A DNA stretch of 56,443 bases from Nanobdellota archaeon (GTDB lineage: Archaea; Nanobdellota; Nanobdellia; SCGC-AAA011-G17; JACPIM01), in the NCBI GenBank assembly GCA_038045665.1, contig JBBSXW010000007.1, positions 1 to 56,443 on the forward strand, written 5' to 3'. Every line of letters begins with the position of its first letter. The stretch's first letter is position 1. The notes under the pieces were generated by a model. That model was not told where the DNA came from, made no database searches, and saw only the letters and a list, made by a program, of their open reading frames with translations. The translations under genes were made by a program, and so were the position numbers. Positions 1 to 56,443 of the stretch are shown one piece after another.

Positions 1-844
1 TTATATCATGGCCTAATCTATCTTCTACAAAAGTAATTAACGATTCTGGTTTATTAAGGCACGCAAGAATTAACTTAGCGATTTCAATATTTGGTCTCTC
101 TTCGTTGGACCCGATGTTATAAGTCTCTCCTTCTTTTCCTTCATGTAAAACCAAGTCAATTGCGTTGCAGTGATCAAGTACATGAATCCAATCTCTTACT
201 TGTTGGCCATTCCCATACAGAGGCAATGATTTATCCCTCATGGCTCTAGAGGTAAAAAAAGGAATAAGCTTTTCAGGATATTGGAATGGACCATAGTTGT
301 TTGAACAATTAGTTAGTATGACCGGCACCTTATAAGTTTTGAAGTATGCACGACATATTAAATCTGCAGAGGCCTTAGATGCAGCATATGGGGAATTTGG
401 TGCAAATTTTGTTTTTTCAGTAAATGTGTTAGGGTCATCTAAACTAAGGGACCCAAAGACTTCATCGGTAGAGATCTGTACATACCTTTCTATCTTGTAT
501 TTTCTACATAATTCTAAGATTGTGTGGACTCCCAATACATTAGACTCGATAAACCTTCTAGAATCAGAATAGATACTATTGTCAACATGTGTTTCTGCCG
601 CAAAGTTTATTACTGCATCAAAATCATTCTTCTTTATCAAGCCATCTAATTGGCCAAAGTTTGAGATATCTCCCTTTGTAAATGAATATCTTGGATTTTT
701 TTCAACATCACTTAGGTTATCAAGATTACCTGCATAAGTCAATTTATCAAAATTAACAATTTCATAATCGGGATGCTCTTTTAGCATATATCTAACAAAA
801 TTGCTTCCTATAAACCCAGCCCCACCACATACTAAAATTTTCAT
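1..844 (-). CDS. rfbB: dTDP-glucose 4,6-dehydratase (NAD-dependent sugar dehydratase), C-terminal end cut by the window edge
   Basis: Absent from the ORF track because it runs off the window. The minus-strand ATG at 844-842 translates to MKILVCGGAGFIGSNFVRYMLKEHPDYEIVNFDKLTYAGNL..., giving a GxxGxxG Rossmann motif plus the DKLTYAGN signature of RfbB-type dehydratases. The 339..572 + ORF lies antisense inside it. Confidence 0.8.
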   Translation of the reverse strand, partial: MKILVCGGAGFIGSNFVRYMLKEHPDYEIVNFDKLTYAGNLDNLSDVEKNPRYSFTKGDISNFGQLDGLIKKNDFDAVINFAAETHVDNSIYSDSRRFIESNVLGVHTILELCRKYKIERYVQISTDEVFGSLSLDDPNTFTEKTKFAPNSPYAASKASADLICRAYFKTYKVPVILTNCSNNYGPFQYPEKLIPFFTSRAMRDKSLPLYGNGQQVRDWIHVLDHCNAIDLVLHEGKEGETYNIGSNEERPNIEIAKLILACLNKPESLITFVEDRLGHDI

Positions 845-925
845 AAGATCTCCCGTTTACTTAAATGCAATTTTGAATTTATCTATCTTTTTATATAGGT
901 TTCGAAAATTCAATAGGCAAATATA

Positions 926-933
926 TTTAAATA
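926..933 (+). promoter_or_regulatory. Archaeal TATA-box-like TTTAAATA upstream of the GT1 gene
   Basis: TTTAAATA lies about 25 nt upstream of the ATG at 955. The same octamer at the same spacing recurs before other genes in this window. Confidence 0.4.
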
Positions 934-954
934 GGCGCCATATATGTGCGCCTC

Positions 955-2016
955 ATGAAAATTTGTTACGTATATGATGATCTGTTCAATTATCAACAAA
1001 ATCAAAATGTTTTAAAAGGCCTAGAAGAGCATAATATAGATATTATTAGGATAACCTCAAAAAGCAAATATCTAGCTATCAGGAACCTATCAAAATTACT
1101 AAAATTTCTCTTACTAAGAAAAAATTATGATATTATCATAGTAGGCATGATTGGTCAGTTTATAGCACCAATAATTGCAAAACTAACAAAAAAGCCAATA
1201 ATATTTTATCCATTTATATCACTATACAGCACTGTTGTTGAAGATAGGGGATACTTCTCTAAAGATTCTTTACTGGGAAAACTTTCACTGTACTTAGATC
1301 GCAAATCTGTATTGGTCTCTGAGAAGTGTATCTTAGATACTTATGAACATATACGGTATTGGACAGAAGACCTAAATTTACCTAGAGAAAAATTTGAAAG
1401 AGTTTTTGTAGGATCTAATGATGAAATATTTTATCCAAGGCAACGGACTAGAAAAGAAGATGGGGATTTTAGCGTAAGATTCTACGGTAGTTATATCCCA
1501 GCACAAGGAGTTGAAATTATTATTGAAGCAGCAAACGTCTTAAAAAAAGATAATAAAATAAAATTTTCCCTCCTCGGGAAGGGAGGCCCAAATTACGAAG
1601 ACTGTAGGAATCTAGCAAAACAACTAAGGTTAGGTAATATAACCTTTCTTGATACTGTGCCGCTATATGAGCTACCAGACTTCATTAAGAATGCTGATGT
1701 TATATTGGGCATGTTCAGCAGTACAAAAAAATTTAATACTTCAATAGCTAATAAGGTTTATCAAGCATGGGCGATGAAGATGCCCACTATAACTGCTGAA
1801 AGCGATGGATGTAAGGATTTGCTTGTACATCGAGAAAATGCAATGCTTAGTAAACAAATGGATCCAAAGTCATTAGCAGAAGCGATATTAGAACTAAAGA
1901 ATAATCCAGAATTAAGAAATAAAATTGCCATTAACGGCTATAAAACCTTTAAAGAAAATGCAACTCCCGGTATAATAGCCAAGGAGGTTATAGAGATTCT
2001 AGAGAAAGTAATTTAA
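955..2016 (+). CDS. Glycosyltransferase, GT-B fold (family 1/4-like)
   Basis: The ORF is listed as 946..2016. I prefer the ATG at 955 (MKICYVYDD) because of the TATA spacing. The C-terminal half (FYGSYIPAQGVEIIIEAANVL...FSLLGKGG...HRENAML) resembles the Glycos_transf_1 domain. Confidence 0.7.
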   Translation: MKICYVYDDLFNYQQNQNVLKGLEEHNIDIIRITSKSKYLAIRNLSKLLKFLLLRKNYDIIIVGMIGQFIAPIIAKLTKKPIIFYPFISLYSTVVEDRGYFSKDSLLGKLSLYLDRKSVLVSEKCILDTYEHIRYWTEDLNLPREKFERVFVGSNDEIFYPRQRTRKEDGDFSVRFYGSYIPAQGVEIIIEAANVLKKDNKIKFSLLGKGGPNYEDCRNLAKQLRLGNITFLDTVPLYELPDFIKNADVILGMFSSTKKFNTSIANKVYQAWAMKMPTITAESDGCKDLLVHRENAMLSKQMDPKSLAEAILELKNNPELRNKIAINGYKTFKENATPGIIAKEVIEILEKVI

Positions 2017-2017
2017 C

Positions 2018-2899
2018 TTAATATTTGGAGTTTTTCATATCAGCTAAAAACCCAAATAAAATAATCTGAATTCCTATTAGCATCAGTAAAACGCTCAGTA
2101 TGGTTAATGGAATATGTCCTATTCTGTCATATCTTAAAAAAAGATAAAATAACCACAATCCTATTAAAAAACCCGCGGAAAAGAAAAGCATTCCTAATCT
2201 GCCAAAAAATTTTAAAGGATCAAAATCCCTGTATATCCTAAGTATATTGATCCAAGCTTTTAAAGCGTAATCAAACGGATTTTTAAACAATCTACTAGGT
2301 CTCGTTTTCCTGGTATCAATGCCGACTTCGCATACCTTAAAACCAGCTTTAACCGCCTTTATTATTTGTTCTTGAGTATAAGTAAAATTGTTTATTATTT
2401 TTAAGCTGGCAACTTTCCTAGTAAAGGCCCTAAATCCTGTAGTTGTATCTGTTAGTTTCTTACCAATCATCTTGGAAAAAACTTTGGCAAATATTTTATT
2501 ACCAATTTTATTCCCCAGTGGCATTCCAGTAATTTTCCCCAAAAATCTACTGCCAAGAACTAGGTCACAGCCCTCCTCTATCTTTTTGATTAAATTAGGG
2601 ATATCTCTGGCAAAATATTGGCCGTCTGCATCGGTGTGGACTATAACCTCATAATCAGTTTCTAAAAATAATCTCATTTCAGTGCGAAAAGTATCAGCTA
2701 AACCTAAGTTTTGGGGATGAGAATTGACTTTAGCATTTGCTTCTTTAGCTATTTCTGCAGTTTTATCATTACTCCCATCGTCTATAACAAGAATATCATA
2801 ATCATACTTAGTTTTGTCCATAACCTCCCTGATCTCTTCAATTACCCATTTTAATGATTTTTCTTCATTATACGCCGGTATTGAAATTAGTACTTTCAT
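2018..2899 (-). CDS. Family 2 glycosyltransferase, dolichyl-phosphate sugar synthase-like, with C-terminal TM helices
   Basis: MKVLISIPAYNEE...LVIDDGSNDKT...HTDADGQY (GT2 DxD region), followed by two hydrophobic C-terminal helices as in DPM1/GtrB-type enzymes. Confidence 0.8.
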   Translation of the reverse strand: MKVLISIPAYNEEKSLKWVIEEIREVMDKTKYDYDILVIDDGSNDKTAEIAKEANAKVNSHPQNLGLADTFRTEMRLFLETDYEVIVHTDADGQYFARDIPNLIKKIEEGCDLVLGSRFLGKITGMPLGNKIGNKIFAKVFSKMIGKKLTDTTTGFRAFTRKVASLKIINNFTYTQEQIIKAVKAGFKVCEVGIDTRKTRPSRLFKNPFDYALKAWINILRIYRDFDPLKFFGRLGMLFFSAGFLIGLWLFYLFLRYDRIGHIPLTILSVLLMLIGIQIILFGFLADMKNSKY

Positions 2900-3056
2900 A
2901 AAAAGGTCGCCCTAGATGGTCTTTAAATAAATTTCTATTAAGGTTTATTGTTAAGTTAGCGGGTGCTAAACAGAGATAATAAAACTGAGATATAAAGTAA
3001 CCTACACCTAATTTCTTAAAAGACAAATTTTTAAGCTTCTGATTATTGATTTAGAT

Positions 3057-3764
3057 ATGGTCTATAAAGGAAACATCCCTTGGAATAAAGGAAAAACTGC
3101 TTCTGATGAAACTAGAAAGAGGTTATCTTTATCTCATTTAGGAAAATCTTCTGTAATGAAAGGAAAAAGGCACACTTCTGAATCTAAGAAGAAAATGAGT
3201 GAAACCCATAAAAAATTATGGCAAAATCAAGAATACAGGAAAAAAATAGGTGAAGCTCAAAAGAAAGCAATGTCCGATCCTGAATTAAGAAAGAGATTAA
3301 GTGAATCTCATAAAGGCAAACCTTCTTTTAGAAAAGGAAAACATCATTCTGAAGAATATAAAAAGATAATGAGTGAAATACAAAAAAAAGTTTGGTCTAA
3401 TCCTGAATTAAGAAAAAAGCAAAGCGAAACTACAAGAAGAGTAATGTCTAATCCTGAAGTAAAAAAAAGAGTGGGTGAAGCTCAAAAGAAAAGATTTTCT
3501 AGTCTAGAAGAAATAAAAAAGTTAAGTAAAACTTTTTTTAAAAAGGGGCAAACACCTTGGAATAAAGGTTCGAAAGGAGTTATGCCTACTCCATGGAACA
3601 AATATAAAAAAGGTTTGCAAGTTGCTTGGAATAAAGGGCAACAAGGAAAATTCCGCCATTCTAAAGAATCAAAATTAAAAATAAAAGGAATGCGAGCAAA
3701 ACAAGTATTCCCCTTAAAAGATTCTTTGCCAGAAATAAAAATTCATCATTTCTTAGAGCAATAG
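3057..3764 (+). CDS. NUMOD3-type tandem DNA-binding repeats (N-terminal part of a homing-endonuclease-like protein), ends at an in-frame TAG
   Basis: At least 6 copies of the S-E-x-H-K-K/G-K and PWNKG motifs (RKRLSLSHLGKS, SESKKKMSETHKK, RKRLSESHKGKP and others). Confidence 0.65.
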   Translation: MVYKGNIPWNKGKTASDETRKRLSLSHLGKSSVMKGKRHTSESKKKMSETHKKLWQNQEYRKKIGEAQKKAMSDPELRKRLSESHKGKPSFRKGKHHSEEYKKIMSEIQKKVWSNPELRKKQSETTRRVMSNPEVKKRVGEAQKKRFSSLEEIKKLSKTFFKKGQTPWNKGSKGVMPTPWNKYKKGLQVAWNKGQQGKFRHSKESKLKIKGMRAKQVFPLKDSLPEIKIHHFLEQ

Positions 3765-3776
3765 GGCATAACATTT

Positions 3777-4067
3777 TTGAAACATAAATATATCAAAGAG
3801 ATTGAGCATGGTTATCAGTGTGACATCTTCATCCCATCAATGAATCTTATAATAGAAGTTGATGGAGATTATTGGCACGGAAATACGGACAATCCCCGAT
3901 ATAAAATCTTAAATGGTTCTCAGATAAAACAAAGAGAAGAAGATAATCTTAGAACAAAAGAGCTTATAGAAAAAGGCTTCAAAGTATTAAGATTATGGGA
4001 AAGTGATATCAGAAAAATGACTCTTAATGATTTTATCGAGAAGATAAAGCCTTTTGATAAAATTTAA
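3777..4067 (+). CDS. Vsr/DUF559-type PD-(D/E)xK endonuclease domain, same frame as 3057..3764
   Basis: YQCDIFIPSMNLIIEVDGDYWHGN...LRLWESDI matches the D...EVDG..H core of DUF559/Vsr-like nucleases. The listed TTG start is probably artificial because the frame continues from 3765. Confidence 0.65.
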   Translation: MKHKYIKEIEHGYQCDIFIPSMNLIIEVDGDYWHGNTDNPRYKILNGSQIKQREEDNLRTKELIEKGFKVLRLWESDIRKMTLNDFIEKIKPFDKI

Positions 4068-4093
4068 ATAACAGGTTTTATTAAGAAGAAAAA

Positions 4094-4354
4094 ATGATTT
4101 TAACATTAATTGGTCTGTCTTTAAGTTTTATGTGGTCTGCTATGCTTGTTTATGAAACTTGGAAAAACTTGGGTAAATCAGGGCCAGTTTATTTTCAACC
4201 CAATGAGAAATATGGATGGAAAGCTGAAAAATTAGAACCTCAAAGTGATGGATTCCTAAAAAGAGTTACGTATACAAAAGAGGAAAGAAAATTAATTATA
4301 TCCTTATCTTTGTTGAGTTTTGGGTTCTTATTGCAAATATTAGATTTCTTTTAA
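4094..4354 (+). CDS. Small membrane protein, unknown function
   Basis: 86-aa ORF with hydrophobic N- and C-terminal helices and no recognisable motif. Confidence 0.35.
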   Translation: MILTLIGLSLSFMWSAMLVYETWKNLGKSGPVYFQPNEKYGWKAEKLEPQSDGFLKRVTYTKEERKLIISLSLLSFGFLLQILDFF

Positions 4355-4505
4355 GGAACTTTTTGCCCTTCTTATTTTTGATCGCCATCGAACAAAACCA
4401 AGAAAAAATAGCTTCCTCTAAGTTTACAATACACTATTAAGGCGGATTATAACCCTAACAAATAATAGAAAATGTTTAAAAAAGACCATTATCCAGAAAG
4501 AGATT

Positions 4506-6200
4506 ATGGGATGGTTCAAAAAATTGTTTTTTTTGTATATAGGCTTAGTAGTAATTAAAATAATCTTAGTATCTACCGTTTCTGCGCCAAGCAATTTTGC
4601 AGATGGTTATATATATGCAAAGATGGCTAGAAGTTTTTTTTATGCTCAAACTTTTTTGGTTCATGATGAATTAAATTACCTTTATCCTCCGCTATATTCC
4701 ATAATTTTATCCTTATCTTATATTTTTAAGGATATGAACATCGTATATTTTTCAATGAAAGTAATAAATTCTCTTATATCTTCATTAATAATAATCCCGG
4801 CATGGTTGCTCGGAAAAGAATTTCTAAGTGAAAGGAGGGCCTTTTTATTTACAATCTTAGCGTCGGTTATACCCTCTTCTTTTTCAACTACAGTATATAT
4901 TATGTCGGAAAATTTATTCTATGTTCTATTCCTTTTTTTAATATATTTCTTATATAAATCCTTTACAGATGATGGATATAAGTTTGATGTTCTAGCTGGA
5001 TTTTTTTTAAGTCTGCTTCTTATAACAAGAACCATATCTATTTTTTTAATTCCCGTAATCCTTTTAGTTTCGGTAGTTAGCTTGTTTAGAAAACAACACT
5101 TCCAAATTAAAAAGAAATTAGTATTATTACTCACTCTTTTAGTTTCTTTACTCCCATTCATTTCTTCGATTTATCAGCTCTTGATTTCTGAAGTTGGTTC
5201 AAGAGTAAATACAATGAGTTCGCCAGGAGCAGAAACTATCTCGAATTTAAAAGAAGGATTTATGATTAGCTTGTTTACTTGGCCAGTCCTCTATCTCGGA
5301 TTTTTAACCCTTGGAATAGGTATATTATTCTTTATTTTGGCAGCATTCAATTTTAGAGATAGTAAAGACGAGAATTTTTTATATTTTAAATTAATTAGTA
5401 TCTTTTCTTTAATCTTTATTATTTTGTTTGCTACGGGCAATGCAATTAGTTCTGTTGTAAAATATGAATCACTGATGCCGTCTCTTTTAGGGAGACCAAT
5501 TGGCAGGTATGTTGATGGAATTTTGCCACTAATCCTTCTTAATGGATTTATTTGCTTAAACATTTTGAAAAATAAAAGGATATCATTGAAATTCGTCTTA
5601 CCCTTTTCATTTTTATTAGCCGCGAGTGCAATTCTAGTATCTTTTCCTCTTTTTCCATTCAATAATGTTTCTTTAACATTTGTAGGTCTATTGAAGTACA
5701 TATTTGAATACTTGGTTTATAATCAAAAAACCTTTGACACCATTTATCATTTTGGATCAGTTTTATTTTTTGCTATTGTCTTTTTCCTTATCCCAATTTC
5801 TTTCACTTTTTTTAAACTTAATACTAAGAAGATTTTTTATATTTTTTTCACTTTTTTCATGCTGATAAATCTAAGTGTTTTTGCTGTAGAAAATGTTAAT
5901 TCTGATATATGGTATAATAGTGATCAGATGCAGTTAGGATTATGGGTCAATGAGTATGATAGGGACAAGGTGTCAAAAATATTATTCGATGAAGATTACT
6001 TTGGGAAAGCAACAAAAACCGAACAAGACGAATTTTTGGGAGGCAGAGCATATACTATAGCAGGTTTTTGGATGAATGATAATATAAAGTATGGAAATAT
6101 ATCTAACCTTGAAGACTATGATTTTATAGTGACAAAAAAGGATATGGGCCTACCACTCTTAATTGAAAAAGGAAAATGGAAGTTTTATTCTACTAATTAA
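4506..6200 (+). CDS. Polytopic membrane glycosyltransferase, GT-C fold (PMT_2/ArnT-like)
   Basis: 564 aa with more than 10 predicted TM helices followed by a soluble C-terminal domain. It sits in a glycosylation cluster next to aglB. The family assignment is by architecture only. Confidence 0.5.
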   Translation: MGWFKKLFFLYIGLVVIKIILVSTVSAPSNFADGYIYAKMARSFFYAQTFLVHDELNYLYPPLYSIILSLSYIFKDMNIVYFSMKVINSLISSLIIIPAWLLGKEFLSERRAFLFTILASVIPSSFSTTVYIMSENLFYVLFLFLIYFLYKSFTDDGYKFDVLAGFFLSLLLITRTISIFLIPVILLVSVVSLFRKQHFQIKKKLVLLLTLLVSLLPFISSIYQLLISEVGSRVNTMSSPGAETISNLKEGFMISLFTWPVLYLGFLTLGIGILFFILAAFNFRDSKDENFLYFKLISIFSLIFIILFATGNAISSVVKYESLMPSLLGRPIGRYVDGILPLILLNGFICLNILKNKRISLKFVLPFSFLLAASAILVSFPLFPFNNVSLTFVGLLKYIFEYLVYNQKTFDTIYHFGSVLFFAIVFFLIPISFTFFKLNTKKIFYIFFTFFMLINLSVFAVENVNSDIWYNSDQMQLGLWVNEYDRDKVSKILFDEDYFGKATKTEQDEFLGGRAYTIAGFWMNDNIKYGNISNLEDYDFIVTKKDMGLPLLIEKGKWKFYSTN

Positions 6201-6231
6201 TATGTTATAACAAGCAAGTTACAAAGGCGCA

Positions 6232-9033
6232 TTACCTTCTTAGAAGATATAATTCAGGATCAGGATAACTTCTCTGAAGATAATATTCCCTTTCTTCATC
6301 TGTAATAGTAAGATCTTCAGGGTAGCTCACTTTCCAAATCTTTATTGGACCAAATAACCCAACGTCATAAGATCCCAACGGAATTTGACCTTCATTATCG
6401 TAAACTAATTTAAAACCGGGAATTTCTTCACCACCAACATACATCCTAGCAAAAAAAGTTTTAGATACTCTTTCTGATAAATACAAAGAAGAACCAAAGG
6501 GATTTATTTGACTACCTTGAATTCTTGGGATTATGGCTAAACATGCGTTCAGTCCATTAGCATTAAAAGTAAATTTTTGGTTTTGAAAATATATGCATTT
6601 TATTGGAACCTCAATTTGTCTATTTTGGTAAACCAAAAGCGCCCTAGGTTGAAGAAAGGCAGAAGTACCATTTTGTATGGAAACCGGTACTACGAATCTT
6701 CCAATGCCAGCTCCACCGGCAGGAAACAATTCGCCATTAAAAATAAAATTCTCATCTAAACCAGCCCCCCCTGTATAAACAAATACGGTTCCGTCTCTAG
6801 TTTCCTGTGTATTTTGAATATCCAATCCAAAGGCCGGAATGCTAGAAAGCCTATCAAAATTTTGATCAGAACCTATTAAAGAATAGGCTCCGTATTTTCC
6901 GATATCATCAGAAATAGCTAAAAAATGCGTCACATTATGGGCATAAAAAAACTTCATTAGCTGACCTAAATCATCTCCTGTTAAGGCGTATCTGCCCATT
7001 AAATAATTCCACCATCCTATAAAATTTCCTCCATCAGTAACAGTGGATCTTTCAAAACCGCTTTGGACCCAATAACCATAATCCCACCAATGCGCAAATA
7101 CAGCATCTTCTGGCGTATTTTCCCTAGCCCACTTACCTGCCATTTGCCATAGTTGATTGTAGCCAGGACCGATCCCATTAGCTTGATTCATACTTAGTTC
7201 ATAGTATTTGGGAATCAACCCAAAGGAGAAGGGGCTAAATATAACTACTATTATCAGTATAATCCCAAAATATTTTAAGTAATTATTCTTATTTTTCCAA
7301 AAAAAATCAAAAACATAAAAAACAAAAAAAGAACTCACTATGGCTGTAACTAAGGAGAACTCAAATAACAATCTTACTGCGGAAGTTGCCGCAACAATCA
7401 TAACTATAAACCAAAGCAGTATAAAAAAATACTTGCTATCTATCTGATTTATTTGGTTAAATAGTTCTCTGTTTTTATAAAAAGCATAAAGGTAAGCGAC
7501 TATAATAGCGATAATGAAAATTATTGGCGTCCCAAAGAAAGCAAATTTTGAAATTAAAGTTTCTCCATTAAAAATAGAACTTGTAGAATACCTAGAGAAA
7601 ATAAATAAGGATATAAATACACCATACAAGTTGCTTAAAAATAACGGGTAATTTTTTTCCTTAAGAGAAGAGTATATAATGTATGATAGTGGGAAAACGC
7701 CTATAATTATCCCAAAGTTAAATAAAACTGAGCTTTTCTGGAGCAAATATAAGAATAAAAAATAAAAATAAATAAGTAAACTAACTGATAAAATATAGGG
7801 AGTTTTTAATCTATCACTACGCAATAATTTCTTTACAGCCACGTAAAATAAAAAAATGGAGCCGGTTATAAAAAGGAGTACATAAAATTTGCCCATCTGC
7901 CCAAACCAATCAGTGACATAAGGTACATGATTTTCCGCGACTGTTGTTATCCATCTATTGCTAACAAACTGATAAAAGATATTAACTAATCTATCTGGCA
8001 GGGAGAGAAAGAAATTCAATCCTAGTGAGGATAAACCAAAAATAACAACCAAGACTGTACTCACAACAATGCTAAACATACCACTAGGAATAAAATTTAA
8101 CTTTTCTCTTAACCTTAGTATACCTTTATGAAAAATAAAAAAGTGAATTAAAGCTGCTAAGAAAGCAAAAAAAACTGGTGCTGTTGTTAGAGAGGTAAAA
8201 TAAATTACAAGTGGTTTCTCAACATCAGAAAGTATGATTATTAAAAAAACAGTTATAAACCAGCCAATAAACGAATAAAAACTATTATCTTCAAATTTAT
8301 TGAAGAATATTTCAATTAACACAAAAACACCGATAATTAAAAAGATAAATGTTACCAGCCCGGCAGTTTTCAATCCCACCAAAGTAATAATTGCAGATAT
8401 TGCTGCAAAGAGAATATTATAGCGAATTTTTGTTGATTGCCACGCAACAACATAAAAATATAATGCCATAATAGATAACATCATCCCCAAAATGTCATGA
8501 TCTGAACTTCCTCCAAGACTTCTAAATAGAAATGATGGAATGATATTTATAAATAGTACACTAAGCAATGCAATTCGCCAATCAAAAAGCCTTTTTACCA
8601 AGAGGAAGAGAAAAACGCTTAGGATTATTGTTGCTACAATTGGATATATTATATCTGCAAATTCTATAGTTATGCTTGGTATAAACAAATTGAAAATTTT
8701 GAATAAATAAGCTATGAAATATGCCGTGAATGATCCTAAATCGGATAAATCGGCACCAAGCGGAACATTCCTCATTGGATCTATATCAAAAAGCCGACCA
8801 TTTTCAACAACATACTTTGCATACCTCAGCCATAATGTGGAGTCTAATTCTAAAGTAATGTATTTTCCAGTAGTAGTATCAATTAAATTTCTTATTGGTT
8901 TAAATCTAATATTTGCCCCTATCCATATAATTATTGCGAGAAAAACGTATTGTAACCAGTTCTTTTTTTTAATAAAAAATTCTTTTATTCTCTCGCTTCT
9001 CTTATCTAAGACATCGATATTTTCCATCTTCAC
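6232..9033 (-). CDS. aglB: Archaeal oligosaccharyltransferase AglB (STT3 family)
   Basis: 933 aa with a multi-TM N-terminal domain, then the hallmark WWDYGYW motif (AVFAHWWDYGYWVQ) and a large soluble C-terminal domain. Confidence 0.9.
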   Translation of the reverse strand: MKMENIDVLDKRSERIKEFFIKKKNWLQYVFLAIIIWIGANIRFKPIRNLIDTTTGKYITLELDSTLWLRYAKYVVENGRLFDIDPMRNVPLGADLSDLGSFTAYFIAYLFKIFNLFIPSITIEFADIIYPIVATIILSVFLFLLVKRLFDWRIALLSVLFINIIPSFLFRSLGGSSDHDILGMMLSIMALYFYVVAWQSTKIRYNILFAAISAIITLVGLKTAGLVTFIFLIIGVFVLIEIFFNKFEDNSFYSFIGWFITVFLIIILSDVEKPLVIYFTSLTTAPVFFAFLAALIHFFIFHKGILRLREKLNFIPSGMFSIVVSTVLVVIFGLSSLGLNFFLSLPDRLVNIFYQFVSNRWITTVAENHVPYVTDWFGQMGKFYVLLFITGSIFLFYVAVKKLLRSDRLKTPYILSVSLLIYFYFLFLYLLQKSSVLFNFGIIIGVFPLSYIIYSSLKEKNYPLFLSNLYGVFISLFIFSRYSTSSIFNGETLISKFAFFGTPIIFIIAIIVAYLYAFYKNRELFNQINQIDSKYFFILLWFIVMIVAATSAVRLLFEFSLVTAIVSSFFVFYVFDFFWKNKNNYLKYFGIILIIVVIFSPFSFGLIPKYYELSMNQANGIGPGYNQLWQMAGKWARENTPEDAVFAHWWDYGYWVQSGFERSTVTDGGNFIGWWNYLMGRYALTGDDLGQLMKFFYAHNVTHFLAISDDIGKYGAYSLIGSDQNFDRLSSIPAFGLDIQNTQETRDGTVFVYTGGAGLDENFIFNGELFPAGGAGIGRFVVPVSIQNGTSAFLQPRALLVYQNRQIEVPIKCIYFQNQKFTFNANGLNACLAIIPRIQGSQINPFGSSLYLSERVSKTFFARMYVGGEEIPGFKLVYDNEGQIPLGSYDVGLFGPIKIWKVSYPEDLTITDEEREYYLQRSYPDPELYLLRR

Positions 9034-9042
9034 AAAAAATAG

Positions 9043-9615
9043 TTATTCCCTTGATTTTATATTTTCTTTTCCCTTAAAGTAAACAATAAGGAGCAAAAGC
9101 ACTATTGTAATTGACAAGAATAGCCAGTGGACATAACTATTTTCTTCAGGTGGACTTCCTGTAATTCCACTAGTTAAAACGTCTTGTTCTTCTTTGTTTC
9201 TAGGTAACGTAATATCTGACGTTGGTTTGAACAAGGTTATTCTTGCACTATTTGAGTCCAATACTTTATTAAAACCTACATATAAATCACCTGTACCATC
9301 TTGATCCAGATCTAACTTTAAAGTCCTTTTTGGACTTACTGTTATATAGCTAACTTTCTGGTTTCCATCTACAAAAAGAAATACATCTAAATCTACCCCA
9401 TCTTTATGTATTTTTTCCGTGACTATGATATGCCTACCATCTGCAGCACTAAATTCAACTCCCGACCCTTCTCTTAGATCAACCGTCATTACGTCAACGC
9501 CTTCTATATCTATCTTCCTTATTTCTCCTTCTCCAAGAACTAAGTTAACTAATATTATTAATAACAAAAGTGCGTAAATTGTTTTTTTCATGACCTGTTT
9601 CTCTTTAGTAAACAT
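9043..9615 (-). CDS. Secreted, C-terminally membrane-anchored protein, unknown function
   Basis: Signal-like MKKTIYALLLLIILVNLVLG and a C-terminal TM helix WLFLSITIVLLLLIVYF. Confidence 0.5.
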   Translation of the reverse strand: MFTKEKQVMKKTIYALLLLIILVNLVLGEGEIRKIDIEGVDVMTVDLREGSGVEFSAADGRHIIVTEKIHKDGVDLDVFLFVDGNQKVSYITVSPKRTLKLDLDQDGTGDLYVGFNKVLDSNSARITLFKPTSDITLPRNKEEQDVLTSGITGSPPEENSYVHWLFLSITIVLLLLIVYFKGKENIKSRE

Positions 9616-9676
9616 TTATTAAGTTTTCCTAATTTTTTATGACAGTTATTTAAACAGTAGTAATTTCTTCAAGAGA

Positions 9677-10771
9677 TTATTCCTGAAATTCTTCGCTCGT
9701 GTATATTTCAAAAAACACGGTTAATATTGATAAAATAAGCGGGCCTATGATTATTCCCACAATTCCAAAAAGCTTAATTCCGCCTAAGACGCCTATTAAT
9801 ATTAAAGCTGGGTGGACTTTGCTTCTGCTTCCTATTATTTTCGGCCTTATTATATTATCTATTGTGCTTACAATAAGCAACCCATATAAAAGTAAACCTA
9901 CGCCGTTTACGGCATCTCCAGTAGCTAGTTTTATTATTGCTGCCGGAAGCCAAACAAAGGCAGCCCCTATAAACGGCAGCATGGATAAAATTATCATGAC
10001 TAATGTCCAAAGTATGGGTGATGAAACATTGAAAATCCATAGGCCTATGCCTCCGACTATTCCTTGGACTATGGCTGTTAAAACAACGCCATAAATTGTT
10101 GCATAAATTGTATCATTGAACTTGTCTGCAATCTCATTTTTGTATTTTCTTTTTAGTGGAAGTGCTTCTTTTATTGAAAATAATAAACCCCTGCCATCCT
10201 TAAATAGATAGAACGTAATGAAAAATGTAACAAACAGCTGGAGTATTTTTTCATGCAGTGTAAATATGAACTCTCCTGTTTTTTGCAATAATGCAGTTGT
10301 TAGCCTATCAAGGGCCTCTTTGATTGAACTGCTTAAGCCAATGTTTTCGCTTAATTTTTCTCCAAAGAGAGTTGACAAATATTTTTCTTCAATTTCCGCG
10401 AAATTAATATTTTTTACTTGGATGAAAAGATCTGCTGCTTCATTAAATACAGCATTTCCTATGAACAATATTGGAAAGATTAGAATAACGATTACTGTAA
10501 TTGAGGTTATTAAGGCGCTAATGGTTTCATTTCTTATAATTTTGAGGACAAAGTTGTAAACTGGGTAGAACAGATAGGCCAAGACTATTGCGCCGAATAT
10601 TGCACCGACAAAAGGCCAAGCCAAGATAATGGACACTAAAAGGATGACTATAAAACTGGCAATAAAAAAATACTTAGAATGTTTTTTTAATTCAAATGAC
10701 GTTTCCACGCATAATTTTTGTGGTTTTTTGTTTATAATCCTTTCGCATCTAATTGACGATCTTAAGGTCAA
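9677..10771 (-). CDS. AI-2E family transporter (PerM/UPF0118)
   Basis: Eight-TM pattern with the FFITFYLFKDG and LSMLPFIGAAFVWLPAAI segments typical of the family. The listed TTG start overlaps the upstream gene, so an internal GTG near 10708 is possible. Confidence 0.7.
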   Translation of the reverse strand: MTLRSSIRCERIINKKPQKLCVETSFELKKHSKYFFIASFIVILLVSIILAWPFVGAIFGAIVLAYLFYPVYNFVLKIIRNETISALITSITVIVILIFPILFIGNAVFNEAADLFIQVKNINFAEIEEKYLSTLFGEKLSENIGLSSSIKEALDRLTTALLQKTGEFIFTLHEKILQLFVTFFITFYLFKDGRGLLFSIKEALPLKRKYKNEIADKFNDTIYATIYGVVLTAIVQGIVGGIGLWIFNVSSPILWTLVMIILSMLPFIGAAFVWLPAAIIKLATGDAVNGVGLLLYGLLIVSTIDNIIRPKIIGSRSKVHPALILIGVLGGIKLFGIVGIIIGPLILSILTVFFEIYTSEEFQE

Positions 10772-11519
10772 TTCTTATTTTGTATACTTTAGGCGCATAT
10801 GGCGAGACCTTTGTCAAATTCAGGATTTTTATTTTCTTCTTATGTAACTTAGCTTCTTCTTTTATTTTTGCGAAAATCTTCTTACGCGCTTCTTTAGCGC
10901 CCCATGTGTAATAGTGAATTATTCCATTTTTTTTAATTTTTTTGAAAGCTAAATAAAGATATTTGCCAGAGGTTTTCGGCAGAGGCATTATTATTCTATC
11001 GAATTTTGTTTTTAAAGCCGGAACTTTCTTTTTTACATCGCCTTGAATTAAGTATACTCCTTCTAATTTATTGATCTCTTTGTTTTCCAATGCGTATTTA
11101 TGAGCAATCCTATTGAGTTCGATGCCGTAAACTATAGTTTCTGGTTGTTTTTTCTTTATTGCGCATATTATAGGGATAACCCCGCTGAACATCACTAATA
11201 TTTTTTCGTGCTTTTTTATTTTACTGGCTAGTCTTTGTCTTTCTGTGAGTTCTCTTGGTGAGAAGTATACCTTTTGCGGGTCAAGCTTTAATAGAAAACC
11301 ATGTTCCTTATGTATTACTTCCGTATCCTTACTACCTAAAATAAGCTTGTATTGCCGCTTTCTTAGTCTGCCTTTTCTACTGGATATTTTTGCCAGTACT
11401 GACTTGATGTGTTTTGATTTTTTTAGCATTTCTTGAGCTACTTTTTTGTCTTTTTCTTTGTTATGCGATTCGATAATGGCTACTGCTTTTTCTTTATTCC
11501 CTATTATTTCATAATTCAT
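10749..11519 (-). CDS. Class I SAM-dependent methyltransferase, Trm5/Met-10+ like
   Basis: ILVMFSGVIPI...GIELN...A..N...GDVKK...DRIIMPLP follows the Met-10+/Trm5 motif order. Confidence 0.6.
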   Translation of the reverse strand: MNYEIIGNKEKAVAIIESHNKEKDKKVAQEMLKKSKHIKSVLAKISSRKGRLRKRQYKLILGSKDTEVIHKEHGFLLKLDPQKVYFSPRELTERQRLASKIKKHEKILVMFSGVIPIICAIKKKQPETIVYGIELNRIAHKYALENKEINKLEGVYLIQGDVKKKVPALKTKFDRIIMPLPKTSGKYLYLAFKKIKKNGIIHYYTWGAKEARKKIFAKIKEEAKLHKKKIKILNLTKVSPYAPKVYKIRIDLKIVN

Positions 11520-12130
11520 TTTGGCAATTTGTTTATTTCATGTTTAAGATTGGTATTTTTTGTAAAAAGGATTGTTTTCATTCCTAATTTTTCTGCAGGA
11601 ATAAGATTCTCTCTTTGGTCGTCTATTAATAGGCATTCTTCCGGATTTAAATTATAAGTCTTTAACAACCTCTTATATATTGATATATTTGGCTTGGCTG
11701 ATTTTGCTTCGAACGAAGTTAATATGCCTAAGAACAGATCGTCATAATTATATTTCTTTTTTTGGTATTGAAACCATTCTCTCGTGTGGTTTGTGATTGC
11801 ATATAAATCAAATTGTTTTTTTAGACTCTTTATTAACATGATTATTTCTTTGTTTGGCTTTTGAGAATGGTAGAGGAAGTAGGCCATTTTATTAGTTGAA
11901 ATCTTCAGGTGGTATCTTCTTCTTTGCTTGTTAAAAAATTGCTCTGCATTAATTTTTCCTAGCCGCCAATCTTCCCAATCTTGTTTAATATATTTATTAA
12001 TATGCTCTTCCTTAAAAAATTCTGGATTGGTTGTGCTAAAGGTTATTCTTGCAAATGCCTTCAAGATTGCATTAAATTTTCCTTTTTTGACTACTACGCC
12101 GCCTATGTCAAATATTATGTTTTTTATCAT
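11516..12130 (-). CDS. HAD-superfamily hydrolase (subfamily IA-like)
   Basis: Motif I is IIFDIGGVVV, the C-terminal acidic motif is LLIDDQRENL, and a helical cap insert lies between them. Confidence 0.7.
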   Translation of the reverse strand: MIKNIIFDIGGVVVKKGKFNAILKAFARITFSTTNPEFFKEEHINKYIKQDWEDWRLGKINAEQFFNKQRRRYHLKISTNKMAYFLYHSQKPNKEIIMLIKSLKKQFDLYAITNHTREWFQYQKKKYNYDDLFLGILTSFEAKSAKPNISIYKRLLKTYNLNPEECLLIDDQRENLIPAEKLGMKTILFTKNTNLKHEINKLPK

Positions 12131-12290
12131 CTAAATAAAATGAGAAAGGTAGATTTAAAATTATTGCTTTATTCGGGTTTTGTTATACAATTTAGAAAGT
12201 CTTTTTTTCAATTCTTTTTGTGCATATACTAGTACTAGATCAGATGTAACTTCCAAAATTCGCCCTTAACTAGGAGTTAATATTTTTTCT

Positions 12291-12386
12291 GCTACGCTTA
12301 CGCCGAGCGCGCGATACAAGAACTGCAAGTCCCAGGTGCAACTGAGGTCGGCTATGCCCAAAAAGTTGGCGCTGAACCCCACGGCT
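12291..12386. ncRNA. Unassigned GC-rich structured element (candidate small RNA or 3' UTR structure)
   Basis: A stretch of about 96 nt is clearly G+C-richer than its AT-rich flanks and holds no credible ORF. Its ends pair: GCCG+AGCGC (12302..12310) with GCGCT (12369..12373) and CGGC (12382..12385). Internal hairpins are present. Class and strand are unresolved. Confidence 0.3.
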
Positions 12387-12390
12387 CTTT

Positions 12391-12942
12391 CTATATTTGA
12401 TCTTCTCTTGAATTAATTCTCCAAAGGTAACAATCTGTGCCATTAATCCATCTATAAATAGAATTTATTTCTTGAGGATTATCATCTTCAAATATTGCTT
12501 TTAGGACTTTTTTATCTATTTTAGTTATTTTTCCATTTGGTCCTGCAATATTTTGTCTAATAGTTACTTGATTATTTTGGTTATAGTTATGAATAACCTC
12601 ATCTGATCTTTCTGATTGGTTTTTTGGTTGGTATCTTATTCTTGTTAGGGTTATGAATTCATATTGCCTCAAAGTTTGTTGTAAGAAGGGTCTTATTTCT
12701 TCTATTTCTCTTTTTTTTCTTGAGTCATTTCTTTGGTTATATGCTGCCTTAGAAATTGCATGTACTAAAGGCGTATCTGGAGTATAGAATTTATTATTTT
12801 GTCTTGCTTTATTTGAGTATTTTACCCATCCATCTTGTGTTCTTCGTCTTCCATTATCTAATAAAGATTTTGCTAAAAGAACTGTACAAATTTTATCTCT
12901 GTATTGGGCTTCTTCTATTGTCCAGAATTTATTCTTTGACAT
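12391..12942 (-). CDS. Hypothetical protein
   Basis: 183-aa ORF with coding-like composition and no motif I recognise. Confidence 0.45.
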   Translation of the reverse strand: MSKNKFWTIEEAQYRDKICTVLLAKSLLDNGRRRTQDGWVKYSNKARQNNKFYTPDTPLVHAISKAAYNQRNDSRKKREIEEIRPFLQQTLRQYEFITLTRIRYQPKNQSERSDEVIHNYNQNNQVTIRQNIAGPNGKITKIDKKVLKAIFEDDNPQEINSIYRWINGTDCYLWRINSREDQI

Positions 12943-13050
12943 TTTAATTAAAAAAGTAGGAGATTTTGTATTTTTAAGGCTTTCAGTTTTAGTGGCTACT
13001 ATAGAATTATCCTCTAGTCCAGGAACTAAAGCATTTGTTCTTTTGGTTTT

Positions 13051-13383
13051 TTATTTTGAGGTAATAGGGCTTATTACTATTTGATTATTATCCCCCAAAC
13101 CAAATTCTACTTTTTCTCCCTTATGAAGGCCTAAAATCTCTCCTACTTCCTTGGGGATTCGTAAAATTAAATTGCTTTTTACTTTACTCAAGGTGAGATG
13201 ATACTTCATCTTCTTTAGTTTATTCAATAAAAAAATCTTTTCTGCTTTCGTTGGATTGTAATATGTTTCCCCGCAAGATTCACATCTCCATCCATCAATA
13301 TCAAAACCATTAAATCTTAGATTTTTTACATATCTTGCTATTTTTCCACATGCGCATTTCATTCCTTTCATTTTACCCTTCAT
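13051..13383 (-). CDS. Zinc-ribbon plus AbrB/SpoVT-like (swapped-hairpin) DNA-binding protein, antitoxin-like
   Basis: CxC...CxxC ribbon (CACGK...CESCGETYY), then LILRIPKEVGEILGLHKGEKVEF. The architecture matches 31164..31493 and 25968..26381. Confidence 0.55.
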   Translation of the reverse strand: MKGKMKGMKCACGKIARYVKNLRFNGFDIDGWRCESCGETYYNPTKAEKIFLLNKLKKMKYHLTLSKVKSNLILRIPKEVGEILGLHKGEKVEFGLGDNNQIVISPITSK

Positions 13384-13566
13384 TTATTTTTTTGTAAACC
13401 TGCCAACGTGTGCGATTAAATATACTTCTTCGTTATACAGATAATTGTATGACTTGATTATTACTATGTTATATATTTTGTCCCTTGTCAAACCAAATTT
13501 CTTCTGTATTTTTTGCTCGTTTTCTGGGTGCTTTGCAACCTTTTTCCAATATATTTTTGCAGTCAC
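13384..13566 (-). CDS. Small protein abutting the antitoxin-like gene with no spacer (toxin candidate)
   Basis: The 60-aa ORF ends at 13384, one base from the start of the downstream gene at 13383. The KHPENEQKIQKKFGLTRDKIYNIV segment loosely resembles the KHAADKAKLWAVTDEQIKIAI segment of 30954..31157. Confidence 0.3.
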   Translation of the reverse strand: MTAKIYWKKVAKHPENEQKIQKKFGLTRDKIYNIVIIKSYNYLYNEEVYLIAHVGRFTKK

Positions 13567-13706
13567 GCAACATTAACCCAAACCTAATCATTTCTGTTGG
13601 TGCACTTTTGGACGGTATTAATCTTAATCTATTAAACCTTTCTTAAAACATACGGCATCAACTTATGTTGTTAGGATATGTTATAGTATATAAGTTTATG
13701 GTTTTA

Positions 13707-14720
13707 TCAATTTGTCCAAGAATCTAACCCTTGTTGTTCTTTTGGTTTTTTTGTTATTTTACTTAATGTTTTTTCTACTCTTTCTTGAGAGAAATCGTGC
13801 TCATCCACGAGAAGTTTAAGCACTTTTTCTTTGTTTACTTCATTCCATTTTAATTGGTAATTCTTCATTACGGGCATAGACTTAAATATCGCATAGATTT
13901 GTTTCCAGTTGAAATCTGGTTTTAGCCCGTTAAATAATTTGTCAAAGTCTTTGTATTGTTTCACGAGATTTAGTGCTTTTTTTGGTCCAATATTCCTTAC
14001 GCCGCCGGGATTATAATCCGTGCCATTTAGGATGCCCAAAACTATTAGTTGATCTTGGTTGATTTGCAAATGATTTAGTACGTCTTTCAATTCTATCAAT
14101 TCCGGTTGTATGTAAACAAATTTATTTCCAGGTAATCTTCTTGTCTGGGATAAAGTCAGATTGGTTATTGTTCTAGGACAACCATGCAAAAGACAATCCG
14201 CATCACTACTATTAAACCCCCATAAATCGTTTCTTTCAACCATGAATGCGCCCTGTGCATCAGCCTCACTTGGCGATTGGACTATCGGGATGCCTAGCGC
14301 TTGGATTAATTCTTTTGATTCTTGAACCATTTCATTATTTAGATAAGTAACTTGCTTAGAATATTTATACATGGACGCTATATCTTCTTCATCTTTTGCT
14401 AGTTTATATTTCTCATGTGCTTTTTCCTTTCTTTCCCTTCTTGCTTGCTGGGTTTGAAACTTTAAATCTGGGGGCTTTCCATCGAAGATGTAGACAAGAA
14501 AGAGATTTTTTTCAATTAGGTTGGCAGTTCTAGTGAGGATTCCCATAAGATGAGATGTAATATTGCCCTTAGAATCCATTAGAGGAGTACCATCCTTTTG
14601 TCTTATTGAACTTAAGAATTGATAAATTGAGTTGCTAGCGTCTATGCCGATTTTTTTTCCTTTCAAATCTTCCCAGGAAAGTGTTTTTACAGGCAGAATT
14701 CCAGGCAATTTAACTCCCAT
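13707..14720 (-). CDS. fen: Flap endonuclease 1
   Basis: MGVKLPGILP...IDASNSIYQFL...VYIFDGKPP...SPSEADAQ...GTDYNPGG are the XPG-N/XPG-I motifs of archaeal FEN1. Confidence 0.92.
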   Translation of the reverse strand: MGVKLPGILPVKTLSWEDLKGKKIGIDASNSIYQFLSSIRQKDGTPLMDSKGNITSHLMGILTRTANLIEKNLFLVYIFDGKPPDLKFQTQQARRERKEKAHEKYKLAKDEEDIASMYKYSKQVTYLNNEMVQESKELIQALGIPIVQSPSEADAQGAFMVERNDLWGFNSSDADCLLHGCPRTITNLTLSQTRRLPGNKFVYIQPELIELKDVLNHLQINQDQLIVLGILNGTDYNPGGVRNIGPKKALNLVKQYKDFDKLFNGLKPDFNWKQIYAIFKSMPVMKNYQLKWNEVNKEKVLKLLVDEHDFSQERVEKTLSKITKKPKEQQGLDSWTN

Positions 14721-14783
14721 TGGTATATTTTAGCGTTCAAGAAAATTTATAAATGTTGCTTGGATTTCAATTAATGAAGAAAG

Positions 14784-15455
14784 ATGGTGATAAAAGAAGC
14801 TTATTTTAATCATAAAGGCGGGAAATACATTTATAGAATTCATAAAGATAAAATTGATAGGTTGTGCAAGGGGAATTTTAGCTCCCTGAAGGGATACCTG
14901 CTGAATATGCTAAATAAATGCCCTCACGAGTACTTTAATGGAGGACCTAGAAGCTCTTGCTTGAGATTTAATTTTATTGAGAGCGCAATGCAGATTGCTG
15001 GGCATGAAGTTTCTGTGTTGGCAAGGCATGGACTAACGCATAATAATGGTAGATTTAAAGACAAGCATTCCCAAGTGCAAGCCTTTATGCTGGAAAACGA
15101 TACAAACACTATAGCCATGGAGGTGCCGATATGGCTATTGCCTAATGAGCTTGGCAACTATAGAGCAATATTCAATAGTGAAGAAGTGCTTACTGGGCAT
15201 ATTGATCTTCTTAGGATTGAAGATGGTAGACTATGGATCTGGGATTATAAACCGAATGCGAATAAAGAGAAATATGCAACTACCCAAACTTTTTTTTATG
15301 CTTACATGCTTTCTAAGAGGGCTGGGATTTCTTTGAAAAATGTAAGATGCGGGTATTTTGATCATAATTTTGCATTTGTTTACAAACCGGAGCAAGACAC
15401 TTTATTAAAATTGAATAAACAGAGAGTTTTAGAGGATTCATTAAAAAGAGAATAA
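14784..15455 (+). CDS. PD-(D/E)xK nuclease, RecB/Cas4-like fold
   Basis: GHIDLLRIEDGRLWIWDYKP...TQTFFYAYM gives a D...(D/E)xK motif plus a QxxxY motif. No C-terminal Cys cluster is seen. Confidence 0.5.
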   Translation: MVIKEAYFNHKGGKYIYRIHKDKIDRLCKGNFSSLKGYLLNMLNKCPHEYFNGGPRSSCLRFNFIESAMQIAGHEVSVLARHGLTHNNGRFKDKHSQVQAFMLENDTNTIAMEVPIWLLPNELGNYRAIFNSEEVLTGHIDLLRIEDGRLWIWDYKPNANKEKYATTQTFFYAYMLSKRAGISLKNVRCGYFDHNFAFVYKPEQDTLLKLNKQRVLEDSLKRE

Positions 15456-17738
15456 TTTCGTTTGTTTTGAACCGGCGATTAATTCTTCAAAGTTTAAATT
15501 GAAAAAAATTAAAATCATATCCGCTATAGGTTTAATTTGTTTTTCTATGTAATGATCGTAATCAAGCTTGTGCTTTTGCGCTTGCTTTGGTTCTGGACCA
15601 TCTGAGGTAATATAATACTCCACAACCCCCCCTTTGAAGTCTTTTAATTTTCTGGCAGCTTTCAGATGAGGAGTGCGCACTGCGTATCCTTCTAAACCTT
15701 TTCTTAATTGTTTTCTATAAACTAATTTATCATCATATTTTCCATCTCTAATATCATTGATAAATTTTTTTACAAAACTAGCAATTTCTTTTTCATGAAA
15801 TATTCTGTTTAAAATTTCTTTCTGGAATATTTGTGCAGCTTCGGTCCAATCACTTCTCACAGATTCAATACCTACAGTTTCAATTTTTTCCTTTCCGTCT
15901 TTTTTTATCAATCCAGCATATCTTTTCTTAGCTCCTTTTTCACTACCCCTTATTCTTGGCATTAAGAATCTGATATAATTCTTTTCGAATTTCAATTCTA
16001 AGAAGGATTCTCTTTTATATTCCTTTTTTATATGCTCCATATAGAAGTCGTTTATGTATTTCTCAATTTCTCTCCCAATTTTTTCAGCTTCGCTTGGCGA
16101 TTTTGCTTTTGAATTGATAAAACAGCTATCTGTGTCTTGGTATATCACCTCATAACCTTTTTCTTCTATTTTTTTAGCTGTAAGCTTTATTATATGCTGA
16201 CCAAAGTTTGTTATTGCATTTGCCATGTCCATATCAAAAAATCTAAAAGAGGGATTGGCAAAAATGCCCCAAAAAGAATTGAGAACAATTTTAATCGCAT
16301 ATTGAGCCATATTGTTTTCTTGCTTTCTAAATTTTTCCCTTTCTTCTAACAGGGTTTTAATTATCTCCTGTATGGTGCCATTTTCATTTCTAAAATAAAC
16401 ATTGTTTGGAGCTTTAATTGCGTTTTTTTCTTTCTTTTTTCCTAAAAATGAAGAAGGATCGAGATTGAAGGTTCTCATCATGCTTGTATACAGAGATTTG
16501 AAGTCTAAAACAAGAACATTGTCATAAATGCCTGGCTTGGACTCCATTACAAACCCGCCAGTTATTCTAGATGGCTTTTCAGAAAATTTTCCAGATGGGC
16601 AAACTAGCTTTCTATCCCTGGCTTTTTTTAAGTAAATTGAATCAAATGAGGCTATTGATGCAGATACCCTATCGAGAGGCATGCCTGTTAAAAGAGACCT
16701 TTGTATTGTTAGGTCTAACGTATTTGATTTATTGATTATATCATAAACTAATTTGGCGTCTTTTAAATTATAATCCAATAATTGCTGCGGGTCATTCCTG
16801 TAAATTGAATCTATTTTAGACTTGTCTTCATGCTTGAGAAGTTTTTTGTCTTTTAAGATGTCTGCCGCTACGGTATCAAGCTTATAATCCCTTACTTTGA
16901 TAAATGATGATTTTAATATTGACAGGCCATCTAAAACTTGCCTTCCGGCTACATCTGCTTTGCTGTCTCGAAAGAAGTCAGATTGAATCTTTATTTTTGA
17001 AGGCGAATCGTCCCTACCCAACTTGAAAGGAATTCTATATTGCTGGAATTTGTTTTTAAGGAAATTTAAATCGAAGTCTATGACATTCCATCCGGTAATT
17101 ACATCTGGGTCTTCTAGAAGAATTATTTTTTGAAAATTTTCCAATAGGGTTTCTTCATTTTGACAAGTGATTGTATTTTTGAATTTTTCTTTCGAGATAA
17201 TTAAGGACTTTATATAGTTTTCAGAGTAAAGCGAAATACAATAAAGTTTTTTTCCATCCAGACTTGTTTCAATGTCTAAAGAAAGGATTTTCAGATTTGG
17301 AGGCTTATACTCTGTGGGCGATAGTTCTGGCTCCCTATATATCCTGTCTACTGTTTGGTGCATAGCATAATCTCCTAGTATCTCTAATGCGCCTTGTATT
17401 TTTTTATCTATCAAGAATCTATAAGAAAATCTTATGTCTGCTTCATAGCATTCGATATTCATTTTTTCAAATTGGGATCTTAATTTTGGAACATCTTGTG
17501 GAATGTCAAGAATTATTTTTGTTACTGGTTCTTTTTTAAAATTAGTTAAATCTGTTTTTTCAAATTTGAATTTTCCTAATTCATGCGCTTTTTTTAAATC
17601 TGAAGTTTTTATGAAAAAATAAGGCATAAAATAATTGATCGTTAGGAATGATTGTCCGTTTTCTAATCTTCCGTATAAATAAATATATGCTTTATTTTCA
17701 ATTATCCTATAAGTTGCGTAGATTATGAAACCTTTCAT
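15441..17738 (-). CDS. polB: Family B DNA polymerase
   Basis: Exonuclease motifs are LSLDIETS and GWNVIDFDLNFL. Polymerase motifs are DFKSLYTSMM, KIVLNSFWG and YQDTDS. Confidence 0.93.
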   Translation of the reverse strand: MKGFIIYATYRIIENKAYIYLYGRLENGQSFLTINYFMPYFFIKTSDLKKAHELGKFKFEKTDLTNFKKEPVTKIILDIPQDVPKLRSQFEKMNIECYEADIRFSYRFLIDKKIQGALEILGDYAMHQTVDRIYREPELSPTEYKPPNLKILSLDIETSLDGKKLYCISLYSENYIKSLIISKEKFKNTITCQNEETLLENFQKIILLEDPDVITGWNVIDFDLNFLKNKFQQYRIPFKLGRDDSPSKIKIQSDFFRDSKADVAGRQVLDGLSILKSSFIKVRDYKLDTVAADILKDKKLLKHEDKSKIDSIYRNDPQQLLDYNLKDAKLVYDIINKSNTLDLTIQRSLLTGMPLDRVSASIASFDSIYLKKARDRKLVCPSGKFSEKPSRITGGFVMESKPGIYDNVLVLDFKSLYTSMMRTFNLDPSSFLGKKKEKNAIKAPNNVYFRNENGTIQEIIKTLLEEREKFRKQENNMAQYAIKIVLNSFWGIFANPSFRFFDMDMANAITNFGQHIIKLTAKKIEEKGYEVIYQDTDSCFINSKAKSPSEAEKIGREIEKYINDFYMEHIKKEYKRESFLELKFEKNYIRFLMPRIRGSEKGAKKRYAGLIKKDGKEKIETVGIESVRSDWTEAAQIFQKEILNRIFHEKEIASFVKKFINDIRDGKYDDKLVYRKQLRKGLEGYAVRTPHLKAARKLKDFKGGVVEYYITSDGPEPKQAQKHKLDYDHYIEKQIKPIADMILIFFNLNFEELIAGSKQTKLFSF

Positions 17739-17761
17739 ATCACAAACAGCGGTTGTAAATA

Positions 17762-17769
17762 TTTATAAA
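17762..17769 (+). promoter_or_regulatory. TATA-box-like TTTATAAA upstream of map
   Basis: Centred about 26 nt upstream of the ATG at 17792. Confidence 0.4.
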
Positions 17770-17791
17770 TTATGTTTTTAGCTTGCTCTAG

Positions 17792-18658
17792 ATGGATGAT
17801 TACCTGAAATCTGGGGAGATTTGCAATAAAGCTCGAGAATACGGAGTTTCTTTACTTAAAGAGGGAGCTAAATTTGCCGATATTGCTGAAAAAATTGAAG
17901 CAAAAATCGAGGAATTAGGTGGCAAGCCTGCTTTTCCTATTGATATTGGCATAGATTACTTGGCGGCACATGATTCTCCTAAGCATAACGATGAAAGGAT
18001 CTTGAAAAAAGGAGATGTTGTTAAGCTTGATTTGGGGGTGCATGTAAATGGGGCTGTGACTGATACGGCTGTTACTGTTGAGATTGGAACCTTTAAGTTT
18101 AAGAAATTGATTGAATGTTCTGAAGAAGCGTTAAATAACGCTGTTAAGATTGTAAAACCAGGGATTAAAATAAGAGAAATCGGCAAGATAATTCAAGAAA
18201 CTATAGAAAAATATGGATTTTCTCCGATAATCAATCTTTCTGGGCATAGGGTAAATCTATATGAAGTGCATGCTAAGCCAAGCATTCCCAATTACGACAA
18301 TAAAGACAACACTACCCTTAGTGAGGGCGATGTGATTGCTATTGAGCCTTTTGTGACGACAGGAGAGGGCAAGATCGTGGAAGGAAAGCCTAGCGGGATT
18401 TATGAGCTTGTCGATGATAAAAGTATTAGGGATAATAACGCCAGGAAGATTTTAGAATTTGTTAAAGAAGAATATGGAAGACTGCCTTTTTCTGAGAGAT
18501 GGCTGATCAAAAAATTTGGAAATATTGCTAGACTAGCCTTGCTTTTGCTAGAAAGGGATGGGATTATCAAACAATTTAATATTTTGCCTGAAATTAGTAA
18601 AGGGCAGGTGGCTCAAGCAGAAAGAACCTTGATTGTTGGAAAAGGCGTGATAAATTAA
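17792..18658 (+). CDS. map: Methionine aminopeptidase, type 2 (archaeal)
   Basis: 288 aa with the pita-bread fold motifs AFPIDIGIDYLAAHDSP, VKLDLGVHVNG, SGHRV and AIEPF. Confidence 0.9.
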   Translation: MDDYLKSGEICNKAREYGVSLLKEGAKFADIAEKIEAKIEELGGKPAFPIDIGIDYLAAHDSPKHNDERILKKGDVVKLDLGVHVNGAVTDTAVTVEIGTFKFKKLIECSEEALNNAVKIVKPGIKIREIGKIIQETIEKYGFSPIINLSGHRVNLYEVHAKPSIPNYDNKDNTTLSEGDVIAIEPFVTTGEGKIVEGKPSGIYELVDDKSIRDNNARKILEFVKEEYGRLPFSERWLIKKFGNIARLALLLLERDGIIKQFNILPEISKGQVAQAERTLIVGKGVIN

Positions 18659-18731
18659 CGCCTTATTGATAGAAATATTTAAATACTACAGTAAACATAA
18701 ATAATTAATTATATTTAGTCTGCTAAATAAA

Positions 18732-20039
18732 ATGGATAAACAACTAATACTTGAAATTTTACAAGACTGGAACTTTTGGGAAAAACCATTGGAGAGTGGG
18801 AAACCGCGACAAGGCTATACCAAAAAATTCATGGGCCTTTTAAAAACTAATGTAACTATTGCAATTATCGGCATTAGAAGGTCTGGCAAGTCTTACATTA
18901 TGAGACAGATAATAGAGAAATTACTTGAAAATAAAATTGACAATAAAAATATACTGATGGTCAATTTCGAAGATAAGCGATTTGTAGAATTCTATTCTGG
19001 ACTTTTAGATGAGATTTATGAAGTTTATCTCGAAATTTTGAGACCGGATAAGAAACCGTTCATATTATTAGATGAAGTTCATACTGTACCGAATTGGGAG
19101 AGATGGGTAAGAACGATGCATGAATTAGGAAAGGCAAAAATAGTTGTTTCTGGGTCTTCTTCTAAACTGCTTGCTGGCGAACTAGCAACCGTGCTTACTG
19201 GGAGACATTTAGATGTTTTTGTTTTTCCGCTAAGTTTTAAGGAGTTTCTTTATTTTAAAGGACTGGAAATAAAAAATGAATTAAGTTTGGTATCGAAAAA
19301 AATAGAAATAAGGCGTTATCTTAATGAGTATTTTGAGTTTGGTGGCTTTCCAGAAGTTAGTTTAAGCAATGAAAAAAAACAGTTATTGCTGACTTACTTT
19401 GACGATATCCTCACCAAGGATATAGAGAAGAGGTACGACATAAAAGAAAAAGAAAAATTAAGGGGATTGGCGAGATTCTACGTGACAAATATTTCTGCTA
19501 GTATAACCTTCAATTCGCTTAAGCGCTTCTTAAACACAACTACAAACACTATAGAAAAGTTTTCTTCGTATCTGGAGGAAACAAATATAATCTTTTTTAT
19601 AAAGCGTTTTTCTTTTAAGATCAAAGAGCAAGAAAAATCGCCAAGAAAGGTATACGCTACTGATATCGGTTTAGCGAATGCTGTTGGATTTAGATTTAGC
19701 TCTGATATTGGAAGAGTGGCCGAGAATATAGTGGCGGTCGAACTGCAAAGGAAGAAAAGATCGGACCTGGATTTAGCTGTATACTATTGGAAGAATCTCA
19801 AACATGAGGAAGTAGATTTTGTTGTCAAAGAAGGATTAAAAATAAAACAGTTAATACAAGTCTGCTGGGATATAAATAAATACAAAACGAAAGAACGTGA
19901 AATCAGAGCATTGATAAAAGCAAGCAAAGAACTCAAATGCAATAATCTGCTTTTAATAACTGAAAACTATGACAAAGAAGAAAGTGTAAATGGTAGAATA
20001 ATTAAATTTATGCCCTTGTGGAAATGGCTCTTGGCCTGA
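18732..20039 (+). CDS. AAA-type ATPase with DUF4143-like C-terminal domain
   Basis: Walker A is GIRRSGKS and Walker B is ILLDEVH. The C-terminal region (VDFVV...) has the AAA_14+DUF4143 architecture common in archaea. Confidence 0.7.
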   Translation: MDKQLILEILQDWNFWEKPLESGKPRQGYTKKFMGLLKTNVTIAIIGIRRSGKSYIMRQIIEKLLENKIDNKNILMVNFEDKRFVEFYSGLLDEIYEVYLEILRPDKKPFILLDEVHTVPNWERWVRTMHELGKAKIVVSGSSSKLLAGELATVLTGRHLDVFVFPLSFKEFLYFKGLEIKNELSLVSKKIEIRRYLNEYFEFGGFPEVSLSNEKKQLLLTYFDDILTKDIEKRYDIKEKEKLRGLARFYVTNISASITFNSLKRFLNTTTNTIEKFSSYLEETNIIFFIKRFSFKIKEQEKSPRKVYATDIGLANAVGFRFSSDIGRVAENIVAVELQRKKRSDLDLAVYYWKNLKHEEVDFVVKEGLKIKQLIQVCWDINKYKTKEREIRALIKASKELKCNNLLLITENYDKEESVNGRIIKFMPLWKWLLA

Positions 20040-20048
20040 TTGTTTTTA

Positions 20049-20120
20049 CCAGAGATTAGTAAAGGACAAGTTGCTCAATCTGAGAGAACGTTGATTGTTG
20101 GGAAGGGCACTATTTTTTAG
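20049..20120 (+). pseudogene. Orphan duplicate of the last 23 codons of map
   Basis: It translates to PEISKGQVAQSERTLIVGKGTIF*, against PEISKGQVAQAERTLIVGKGVIN* at 18587..18658. Many nucleotide differences are synonymous. Confidence 0.7.
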
Positions 20121-20160
20121 TAGAATTAACTTGTATATAAAGCCTTCCATTAATTACTAC

Positions 20161-21240
20161 TTATAAATTATTACTTATCAAATAGCTATCCAGCTTTGCT
20201 AATAGTTTCTTTTGCTCACTATCTAATTTTTTAGGCACGTCTATTATAGCTCTTACAAACATGTCGCCTTTTCCATAACCATTAAGCTTCATAATTCCTT
20301 CGCCTTTTAATCTAAAGATAGTATGACTCTGTGTTCCTGCAGGAATCTTTATCTTTGCTTTTCCGTTTAAAGTTGGAACTTCTATTTTTCCACCTAAGAC
20401 TGCTGTTGTAAATTTGATTGGAACATCTAAGTAGACATCTACGCCCTCTCTTTGGAATATTTTATGCGGGATAACGTGCAGTACGACAAATAAATCTCCT
20501 GCTATGCCGTCTTCGCTTATCTCTCCATTGCCTGCAAGCCTTAGTTGAGTCCCATTATCTACGCCGCCCGGTATATCAATAGCGATGGTCTTTATTTTTT
20601 CGATGGTTTTTTTCCCGTGGCAGGTTTTGCATTTTTCTTTTATTATTTTGCCTTCGCCATGACATTTATTACAAGTTGTGATTTGTGTTATTGCGCCAAA
20701 TGGAGTTCTCGTTACTCTTCTAACTTGACCGGAACCATTGCAATTAGTGCAGTTGTCAAAATTATTGTTATGCGCACCTGAACCATTGCAAGTTGTACAT
20801 ATCTCTCTTAATGGGAGTTCTATTTCTTTTTTTGCACCGAATGCTGATTCTTCAAAGGTTATTTCCAAATCGTATCTTAAGTTCACTCCTCTTCTTTTTG
20901 CCCTTCTTCCACCTCTGCCAAAAAATATGTCAAAAACATTATCGAAATCGCCAAAACCGAAATCTCTAAAAATATCAAAGTTGAAATCTCTAAAGATATC
21001 TTCTTGAGAAAATCTTTGATCAAAGCCATCGTGACCGAATTGATCGTAATGCGCTCTTTTTTGGTCATCATTTAAGACAGCATAAGCTTCAGAGATTTCC
21101 TTGAATTTTTCTTCTGTGGACTTATCTTTCGTTATATCCGGATGGTATTTTTTTGCTAACTGCTTATATGATTTTTTAATCTCTTCTTTAGATGCATTTT
21201 TAGGAATTCCAAGAATTTCATAGTAGTCTTTTTTTGCCAT
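20161..21240 (-). CDS. dnaJ: Chaperone DnaJ
   Basis: J domain with the HPD motif (YHPDITK), a G/F region and four CxxCxGxG zinc-finger repeats. Confidence 0.93.
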
Positions 21241-21242
21241 AT

Positions 21243-23102
21243 TTATTTCTTTTTATCATCTTTAACTTCGTAATCAGCATCTACTACATTTTCGTCTTTT
21301 TTATTTTTGGTTCCTGATTGGGCTTGTTGTTTGCTTGCTTGTTCTTCTGCTATTTTTTTATACAGTTCTGTTGACATTTCCTGTGCTAGCTTGTTCATTT
21401 CTTCCATTTTTTGTTTTATTTTTGCAATGTCTTTCTTCTCTTCTTTTAGCAATGATTTAAGTCCTTCTATATACTCCTTTATGTCTTCAAGTTTTTTATT
21501 GTCCGCTTTGTCTCCTAAATCCTTAAGTAGTTTTTCAGTTGTGTAGACTAAGGTGTCTGCTTGGTTTATTGTTTCTACTTCTTCCATTCTTTTTTTATCC
21601 TGATCTGCGAATTGCTCTGCTTCTTTTCTCATTTTTTCTACTTCTTCGTCGCTTAATTTAGTTGTTGCTGTAATCTTGATTGATTGCTCTTTTCCTGTAC
21701 CTAAGTCTTTTGCAGATACGTTTACAATTCCATTTGCATCTATATCAAACGTAACTTCAATTTGGGGTATTCCTCTAGGGGCTGGTGGTATGCCTATTAA
21801 ATCGAATCTTCCAAGTGTTTTGTTATCCGCAGCCATTGCTCTTTCTCCTTGCAAAACATTAATGCTTACTGCTTGCTGATTGTCGTCTGCTGTAGAGAAT
21901 ATTTTTGATTTTTTAGTTGGAATTGTTGTATTTCTTTCAATAAGTTTAGTAAATACCCCGCCCAAAGTTTCAATACCCAAACTTAATGGTGTAACATCTA
22001 ATAATAGTACATCCTTTACTTCCCCAGAGAGTACACCAGCTTGAATTGCTGCCCCCTGAGCAACACACTCCATCGGATCTACTCCTCTTTCAACTTTCTT
22101 GCCCACTAAATTCTCTACAAATTTTTGTAAAATTGGCATCCTCGTTGGACCACCAACTAAAATTATCTTATCTATATCATTCTTAGTTAATTTAGCATCT
22201 TTCAATGCTTGCTCTACAGGATGTCTGCATTTTTCTATAATTGAATCAATAAGTTTTTCTAGAAGTGAACGAGTAAATTTAATAGTGAGATGTTTTGGCC
22301 CTTTATCTGTTGAAGTTATGAACGGCAAGTTAACTTCAGTTTCCATGGTTGTTGAAAGTTCTATTTTTGCTTTTTCAGCTGCTTCTCTTATTCTTTGCAA
22401 GGCTGTATCGTCTTCATTTAAGTCAATGCCGGTGTCTTTCTTGAATTCATTAATAATATATCTCATCAGAGCTTCGTCCATATCTGTTCCGCCAAGTTGC
22501 GTATCACCAGAAGTGGACTTTACTTCAAATACTCCATCGCCGAATTCCATTATGGTAACATCTAGTGTTCCACCGCCGAAATCAAAAACTAGAATTTTAA
22601 GCTCTTGTTTTTGCTTGTCTAGACCATAGGCCATTGAAGCTGCAGTAGGTTCATTCACTAGTCTTACTACTTCCAGCCCGGCTATTTGGCCTGCATCTTT
22701 TGTTGCCTGCCTTTGATTGTCATCAAAATATGCTGGAACTGTTAGGACTGCTTTTTCAATTTTTTCACCCAAGAATTCTTCAGCATCTTTTTTGATTTTT
22801 TGTAAAATAAAAGCTGAGATTTGTTGTGGTGCATATTCCTTGCCATGTATTTTATATTTGTGATTAGAACCCATTTTTCTTTTGGCTGCAGTAATTGTGC
22901 CTTGTGGATTAGAAACTGCTTGTCGTCTTGCTGGTTCGCCCACTAAAACTTGACCATCTTTTGTAAATGCAACAACAGAAGGAAATGCTTTTCCATACAA
23001 AGTAGAACCTTCTGCGCTAGGGATTATTTTTGGTCTGCCTGCTTCTAGTATAGCGGCAGCAGAGTTACTGGTACCTAAATCGCATCCTAGGATTTTAGAC
23101 AT
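21243..23102 (-). CDS. dnaK: Chaperone DnaK (Hsp70)
   Basis: [18 protein letters not shown] and VGGPTRMP are the Hsp70 signatures. Confidence 0.95.
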
Positions 23103-23655
23103 TTTGATTTACCTCCAAAACTTTTTCCTCTTGTTTTGGTGATTTTTTACCATTTGAGATTATGACTTTTGCTGGTCGCAAAAGATTATTATTAAATAAA
23201 TATCCTTTTTGAATTTCTTCAACTACGGTGTCTTCTTCTAAATCACTATCGACTTTTTTTATAACCTCGTGCATGAAGGGGTCATATCTTTTTCCCAAAG
23301 AGTTTATGGGCCTAAGTCCTTGCTCTTCAAGTGTTTTGTATAATCTTTTAAATATCATTTGCATACCTTCAGAAATACTTTCTTTTTCCTTGTGCTCATT
23401 GATTATTTTTAGAGCTCTTTCAAAGTCATCAATTATTGGAAGCAGGCTTGAGGTTAATTCCTGTTTGGCCACTATTATTAGTGATTCTTTTTCCTTATGA
23501 CTTCTTTTTATGTGGTTTTCAAATTCTGCTTGTAATCTCTTAATATCATTAATGTATAAGTTAATTTTTTCCTCTGTTTCTTTTAACTTTAGCTCTAGCT
23601 GCTTAGATGAGTCTTCCTTTTTTTCTATTGTTTTCACTTGGGATTTTTTTGTCAT
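23095..23655 (-). CDS. grpE: Nucleotide exchange factor GrpE
   Basis: Coiled-coil N-terminus, [11 protein letters not shown] and a C-terminal beta domain. It overlaps the dnaK start by 8 nt. Confidence 0.85.
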
Positions 23656-23674
23656 TTTTAAGATCCTGAGAACT

Positions 23675-25966
23675 TTAACCTAAGTAATTGGGAATTCTTT
23701 GAATCGCTGCCCTTGCACGTCTGATGTAATTTTCTTCCATTTCACTATATGCTTTGAGATCTTCCTCCCTTATGGATGGTTTAATTTTTTCTAGCGCTTC
23801 TTCAAAGTTTGTCATCTCAACTCTTCTTGATTTAATGTTTTTTCTTAAAGCTATCAAAGCTGCCTCTCGACATATTCCTTCTATATCCGCGCCCGCATAG
23901 TTTGCTGTTCGCTTTGCTAGGTCTGAGATGTCTACGTCATCTGCCAGAGGCATATTCCTTGTGTGTATTCTGAATATAACCTCCCTTGCAAGTTCATTTG
24001 GAACTTTTGTTGAGAGTATTTTATCAAATCTTCCTGGCCTTAGCAAACCAGGATCAATCATGTCGATTCTGTTAGTGGCGGCTATAACGACGACATCGTG
24101 CAATTCTTCCAAGCCGTCCATTTCAACGAGCAATTGGTTAACTACCCTTTCTGTAACTCTTGAACTATCATCTAAGCCCCTGTAATGCGCAATTGCATCT
24201 ATTTCGTCAAAGAAAATAATACATGGCGATACCTGTCTTGCCTTTTCAAAAATTTTACGAATTCCCTTTTCGCTATCTCCCACCCATTTAGAAATTAATT
24301 CTGGACCTTTAACATAAATGAAGTTTGCTTCTGACTCATTTGCTACTGCTTTTGCAATTTGAGTTTTGCCTGTTCCAGGTGGACCGTAAAGTAAAATTCC
24401 CCTAGGTGCACGAATGCCCATTGCTGTAAAAACTTGCGGATGCTTTAGAGGCCATTCTACTGCTTCATTTAATTCTTGTTTTAGACTATCTAAGCCACCG
24501 ATATCTTCCCAATGAACATTGGGTGTTTCTATTAATACTTCCCTTAATGCAGAGGGCCTAACAATTTTAAGGGCATCTTTAAAGTCCCTATCAGTTATGC
24601 TTAGCTTGTCTAGTACTTCTTTTGGGAATTCTTTTGATTCCTTTAGGTCTATGCCAGGCAATATTCTCCTTAATGCACTCATTGCAGCTTCTTTTGCAAG
24701 CGCCGATATGTCTGCACCAACAAATCCATGAGTCACTTCTGCTAATCTTTCTAAGCTGACGTCTTTTGCTAACGGCGTGTTTCTTGTATGTATCTTCAAG
24801 ATATTTAATCTGCCATGTTTATTTGGTACGCCGATTGAGATTTCCCTGTCAAATCTTCCTGGCCTTCTTAATGCCGGATCTAGAGCGTTTGGCCTATTTG
24901 TTGCACCTATGACAATGACTTTTCCTCTGCTTTTCAATCCGTCCATCATAGCAAGCATTTGCGAAACCATTCTCCTCTCTACTTCGCCATATGTTTCTTC
25001 TCTTTTTGGTGCAATTGAATCTATTTCATCAATGAAAATAATAGATGGTGCGTTTTTTTCTGCTTCCTGAAAGATTTCTCGAACTCTTTTCTCTGTTTCC
25101 CCGTAAAATTTTGAGGTTAATTCGGGCCCATTTACTAAAATAAAATTAGCATCTGACTCGTTTGCTACTGCTTTTGCTATTAATGTTTTTCCCGTGCCTG
25201 GAGGGCCGTGCAATAAAACGCCTTTTGGCGGATCGACTCCTAGCCGAGTAAATAACTCTGGGTGCTTCAAAGGAAGTTCAACCATCTCCCTTAATTTTTT
25301 GACTTCGTCCTCTAAACCGCCGATGTCTTCGTAAGTTACCTCTGGTACATGCGACTCTTCTGAGACTTCAACCGCCTTTGAAGAAATTCTTATTTCTGTG
25401 TTCTCTGTCACGATAACTGCTTGCTTCGGATTTGTATCTGCCACTATGAACTTTAAAGAACCGAATCCGAAATTCCCCATGAATCCTTGTTCAAAAACAT
25501 CAAATATGTCTTCGAATGGCGAACCTGCCATTGTTCTTCTTCTCGATCTTGTTCCGCCGAGTGCGACAATATCTCCTTTTGCTATCGGCCTTCCTAATAG
25601 CCCTTTTTTGAATAGCTCTGGATCTGCTTGGATCATAACTCCTTGCTGTGCTGGGGCTATGATAATTGACTTTGCTTCTTTGATTTCTGCTGCCCTTACT
25701 GTAACTAACTCGCCTATGCCTGTGCGTGCATTTCTTCTAAGAATGCCATCCATCCTTATTATGGATTGCCCAATATCAGTTGGGTATGCCCTATCTACAA
25801 TGCCTACAGTCGCTCTGCCCCCTTCTATTTCTATTATGTCGCCAGCACGAACGTTGATCTGGCGCATTGTTTGAGAGTCTATACGTATAATGCCCCTATA
25901 TGCTTCTTCTTGGAGGGCTTCTTGCACTTTCAACCGCACCTGGGCTCTTTTATCCTCAGTTTGCAT
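23675..25966 (-). CDS. cdc48: Cdc48/VCP-type AAA+ ATPase
   Basis: N-domain plus two AAA modules, each with a GPPGTGKT Walker A and a DEID Walker B. Confidence 0.93.
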
Positions 25967-25967
25967 T

Positions 25968-26381
25968 TTAAAATCTCCTTATTTTTCTTGAAAAAAACAA
26001 TGATAATTTTTCTGGTTCTTCTAGGGTCATATTTATCAGCTTATTAATCTCTCTGTGCATTTCTTCTTGGAAGTCTATGATTTCCCTAGGGATAGATACA
26101 ATATAAGAGTTTCCAACTAGCCTTAATTTTACTTGAAATGGTTTGTTTTTGAGCTGGTCGAATTGTTTGAATTTCTCTAAATCCATAGGGTGGTAAATTA
26201 GCTTGCCGCAATTTGGACATTCTTTTGCTCTTAGTTTATAGTTGCCTTTGTGGATAGTGGTACCTATAGTTTTAACATCGCATTTGTTACATACTATCTC
26301 GTTATCAAATATATCTTCCATGTGTATATTTTTAGTATATACAACTTGTATATAAATATTTCGTTTATGGCGGCTTTGCAC
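25968..26381 (-). CDS. Zinc-ribbon plus AbrB-like small protein, abutting cdc48
   Basis: CNKC...CPNCGK ribbon, then FQVKLRLVGNSYIVSIPREIIDF. The stop at 25968 lies 1 nt from the cdc48 ATG at 25966. The real start is probably MEDIF at 26321. Confidence 0.5.
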   Translation of the reverse strand: MQSRHKRNIYIQVVYTKNIHMEDIFDNEIVCNKCDVKTIGTTIHKGNYKLRAKECPNCGKLIYHPMDLEKFKQFDQLKNKPFQVKLRLVGNSYIVSIPREIIDFQEEMHREINKLINMTLEEPEKLSLFFSRKIRRF

Positions 26382-26404
26382 AAATGTGCTAATAATTTAG
26401 ATAA

Positions 26405-27265
26405 TTATGATTTTTCCCTCAATAAAATCCTTTTAGCGTTGTTATACATGATATCTTCCTTTTCTTCTTTTTTTAAGTTTAATTCATTTAAAACCTTCAT
26501 TTGTTCATTTAAGATATGTTTCCTATATCCGTGCGGAAATATTCTTGTATCGGATCCATAGATTATTCCTTTAGATCCGAAAACTTCTAAAGATTTCTTA
26601 AAAATATATTTCAAAGTTAATGGCAAATCCTGATGTACCATCCAATTATTTGTTCCAGATGAGTCAACAAACAAATTGTCTTGTTTATATTTTAACATTA
26701 AAACCTCTCTGAAATAACCAGCTCCAAAATGGGCAATTACAAAATTAATGTGCGGAAAATCTCTCAGTACGCGTGAGAGCATGACTGGGTTTCCGTATCT
26801 AAGATCTGCTGTCCTTCCAATTGATACTCCAAAATGGATTACTATTGGTAATTTATGCTTTTCACAAAATTCATAAATTGGATAACATTTAGAGCTACCA
26901 ACGTCAAAACCTTGTTGAGAAGGATACATCTTTACGCCGGACATATCGGCTTTTATTTCTTTTTCTAATTTTTCTAAGGCGTCTTCTTCTGAAGGGTTTA
27001 TTGGGGCCATGCCATAAAACCTATCGCTAGAATTAATGAAATCAATAAAATCTTGGCTCATGTGTGTTGTCCCCATAAAAATTGTTTTTTCAATATTTAA
27101 TTTATCCATGGCGTCTAACCAAGCTTTTTTATGCTCTTCGACATTTTTTTCTGTAAACTCATGACTCAATCTCTGTTTTTCATTCTCGGAAATATTGCTG
27201 AGCATATTCTTTATAATGTTTACATTAATCATGTGTGAATGACCATCAATTATTTTGGAGACCAT
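26405..27265 (-). CDS. TIM-barrel metal-dependent hydrolase (Amidohydro_2-like)
   Basis: The N-terminal IDGHSHM and later VIHFG/IAHFG histidines follow the amidohydrolase pattern. Confidence 0.65.
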   Translation of the reverse strand: MVSKIIDGHSHMINVNIIKNMLSNISENEKQRLSHEFTEKNVEEHKKAWLDAMDKLNIEKTIFMGTTHMSQDFIDFINSSDRFYGMAPINPSEEDALEKLEKEIKADMSGVKMYPSQQGFDVGSSKCYPIYEFCEKHKLPIVIHFGVSIGRTADLRYGNPVMLSRVLRDFPHINFVIAHFGAGYFREVLMLKYKQDNLFVDSSGTNNWMVHQDLPLTLKYIFKKSLEVFGSKGIIYGSDTRIFPHGYRKHILNEQMKVLNELNLKKEEKEDIMYNNAKRILLREKS

Positions 27266-27338
27266 TTTTGTATAGTTCTTTTTGTCTTATTTAAATGTAA
27301 CTTACAATAGAAAATACCTTCTCCAATAAATAAAGGGA

Positions 27339-27346
27339 TTTAAATA
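27339..27346 (+). promoter_or_regulatory. TATA-box-like TTTAAATA upstream of radB
   Basis: Centred about 24 nt upstream of the ATG at 27367. Confidence 0.4.
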
Positions 27347-27366
27347 GAGGTTTATCGATAATTAAT

Positions 27367-27996
27367 ATGATAAGTTCTGGGAATAAAGATTTGGATAGTG
27401 CTATTGGTTGTTTTGAAAAGGAATTGAATCTTGTATATGGTCCGGCAGCTAGCGGTAAGACAACGCTTTCTAAGATAATCGCTATTGGTTTACTTGATAA
27501 AAATAAGAAGGTTGTATTCCTGGATACGGAAAACGGATTTTCCGTTGACAGATTTATGCAACTTTGCGGTTCAAATTATCTTTATTATTTAGATAAACTG
27601 CTATTATTGAAGGTAAACTCATTTGAAGAGCAATGCAATAAAATCGATCAGCTTTTGTATTTTGTGAATGTCGATTTGGTGATTGTTGATTCATTGGGCG
27701 CGCTTTATAGAAAAGAAGTAAGGGAAAATCCTAATGATGTAAACAAGAAAATTGAGAGACAATTAAGAATTTTGACTGAATTGACGAGAAGAGGAATAAC
27801 GGTCATTGTAACTAATCAAGTATACACAAACCCAGAAACTGGAGAAATTCAGAATGTTGGCGGCGAGATGGTTAAGAAATGGGCAAAAAAATTAATTGAG
27901 TTGCAGAAGGATCCGAGAAAGATTATTTTGAGAAGACCTGAGGAAAAAGAAGTTTTGTTTGAGATTATGAATGACGGTATTAAGATTATTTCTTAA
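27367..27996 (+). CDS. radB: RecA-superfamily protein RadB
   Basis: 209 aa with Walker A GPAASGKTT, Walker B LVIVDS and no N-terminal HhH domain, so RadB-like rather than RadA. Confidence 0.72.
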   Translation: MISSGNKDLDSAIGCFEKELNLVYGPAASGKTTLSKIIAIGLLDKNKKVVFLDTENGFSVDRFMQLCGSNYLYYLDKLLLLKVNSFEEQCNKIDQLLYFVNVDLVIVDSLGALYRKEVRENPNDVNKKIERQLRILTELTRRGITVIVTNQVYTNPETGEIQNVGGEMVKKWAKKLIELQKDPRKIILRRPEEKEVLFEIMNDGIKIIS

Positions 27997-27999
27997 GCT

Positions 28000-30144
28000 T
28001 TAGCTGTTGTTTTTTATATATTTACATTGAGGGAATGCCGTGCAAGCGATGAATTCGCCATAAATTCCCTTCCTTACTACTAATTTGCTATTGCATTTTG
28101 GACAAATTTCGCCTTTGCCCAGTTTAATTTTAGACTTTTTACTCGGGCAGTCGATATTCAAGCAAATTTCTCGAGGTCTCTTCATTTTTTGTATTATAGA
28201 GATTATTGGATAATTGCATTCCTTGCAGAGAGTCTTTGTCGACTTAATCAGTGCCTTATTTGGAACTGAAAAAGTAGTTTTGCACTTTGGATATTGGTCG
28301 CACGCAACAAAGTTTCCAAACTTGCCTCTTCTCAAGTTGAGCAAGCCTTTTTCGCAATGCGGACACTTACCAATCAAAGAAGCTTGCGCTTGAGTTTCTC
28401 TTGTTGCTTCTAGTAATGACTTACCTATTTTTAACTCGTTTTCCTTAAAATCTTTCAAAATCTTTATGAGAACTTTTTTTGCCTCGTCTAATATTTCTTT
28501 GGGTTGTTTTTTTCCTTCCTGAATTGATTCGAGCTCTTCTTCGAAATGCCTAGTTAATTTTTCATCTAAGATTTCTGGTACGTATTTTTTTAATGTTTGG
28601 ATGGTTCTCAATCCTAAATCTGTAACTTCTATTGATTTTTCCTGAACATAATACCTTTGGTACAATGTATCGAGGATTATGCTTCTGGTTGATTTTGTTC
28701 CGAGGCCAAGAGATTCTAGTTTTTTAATAATTGATGCTTGAGTATATCTCTTTGGTGGTTGAGTTTCCTTTTCGTGTAAAGTTACGTTTTTAACCTTTAG
28801 TTCTTGTCCTTCTTTTAAGTCTGGCAATGATTGTTCTTCGAATTTGGCGAATCTCCCATACAAGACATGCCATCCCTTTTCAACTGTCCTGGTTCCTGAC
28901 GAGATGAATTTTTCGTTATCAATATTAATTTCTATGTTCATTGTTTCTCTCTTTGCGTTATTTCCAAATGTTGCTAAAAATCTATGAGCAATTAACTCGA
29001 AGAGCTTTGCTTCTTGCGGCGCCATTTTCCCTATCTCGCCTGTGACAAAAATTGCTGGATGCGCAGGGTCTGTTTTTTTGCCTTCGTGCGGAACTAATTT
29101 TTTTGGCAGCATGGCGATGAGCTTAGCGAAATTTGTTTGTTTTGATAATTTATCGAGGAGTTTTTTATAACCTAAAGATGGAGGAAGTTTTTGGGATGAT
29201 GTTCTAGGATAAGAGATAAAGCCTGCTATATAGAGATTTTGTGCTAATTGTAATGTTTGTTTTGGTGTAAAACCTAATTGTTTATAGGCTTCTATTTGCA
29301 AAGAAGTCAAATCGAATGGGTGCGGAGGTTTCTGAATTTTTATGGTTCTTTTAATTGAATTGACAATGGCTGGTTTGCCTTTGATATTTTTTAGTATGTC
29401 CGCTGCTTGGTTTTTGTCATTAAACTTACCTTTTTCATGAAAGGCGCTTAATTTGTCCGTGATTAATTCTATTTCCCAATAGGGTTCTGGTTTGAATTTT
29501 TTTATTTCCAGCTCTCTTTTGGATAGCAAGGCCAAGGCTGGTCCTTGTACTCTACCTATTGACATTATCTTAAATGAGCCCGCTTCTTTTATCGAGAGTG
29601 TAAGTGCTCTTGAAAGTGATATGCCATAAAAAAAATCTAGGATGTGGCGCGTTTCTCCTGATTCTATTTGAGGAAAGTCTAGATGATTTGAAAGGTTTTC
29701 GTATGCATTGAGCAGGTCCTCTTTGGTCATTGTACTAAATTTCATTCTTTTTGCATCTTTCTTTTGGGCTATAAAACGCAAGCAATTGTAGCCTATTAAC
29801 GACCCTTCTATGTCAAAATCGCACGCTATAACAAACGAATCTGCATCTTTGCTTAACTTATAGAGAACATCGTAGTATTTTTTAGTGAAGTCGGCTTTTT
29901 TTCTTGCTTCATGAGCAGGTTTCCATGCAATATCAAATACAGGATATGTCCATCCTTTCTTGTTTTTTTCAGCCAAAACAAATAGATGGCCAACTGCAGA
30001 AGCAACAAATATTGTTTTGTTATTTTTCTTTATTTCGTAAAAATAAACCTTATCTATTGAATGTTTTTTTAGACTCCCATTTGCTAAAGCTTGCGCTACT
30101 TTAAGTGCAGCAGATGGTTTTTCGCAAATAATCAATTCGTGCAT
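28000..30144 (-). CDS. topA: DNA topoisomerase I (type IA) with C-terminal zinc ribbons
   Basis: Toprim N-terminus LIICEKPS, the active-site tyrosine context GFISYPRTSS and several C-terminal CxxC...CxxC fingers. Confidence 0.9.
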   Translation of the reverse strand: MHELIICEKPSAALKVAQALANGSLKKHSIDKVYFYEIKKNNKTIFVASAVGHLFVLAEKNKKGWTYPVFDIAWKPAHEARKKADFTKKYYDVLYKLSKDADSFVIACDFDIEGSLIGYNCLRFIAQKKDAKRMKFSTMTKEDLLNAYENLSNHLDFPQIESGETRHILDFFYGISLSRALTLSIKEAGSFKIMSIGRVQGPALALLSKRELEIKKFKPEPYWEIELITDKLSAFHEKGKFNDKNQAADILKNIKGKPAIVNSIKRTIKIQKPPHPFDLTSLQIEAYKQLGFTPKQTLQLAQNLYIAGFISYPRTSSQKLPPSLGYKKLLDKLSKQTNFAKLIAMLPKKLVPHEGKKTDPAHPAIFVTGEIGKMAPQEAKLFELIAHRFLATFGNNAKRETMNIEINIDNEKFISSGTRTVEKGWHVLYGRFAKFEEQSLPDLKEGQELKVKNVTLHEKETQPPKRYTQASIIKKLESLGLGTKSTRSIILDTLYQRYYVQEKSIEVTDLGLRTIQTLKKYVPEILDEKLTRHFEEELESIQEGKKQPKEILDEAKKVLIKILKDFKENELKIGKSLLEATRETQAQASLIGKCPHCEKGLLNLRRGKFGNFVACDQYPKCKTTFSVPNKALIKSTKTLCKECNYPIISIIQKMKRPREICLNIDCPSKKSKIKLGKGEICPKCNSKLVVRKGIYGEFIACTAFPQCKYIKNNS

Positions 30145-30215
30145 AAATGTATATCTAATTTTAATAAATTTTATAAAGCTTGCTTAAATTTTTAGAATTT
30201 TATTTTTATTCTAAT

Positions 30216-37307: not shown

Positions 37308-40300
37308 GTGTTTAATAAAAAGGTGGTGTGTTTGAGACTAAAATTTGGTGTTGCGAGACTTGGTATTCTTTTTCTTCTGATAGTCTTATCTTTTGTCATG
37401 ATTGGGTGTGTTCCTAGAGAGCCAGTTTTTATAGAAGCAAGTGCTGATGGTAGATGTACTACTATAAGTTTACCTGGATTATCAAGAAGCGGGAATGGCA
37501 TTTGCCAGAGAGAAGGCGGAGACTTCACGGTCTGTTCTGCAGAAAGACCTCCCCAATGTACTGGCATAAGCCAGATATGGAATATTGGGCAGTGTAGCAG
37601 GGAGCAAGATTGCACTAAACTCTTCAAGGGGGTTGATGTGGTTGTTACTTGTTGTTTGCCTGAAGGTGCACCGTCATTAATTGGAGAATGTAAAGAAAAG
37701 ACGATACCTAGTCAAGGAGTTCATAGCCCTAAATGGTTATGCGAAAACGTACAAAATGAAGATGGATTTACGATATGCGATAACAGTTATGATATACGGT
37801 GCGAATTGGGAGGGTTGTCTGAACTAGAGAAAGCAGCACGTGGTAGGGAATGTTTTGATCCGAAATGTAATACCGAGATTACTAGCGGGGTAGATGTTAC
37901 TGTTAGGTGCTGTAGGCCACCAGGAGAGCCAGCAATAGAGGCGCCAGAGCCAGAGGAACCTGGAAGTGGTGGAGCGGGTGTTACTACTATTTGTAGGTCT
38001 AGCGATTTAGGGTTTAATCCAAATTTAGAGTTTATAGATACAAATTGGGCTTGTTGTGTTGGGGAAAGATACCAAGGACAAAATGGTGGTTGGTGTTGCG
38101 ACGGCACACTAAAAAATAAATTGGAGATCAACTCTGATTTAATTGAAAATGATTTTTTAGGCGATGCGATATATACTTATAATGAGGACCAAAACGGGGC
38201 TATATATATTGCCTTATCTGGTCGGGATCCATTTGGTGAATATAGGCCTTATCCTGGCATAACCACTGAAAATGCAAATGAGTATACATTCAGTGGGCTC
38301 GATGAGAATAATCAGCTTGTTAGTGTTACAAGGAAACTGCTTTACTGCGAATCTCAATGTAAAATTTTTATTGGCAATGAAGTTGAAGATGCTATTGAAA
38401 GTGGAGAATGTGAGGGCGGAGCTGCTGGAAGTATCCTTGGAGAACCTCCTGAAGGATGCAGGATCTATGATTTTTCACAAGATTTAGGAATTAGAAGCTA
38501 TGTAGAAAATGGTAGAACAGGAATTGCGGCATGTGGTCTTAGTAACTCTGCTATAACTACTGGCGATCGGTTAAATCATACGGTATGCAGAAAAGCAGAA
38601 ATCAAATATGGAGATAAAGTTGCGGAAGTGGAATGTGGTGATAATATTTTTGATAGAGTTGATCCTCCAGATGCTATTTATAGCTTTAGAGCAATATGTT
38701 GTAGTCCTCCAGAAGTTTCCTATATTAACTGTCAAGAAGAATATGGAGAAGAATTTGCCTGCTATACTAATGAAGAGTGGGTAAATGCGGGTAGTCCGGA
38801 ACCTATACATGAAGTGGCTCCTGGATGTGATACTGGTAGCGAGAGTTTTGGTTATTGTGCTCCTTTAGTGGAGACTGGTGAGTTTATTAGAAGTCATGGT
38901 AGTGACCCAGATAGATGCGAGTTTGCTGAATTGAAATGGTTGACTCCTTCTGGAAAAGAAACTGAGGGAACATTTGGAAGCGGTGTTGGACAAAGACAAG
39001 GAGGGACTGGAAGCCAACAACCAGGACAAGAAGTAATTTTATTCGCTCTGATGGATTTGGATTGTAGCGAGGATAACGACATTAAATTCGATCTGAAAGA
39101 GGTTCGTGGAAGGGGACCATATCATTTAGAATATATAAATGCCGATTTTATCTTTAAAGACGGAGTGGTTTGGGCTAAGAAAACACTTGAATGGACAAAC
39201 TGGGAACTTGTATTTCAGAGTGTACAGAATCCTCAGTTTAGATTTAATCTAGTAAGTGATGGAAGACCTTCTCAATTATCGGATATTTTAACTGTTTTGA
39301 GGCCAACAGAAGAATGTGGTGATGGAAGAATAGATCCTGTAGAAGAAGCCTGTGATGACGGAAATACTGCTTCAGGCGATGGATGCAGCGCTAGTTGTCA
39401 AAAAGAGGAAGGATGGATATGCAATGGTGGGCCAAGTATTTGTAGTGAGAATTGTGGTGATGGGAAAATTGTTGGTGGTGAGAGATGTGATGATAGGAAT
39501 AAAGGAAATGGAGATGGGTGTAATGCAGACTGCAGGATAGAATCTGGATGGAGCTGTAGTGGAGAGCCTAGTGTTTGTCAAAAATGTGGTAATGGCATAA
39601 GAGAAGGGAATGAAGTTTGTGATGATGGAAATACTGCTCCTGGTGATGGGTGTTATGGTTGTGCTATAGAAGACGGCTGGAGTTGTATTGGGGATTTAGG
39701 TGAGCAGAGTGTTTGTACTGAAAACCTGGAGCCATGCCATATATTTAATGCACGATGGAGAAGTTCTAGCGGCGCTATATTAAATGATGGGGCTCATGTG
39801 ATTGGCACTGCAACAGAAGATGGTTATGTAGATGGAGCCCAAGTTTACTTATCTGTCGAAGGAGATGAAAGTTGTAGAGGCAGAACTGCTAAATTTACAA
39901 TTTATGAAGATGATTCTGGAGGGGAAACAAGCGAAGATATAGCTAACATTATAGATGGCGTGAGGTTTTTTGTTGGAGATACCATTATTATTGCATTTGA
40001 AGAATATTTCCCTGTTTGGTTTGATGAGAATCTGCCTCCTTGGGAAGGTGATGATGATCCTGAGTATTATTTTGTAGTTGAAACCGCTATTACAAATGAT
40101 GAACCTTTGATTTCTGGGAAGATTAATGTTGATAGACCTAGAGCTACCCAATGTAATGATGGAAGCGATAACGATGCGGATGGGTTGAGAGATTTGGATG
40201 ATCCTGGATGTTGGGATGAAAATGGAGAATACGATATTAATGACGATAATGAGGGAGATAGAAATCCGCAGTGTCAAGATGGCGATGATAATGATGATGA

Positions 40301-40394
40301 TGGATTAAAAGATTGGCCTGCTGATCCTGGATGCTGCGATGATCCTAGATATGGTAGATGCGATCATAGGGATAATAGCGAGGGTAGTGCCTAG
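37308..40394 (+). CDS. Giant secreted cysteine-rich repeat protein (lipobox-like signal, three CGDG...CDDGN...GDGC repeats, Asp-rich DNDxDG C-terminal repeats)
   Basis: The N-terminus is LGILFLLIVLSFVMIGC. Three modules end in CC[LRS]P. Three copies of CG[DN]G-x7-CDDGN-x3-GDGC-x-C-x3-GW-x-C match the myxococcal cysteine-rich repeat type. Two copies of C-x-DG-x-DND-x-DG-x2-D-x2-DPGC are present. The gene appears richer in G+C than its neighbours by eye. Confidence 0.8.
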   Translation: MFNKKVVCLRLKFGVARLGILFLLIVLSFVMIGCVPREPVFIEASADGRCTTISLPGLSRSGNGICQREGGDFTVCSAERPPQCTGISQIWNIGQCSREQDCTKLFKGVDVVVTCCLPEGAPSLIGECKEKTIPSQGVHSPKWLCENVQNEDGFTICDNSYDIRCELGGLSELEKAARGRECFDPKCNTEITSGVDVTVRCCRPPGEPAIEAPEPEEPGSGGAGVTTICRSSDLGFNPNLEFIDTNWACCVGERYQGQNGGWCCDGTLKNKLEINSDLIENDFLGDAIYTYNEDQNGAIYIALSGRDPFGEYRPYPGITTENANEYTFSGLDENNQLVSVTRKLLYCESQCKIFIGNEVEDAIESGECEGGAAGSILGEPPEGCRIYDFSQDLGIRSYVENGRTGIAACGLSNSAITTGDRLNHTVCRKAEIKYGDKVAEVECGDNIFDRVDPPDAIYSFRAICCSPPEVSYINCQEEYGEEFACYTNEEWVNAGSPEPIHEVAPGCDTGSESFGYCAPLVETGEFIRSHGSDPDRCEFAELKWLTPSGKETEGTFGSGVGQRQGGTGSQQPGQEVILFALMDLDCSEDNDIKFDLKEVRGRGPYHLEYINADFIFKDGVVWAKKTLEWTNWELVFQSVQNPQFRFNLVSDGRPSQLSDILTVLRPTEECGDGRIDPVEEACDDGNTASGDGCSASCQKEEGWICNGGPSICSENCGDGKIVGGERCDDRNKGNGDGCNADCRIESGWSCSGEPSVCQKCGNGIREGNEVCDDGNTAPGDGCYGCAIEDGWSCIGDLGEQSVCTENLEPCHIFNARWRSSSGAILNDGAHVIGTATEDGYVDGAQVYLSVEGDESCRGRTAKFTIYEDDSGGETSEDIANIIDGVRFFVGDTIIIAFEEYFPVWFDENLPPWEGDDDPEYYFVVETAITNDEPLISGKINVDRPRATQCNDGSDNDADGLRDLDDPGCWDENGEYDINDDNEGDRNPQCQDGDDNDDDGLKDWPADPGCCDDPRYGRCDHRDNSEGSA

Positions 40395-40405
40395 TATAAA
40401 GAGAA

Positions 40406-40648
40406 TTATTGTTGCCTTTTCTTCTTCTTAATTTTTATTTTTGGCGCATTTAGAATTTCAAGTATAAATTCTAATTCTTTGACTCGTGCCTGCAATTCAT
40501 TAATTTTCCTATCATAATTGTAGTGTTTATCTTTAACTCGTAAAAATGATACATTAGTTGCTTGTTTATGCTGTTTAAATTTCTCTACTAATATTTTAAA
40601 TGCTTCTGAACGAGCTAAAAACCAATCACCAATTGGAATATTAATCAC
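40406..40648 (-). CDS. Small coiled-coil protein with basic tail, unknown function
   Basis: 80-aa ORF ending in KIKIKKKKRQQ. Confidence 0.3.
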   Translation of the reverse strand: MINIPIGDWFLARSEAFKILVEKFKQHKQATNVSFLRVKDKHYNYDRKINELQARVKELEFILEILNAPKIKIKKKKRQQ

Positions 40649-40730
40649 CTCTTATTATTATATTTTTCAATAAACAGACTATATAAAATTTTTCATTATC
40701 TTTATATATCTGGTTTAATCTTTATTTAAT

Positions 40731-41801
40731 ATGAAAAAAAGAGGACAGGTTACGGTTTTTGTTATTTTGGGGATTGTTATAGTTGTTGCAGTTGTAATAT
40801 TAATATATTTGGCAGCAAGCAAGACAAGGACTGCTGAATCAGAGATTACTGCATCCCAAGTAGATATTGATAGTGCGATGAGAGAAGTTAATGAACTAGT
40901 CCATAGTTGCTTGGAAAAAATCGGTAAGGATGCGATTATTAGTGCTGCAACATATGGTGGATATGCGACTGTTACTACAGACATTTTCCATCCCGATAAT
41001 TGCTTTTCAGAGAACTATCGGCTCAAGAGAGTTGTATATAATGGGGCTGGAGATGACTGTTATCGAATTTCTTATGTATATCCGTGCGATGATAATCCGA
41101 GTAATTACTGTACTGGTGTTTTGGATGAACTAAAAACATCGCTAAGTGGTTCTGGTGATAGGGTAATAGAAAAGTGCCTTGAAAGATATGTAAATGTAGA
41201 ACTTGACCAGTGCACTAAAGATTTTCGAAGTATTCGATCTAATGGATGGGAAGTTGTCAATGATGTTGTGCCTTTAGGTTCGGATGGGACTGCGGAGCCA
41301 ACTAAATATTATAGAACAAATGTTGTTCTCGATCCTGATGGAGGAACATTTTTTAACCTGCAGATTCCGAGGCGATTTAGTAAAGGAACTGATTCTTTTG
41401 TTATCAGCGATTTTAATTATGAAAGTGTAACTAATTTTCATAAATTGATAGGAGATTTAGCTTACGACTTAGTAAAAAATTATGCACTTGACAATGGCAG
41501 GTTGAGACCTGAGGTTGAGAGATCGGCTCGCTATGCTAGTTTTAATCCGAGTGGCTTTACATTTATATATGGTCAATCAACCATAACGCTAGCTAAAATT
41601 TTCGGTATCTGGGATAATCGTGATCCTGATGTGAAACTTTATTTTATGTTTAGTATTAAGAATTTTCCGTGTCAACCTGGCCAGGATCCGGCCATTGATA
41701 AGTGTTGCATTTCGGATGTCACCAATAGTGCGACCTGCTACACTGAACAAGAGCTCATGCAAGTGCTAAATGAGGTAAGGAGAGAGTGCGTGGAAGAATG
41801 A
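40731..41801 (+). CDS. Protein with class III (type IV pilin-like) signal peptide
   Basis: MKKRGQVTVFVILGIVIVVAVVILIYLAA has a basic residue, Gly and Gln followed by a long hydrophobic helix. This fits an archaeal prepilin-peptidase site (G^Q). A large Cys-containing ectodomain follows. Confidence 0.5.
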   Translation: MKKRGQVTVFVILGIVIVVAVVILIYLAASKTRTAESEITASQVDIDSAMREVNELVHSCLEKIGKDAIISAATYGGYATVTTDIFHPDNCFSENYRLKRVVYNGAGDDCYRISYVYPCDDNPSNYCTGVLDELKTSLSGSGDRVIEKCLERYVNVELDQCTKDFRSIRSNGWEVVNDVVPLGSDGTAEPTKYYRTNVVLDPDGGTFFNLQIPRRFSKGTDSFVISDFNYESVTNFHKLIGDLAYDLVKNYALDNGRLRPEVERSARYASFNPSGFTFIYGQSTITLAKIFGIWDNRDPDVKLYFMFSIKNFPCQPGQDPAIDKCCISDVTNSATCYTEQELMQVLNEVRRECVEE

Positions 41802-42265
41802 AGAAGAAGTATATTTTACTTGTAATTGCCCTGGTTTTCATCGTTGGTAATGTAAATGCCTTGCTTTTTGAATGGATATTGGAAAGGAGAGGGGCTGGGC
41901 AAGATAATGATCGTCCACCAGTCCAAAACTGCAACAATGACGGAATCTGCGACATAGGCGAAGGAAATAATGATTGTCCTAATGATTGTCCTGTTGAAAG
42001 AACTACACAAACAATTCAGCCACCAAGAACGCAACAAAATTTACCTATAGACGGCGTTAATAATTTAGCAAACGATAGAAGCGACAATACTTTATTTAAT
42101 CTGGTAATTGCTGTTATAGCTTCGATATTTTTTATTGTTTTAGTAATAAGCTTGTGGTTATGGCTGCATAAAAGCAAACAAAAAGATATCGAGAAAAAGA
42201 AGAATAATGAAATGCAAAATGTATTTGGCTTGCCGCGAAGACCGCAAAGAAGATTTGGCGTTTAG
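41798..42265 (+). CDS. Secreted Cys-rich protein with C-terminal TM anchor
   Basis: The ATG at 41798 overlaps the upstream stop as ATGA. It has the signal MKKKYILLVIALVFIVGNVNA, the motif CNNDGICDIGEGNNDCPNDCP and the TM helix LVIAVIASIFFIVLVISLWLWL. Confidence 0.5.
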   Translation: MKKKYILLVIALVFIVGNVNALLFEWILERRGAGQDNDRPPVQNCNNDGICDIGEGNNDCPNDCPVERTTQTIQPPRTQQNLPIDGVNNLANDRSDNTLFNLVIAVIASIFFIVLVISLWLWLHKSKQKDIEKKKNNEMQNVFGLPRRPQRRFGV

Positions 42266-42338
42266 AACTCAATAAAAATTATTTTTGCAAAAATTGAAAA
42301 CCGCAACATTTAAGTATTAAAGATTCGTTAGTTTCTAT

Positions 42339-42527
42339 ATGTTTAATACGTGGATTAAGATACTTGATGATATACAAAAAGAGGTATTGAAGAACTTTAT
42401 CATTTTAGGATGTTCTGTTTTTGCTTTTCTTCTTGTGAGTGGCATGTTTACAAGCCTTAGATGGCCTATTATACTTTTTGGATTGATTAATAACGAGAGA
42501 GTAGCTTCTCTGGGGAAAAAGAGGTGA
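42339..42527 (+). CDS. Small membrane protein
   Basis: 62-aa ORF with two hydrophobic segments. Confidence 0.3.
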   Translation: MFNTWIKILDDIQKEVLKNFIILGCSVFAFLLVSGMFTSLRWPIILFGLINNERVASLGKKR

Positions 42528-42528
42528 C

Positions 42529-42738
42529 ATGGAAAAGAAAAATGTAAGGGGTGTTACAGCATCAGACTACTTGCTTGCGTTTGTTGCCGTGATATTCTTT
42601 GCGTTTTTCTTGCAAAAATTATTGCCTAGATTAAGATTCTGGATCGACGACACTTCTGCAATAATATTTATGCTTGCATTTTTAGTGTTTATAATAAAGC
42701 CTTTGTATAAATTTGTGAGATATAGAAAGGCTACATAG
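42529..42738 (+). CDS. Small membrane protein
   Basis: 69-aa ORF with two TM helices. It starts 1 nt after the previous stop. Confidence 0.3.
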   Translation: MEKKNVRGVTASDYLLAFVAVIFFAFFLQKLLPRLRFWIDDTSAIIFMLAFLVFIIKPLYKFVRYRKAT

Positions 42739-43897
42739 ATTTAAGCCAATCTATTTCTTCTTGCGTTAAATCTAAATCGCTTATTTCATTGTTATTTCGG
42801 TATATTATTTTTATTAGAGGCAATATTTCTTTTCTTACTTTAGAAATAGAGTCATGCGTTTTTTCAGAGATTTTCCTGGCTATTTCTTTTCCTTTTAGAT
42901 TTTTTTGATTTGCCCAGAAATATTTCAATAAACGAGAGCTTCTTTTATATTCTGGATAGGACAAAATGTTTGATGTTCTCGAGAGATTGATGCCTACAGT
43001 CATAAAGAAGTTTTCATAAACAAGAAATCTCCAGTGCTGCCGCCTTATTATTCTTTTTTTGAATTTGTCTGCTTTACTTAGACTTGAATAGGCTTTGTAT
43101 ATTTCATCTTTTTTTGTGTACTCCTTGGGAATATTTTCATCCAGCCAAAGCATTGCTTCATCTAAATTAAGGTCTGTTTCGTTCAAACTATTCAAAATCT
43201 TTTTCAAATCAGCGCTCCTGAATATTAGGCTAAGCGCGGTCGTAATAGAAGACAATCTTTCTCTTTCTCCTAATTCTAGGGAGATTAGCTCATTATTTTT
43301 TATAGAGGCTTGCAGATCATTTAAGGTAGCTCTAATATCTCCTTTGTTTTTTGACGCTAAATTTTTTATTAATTTAATGTCGAAGGCTATATTCTCTTTT
43401 TTACAAATTCCTGATAAATAGTCGATTAGTATTGTATCCTTTATTTGTTCTAAGTTTACTAGTGCAGTTTTTTTTCTTAGTAGGGAAAGTTTTTGCGAAA
43501 ATGGATCTGTAGTAGTCAACAAAACAGGCCATTTTGTGTTTTCAAGAAGATTTGCAATAGAAGGTATGCAGCCCCTATCTTGGGTTCCTGACAATGCATC
43601 TATATCATCTATAAGGACTAGGCGCCCTTTAGCAAATAGGCTGGCTTCTTTTATTGCTGGAGAGAGAATCTCTTCTATATTTGCTTTATTTCTTTGGTCT
43701 GAAGCATTAAGCTCAAGCAATTCATAATCCATGTCTTTCGCCATTATATGGGCGAGAGTTGTTTTACCACAGCCCGTTGGACCAGCGATTATTATTGGTT
43801 TTCTTTCTGCGATTAATCTCTTTACTTCCATAATCTTCTCTTTTGAGATAATCAGATCCCGAATAGTTTTTGGTTTATATTTTTGAATTAAATTCAT
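42731..43897 (-). CDS. rfcL: Replication factor C large subunit
   Basis: Walker A GPTGCGKTT, LIDDID, and a 4-nt overlap with rfcS upstream. Confidence 0.8.
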   Translation of the reverse strand: MNLIQKYKPKTIRDLIISKEKIMEVKRLIAERKPIIIAGPTGCGKTTLAHIMAKDMDYELLELNASDQRNKANIEEILSPAIKEASLFAKGRLVLIDDIDALSGTQDRGCIPSIANLLENTKWPVLLTTTDPFSQKLSLLRKKTALVNLEQIKDTILIDYLSGICKKENIAFDIKLIKNLASKNKGDIRATLNDLQASIKNNELISLELGERERLSSITTALSLIFRSADLKKILNSLNETDLNLDEAMLWLDENIPKEYTKKDEIYKAYSSLSKADKFKKRIIRRQHWRFLVYENFFMTVGINLSRTSNILSYPEYKRSSRLLKYFWANQKNLKGKEIARKISEKTHDSISKVRKEILPLIKIIYRNNNEISDLDLTQEEIDWLKSM

Positions 43898-44844
43898 TTT
43901 CCAATAAGACAGAATGATGCAAGAAGCGCTTCTAACTGAATATACTCATCTGAGCCTTCCACTAATCTGAATTCTATTTCTCCGCAAAGCTCTATTAGCT
44001 TTGCTTTGTCTTTATCGCTTATTTCTAAATTTAAGATTTCTTTTTGGATTTGTTTTAATACATCTAAACCACTAAGTCCGTGTTTTAACATTGAGTCTAA
44101 TAGCTTATCCCTACTTTTTGTAAATTCTCCCTGAAGTGAGAGCATTAACAATTCCTTTATTTCTCTTGGCTTAACTGCGTTTTCGATATTGTAGACTAAT
44201 TCGTCTGTAATTTTTTTATTCAGGGAGGCAGAGGTTTGCAATACGTTAATGGCTTTCCTTACATCTCCGTCTGCAATATTGACTATGGCCTCTATTGCCT
44301 TTTTATCCATAATTAATTTTTCTTTTTGCGTTATAACTTCTATTATTTTGGCCATTGCATTTTCATCTAAAGATTTGAATCTAAAGACGGTACATCTTGA
44401 TTGTATTGGTTCTATTATCTTTGATGAGAAATTGGCTATCAGGCAAAAACGAACGTTGTCGCTATAAATTTCCATTGTCCTCCTTAAAGCTTGCTGCGCT
44501 TCTTTCGTCAAAGCATCTGCTTCATCTAAAATACATAATTTGAATTGTGCATTTCCGATTGGTTTTGTTCTTGAAAAGTCTTTTACTGCATACCTAACGT
44601 GATCGATGCCTCTCTCGTCAGAAGCATTAGTTGACATCACATTTTCTTTCCAGTTATCGCCGTACAATTCTTTTGCTGCTGCTAAGATTAGAGAAGTTTT
44701 TCCCACTCCCGAAGGACCGGCAAACAATAGATTAGGTATGTTTTTCTGTTTAGTCAAAGCTGAGACTCTTTCTAAGATAAGATCTTGCCCTATGACCTCA
44801 GCGAATGTAGAGGGCCGATATTTTTCTGTCCAAACTGAGTTCAT
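43894..44844 (-). CDS. rfcS: Replication factor C small subunit
   Basis: WTEKYRP, GPSGVGKTS, ILDEADALT and the QSRC (SRC) motif. Confidence 0.92.
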   Translation of the reverse strand: MNSVWTEKYRPSTFAEVIGQDLILERVSALTKQKNIPNLLFAGPSGVGKTSLILAAAKELYGDNWKENVMSTNASDERGIDHVRYAVKDFSRTKPIGNAQFKLCILDEADALTKEAQQALRRTMEIYSDNVRFCLIANFSSKIIEPIQSRCTVFRFKSLDENAMAKIIEVITQKEKLIMDKKAIEAIVNIADGDVRKAINVLQTSASLNKKITDELVYNIENAVKPREIKELLMLSLQGEFTKSRDKLLDSMLKHGLSGLDVLKQIQKEILNLEISDKDKAKLIELCGEIEFRLVEGSDEYIQLEALLASFCLIGK

Positions 44845-44892
44845 AGATGTGCGATTATAGCCTGTTTTAAATAGATTTATATTTTTGAGAGA

Positions 44893-45225
44893 TTATTCTA
44901 TTTTCGCACCAGTTTCTATATCTTTCTCTGGTTGCAAGAGAACCACTTTATTCTTAAATACTGCTGCCAGAAGCATGCCTTGGCTTTCTATTCCCCTTAT
45001 CACTGTTGGCTCTAAATTTCTTATTACAATGATTTTCCTGTTTATTAATTCAGCACCGGAATAATGCTCCTTGAGGCCTGCAACTAACTGTATGTCATGC
45101 TCTCCTGTTCCGAGATCGACGAGCAGAATGTATAATTTGTCTGCGTTTGGGTGATCTTTAACTGCCTTTATTTTGCCAATCCTTATGTCTAATTTTTTCC
45201 AATCCTTAAAAGTTATCTTTTCCAT
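44893..45225 (-). CDS. Stand-alone tRNA-binding domain protein (Trbp111 / MetRS C-terminal domain-like)
   Basis: FKDWKKLDIRIGKIKAVKDHPNADKLYILLVDLG...ESQGMLLAA is the OB-fold tRNA-binding domain. It starts 2 nt after the metG stop. Confidence 0.8.
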   Translation of the reverse strand: MEKITFKDWKKLDIRIGKIKAVKDHPNADKLYILLVDLGTGEHDIQLVAGLKEHYSGAELINRKIIVIRNLEPTVIRGIESQGMLLAAVFKNKVVLLQPEKDIETGAKIE

Positions 45226-45227
45226 TT

Positions 45228-46859
45228 TTATTTTATTTTAAATTCTGTTACTTTTGAGGCTTTTTCCTTGAGGTCTTTTATTTTTTCTTCGGTTATTTTT
45301 TCAAATAGTATTCTTGGTTTATTAATTTTTTTAATATTGAATTCTGTTAGTTTGCTCCAATCTTTTTCCTTGCAGTCTAGTAACTGAAGAATTTCTTCAG
45401 ATGCATTCGGCAGATACGGCTGAATTAACAACGCAAGAATCTTGCAGAGATTAATACAATTGAAAATAACATTTTCATTTTTATATTTCCATGGCTCATT
45501 GTCTTGAAAATATTTGTTACCGAGATCCGACAATTTTAAGATGTTTTCTAGCGCTTCCTTAAGCTCAACATTCTCTAACAAATTGATTACTTCTTTAGCC
45601 CTTGAATTTATTTCGTTATAGAATGCTTCGTCTCTTTCGCCATCAATAGTCCCATTGAAGTTTTTCCATGCAAAGGTCAATGTCCTGTTGATAAAATTAG
45701 AGAAGTTTCCTATAAGGTCTCCATTTATTCTATTCTGAAAATCGCTCCACAAAAATTCAGTATCGCCTGTCTCTGGTATCAGGTATGAAAGATAGAATCT
45801 CCAGTAGTCTGCATCAAGGCCGACATTCGGTAAATTCTCGCAGAACACTCCGTGGCCTTTGCTTTTTGAAAATTTGCTTCTTTCATAGTTCAAGTACTGA
45901 AGTCCTACTACATTATATGGCAGAGTAAAAGAGCCTTCAGCTAATAACTCTGCTGGGAAAAGGATTGTGTGAAATGGAATATTATCTTTGCCTATAAAAT
46001 GATAAATCTTTGAATTTTTATGTTTCCAAAATGTTTCCCACTTTTTTTGATTCCACTCTTTTGTTGCGCTGATGTATCCGATGGCTGCTTCGGCCCACAC
46101 GTATATTTTTTTTTCTTCATAACCCTTGAACGGCAATGCGACGCCCCAGTTGAGCTCTCTCGTAACATCTCTAGGTTTAAGACCTTTTTTAATCCAGGCA
46201 ATAGCCACGCTTCTTACTTGTTTCCGCCATGTTTTGTTTGAATCTATCCATTTTTTCAGTTTATCGGATAATTTTGGTAGATCTAGAAATAAGTGTTTTG
46301 TTTTTTTAAATTCTATTGTGCTATTTCCGCAGACAGTACATTTTGGATTCATTAAATCAAGTGGTTCAAGCAGATTACCGCATTTTTCGCATTGATCACC
46401 ACGAGCATTTTCATAGCCGCAAATTGGACACGTTCCTGTTATATACCTGTCTGCCAAGGATCTATTGCAGGTTGTGCAAAATGGAACACTGACTTGTTTT
46501 TCAATTAAGTAGCCATTTTTGTACATTTTAATGAAAAATTCTTTTGTTGTATCATGATGGATTTTTCTGCTTGTTCTTGAAAAATTATCATAGCTTATAT
46601 TGAACCAATCGTATATAGATTTGTGAACATTGAAAAAGAAATCGCAAAGCTCTTGATAAGTTACATTGTATTGCTGGGCGGCTATTTCTGAGGCAGTGCC
46701 ATTTTCGTCAGTGCCGCCTATCAAGACTGTTTCATAGCCAGCAAGACGACAGTAACGAGCGAATATGTCCGCCGGGAAATGGCTACCAACAATATTACCA
46801 ATATGGGGAACGTTATTCGTATATGGAAGCGCTGCTGTGATAAGGCGTTTTTCTTTCAT
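45228..46859 (-). CDS. metG: Methionyl-tRNA synthetase (core enzyme)
   Basis: ALPYTNNVPHIGN (HIGH), a zinc knuckle CxxC...CxxC insert and KFSKSKG (KMSKS). Confidence 0.92.
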   Translation of the reverse strand: MKEKRLITAALPYTNNVPHIGNIVGSHFPADIFARYCRLAGYETVLIGGTDENGTASEIAAQQYNVTYQELCDFFFNVHKSIYDWFNISYDNFSRTSRKIHHDTTKEFFIKMYKNGYLIEKQVSVPFCTTCNRSLADRYITGTCPICGYENARGDQCEKCGNLLEPLDLMNPKCTVCGNSTIEFKKTKHLFLDLPKLSDKLKKWIDSNKTWRKQVRSVAIAWIKKGLKPRDVTRELNWGVALPFKGYEEKKIYVWAEAAIGYISATKEWNQKKWETFWKHKNSKIYHFIGKDNIPFHTILFPAELLAEGSFTLPYNVVGLQYLNYERSKFSKSKGHGVFCENLPNVGLDADYWRFYLSYLIPETGDTEFLWSDFQNRINGDLIGNFSNFINRTLTFAWKNFNGTIDGERDEAFYNEINSRAKEVINLLENVELKEALENILKLSDLGNKYFQDNEPWKYKNENVIFNCINLCKILALLIQPYLPNASEEILQLLDCKEKDWSKLTEFNIKKINKPRILFEKITEEKIKDLKEKASKVTEFKIK

Positions 46860-46951
46860 TTTACTTAAAGTTTATATACCGGACTTTTAAATTTTCCTAC
46901 TATGAAATTTAAAACACAAAACTTTTAAAGCAGCCCTATAGTTATTCGGTT

Positions 46952-47509
46952 ATGCCATTGGGAATATTTTTGTGGATTTTGATTGTAATACTAGTTATTA
47001 GTGTTTTATGGTTTATCTTAACGTATAATGGCTTTATTCGCTTAAGAAACAGGATAGAAAATGCACTTTCGCAGATTGATGTGCAGCTTAAAAGAAGGTA
47101 TGATTTAATACCAAACCTTATTGAATCCGTAAAGGGCTATATGAAGCATGAGAGAGGAGTTTTAACTGAAATTACAAAGGCAAGAAGTTCTTTAATTAAA
47201 GGAAATATACATGAAAAGGCAAGGGCATCCAATCAGATAAGTGAGGCATTGAAGACTATTTTTGCAGTTGCGGAGAATTATCCAAATTTAAAAGCTAGCA
47301 AGAATTTTATGCAATTGCAAGAAGAGCTAAGTGGAACAGAGGATAAGATCGCATATTCAAGGCAGTTCTATAATGATTCTGTGCTGACATTTAATCAGAA
47401 AGTCCAGACGTTTCCATCTAAGATAATTGCAAGCATGTTTTCATTCAAAGAAAAAGAATATTTTGAAGCTGAGGAAGAAGCTAAAAAGGCTGTGAAAGTA
47501 AAGTTCTAG
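46952..47509 (+). CDS. lemA: LemA family membrane protein
   Basis: N-terminal TM helix, then YNGFIRLRN...[16 protein letters not shown]...YNDSVLTFN, typical of LemA. Confidence 0.88.
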
Positions 47510-47510
47510 A

Positions 47511-48404
47511 ATGGGCATTTATGAAGAAATTTCTTTAAACAAGAGAAAATCATTACTTTTGATTTTTCTTTTTATAATCATAATAGTTTTGCTTGGTTAC
47601 GTTTTTGGTTTAATATTTTTTAATCCTGTTGTTGGATTGGCTATTGCTTTTATTATATCAATTATTTTTACTTTAATTAGTATTTTTTCTGGTGATAAAA
47701 TTATTCTAAAGGTGATGAATGCGAAAGAAGCAAAGAAGCCTGAACATACTAGATTGATTAATATTGTTGAAGGGTTAAGTATTGCCGCAGGAATTCCCGT
47801 TCCTAAGGTATATGTTATAGAAGAAGACAGCCCGAATGCGTTTGCAACTGGAATAAATCACGAGAAATCTTCTGTTACTGTTACAACAGGATTGTTGAAA
47901 TTGATGAATAAAAATGAGTTGGAAGGCGTTATTGCGCACGAGATTTCGCACATAAAGAATTATGACATAAGGTTTATGCTATTAGTTGCTACATTAGTTG
48001 GCATTTCGGTTTTAATCTCTGATATGATTTTGAGAAGTTTGTGGTGGGGTGGATATAGCCATAGAGGCAGAGATAGTCGCGGCAGTATTTACATAATCGT
48101 TATTGGACTGGTTTTAGCAATTCTAACTCCGATTATTGTTCAGCTAATTAAATTAGCAGTTTCAAGAAAGAGGGAGTTTTTGGCTGATGCTTCTGGCGCT
48201 TTATTAACAAGATATCCAAAGGGATTGGCTGATGCACTAAGAAAGATTAAAGCTGATAAAGAACCTATGGTGAAAGGTGCAAATAGGGCAATGGCACATT
48301 TGTTTATTGCGGATCCGATGAGGGCAGTTGGAGAGAATGTTAAGCATTGGTTTAGTACGCATCCTGATATTAATGCGCGTATCAGGCGTTTGGAAAACAT
48401 GTAA
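47511..48404 (+). CDS. htpX: M48 zinc metalloprotease HtpX
   Basis: HEISHIKN (HExxH), four TM helices and THPDINARI at the C-terminus. It starts 1 nt after the lemA stop. Confidence 0.9.
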   Translation: MGIYEEISLNKRKSLLLIFLFIIIIVLLGYVFGLIFFNPVVGLAIAFIISIIFTLISIFSGDKIILKVMNAKEAKKPEHTRLINIVEGLSIAAGIPVPKVYVIEEDSPNAFATGINHEKSSVTVTTGLLKLMNKNELEGVIAHEISHIKNYDIRFMLLVATLVGISVLISDMILRSLWWGGYSHRGRDSRGSIYIIVIGLVLAILTPIIVQLIKLAVSRKREFLADASGALLTRYPKGLADALRKIKADKEPMVKGANRAMAHLFIADPMRAVGENVKHWFSTHPDINARIRRLENM

Positions 48405-48768
48405 CCCTACTTTTCCTTTCTAAATAGGGCTCAAGACCTAGCTCTAAATACAAGTCTGAAACATTTACGATATTCCAAATATTGGATATACCGAAGTGGC
48501 TTCCTATTTTATCTCCAGATGGATATCTGTTTCCTTTTTTAATTTCTTTTAGTATGAATTTTTTGAATTCGTTCTTCCATAAATTAATAGACTCTTCATC
48601 TGGTTTTTTTGCTCTTTTTCCACCCATGTTCCTTAAAGGTAGCGGGATCTTTAAAATTTTATATATATCAAAAAGGCTACTAAAGTAAGTATAAATATCA
48701 TAATTTAAATTTTTAGAAATAGTTGCGCAATTTGGTTTTATGCCTTCTGTTAAATACTTTTTACGCAC
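48382..48768 (-). CDS. Hypothetical protein with two homing-endonuclease-associated-repeat-like segments
   Basis: Two similar segments are present (ATISKNLNYDIYTYFSSLFDIYKILKIP and GDKIGSHFGISNIWNIVNVSDLYLELGLEP). The 3' end overlaps htpX convergently by 23 nt. Confidence 0.4.
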   Translation of the reverse strand: MRKKYLTEGIKPNCATISKNLNYDIYTYFSSLFDIYKILKIPLPLRNMGGKRAKKPDEESINLWKNEFKKFILKEIKKGNRYPSGDKIGSHFGISNIWNIVNVSDLYLELGLEPYLERKSRVTCFPNA

Positions 48769-48858
48769 ATAATCTAATATTTTTTGCAGCTTTTTCTCCT
48801 TTTCTGAGCCAATTCCTTCTTTAGAAGAGAGGATAAGCAGATTAGAAAAAATGTGAAA

Positions 48859-49830
48859 TTAGTTGCTTATGTACTTGATTACAAAACTTTTTTCTGCGCC
48901 TAAGAGAAGACGAAGGAATTTGTACGATTCATATACTTCTTCTTCTCTCTTTATAATTTCGTCTGGACCGTTTAATGATCGCCAGCTATATACCCTTCTT
49001 TTACGGTCCAATACTTTGTGGTCAAGGAAATCTTTTATTTCTTCATAAGCGGGGGGTTCGTCAAATCGATGTAAAAAGCTTCGTAAAAAATTTGTCAATA
49101 GTTGTCTCCTGTATTCAAACCTGTGATCAAGCCTATCATTTTTAAGTCTTGCGTAAAGTTTTGTCGTTGAATGTATTAATGTAGCGGTTAGGCCCTCTCT
49201 TTCTGCATCTCTGAGGGATTGAATAGAAAAAAGCTTTTCGAAATCCAGATTGCATGACATAGCGGCTACTGCTTGTTGCACTTCAGCAATTTGGGTTTCA
49301 AACTCAGGCAATATATCTTTTCTTTTTTTAATCTCCTCTGAAACATAATCGATAAAAAATTGTCCGAATTCGCTATCGGTTTTCAAACCTGACTCGTTTG
49401 CCAATTTGAATAAATTTGTTAATTCTTTTTCTGTTTTTTCTATCTCGTTTTCTAATAATGAGTGTATTACATTCTTTTCTGAATCAAACACCAATATGCC
49501 GAGATACTTTGTGCCTGACGATAAAAAGTCTTCTCGCGCATCTGTGAAATAGTAGGCGTTTACTGCATCGCAGTCAAACGTTTCTACGCTCAGATCGTCA
49601 ATAGCAGAGACTAGATCGACCAAACCGCACAATCTTTCTGGCGTCGCCTTATATGCCGGATTGTTTAATGCTTGATTTATTTTAGAAGATATCTGAGATG
49701 GTTTGGAGTATAATGCTTCTATGTCTTTTAGGGTTTTCCACGCGTCTTGCGTCCCTATATAATTTTCTGCCTTTAGATCCTGAATTGCCCTTAGCATTCC
49801 TTCTAATCTTTGTTTTTTAGATTCTTGCAT
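48859..49830 (-). CDS. Hypothetical protein (323 aa, helical)
   Basis: Long ORF with coding-like composition and no recognisable motif. Confidence 0.5.
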   Translation of the reverse strand: MQESKKQRLEGMLRAIQDLKAENYIGTQDAWKTLKDIEALYSKPSQISSKINQALNNPAYKATPERLCGLVDLVSAIDDLSVETFDCDAVNAYYFTDAREDFLSSGTKYLGILVFDSEKNVIHSLLENEIEKTEKELTNLFKLANESGLKTDSEFGQFFIDYVSEEIKKRKDILPEFETQIAEVQQAVAAMSCNLDFEKLFSIQSLRDAEREGLTATLIHSTTKLYARLKNDRLDHRFEYRRQLLTNFLRSFLHRFDEPPAYEEIKDFLDHKVLDRKRRVYSWRSLNGPDEIIKREEEVYESYKFLRLLLGAEKSFVIKYISN

Positions 49831-49937
49831 AATGCGTATATTTTAAATCCTGTTTATAAATCTTTCTATATTTCACTACTGTATAGTAATTTATTAAGAA
49901 CAGAGAGCTTAAAACTTCTTTGAATAAGGTCCTTTGC

Positions 49938-51551
49938 ATGAACAATTTGTTAGGAAAGGAAAAAAGCAGGTATCTTTTACAGCATAAAGATAATCCTGTT
50001 AATTGGTATGCGTGGGGCGAAGAAGCTTTTGAGAAAGCAAGAACAGAAAATAAGCCCATTTTCCTAAGCATCGGCTATTCTTCATGCCATTGGTGCCATG
50101 TGATGGCCCATGAATGTTTTGAAGATCTAGAAATTGCGAAAGTGCTGAATGATTCTTTTGTTTCAATAAAGCTTGATAAGGAAGAGTATCCTGATATTGA
50201 TGGCTTTTACATGGACTTTCTTGTTAGAAATTTTGGGAGTAGTGGTTGGCCATTGAATGTGTTTTTGAACCATAATAACATTCCATTTTATGGAATGACT
50301 TACCTGCCGAAGTATAATTTTTTGATGCTGCTGAACCAAGTATTAGAGGAATTTCACAAAAATACAAAAATAAAAACCATGAGTATTGGAGAAAGATTTA
50401 AACTGAAGAAGGTTGATAGGGGCGAGGCTAAAAAATTACTTGAGTCTGTTTCATTTGATAATGTTTATGACGTGTTTGGACCAAGGTTTCCGCGGGCTTT
50501 ATTTTTGTTTTATAAACTACATAAAGGTTTAGATATTGAACAAGAATTAGAAAATATTATCACTAAAGGATTATTTGATCATATTGAAGGTGGGTGGTTT
50601 AGATATAGTGTTGATTCAGAATGGAAAGTACCTCATTTTGAAAAAATGCTTTATGACCAAGCTACTTTGCTGTTTTTGTGTGCTGAAGTTTACTATAAGA
50701 ATCAAAAACGAATTTGCAAGTATGCTATTGAAAAAACTATTTTCTGGTTAAATGAACGTATGAGGCTGCTAAGTGGCCTGTATGGAAGCGCAGCAGACGC
50801 CGATACAAAAGATGGCGAAGGATATTACTATACTATTGAAAAAACTAATGATGAAAAAATTAAAACACTCTTTAGATTAGATGAGTGCGGCGTGCATGAA
50901 AATAGATTTATGCCTTGGATTAACTTTGCGTTCTATAAAGAAAATCCAGATGAAAGCAATAAGATAATTAACTTGTATAAAGAGGCGAGAAAGAATATAG
51001 ACAGTCCGGGGTTAGATAATAAGTCTGTAATGTCTTGGAATTGTTTTTTTGGGTTCAGCTTATTGAGGTGCGCAGATGCGCTAGGCGATGATTCGATTAA
51101 AAACCTGGCTTTGGCTTTGTTCGACAACATTTTTAGATATCATGTAAAAGATAAAATATTTCATGTCGTTTACGATACTGAAGGATTTGAAAGCCAAGAA
51201 TATTTAGAGGATTATGCTAGCTATTTGCTATTTTTAAGCGAGATCGTAAAAATCAAACCTGAGTTAAAAGATAAGGCAGAAGATTTTATAACAATAATAG
51301 AAAAGAAATTTGTGAAAGAAGATTACTTGGTTAATACTACTGGAACTTTCTTTGATAATCCTAATCTTTTGTATGACATGCCTCTTCCTTCTGGGGGAAG
51401 TATTTTACTATATGCCCTATTGAATTTGAATCATGATAAATTAGAGCATTTTGCTTCTCTAACTTCTGGCGTTCTAGAACTTATTAAGAAGGATCCTTCT
51501 TTTTTTGGGCTGTGGTTATATTGTTTTGAGAAACTATTTGGAGAGCATTAA
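49938..51551 (+). CDS. Thioredoxin-domain protein, DUF255/YyaL family
   Basis: [20 protein letters not shown]...[18 protein letters not shown], followed by a six-hairpin glycosidase-like C-terminal region. The ATG at 49938 is preferred to the TTG at 49920. Confidence 0.85.
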
Positions 51552-51568
51552 ACTTTGTTCTTTGCATA

Positions 51569-51931
51569 TTGGGCATTATCCAAAATTTAATAAAGATTTG
51601 TTTTGGGATTTTGCTTATGCCTTACAAACCGGGAAGAATAGTAAAAGTTGGTGGATTAGTTGGCATAATCGCGACAACTAGCTTATATGTTGGCAGATGC
51701 GTTGCAAATTATGCATATAACGTTGATGAACTTCCTGTCAAATCTGCTTTTGATTATAGAGAAATGTTAAGGGCCGATCCCGGAGGAACCACTTATGATG
51801 ACGGTTTAGGAATCGCTCTCGGTGGGCTAGTCGCACTTTGCGTGGCTGGCGTAGCTGGCGCAATCTGGGCTTTGGCTAGGCTTAATTCTAGACTAGAAGA
51901 TAAGATAAGTAATTATAGAAAAAGTAATTAA
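51569..51931 (+). CDS. Small membrane protein
   Basis: 120-aa ORF with 2-3 hydrophobic helices. Confidence 0.35.
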   Translation: MGIIQNLIKICFGILLMPYKPGRIVKVGGLVGIIATTSLYVGRCVANYAYNVDELPVKSAFDYREMLRADPGGTTYDDGLGIALGGLVALCVAGVAGAIWALARLNSRLEDKISNYRKSN

Positions 51932-51953
51932 ATAAATATATCTGCTTAATTTT

Positions 51954-52340
51954 GTGGAGAAAACAGAAAAAGAATGGAAGAAGAGATTAACAAGGGAGCA
52001 ATATCATATCCTAAGAGAGAAAGGGACTGAGATGCCTTTTACTGGAAAATTATTGCACAACAAGAAAAAAGGAAAATATGTGTGTGCTGCTTGTGGACAT
52101 GGATTATTCCTTTCCGATACAAAATACGATTCTGGAACTGGATGGCCTAGTTTTTATAAGCCGGCTTTTAATGATAGCGTTGAAATGGAATCTGATAATA
52201 GTCTTTTTGTGAGGAGAACCGAAGTTTTGTGCAAAAAATGCAGAGGTCATTTAGGACACGTTTTCGAAGACGGGCCCACGCCTAGCGGAAAAAGATATTG
52301 CATAAATTCTTGTGCTCTGAAGTTTAAGGAGAAGAAATAA
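51954..52340 (+). CDS. msrB: Peptide-methionine (R)-S-oxide reductase
   Basis: [28 protein letters not shown] and RYCINS are the SelR motifs. Confidence 0.9.
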
Positions 52341-52414
52341 GACCTTTGATGTATCTGGAAAATTTTATGGCAAGCAAAATTTATTTTTGACGCTGAACTG
52401 TTTTAAGATCGTTT

Positions 52415-53245
52415 CTAATTTTTTCCGTAAAGGGTGTCCAGTGGGCTTTTTACTTTTTTTAGTCTTTCTTTGCTTACTTGCGTATATATTTCCGTTGTTT
52501 CCAAACTCTCATGACCAAGTAGTCCCTTTATTGCCAATAGGTCGGTTCCTTTTTCATATAGGTGTGTAGCAAAGCTGTGTCTTAGTGTATGTGGAGTCAC
52601 TTTCTTTTTTATTCCTGCTCTTTTTGCCAGTCTCTTCAGCATATATTGTATGCTTCTTGTTGTGAGTGGTTTTGTTTTGGAAAAAACATAGGTGTTGTTC
52701 GGTTGCCCCCCGATATATTTTTTTAGTTCTTCGTTGATAGTGTTCGGTATATTAAACGGTCTGTCTTTTTTTCCTTTTCCCTTTCTTACCCATCCAGCAT
52801 TTTCCGAGAAATCAATATCTACTGGTTTTAAATTTACAACTTCGCTTACCCTAAGGCCGCAGCCGTATAGTATGTGAACAATCAAACGACTTTTCTGAAA
52901 TTTTGTAGCATTGATTAAATCTTTTATTTCTTGCTCTGTTAGAATGATTGGGAGACTTTTTGGCTTCTTGGGAATTTTGAGTTTAGAATATATCTCTGGC
53001 CTGTCTACAATACTGCTAAAGAAAAACCGTATGCATGAGATTGCAAGTGCTAGTGATCTTCCTGCATATTTATCACTAAGATTTGCCAAATACTTTTTTA
53101 TTTCGTCAAGGGTTGCTGATTGTGGATCATGAATAGTGGATAAAAAGGGGGTTAAAAATTGAAGATATGTGCGAATGGTATGTTGGCTATAACCAAGAAG
53201 CTTCAGTTCTATGTGCACCTTGTTTAGGTATTCCTCTTTTTTCAT
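52415..53245 (-). CDS. xerA: Tyrosine recombinase, XerA/XerC-like
   Basis: GLRVSEV (Arg I), HTLRHSFATHL (HxxR), LLGHESLETTEIYTQV (His/Tyr). An N-terminal SAM-like domain is present. Confidence 0.85.
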   Translation of the reverse strand: MKKEEYLNKVHIELKLLGYSQHTIRTYLQFLTPFLSTIHDPQSATLDEIKKYLANLSDKYAGRSLALAISCIRFFFSSIVDRPEIYSKLKIPKKPKSLPIILTEQEIKDLINATKFQKSRLIVHILYGCGLRVSEVVNLKPVDIDFSENAGWVRKGKGKKDRPFNIPNTINEELKKYIGGQPNNTYVFSKTKPLTTRSIQYMLKRLAKRAGIKKKVTPHTLRHSFATHLYEKGTDLLAIKGLLGHESLETTEIYTQVSKERLKKVKSPLDTLYGKN

Positions 53246-53323
53246 GCATATAGGGAATTTTTATCAATTTTTAATGCTTCCGATAAGACTGATTATACGA
53301 ACTTTTTAGCTATTTTATCTAGT

Positions 53324-53521
53324 TTAGGCGATTATTGGGGTTATGTCGGTTGGTGTTGCTAGGTCTCCGCCATGCCTCTTTAACATCTGGTGACGGTATT
53401 TACTATAATCTTCGTCAAATTTATGGTCCTGGAATATCCAATTCTCATAAAACCCCTTAATCTTGCCGAGGGATATCAATAGATGTCCCATTAATTTGCG
53501 ATATTGGTGTTGCAGTCCCAT
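53324..53521 (-). CDS. Small hypothetical protein
   Basis: 65-aa ORF only. Confidence 0.25.
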   Translation of the reverse strand: MGLQHQYRKLMGHLLISLGKIKGFYENWIFQDHKFDEDYSKYRHQMLKRHGGDLATPTDITPIIA

Positions 53522-53669
53522 ATTTTCAATACTTTCTACATACTTCTCTATTTCTCTATATAAATATAGATATCCTTCTTGTTGATGGCTGTTAAATCTC
53601 CTCTTGAATGTGTGCTCCTGATCTTTCTTCCTTTGACATATTTTCTCCTATAAATTTTTTAATTATTGA

Positions 53670-53918
53670 TTAAAAGTTTTTGCTAATTTTCCTTAATTCG
53701 TTTCTGTACATCTTGATTACCCTTTGGCATCTTTCACAGCCTTTTATGTGTGTTTCGTATTCTTGATTTTCTTCTTGGTGTAGGTTGGTTATGTAATGCA
53801 TAAGCTCAGGAAGCGAGGGCTCGTGCTCTTTTATTTCAATTGCAGTGAAATAGCGTTTTAATAATTCATCTAATCTCTTTGCATCTATTTTTCCTTTTCT
53901 ATTTTGATTATTTGACAT
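53670..53918 (-). CDS. Small hypothetical protein with a C-x2-C pair
   Basis: 82-aa ORF reading ...HIKGCERCQRVIKMY... Confidence 0.3.
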   Translation of the reverse strand: MSNNQNRKGKIDAKRLDELLKRYFTAIEIKEHEPSLPELMHYITNLHQEENQEYETHIKGCERCQRVIKMYRNELRKISKNF

Positions 53919-54117
53919 TTCTATCCTTATTTTTTCTTTTAATTAGGATCATACTAAAATAGTATTTGAGTGTTTTTAAACCTTTCTGTTTGTAATTACT
54001 GTTCAGTAAATATGCTTGTTTCTTTATTATTTGTGTTTTAGTCTTTGCTTAAAGGTTTTAGCTTTAGTTTATTTCTGATTGGTTATTTATATAAGCTAAT
54101 TAATATATTTAGGATAA

Positions 54118-55096
54118 ATGGGAAAGAGGATTGGGCTGGCTTTGGCCGGAGGAGGGGCTTCAGGATTAGTGCATATTGGGGTTTTAAAGGTGCTTGAGGA
54201 GGAAAAGATAGATGTTCATGCCATTTCTGGGGTTAGTTTTGGGGCTTTAATAGGCGGCTTGCACTGCGCTGGTTATAAAGCCAGTGGATATTGAAAAACT
54301 GGCGAAAGAGACTGATTGGCAACGTTTAATGGACTTTACATTGCCTTCAAATAGCTTTATTAGAGGGAGAAAAATAGAGAATAAGATAAGGAAACTTGTA
54401 GAAAATAAGCAGTTTTCTGATTTGAATAGGAGCTTTTTTGTAGTTGCATCTAATTTGGATTTGGGAAATGAGGTTGTTATTAAAGAAGGTGACCTGACTA
54501 CTGCTATAAGGGCTTCTATTGCTATTCCTGGGGTTATTGCTGCTAAAAAAATAGGCAAATATAGGTATGCGGATGGGGCTTTAGTTGATCCTACTGGGAT
54601 ATTGCCTTTGAAGAGGAAGTGCGATATTTTGATTGCGGTTGACACTTCTGCTCCTTTTGACAAATATATTGGATTAATTAAGAGTAAAGAAAGCAAAGAA
54701 AATGAGTTTGTTAATATTTTGAGAAACAATATTGTTTGGAAGTCTGGCGAGCTACTAAAGAAAACTATTAAGGAAAAAGGATTTAGTAAAGTGCCGCAGG
54801 TTTTAATGAAGAGTTTAGAAAAGATCTTGGATAGGTTATTGACGCCAAGCAGGATTATGAATTTTGTTTCTGGCGGCGTAAGTTCTGGGATGGTTGATAT
54901 TGTGCTAAGGTCATATCAAATTTCTATGAATAGGCTGTATGCTTTGAACTTGGAGAGCGGAAAACCCGATGTTGTGATAAAGCCTGAACATGGTTATATT
55001 GGGTGGGTTGAGTTTGATAAAGTTGATGAATTTGTTAAAGCTGGTGAAGAAGCGACTAGGAGAGAAATTGGGAAAATAAAAAAATTACTTAGATGA
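54118..55096 (+). pseudogene. Patatin-like phospholipase interrupted by a +1 frameshift near 54280
   Basis: The frame from the ATG at 54118 gives MGKRIGLALAGGGASGLVHIGVL...ISGVSFGALIGGLHCAGYK (GGGxxG and GxSxG) and stops at 54292. The next frame, listed as ORF 54284..55096, continues VDIEKLAKE...YADGALVDP with the catalytic Asp. Confidence 0.75.
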
Positions 55097-55684
55097 TTTC
55101 TTATTTTGTTTTAATTGCGGTTTGATTTTTATTTTTAATTTAGGGTTTATATATGAGATGCCTTTGTTTGTTAATTTAACAAAGACTTGTCTTCGTTTTC
55201 TTAGCTTGCGGGCTAGGTTCATTTCTTCAAGAACATCGAGATAAGTTGAAATCATTGGTCTTATCGATTCGTATTTTTTTTGAGGGTAGAGTTCTTCGCC
55301 TAATTGCTTTGCTGGAATCCAATTGTCTGGGTTTTCAACATGCAGTTTTGCAAGAAGGATCAGGATGTTTTGTTGGACTTCTGTAATTTTACCAGCAATG
55401 CCTGTTTCATCACCTTGCGTTTCAACGGGCGCTTCATCTTGCTGGCTTTGCTCTGAAATCGTATGAGTTAAGAGGTGATTTTTTGTATCTTTTAGATTGA
55501 AAATTTCTGATTCTAGCCTTTCTAGGCGCCTTAGGGTTTCATGAAGCCTGTAAGAAGAGAGGTTTTTTGTTTCTGTTATGTCTCTTTTTATATTTTGAAA
55601 TGATACTAAGAGGCTTTTTTCAAGGAGGTTTAACTTGTTTTCTAATACTTCTAGACGTTTATTCTTAGAAAACCACCAAACCAT
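55085..55684 (-). CDS. Coiled-coil protein with C-terminal winged-helix domain
   Basis: The N-terminal half has heptad-like repeats. The C-terminal QQNILILLAKLH...YLDVLEEMNLARKLRKRRQVFVKLTNKG resembles a wHTH. Confidence 0.45.
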   Translation of the reverse strand: MVWWFSKNKRLEVLENKLNLLEKSLLVSFQNIKRDITETKNLSSYRLHETLRRLERLESEIFNLKDTKNHLLTHTISEQSQQDEAPVETQGDETGIAGKITEVQQNILILLAKLHVENPDNWIPAKQLGEELYPQKKYESIRPMISTYLDVLEEMNLARKLRKRRQVFVKLTNKGISYINPKLKIKIKPQLKQNKKSSK

Positions 55685-55735
55685 GAATTGGGGCTAATTT
55701 GCGTTTTTATATAGTTTTCGGAGGCGTAAGTAAAG

Positions 55736-55778
55736 CGTAACTTACGCGTAAGTTACGTTTTCACTTACGTAAGTTACG
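55736..55778. repeat. Three copies of the 11-bp palindromic motif CGTAA(C/G)TTACG, two of them abutting to form a perfect 22-bp palindrome
   Basis: CGTAACTTACG lies at 55736..55746 and CGTAAGTTACG at 55747..55757 and 55768..55778. A degenerate copy CGTAAGTAAAG lies at 55725..55735, and ACTTACGTAAGT at 55763..55774 is also palindromic. All sit in the divergent intergenic region. Confidence 0.85.
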
Positions 55779-56110
55779 TGTAAATTACACATGTAGGAAG
55801 AAGCTTTAAATGAGTGTAGAGGACGATCTTAATATGGAATTAACGAAGTTAGAAGAAGGGGGTAAGGTAAAGATAGTAGATAAGATATATGAAGTGTTAA
55901 AAGTTGAAACACAAGAGGATATAGCTAAATTAGATTTTTTACAGTAGTTTGTTTATATGACTGTGAAATGAAAAAAATACCCTTAGTCATGAATTGCATT
56001 ATTATGAAGATGCTGGAAAGGTTTATTTATTGGGAGTGAGAGATAGAAAAAGAGAGGTTATTGATCCTGATAAGGTAAAAATACTTAAGAGATAGAGAGT
56101 GGTGGGATAG

Positions 56111-56308
56111 ATGAAAGATTTTGAGACAAAGGTGGTTAAAAAGTTTGAAGTAGCGTTAAATAGTGGTGAAAAGGAAAAAGTGAGGGCTCTGATGGTCGAG
56201 ATCATAGTGGGCTTGGAGAAAATCGTTCATAAAAAAAAGCGGAGTCTACATTGCATGTTGGGGGATGCTAGAGAGAGGTGTAAGAGGGAAATAAAGAAAA
56301 ACTATTGA
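56111..56308 (+). CDS. Small hypothetical protein
   Basis: 65-aa ORF only. Confidence 0.2.
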   Translation: MKDFETKVVKKFEVALNSGEKEKVRALMVEIIVGLEKIVHKKKRSLHCMLGDARERCKREIKKNY

Positions 56309-56443
56309 TTTTTTGAAAAGTGAGAGGTTAAATATCAAATAGGGTTCTTTGACCTGAGCTTGAAACCCTTAACCTAAGCAGTTTTTGGTAGAGGTCTAGT
56401 TGCTTAAACTCCTTTTTTATGGAAAGTGAGACTTTACCATTAA

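Follow-up and report, generated by a model that had tools for sequence, protein, structure and literature searches.

The gene at positions 37308..40394 (+) of the window, by which we mean the whole 56,443-nucleotide stretch of DNA analysed here, encodes a 1028-aa protein that we read, with a probability of roughly 0.6, as a Sec-exported, very acidic, disulfide-stabilised modular surface protein, probably lipid-anchored, strain-variable and adhesin-like. Lipid anchoring, disulfide bonding, Ca2+ binding and adhesion are all features predicted from the sequence. The host is a tiny groundwater archaeon of the Woesearchaeota type (DPANN), whose genome assembly is 78% complete. The open reading frame is a genuine gene, and its start at 37308 is upheld by the homologous codon in a near-identical strain, which is ATG. 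In the following, L001 denotes the locus of that strain (protein P0003), while L002 and L019 are two assemblies with the more distant protein P0004; all features described lie on the + strand.

Cysteine content and export signal

The protein contains 64 Cys (6.2%), and beyond Cys34 each module holds an even number of them, namely 8, 8, 8, 6, 4, 2, 6+6+6, 2 and 6, adding up to 62. Two DsbA-like CPFC proteins with a membrane anchor are encoded in the host genome and could form extracytoplasmic disulfides; a search for VKOR in this genome, 78% complete, found none.

Residues 1-34 (37308..37409) read as a signal peptide with a lipobox-like end (...LSFVMIGC). Both the hydrophobic helix and Cys34 are kept in P0003 and P0004, the Cys being invariant in the three-orthologue alignment, and lipobox-like G-C ends are also found in the relatives P0122, P0125 and P0129. 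The lipobox pattern considered has L, V or I at position -3, A, S, T, V or I at -2, G, A or S at -1 and Cys at +1, closing the h-region of the signal peptide. The residues found are M-I-G-C in the 1028-aa protein, where the Met at -3 is non-canonical, L-G-G-C in P0004, L-V-G-C in P0122 and L-I-G-C in P0129. A crude regex census of the 78%-complete host genome returned no other convincing lipobox ORFs. The hydrophobic N-terminal signal ending ...VMIGC of the preliminary description is present, and the more general picture given there of a Cys-rich modular secreted protein is supported. The protein is probably lipid-anchored through Cys34; predictions point to lipoproteins being common in DPANN (PMC12462473).

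Modular architecture

Comparison of the whole protein with PDB sequences by phmmer gave insignificant matches only (zinc fingers, teneurin, creatine kinase), and AlphaFold2 models had a pLDDT of 30.7 for the full length (3-sequence alignment) and of 49.2 for the CC-P module (5 alignment rows), both too low for fold-based inference. An NCBIfam scan of the whole protein at E <= 0.1 gave no match beyond the two repeat regions, and none of the non-repeat segments, CC-P module 1 included, matches Pfam at E <= 10, in line with the earlier statement that the N-terminal modules cannot be assigned to a known domain.

The N-terminal part opens with two copies of an 8-Cys domain, CC-P module 1 (37446..37676, residues 47-123, ending GVDVVVTCCLP) and its duplicate, module 2 (37677..37943, residues 124-212, ending GVDVTVRCCRP). 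Their alignment score of 93 compares with 29.8 +/- 5.8 for shuffled sequences (z = 10.8, reached by 0 of 500 shuffles). All 6 copies, which come from 5 proteins, share the eight Cys, the CC pair and the Pro without exception, and modules 1 and 2 together with the copies in four relatives constitute an uncatalogued 8-Cys domain. Module 2 occurs only in the 1028-aa protein and its L001 allele and is absent from P0004. Three similar CC-P modules had been proposed originally; the likeness holds for modules 1 and 2, but the third candidate (FRAICCSPP) was rejected as a repeat, with z values of only 0.1 and 1.2 against modules 1 and 2. It belongs to a variable insert (38457..38729, residues 384-474) with 26% identity to P0003, in which the CC-x-P is not conserved, and the entire segment is missing from P0004.

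Between the CC-P domains and this insert lies a further 8-Cys domain, mid1 (37992..38456, residues 229-383), with the pattern W-x-CC-x-GE ... CCDG ... NEY-x-FS ... LLYCE-x-QC ... GEC. It is also present in a 416-aa lipobox paralogue of the sister genome (L009), at 37% identity, and in P0129, where it accompanies a lipobox and a matrixin-like protease. The insert is followed by a 4-Cys module of ~50 aa (38730..38867, residues 475-520; C-x-EEYG-x2-F-x-CYT-x-EEW ... PEP ... GCDTG ... GYCAP), again with no matching Pfam family; single or tandem copies of it are also present in P0123 (5 copies), P0126, P0127, P0128 and P0130. Both mid1 and the 4-Cys module are found on secreted metalloprotease-like proteins as well, and such reuse is the behaviour expected of accessory binding modules. 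Two domains with 2 Cys each flank the central repeats: mid2 (38874..39302, residues 523-665), weakly predicted to be beta-rich and kept in 5/5 family members, and a C-terminal domain (39726..40142, residues 807-945; ...FTIYEDD...YYF...) that is family-conserved, the family of five members making such conservation statistics thin.

Concerning the central region (39309..39725), three tandem Cys-rich acidic repeats with 6 Cys each, at 39309-39422, 39447-39557 and 39579-39686, are matched by TIGR02232 (107 bits, E = 2.8e-31, three stretches; cut-off 20.8) and by Pfam DUF4215 (43.4 bits; cut-off 27), confirming their earlier assignment to the myxococcal type. Single repeats score 43.5-58.3 bits with TIGR02232 in the genome scan. 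Each spans ~40-45 aa and follows the six-Cys pattern CG[DN]G ... CDDGN ... GDGC ... C ... C, and the alignment of the repeats shows C2, G3, G5, E12, C14, D15, D16, D23, G24, C25, C29, C37 and C44 to be invariant. Searched against the PDB, the repeat profile retrieves chains of pappalysin-1 and -2 with E = 5e-12 to 5e-15, at pappalysin residues ~866-910.

The protein ends in an acidic tail (40143..40391, residues 946-1028) with two C-x-DG-x-DND-x-DG-x(5-7)-DPGC repeats, QCNDGSDNDADGLRDLDDPGC and QCQDGDDNDDDGLKDWPADPGCC, so that both of the DNDxDG-type repeats noted before are indeed there. NF033662 (acid_disulf_rpt) matches one stretch, 945-969, with 24.8 bits (E = 1.3e-5), below its 41-bit cut-off, and is likewise sub-threshold in P0003, P0004 and P0122 (21-25.6 bits). 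The DND-x-DG repeats probably bind Ca2+. A MopE-type metal-binding motif (Cu-binding_MopE), for which the preliminary description had suggested a search, finds no support in Pfam, as residues 807-1028 have no match there at E <= 10.

Distribution and strain-level mosaic

The gene is single-copy and genus-restricted, being found in 2/61 relatives. Two relatives within the genus carry it in the same gene neighbourhood, and the order Toprim, PAC2, DUF2065, HExxH, the gene, orf80, orf356, orf159 and RFC is conserved in L001, L002 and L019, a comparison made within the genus. Among 1.84 billion representative proteins only 12 are related to the N-terminal 630 aa, and a word-based homologue search with residues 35-665 yielded nothing beyond the three known orthologues. 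A mid2 profile run against genome and metagenome contigs found only the sister genome, its second assembly and one 2.6-kb fragment encoding P0122. Among the orthologues, modules are present or absent and the number of repeats varies.

Comparison with L001 reveals a strain-variable mosaic zone within the gene (37850..40250), where nucleotide identity falls to 51-78%, versus 97-100% in the flanks, with sharp breakpoints and an island of 92% identity at 39501-39650; a second dip in identity coincides with orf356. At the protein level the neighbours are 97-100% identical to those of L001 and the 1028-aa protein only 59%; this gene is the single most divergent one between two near-identical strains. 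The alleles diverge between residues ~185 and ~980. dS is 0.03-0.13 over residues 1-190, exceeds 1.2 or is saturated beyond, and is 0.02-0.08 in the flanks. Relationships also differ from segment to segment: in mid2, identity is 83% to the distant P0004 and 51% to the close P0003, and the C-terminal segment is 68% identical to P0004. These data support a recombination mosaic, or deep allelic divergence, as the apparent source of the difference from L001. Positive selection cannot be claimed, since the divergent segments have dN/dS values under 1 and dS is saturated.

Origin, proposed function and related systems

In the mechanism that we propose, the protein would be exported via Sec and then held on the membrane by the Cys at the end of its signal, as a lipobox-type lipid anchor. 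The lineage-specific CC-P domain, duplicated in this allele, would lie closest to the membrane, followed by further small Cys-knotted modules, by a short stalk of the three DUF4215/TIGR02232 repeats and, at the C-terminus, by the Asp-rich tail whose DND-x-DG repeats would bind Ca2+. Modules would be gained, lost and exchanged through recombination at a native locus, which would account for deeply divergent alleles in strains otherwise 97-100% identical. The function would most likely be binding, i.e. attachment to a partner cell, to its envelope polymers or to a mineral or biofilm surface, with allelic variation tuning or diversifying the specificity. A role in host or surface attachment, in line with the preliminary description, is plausible and is indirectly strengthened by the hypervariability at strain level.

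The gene's G+C content of 0.41, compared with 0.34 for the genome (z = 2.1, top 2.5% of 398 long ORFs), had been taken as composition unlike the neighbours and as a sign of horizontal acquisition. The elevation is real, but GC3, at 0.25, lies under the mean of 0.293 for the genome (z = -1.0), and the synonymous-choice likelihood (z = +0.8) makes the gene more typical than 81% of the 398 ORFs. The excess is confined to codon positions 1 and 2 and follows from an amino-acid composition rich in Cys (6.2 vs 1.2%), Gly (11.8 vs 6.5%) and Asp (9.0 vs 5.5%), with Lys at 3.0 vs 8.9%. Raised G+C of Cys/Gly/Asp-rich genes in AT-rich genomes is thus an effect of amino-acid composition and no sign of horizontal transfer. 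A recent transfer of the gene, or of its DUF4215 part, from bacteria such as Myxococcota could further appeal to the best non-orthologous matches, which are bacterial DUF4215 proteins (Minicystis, Myxococcota); these, however, align with only 11-20% of the query, and their high rank is due to the many repeats in each bacterial protein. With native codon usage, the synteny in L001, L002 and L019, TIGR02232 repeats in 61/201 genomes and 42/122 genera of the same archaeal order and at least a dozen further Cys-rich secreted ORFs in the host genome, we regard a recent transfer as highly improbable, and the gene is vertically inherited and native to the lineage. The preliminary description had held that a composition like that of the genome, together with homologues common among related archaea, would speak against its proposal; codon usage is indeed native, and as to distribution the repeats are common while the N-terminal architecture occurs only within the genus. 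The TIGR02232 repeat itself may have an ancient inter-domain origin. The apparent hypervariability might in turn be an artefact, either of relaxed constraint or of chimeric assembly of coexisting populations, in the contig of the 1028-aa gene or in that of L001, both sequences being metagenome assemblies. We consider this improbable: both alleles are uninterrupted ORFs keeping every module Cys, dN/dS in the divergent parts indicates maintained constraint, mid2 and the C-terminal segment are matched (83% and 68%) by P0004, a protein recovered in two assemblies of other samples (L002, L019), and the identity island with the orf356 dip forms a patchwork typical of recombination.

Regarding function, the export signal, the high Cys content and the acidic Ca2+-type repeats would also fit a structural envelope protein, S-layer-associated or part of a matrix, made rigid by disulfides and Ca2+ bridges and lacking a specific ligand. 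It would then vary because altered versions evade viruses or predators for which it serves as the receptor, and exposed proteins are also expected to differ between strains where phages or viruses exert pressure. Such a role is unlikely, although less so than the two preceding explanations, for a single-copy gene confined to one genus; presence and absence of modules among orthologues would be unusual in a lattice-forming protein, and some of the modules are reused on secreted enzymes. Going beyond the adhesin-like surface protein that we favour, one may tentatively picture the locus as a recombination-driven specificity determinant, at which co-occurring Woesearchaeales strains swap cassettes of outer modules together with the adjacent prepilin-like orf356, the allele choosing the partner or surface. 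If true, this would be an analogue of variable adhesins or receptor-binding proteins, built of uncatalogued Cys-knot domains (CC-P, mid1 and the 4-Cys CYT/GYCAP module).

Partner recognition and attachment are poorly understood in DPANN, and to our knowledge no adhesin has been validated in Woesearchaeota. The gene provides a concrete, testable candidate carrying several small disulfide domains absent from databases, and its three alleles (1028-aa, L001 and L002) offer a defined contrast for comparing binding.

Several known systems resemble parts of the protein. The tail shares with NF033662 acidic double-disulfide repeat proteins the C-x-DG-x-DND-x-DG ... DPGC motif, present twice here with a score under the curated cut-off, and its motif is also like those of Asp-rich Cys repeats that bind Ca2+, among them the C-rich domain of teneurin (7PLP; match insignificant, E = 0.26) and thrombospondin type-3-like repeats. 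The three tandem 6-Cys repeats are held in common with TIGR02232 myxo_disulf_rpt / PF13948 DUF4215 proteins of Myxococcota, CPR bacteria, ciliates and diatoms, among them a diatom adhesive-trail protein with 12 DUF4215 repeats (bioRxiv 10.1101/2023.03.06.531300), and one copy is solved in human pappalysin-1/-2 (e.g. 7UFG, 8A7D, 8SL1). Typical members, however, carry many more copies, whereas here the repeats make up ~14% of the protein and the other ~85% (the CC-P, mid1, 4-Cys, mid2 and C-terminal domains) falls into no described family. The N-terminus, a hydrophobic signal ending I-G-C with an invariant Cys, resembles archaeal lipobox lipoproteins such as the AliA/AliB substrates of Haloferax volcanii (PMC12462473), but has Met rather than L/V/I at -3. 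A further parallel is with the large Cys-rich extracellular proteins of ultra-small symbionts. In CPR Peribacteria such proteins, weakly similar to Myxococcus Cys-rich repeat proteins, were proposed to act in attachment, and strain variation was noted in them (Anantharaman et al. 2016, PMC4736985). Large size, a signal peptide, 5-7% Cys, weak to clear Myxococcus-type repeats and a concentration of strain-level variation in such genes are shared, whereas the archaeal protein has another set of domains, a probable N-terminal lipobox-type anchor instead of a C-terminal TM or none, and a single gene instead of a 14-gene cluster, with its mosaic structure displayed at nucleotide resolution.

Gene and domain architecture

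The gene occupies 37308..40394 (+) and comprises 1028 open codons, whereas its public gene call, P0002 (1023 aa), starts five codons downstream of 37308. The GTG at 37308 matches an ATG in P0003, the allele of a near-identical strain, hence 37308 is the likely start. With 64 Cys (6.2%, versus 1.2% in the long ORFs of the genome), the protein is also enriched in Gly, Asp, Glu and Pro, and depleted in Lys, Ile and Leu. The genome itself (717 kb, 82 contigs, 34.1% G+C, 78% complete) is closest, among named relatives, to a Candidatus Woesearchaeota MAG. Besides a second large secreted ORF of 1242 aa, likewise encoding exactly 64 Cys (5.2%; G000:C60:2858-6587, -), it contains at least a dozen more with a signal peptide and 5-16% Cys, so that Cys-rich exported proteins form a repertoire in this genome.

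The preliminary description of a Cys-rich, surface-type protein with a signal and modular repeats was largely right. The signal region opens with basic residues, continues as a hydrophobic helix with ...VMIGC at its end, and so reaches Cys34, which together with the preceding Gly is invariant in the three-way orthologue alignment; more distant relatives show LVGC, LFGC or LIGC at this point. Lipobox-type proteins do exist in the genus, since a 320-aa protein of the sister lineage (L019 3395-4357, upstream of the syntenic block) displays a canonical lipobox (LTIGC) as well as a HEQGH metalloprotease motif. Two CC-P modules follow (residues 47-123 and 124-212), with 8 Cys each and ending in G-V-D-V-x-V-x-C-C-x-P. 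Their mutual score is 93, as compared with 29.8 +/- 5.8 for shuffles (z = 10.8, 0/500 shuffles), and the eight Cys and the Pro are all invariant over six copies from five proteins. Three such modules had been proposed, but the third, residues 384-474 with the FRAICCSPP motif, shows no kinship to either of the others (z = 0.1 and 1.2) and was rejected; it is an insert with 26% identity in P0003, where the Pro is absent, and is missing in P0004, the orthologue of the more distant relative.

Between CC-P module 2 and this insert lies mid1, an 8-Cys domain (residues 229-383), and after the insert come a previously overlooked 4-Cys module (residues 475-520, ~50 aa, CYT...GYCAP) and the 2-Cys domain mid2 (residues 523-665). 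The three repeats after mid2, described earlier as myxococcal-type, are confirmed as TIGR02232/DUF4215. The C-terminal part is built by a second 2-Cys domain (residues 807-945) and, after residue 945, an Asp-rich tail; its two C-x-DG-x-DND-x-DG...DPGC repeats are present as reported, but they reach 24.8 bits against NF033662, under its 41-bit cut-off, and no Pfam MopE-type match was found in this part. AlphaFold models are of low confidence (pLDDT 30.7 and 49.2), and the sole solved relative of any part is a single DUF4215-type repeat from pappalysin-1/-2 (E = 5e-12 to 5e-15).

The number of Cys is even in every module, adding up to 62 after Cys34. The genome encodes two DsbA-like (Thioredoxin_4) paralogues, each having a TM helix at the N-terminus and CPFC as active site (G000:C6:2157-2648, -, and G000:C33:920-1363, -), which are candidates for extracytoplasmic disulfide formation; VKOR was not found in the 78%-complete genome. 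Even Cys numbers and these two membrane-anchored proteins make disulfide formation outside the cytoplasm plausible.

Composition and genomic context

The G+C content is indeed high (0.41, z = 2.1, top 2.5% of the 398 ORFs >= 200 aa in the genome), but it does not carry the meaning initially attached to it, as the excess resides in GC1 (0.52) and GC2 (0.46), whereas GC3, at 0.25, does not even reach the genome-wide mean (0.293; z = -1.0). Synonymous choice, scored as likelihood under the genome's own codon usage, is more typical than in 81% of genes (z = +0.8); by segment, none of the mature protein is aberrant and only the 34-codon signal-peptide segment is low (-0.14).

The gene has the same neighbours in three other assemblies, namely L001 (Hainich groundwater), L002 (Woesearchaeota MAG) and L019, which is of the L002 type but was assembled separately. 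Their common order is Toprim, PAC2, DUF2065 protein, HExxH protein, the gene, orf80, orf356 and orf159, followed by RFC large, RFC small, tRNA-binding, MetRS, LemA and M48. TIGR02232 repeats occur in 61/201 sampled genomes and 42/122 genera of the same archaeal order, mostly in large ORFs. Native GC3 and codon usage, conserved synteny and repeats common in the order leave recent horizontal acquisition, as suggested at first, unsupported. Long ago, the repeat itself may or may not have spread between domains.

Mosaic divergence between strains

Neighbouring proteins are 97-100% identical to those of L001, e.g. PAC2 (99.6%, dS 0.084), the DUF2065 protein (99.2%, dS 0.027), the HExxH protein (100%, dS 0.021) and RFC large (97.2%, dS 0.055), as compared with 59% for the protein studied here, whose dS depends on the segment: 0.03-0.13 for residues 1-190, and from 1.2 up to saturation within residues 191-715 and 807-1028. 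Scanned in 150-nt windows, nucleotide identity to L001 is 94-100% up to 37850 and falls to 51-78% until about 40250, apart from 39501-39650 (repeats 2-3), where an island reaches 92%; identity then returns to 83-95%, and to 97-100% from 42051 on. The variable region reaches beyond the gene, since orf80, orf356 and orf159 (40406-42265), encoding three small secreted or membrane proteins, are also divergent (dS 0.50, 0.55 and 0.23, versus 0.02-0.08 in the flanks), orf356 having its own patch of ~70% identity at 41151-41450. A separate stretch of ~57% identity with many gaps, at 35001-35300, overlaps the start of the Toprim gene, and identity is 97-100% from 35450 on. As dN/dS is < 1 along the entire protein, positive selection is not demonstrable.

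Segment relationships are incongruent, because the window is nearer to the distant P0004 in mid2 (83%, versus 51% to P0003) and in the C-terminal domain (68% versus 49%), and nearer to P0003 in the CC-P module (99%; P0124 55%, P0004 36%). Orthologues also vary as to whether CC-P module 2 and the 384-474 insert are present, and the TIGR02232 repeats number three in the window but some six or seven in the other orthologues. An assembly chimera or artefact is an unlikely source of this mosaic, as neither allele is disrupted and that of the window finds support in P0004, obtained in two independent assemblies. These patterns are most simply explained by allelic replacement through homologous recombination in a conserved locus, combined with module gain and loss.

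Module sharing and probable function

A search of 1.84 billion representative proteins with residues 35-665 yields no more than 12 matches at E <= 0.001, and the sister genome is the sole match among 60 relatives. The full-length family has five members, namely P0001 (the protein itself), P0003, P0004, P0122 and P0124, the other matches sharing single modules. Mid1 is also found in P0129, where a lipobox is combined with a matrixin-like domain, and moves independently, since a 416-aa paralogue in the sister genome (L009 859-2109, G001:C29; lipobox-like LSLFGC) has mid1 alone in common (37% identity). The 4-Cys module occurs in tandem in otherwise unrelated small secreted proteins, with five copies in P0123, and also in P0127, P0130 and P0128, the latter ending C-terminally in a metalloprotease-like HExxH region. 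In P0126 (241 aa, metagenome/eukaryote-like) a CYT/GYCAP module is flanked by two Somatomedin-B domains (Pfam E = 3.4e-14), which hints that it may be common to different domains of life. Reuse on secreted enzymes is as expected of accessory binding modules, a role we infer for mid1 and the 4-Cys module. A motif of orf159 (41786-42265), CNNDGICDIGEGNNDCPNDCP, has a near-verbatim counterpart, CNNDGTCDASFGENNEGCPNDCP, in P0124, a remote member of the family, where it stands immediately behind the CC-P module.

The reading with most support is a binding protein that varies between strains and is probably anchored by a lipid and stabilised by disulfides and Ca2+. The attachment role proposed earlier is a reasonable hypothesis, to which strain-level hypervariability adds support; a rival reading is a structural envelope protein with no specific ligand, in which variation would reflect pressure from viruses.

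Proteins of this kind are already known. CPR Peribacteria have large Cys-rich extracellular proteins with a proposed attachment role, several of which very weakly resemble the Cys-rich repeat proteins of Myxococcus, and strain variation in their large extracellular proteins was noted as contributing strongly to genotypic variety (PMC4736985). Diatom adhesive trails contain a DUF4215 protein (bioRxiv 10.1101/2023.03.06.531300), and for DPANN a high prevalence of lipoproteins has been predicted (PMC12462473). The protein described here carries uncatalogued domains and shows an unusually clear recombination mosaic.
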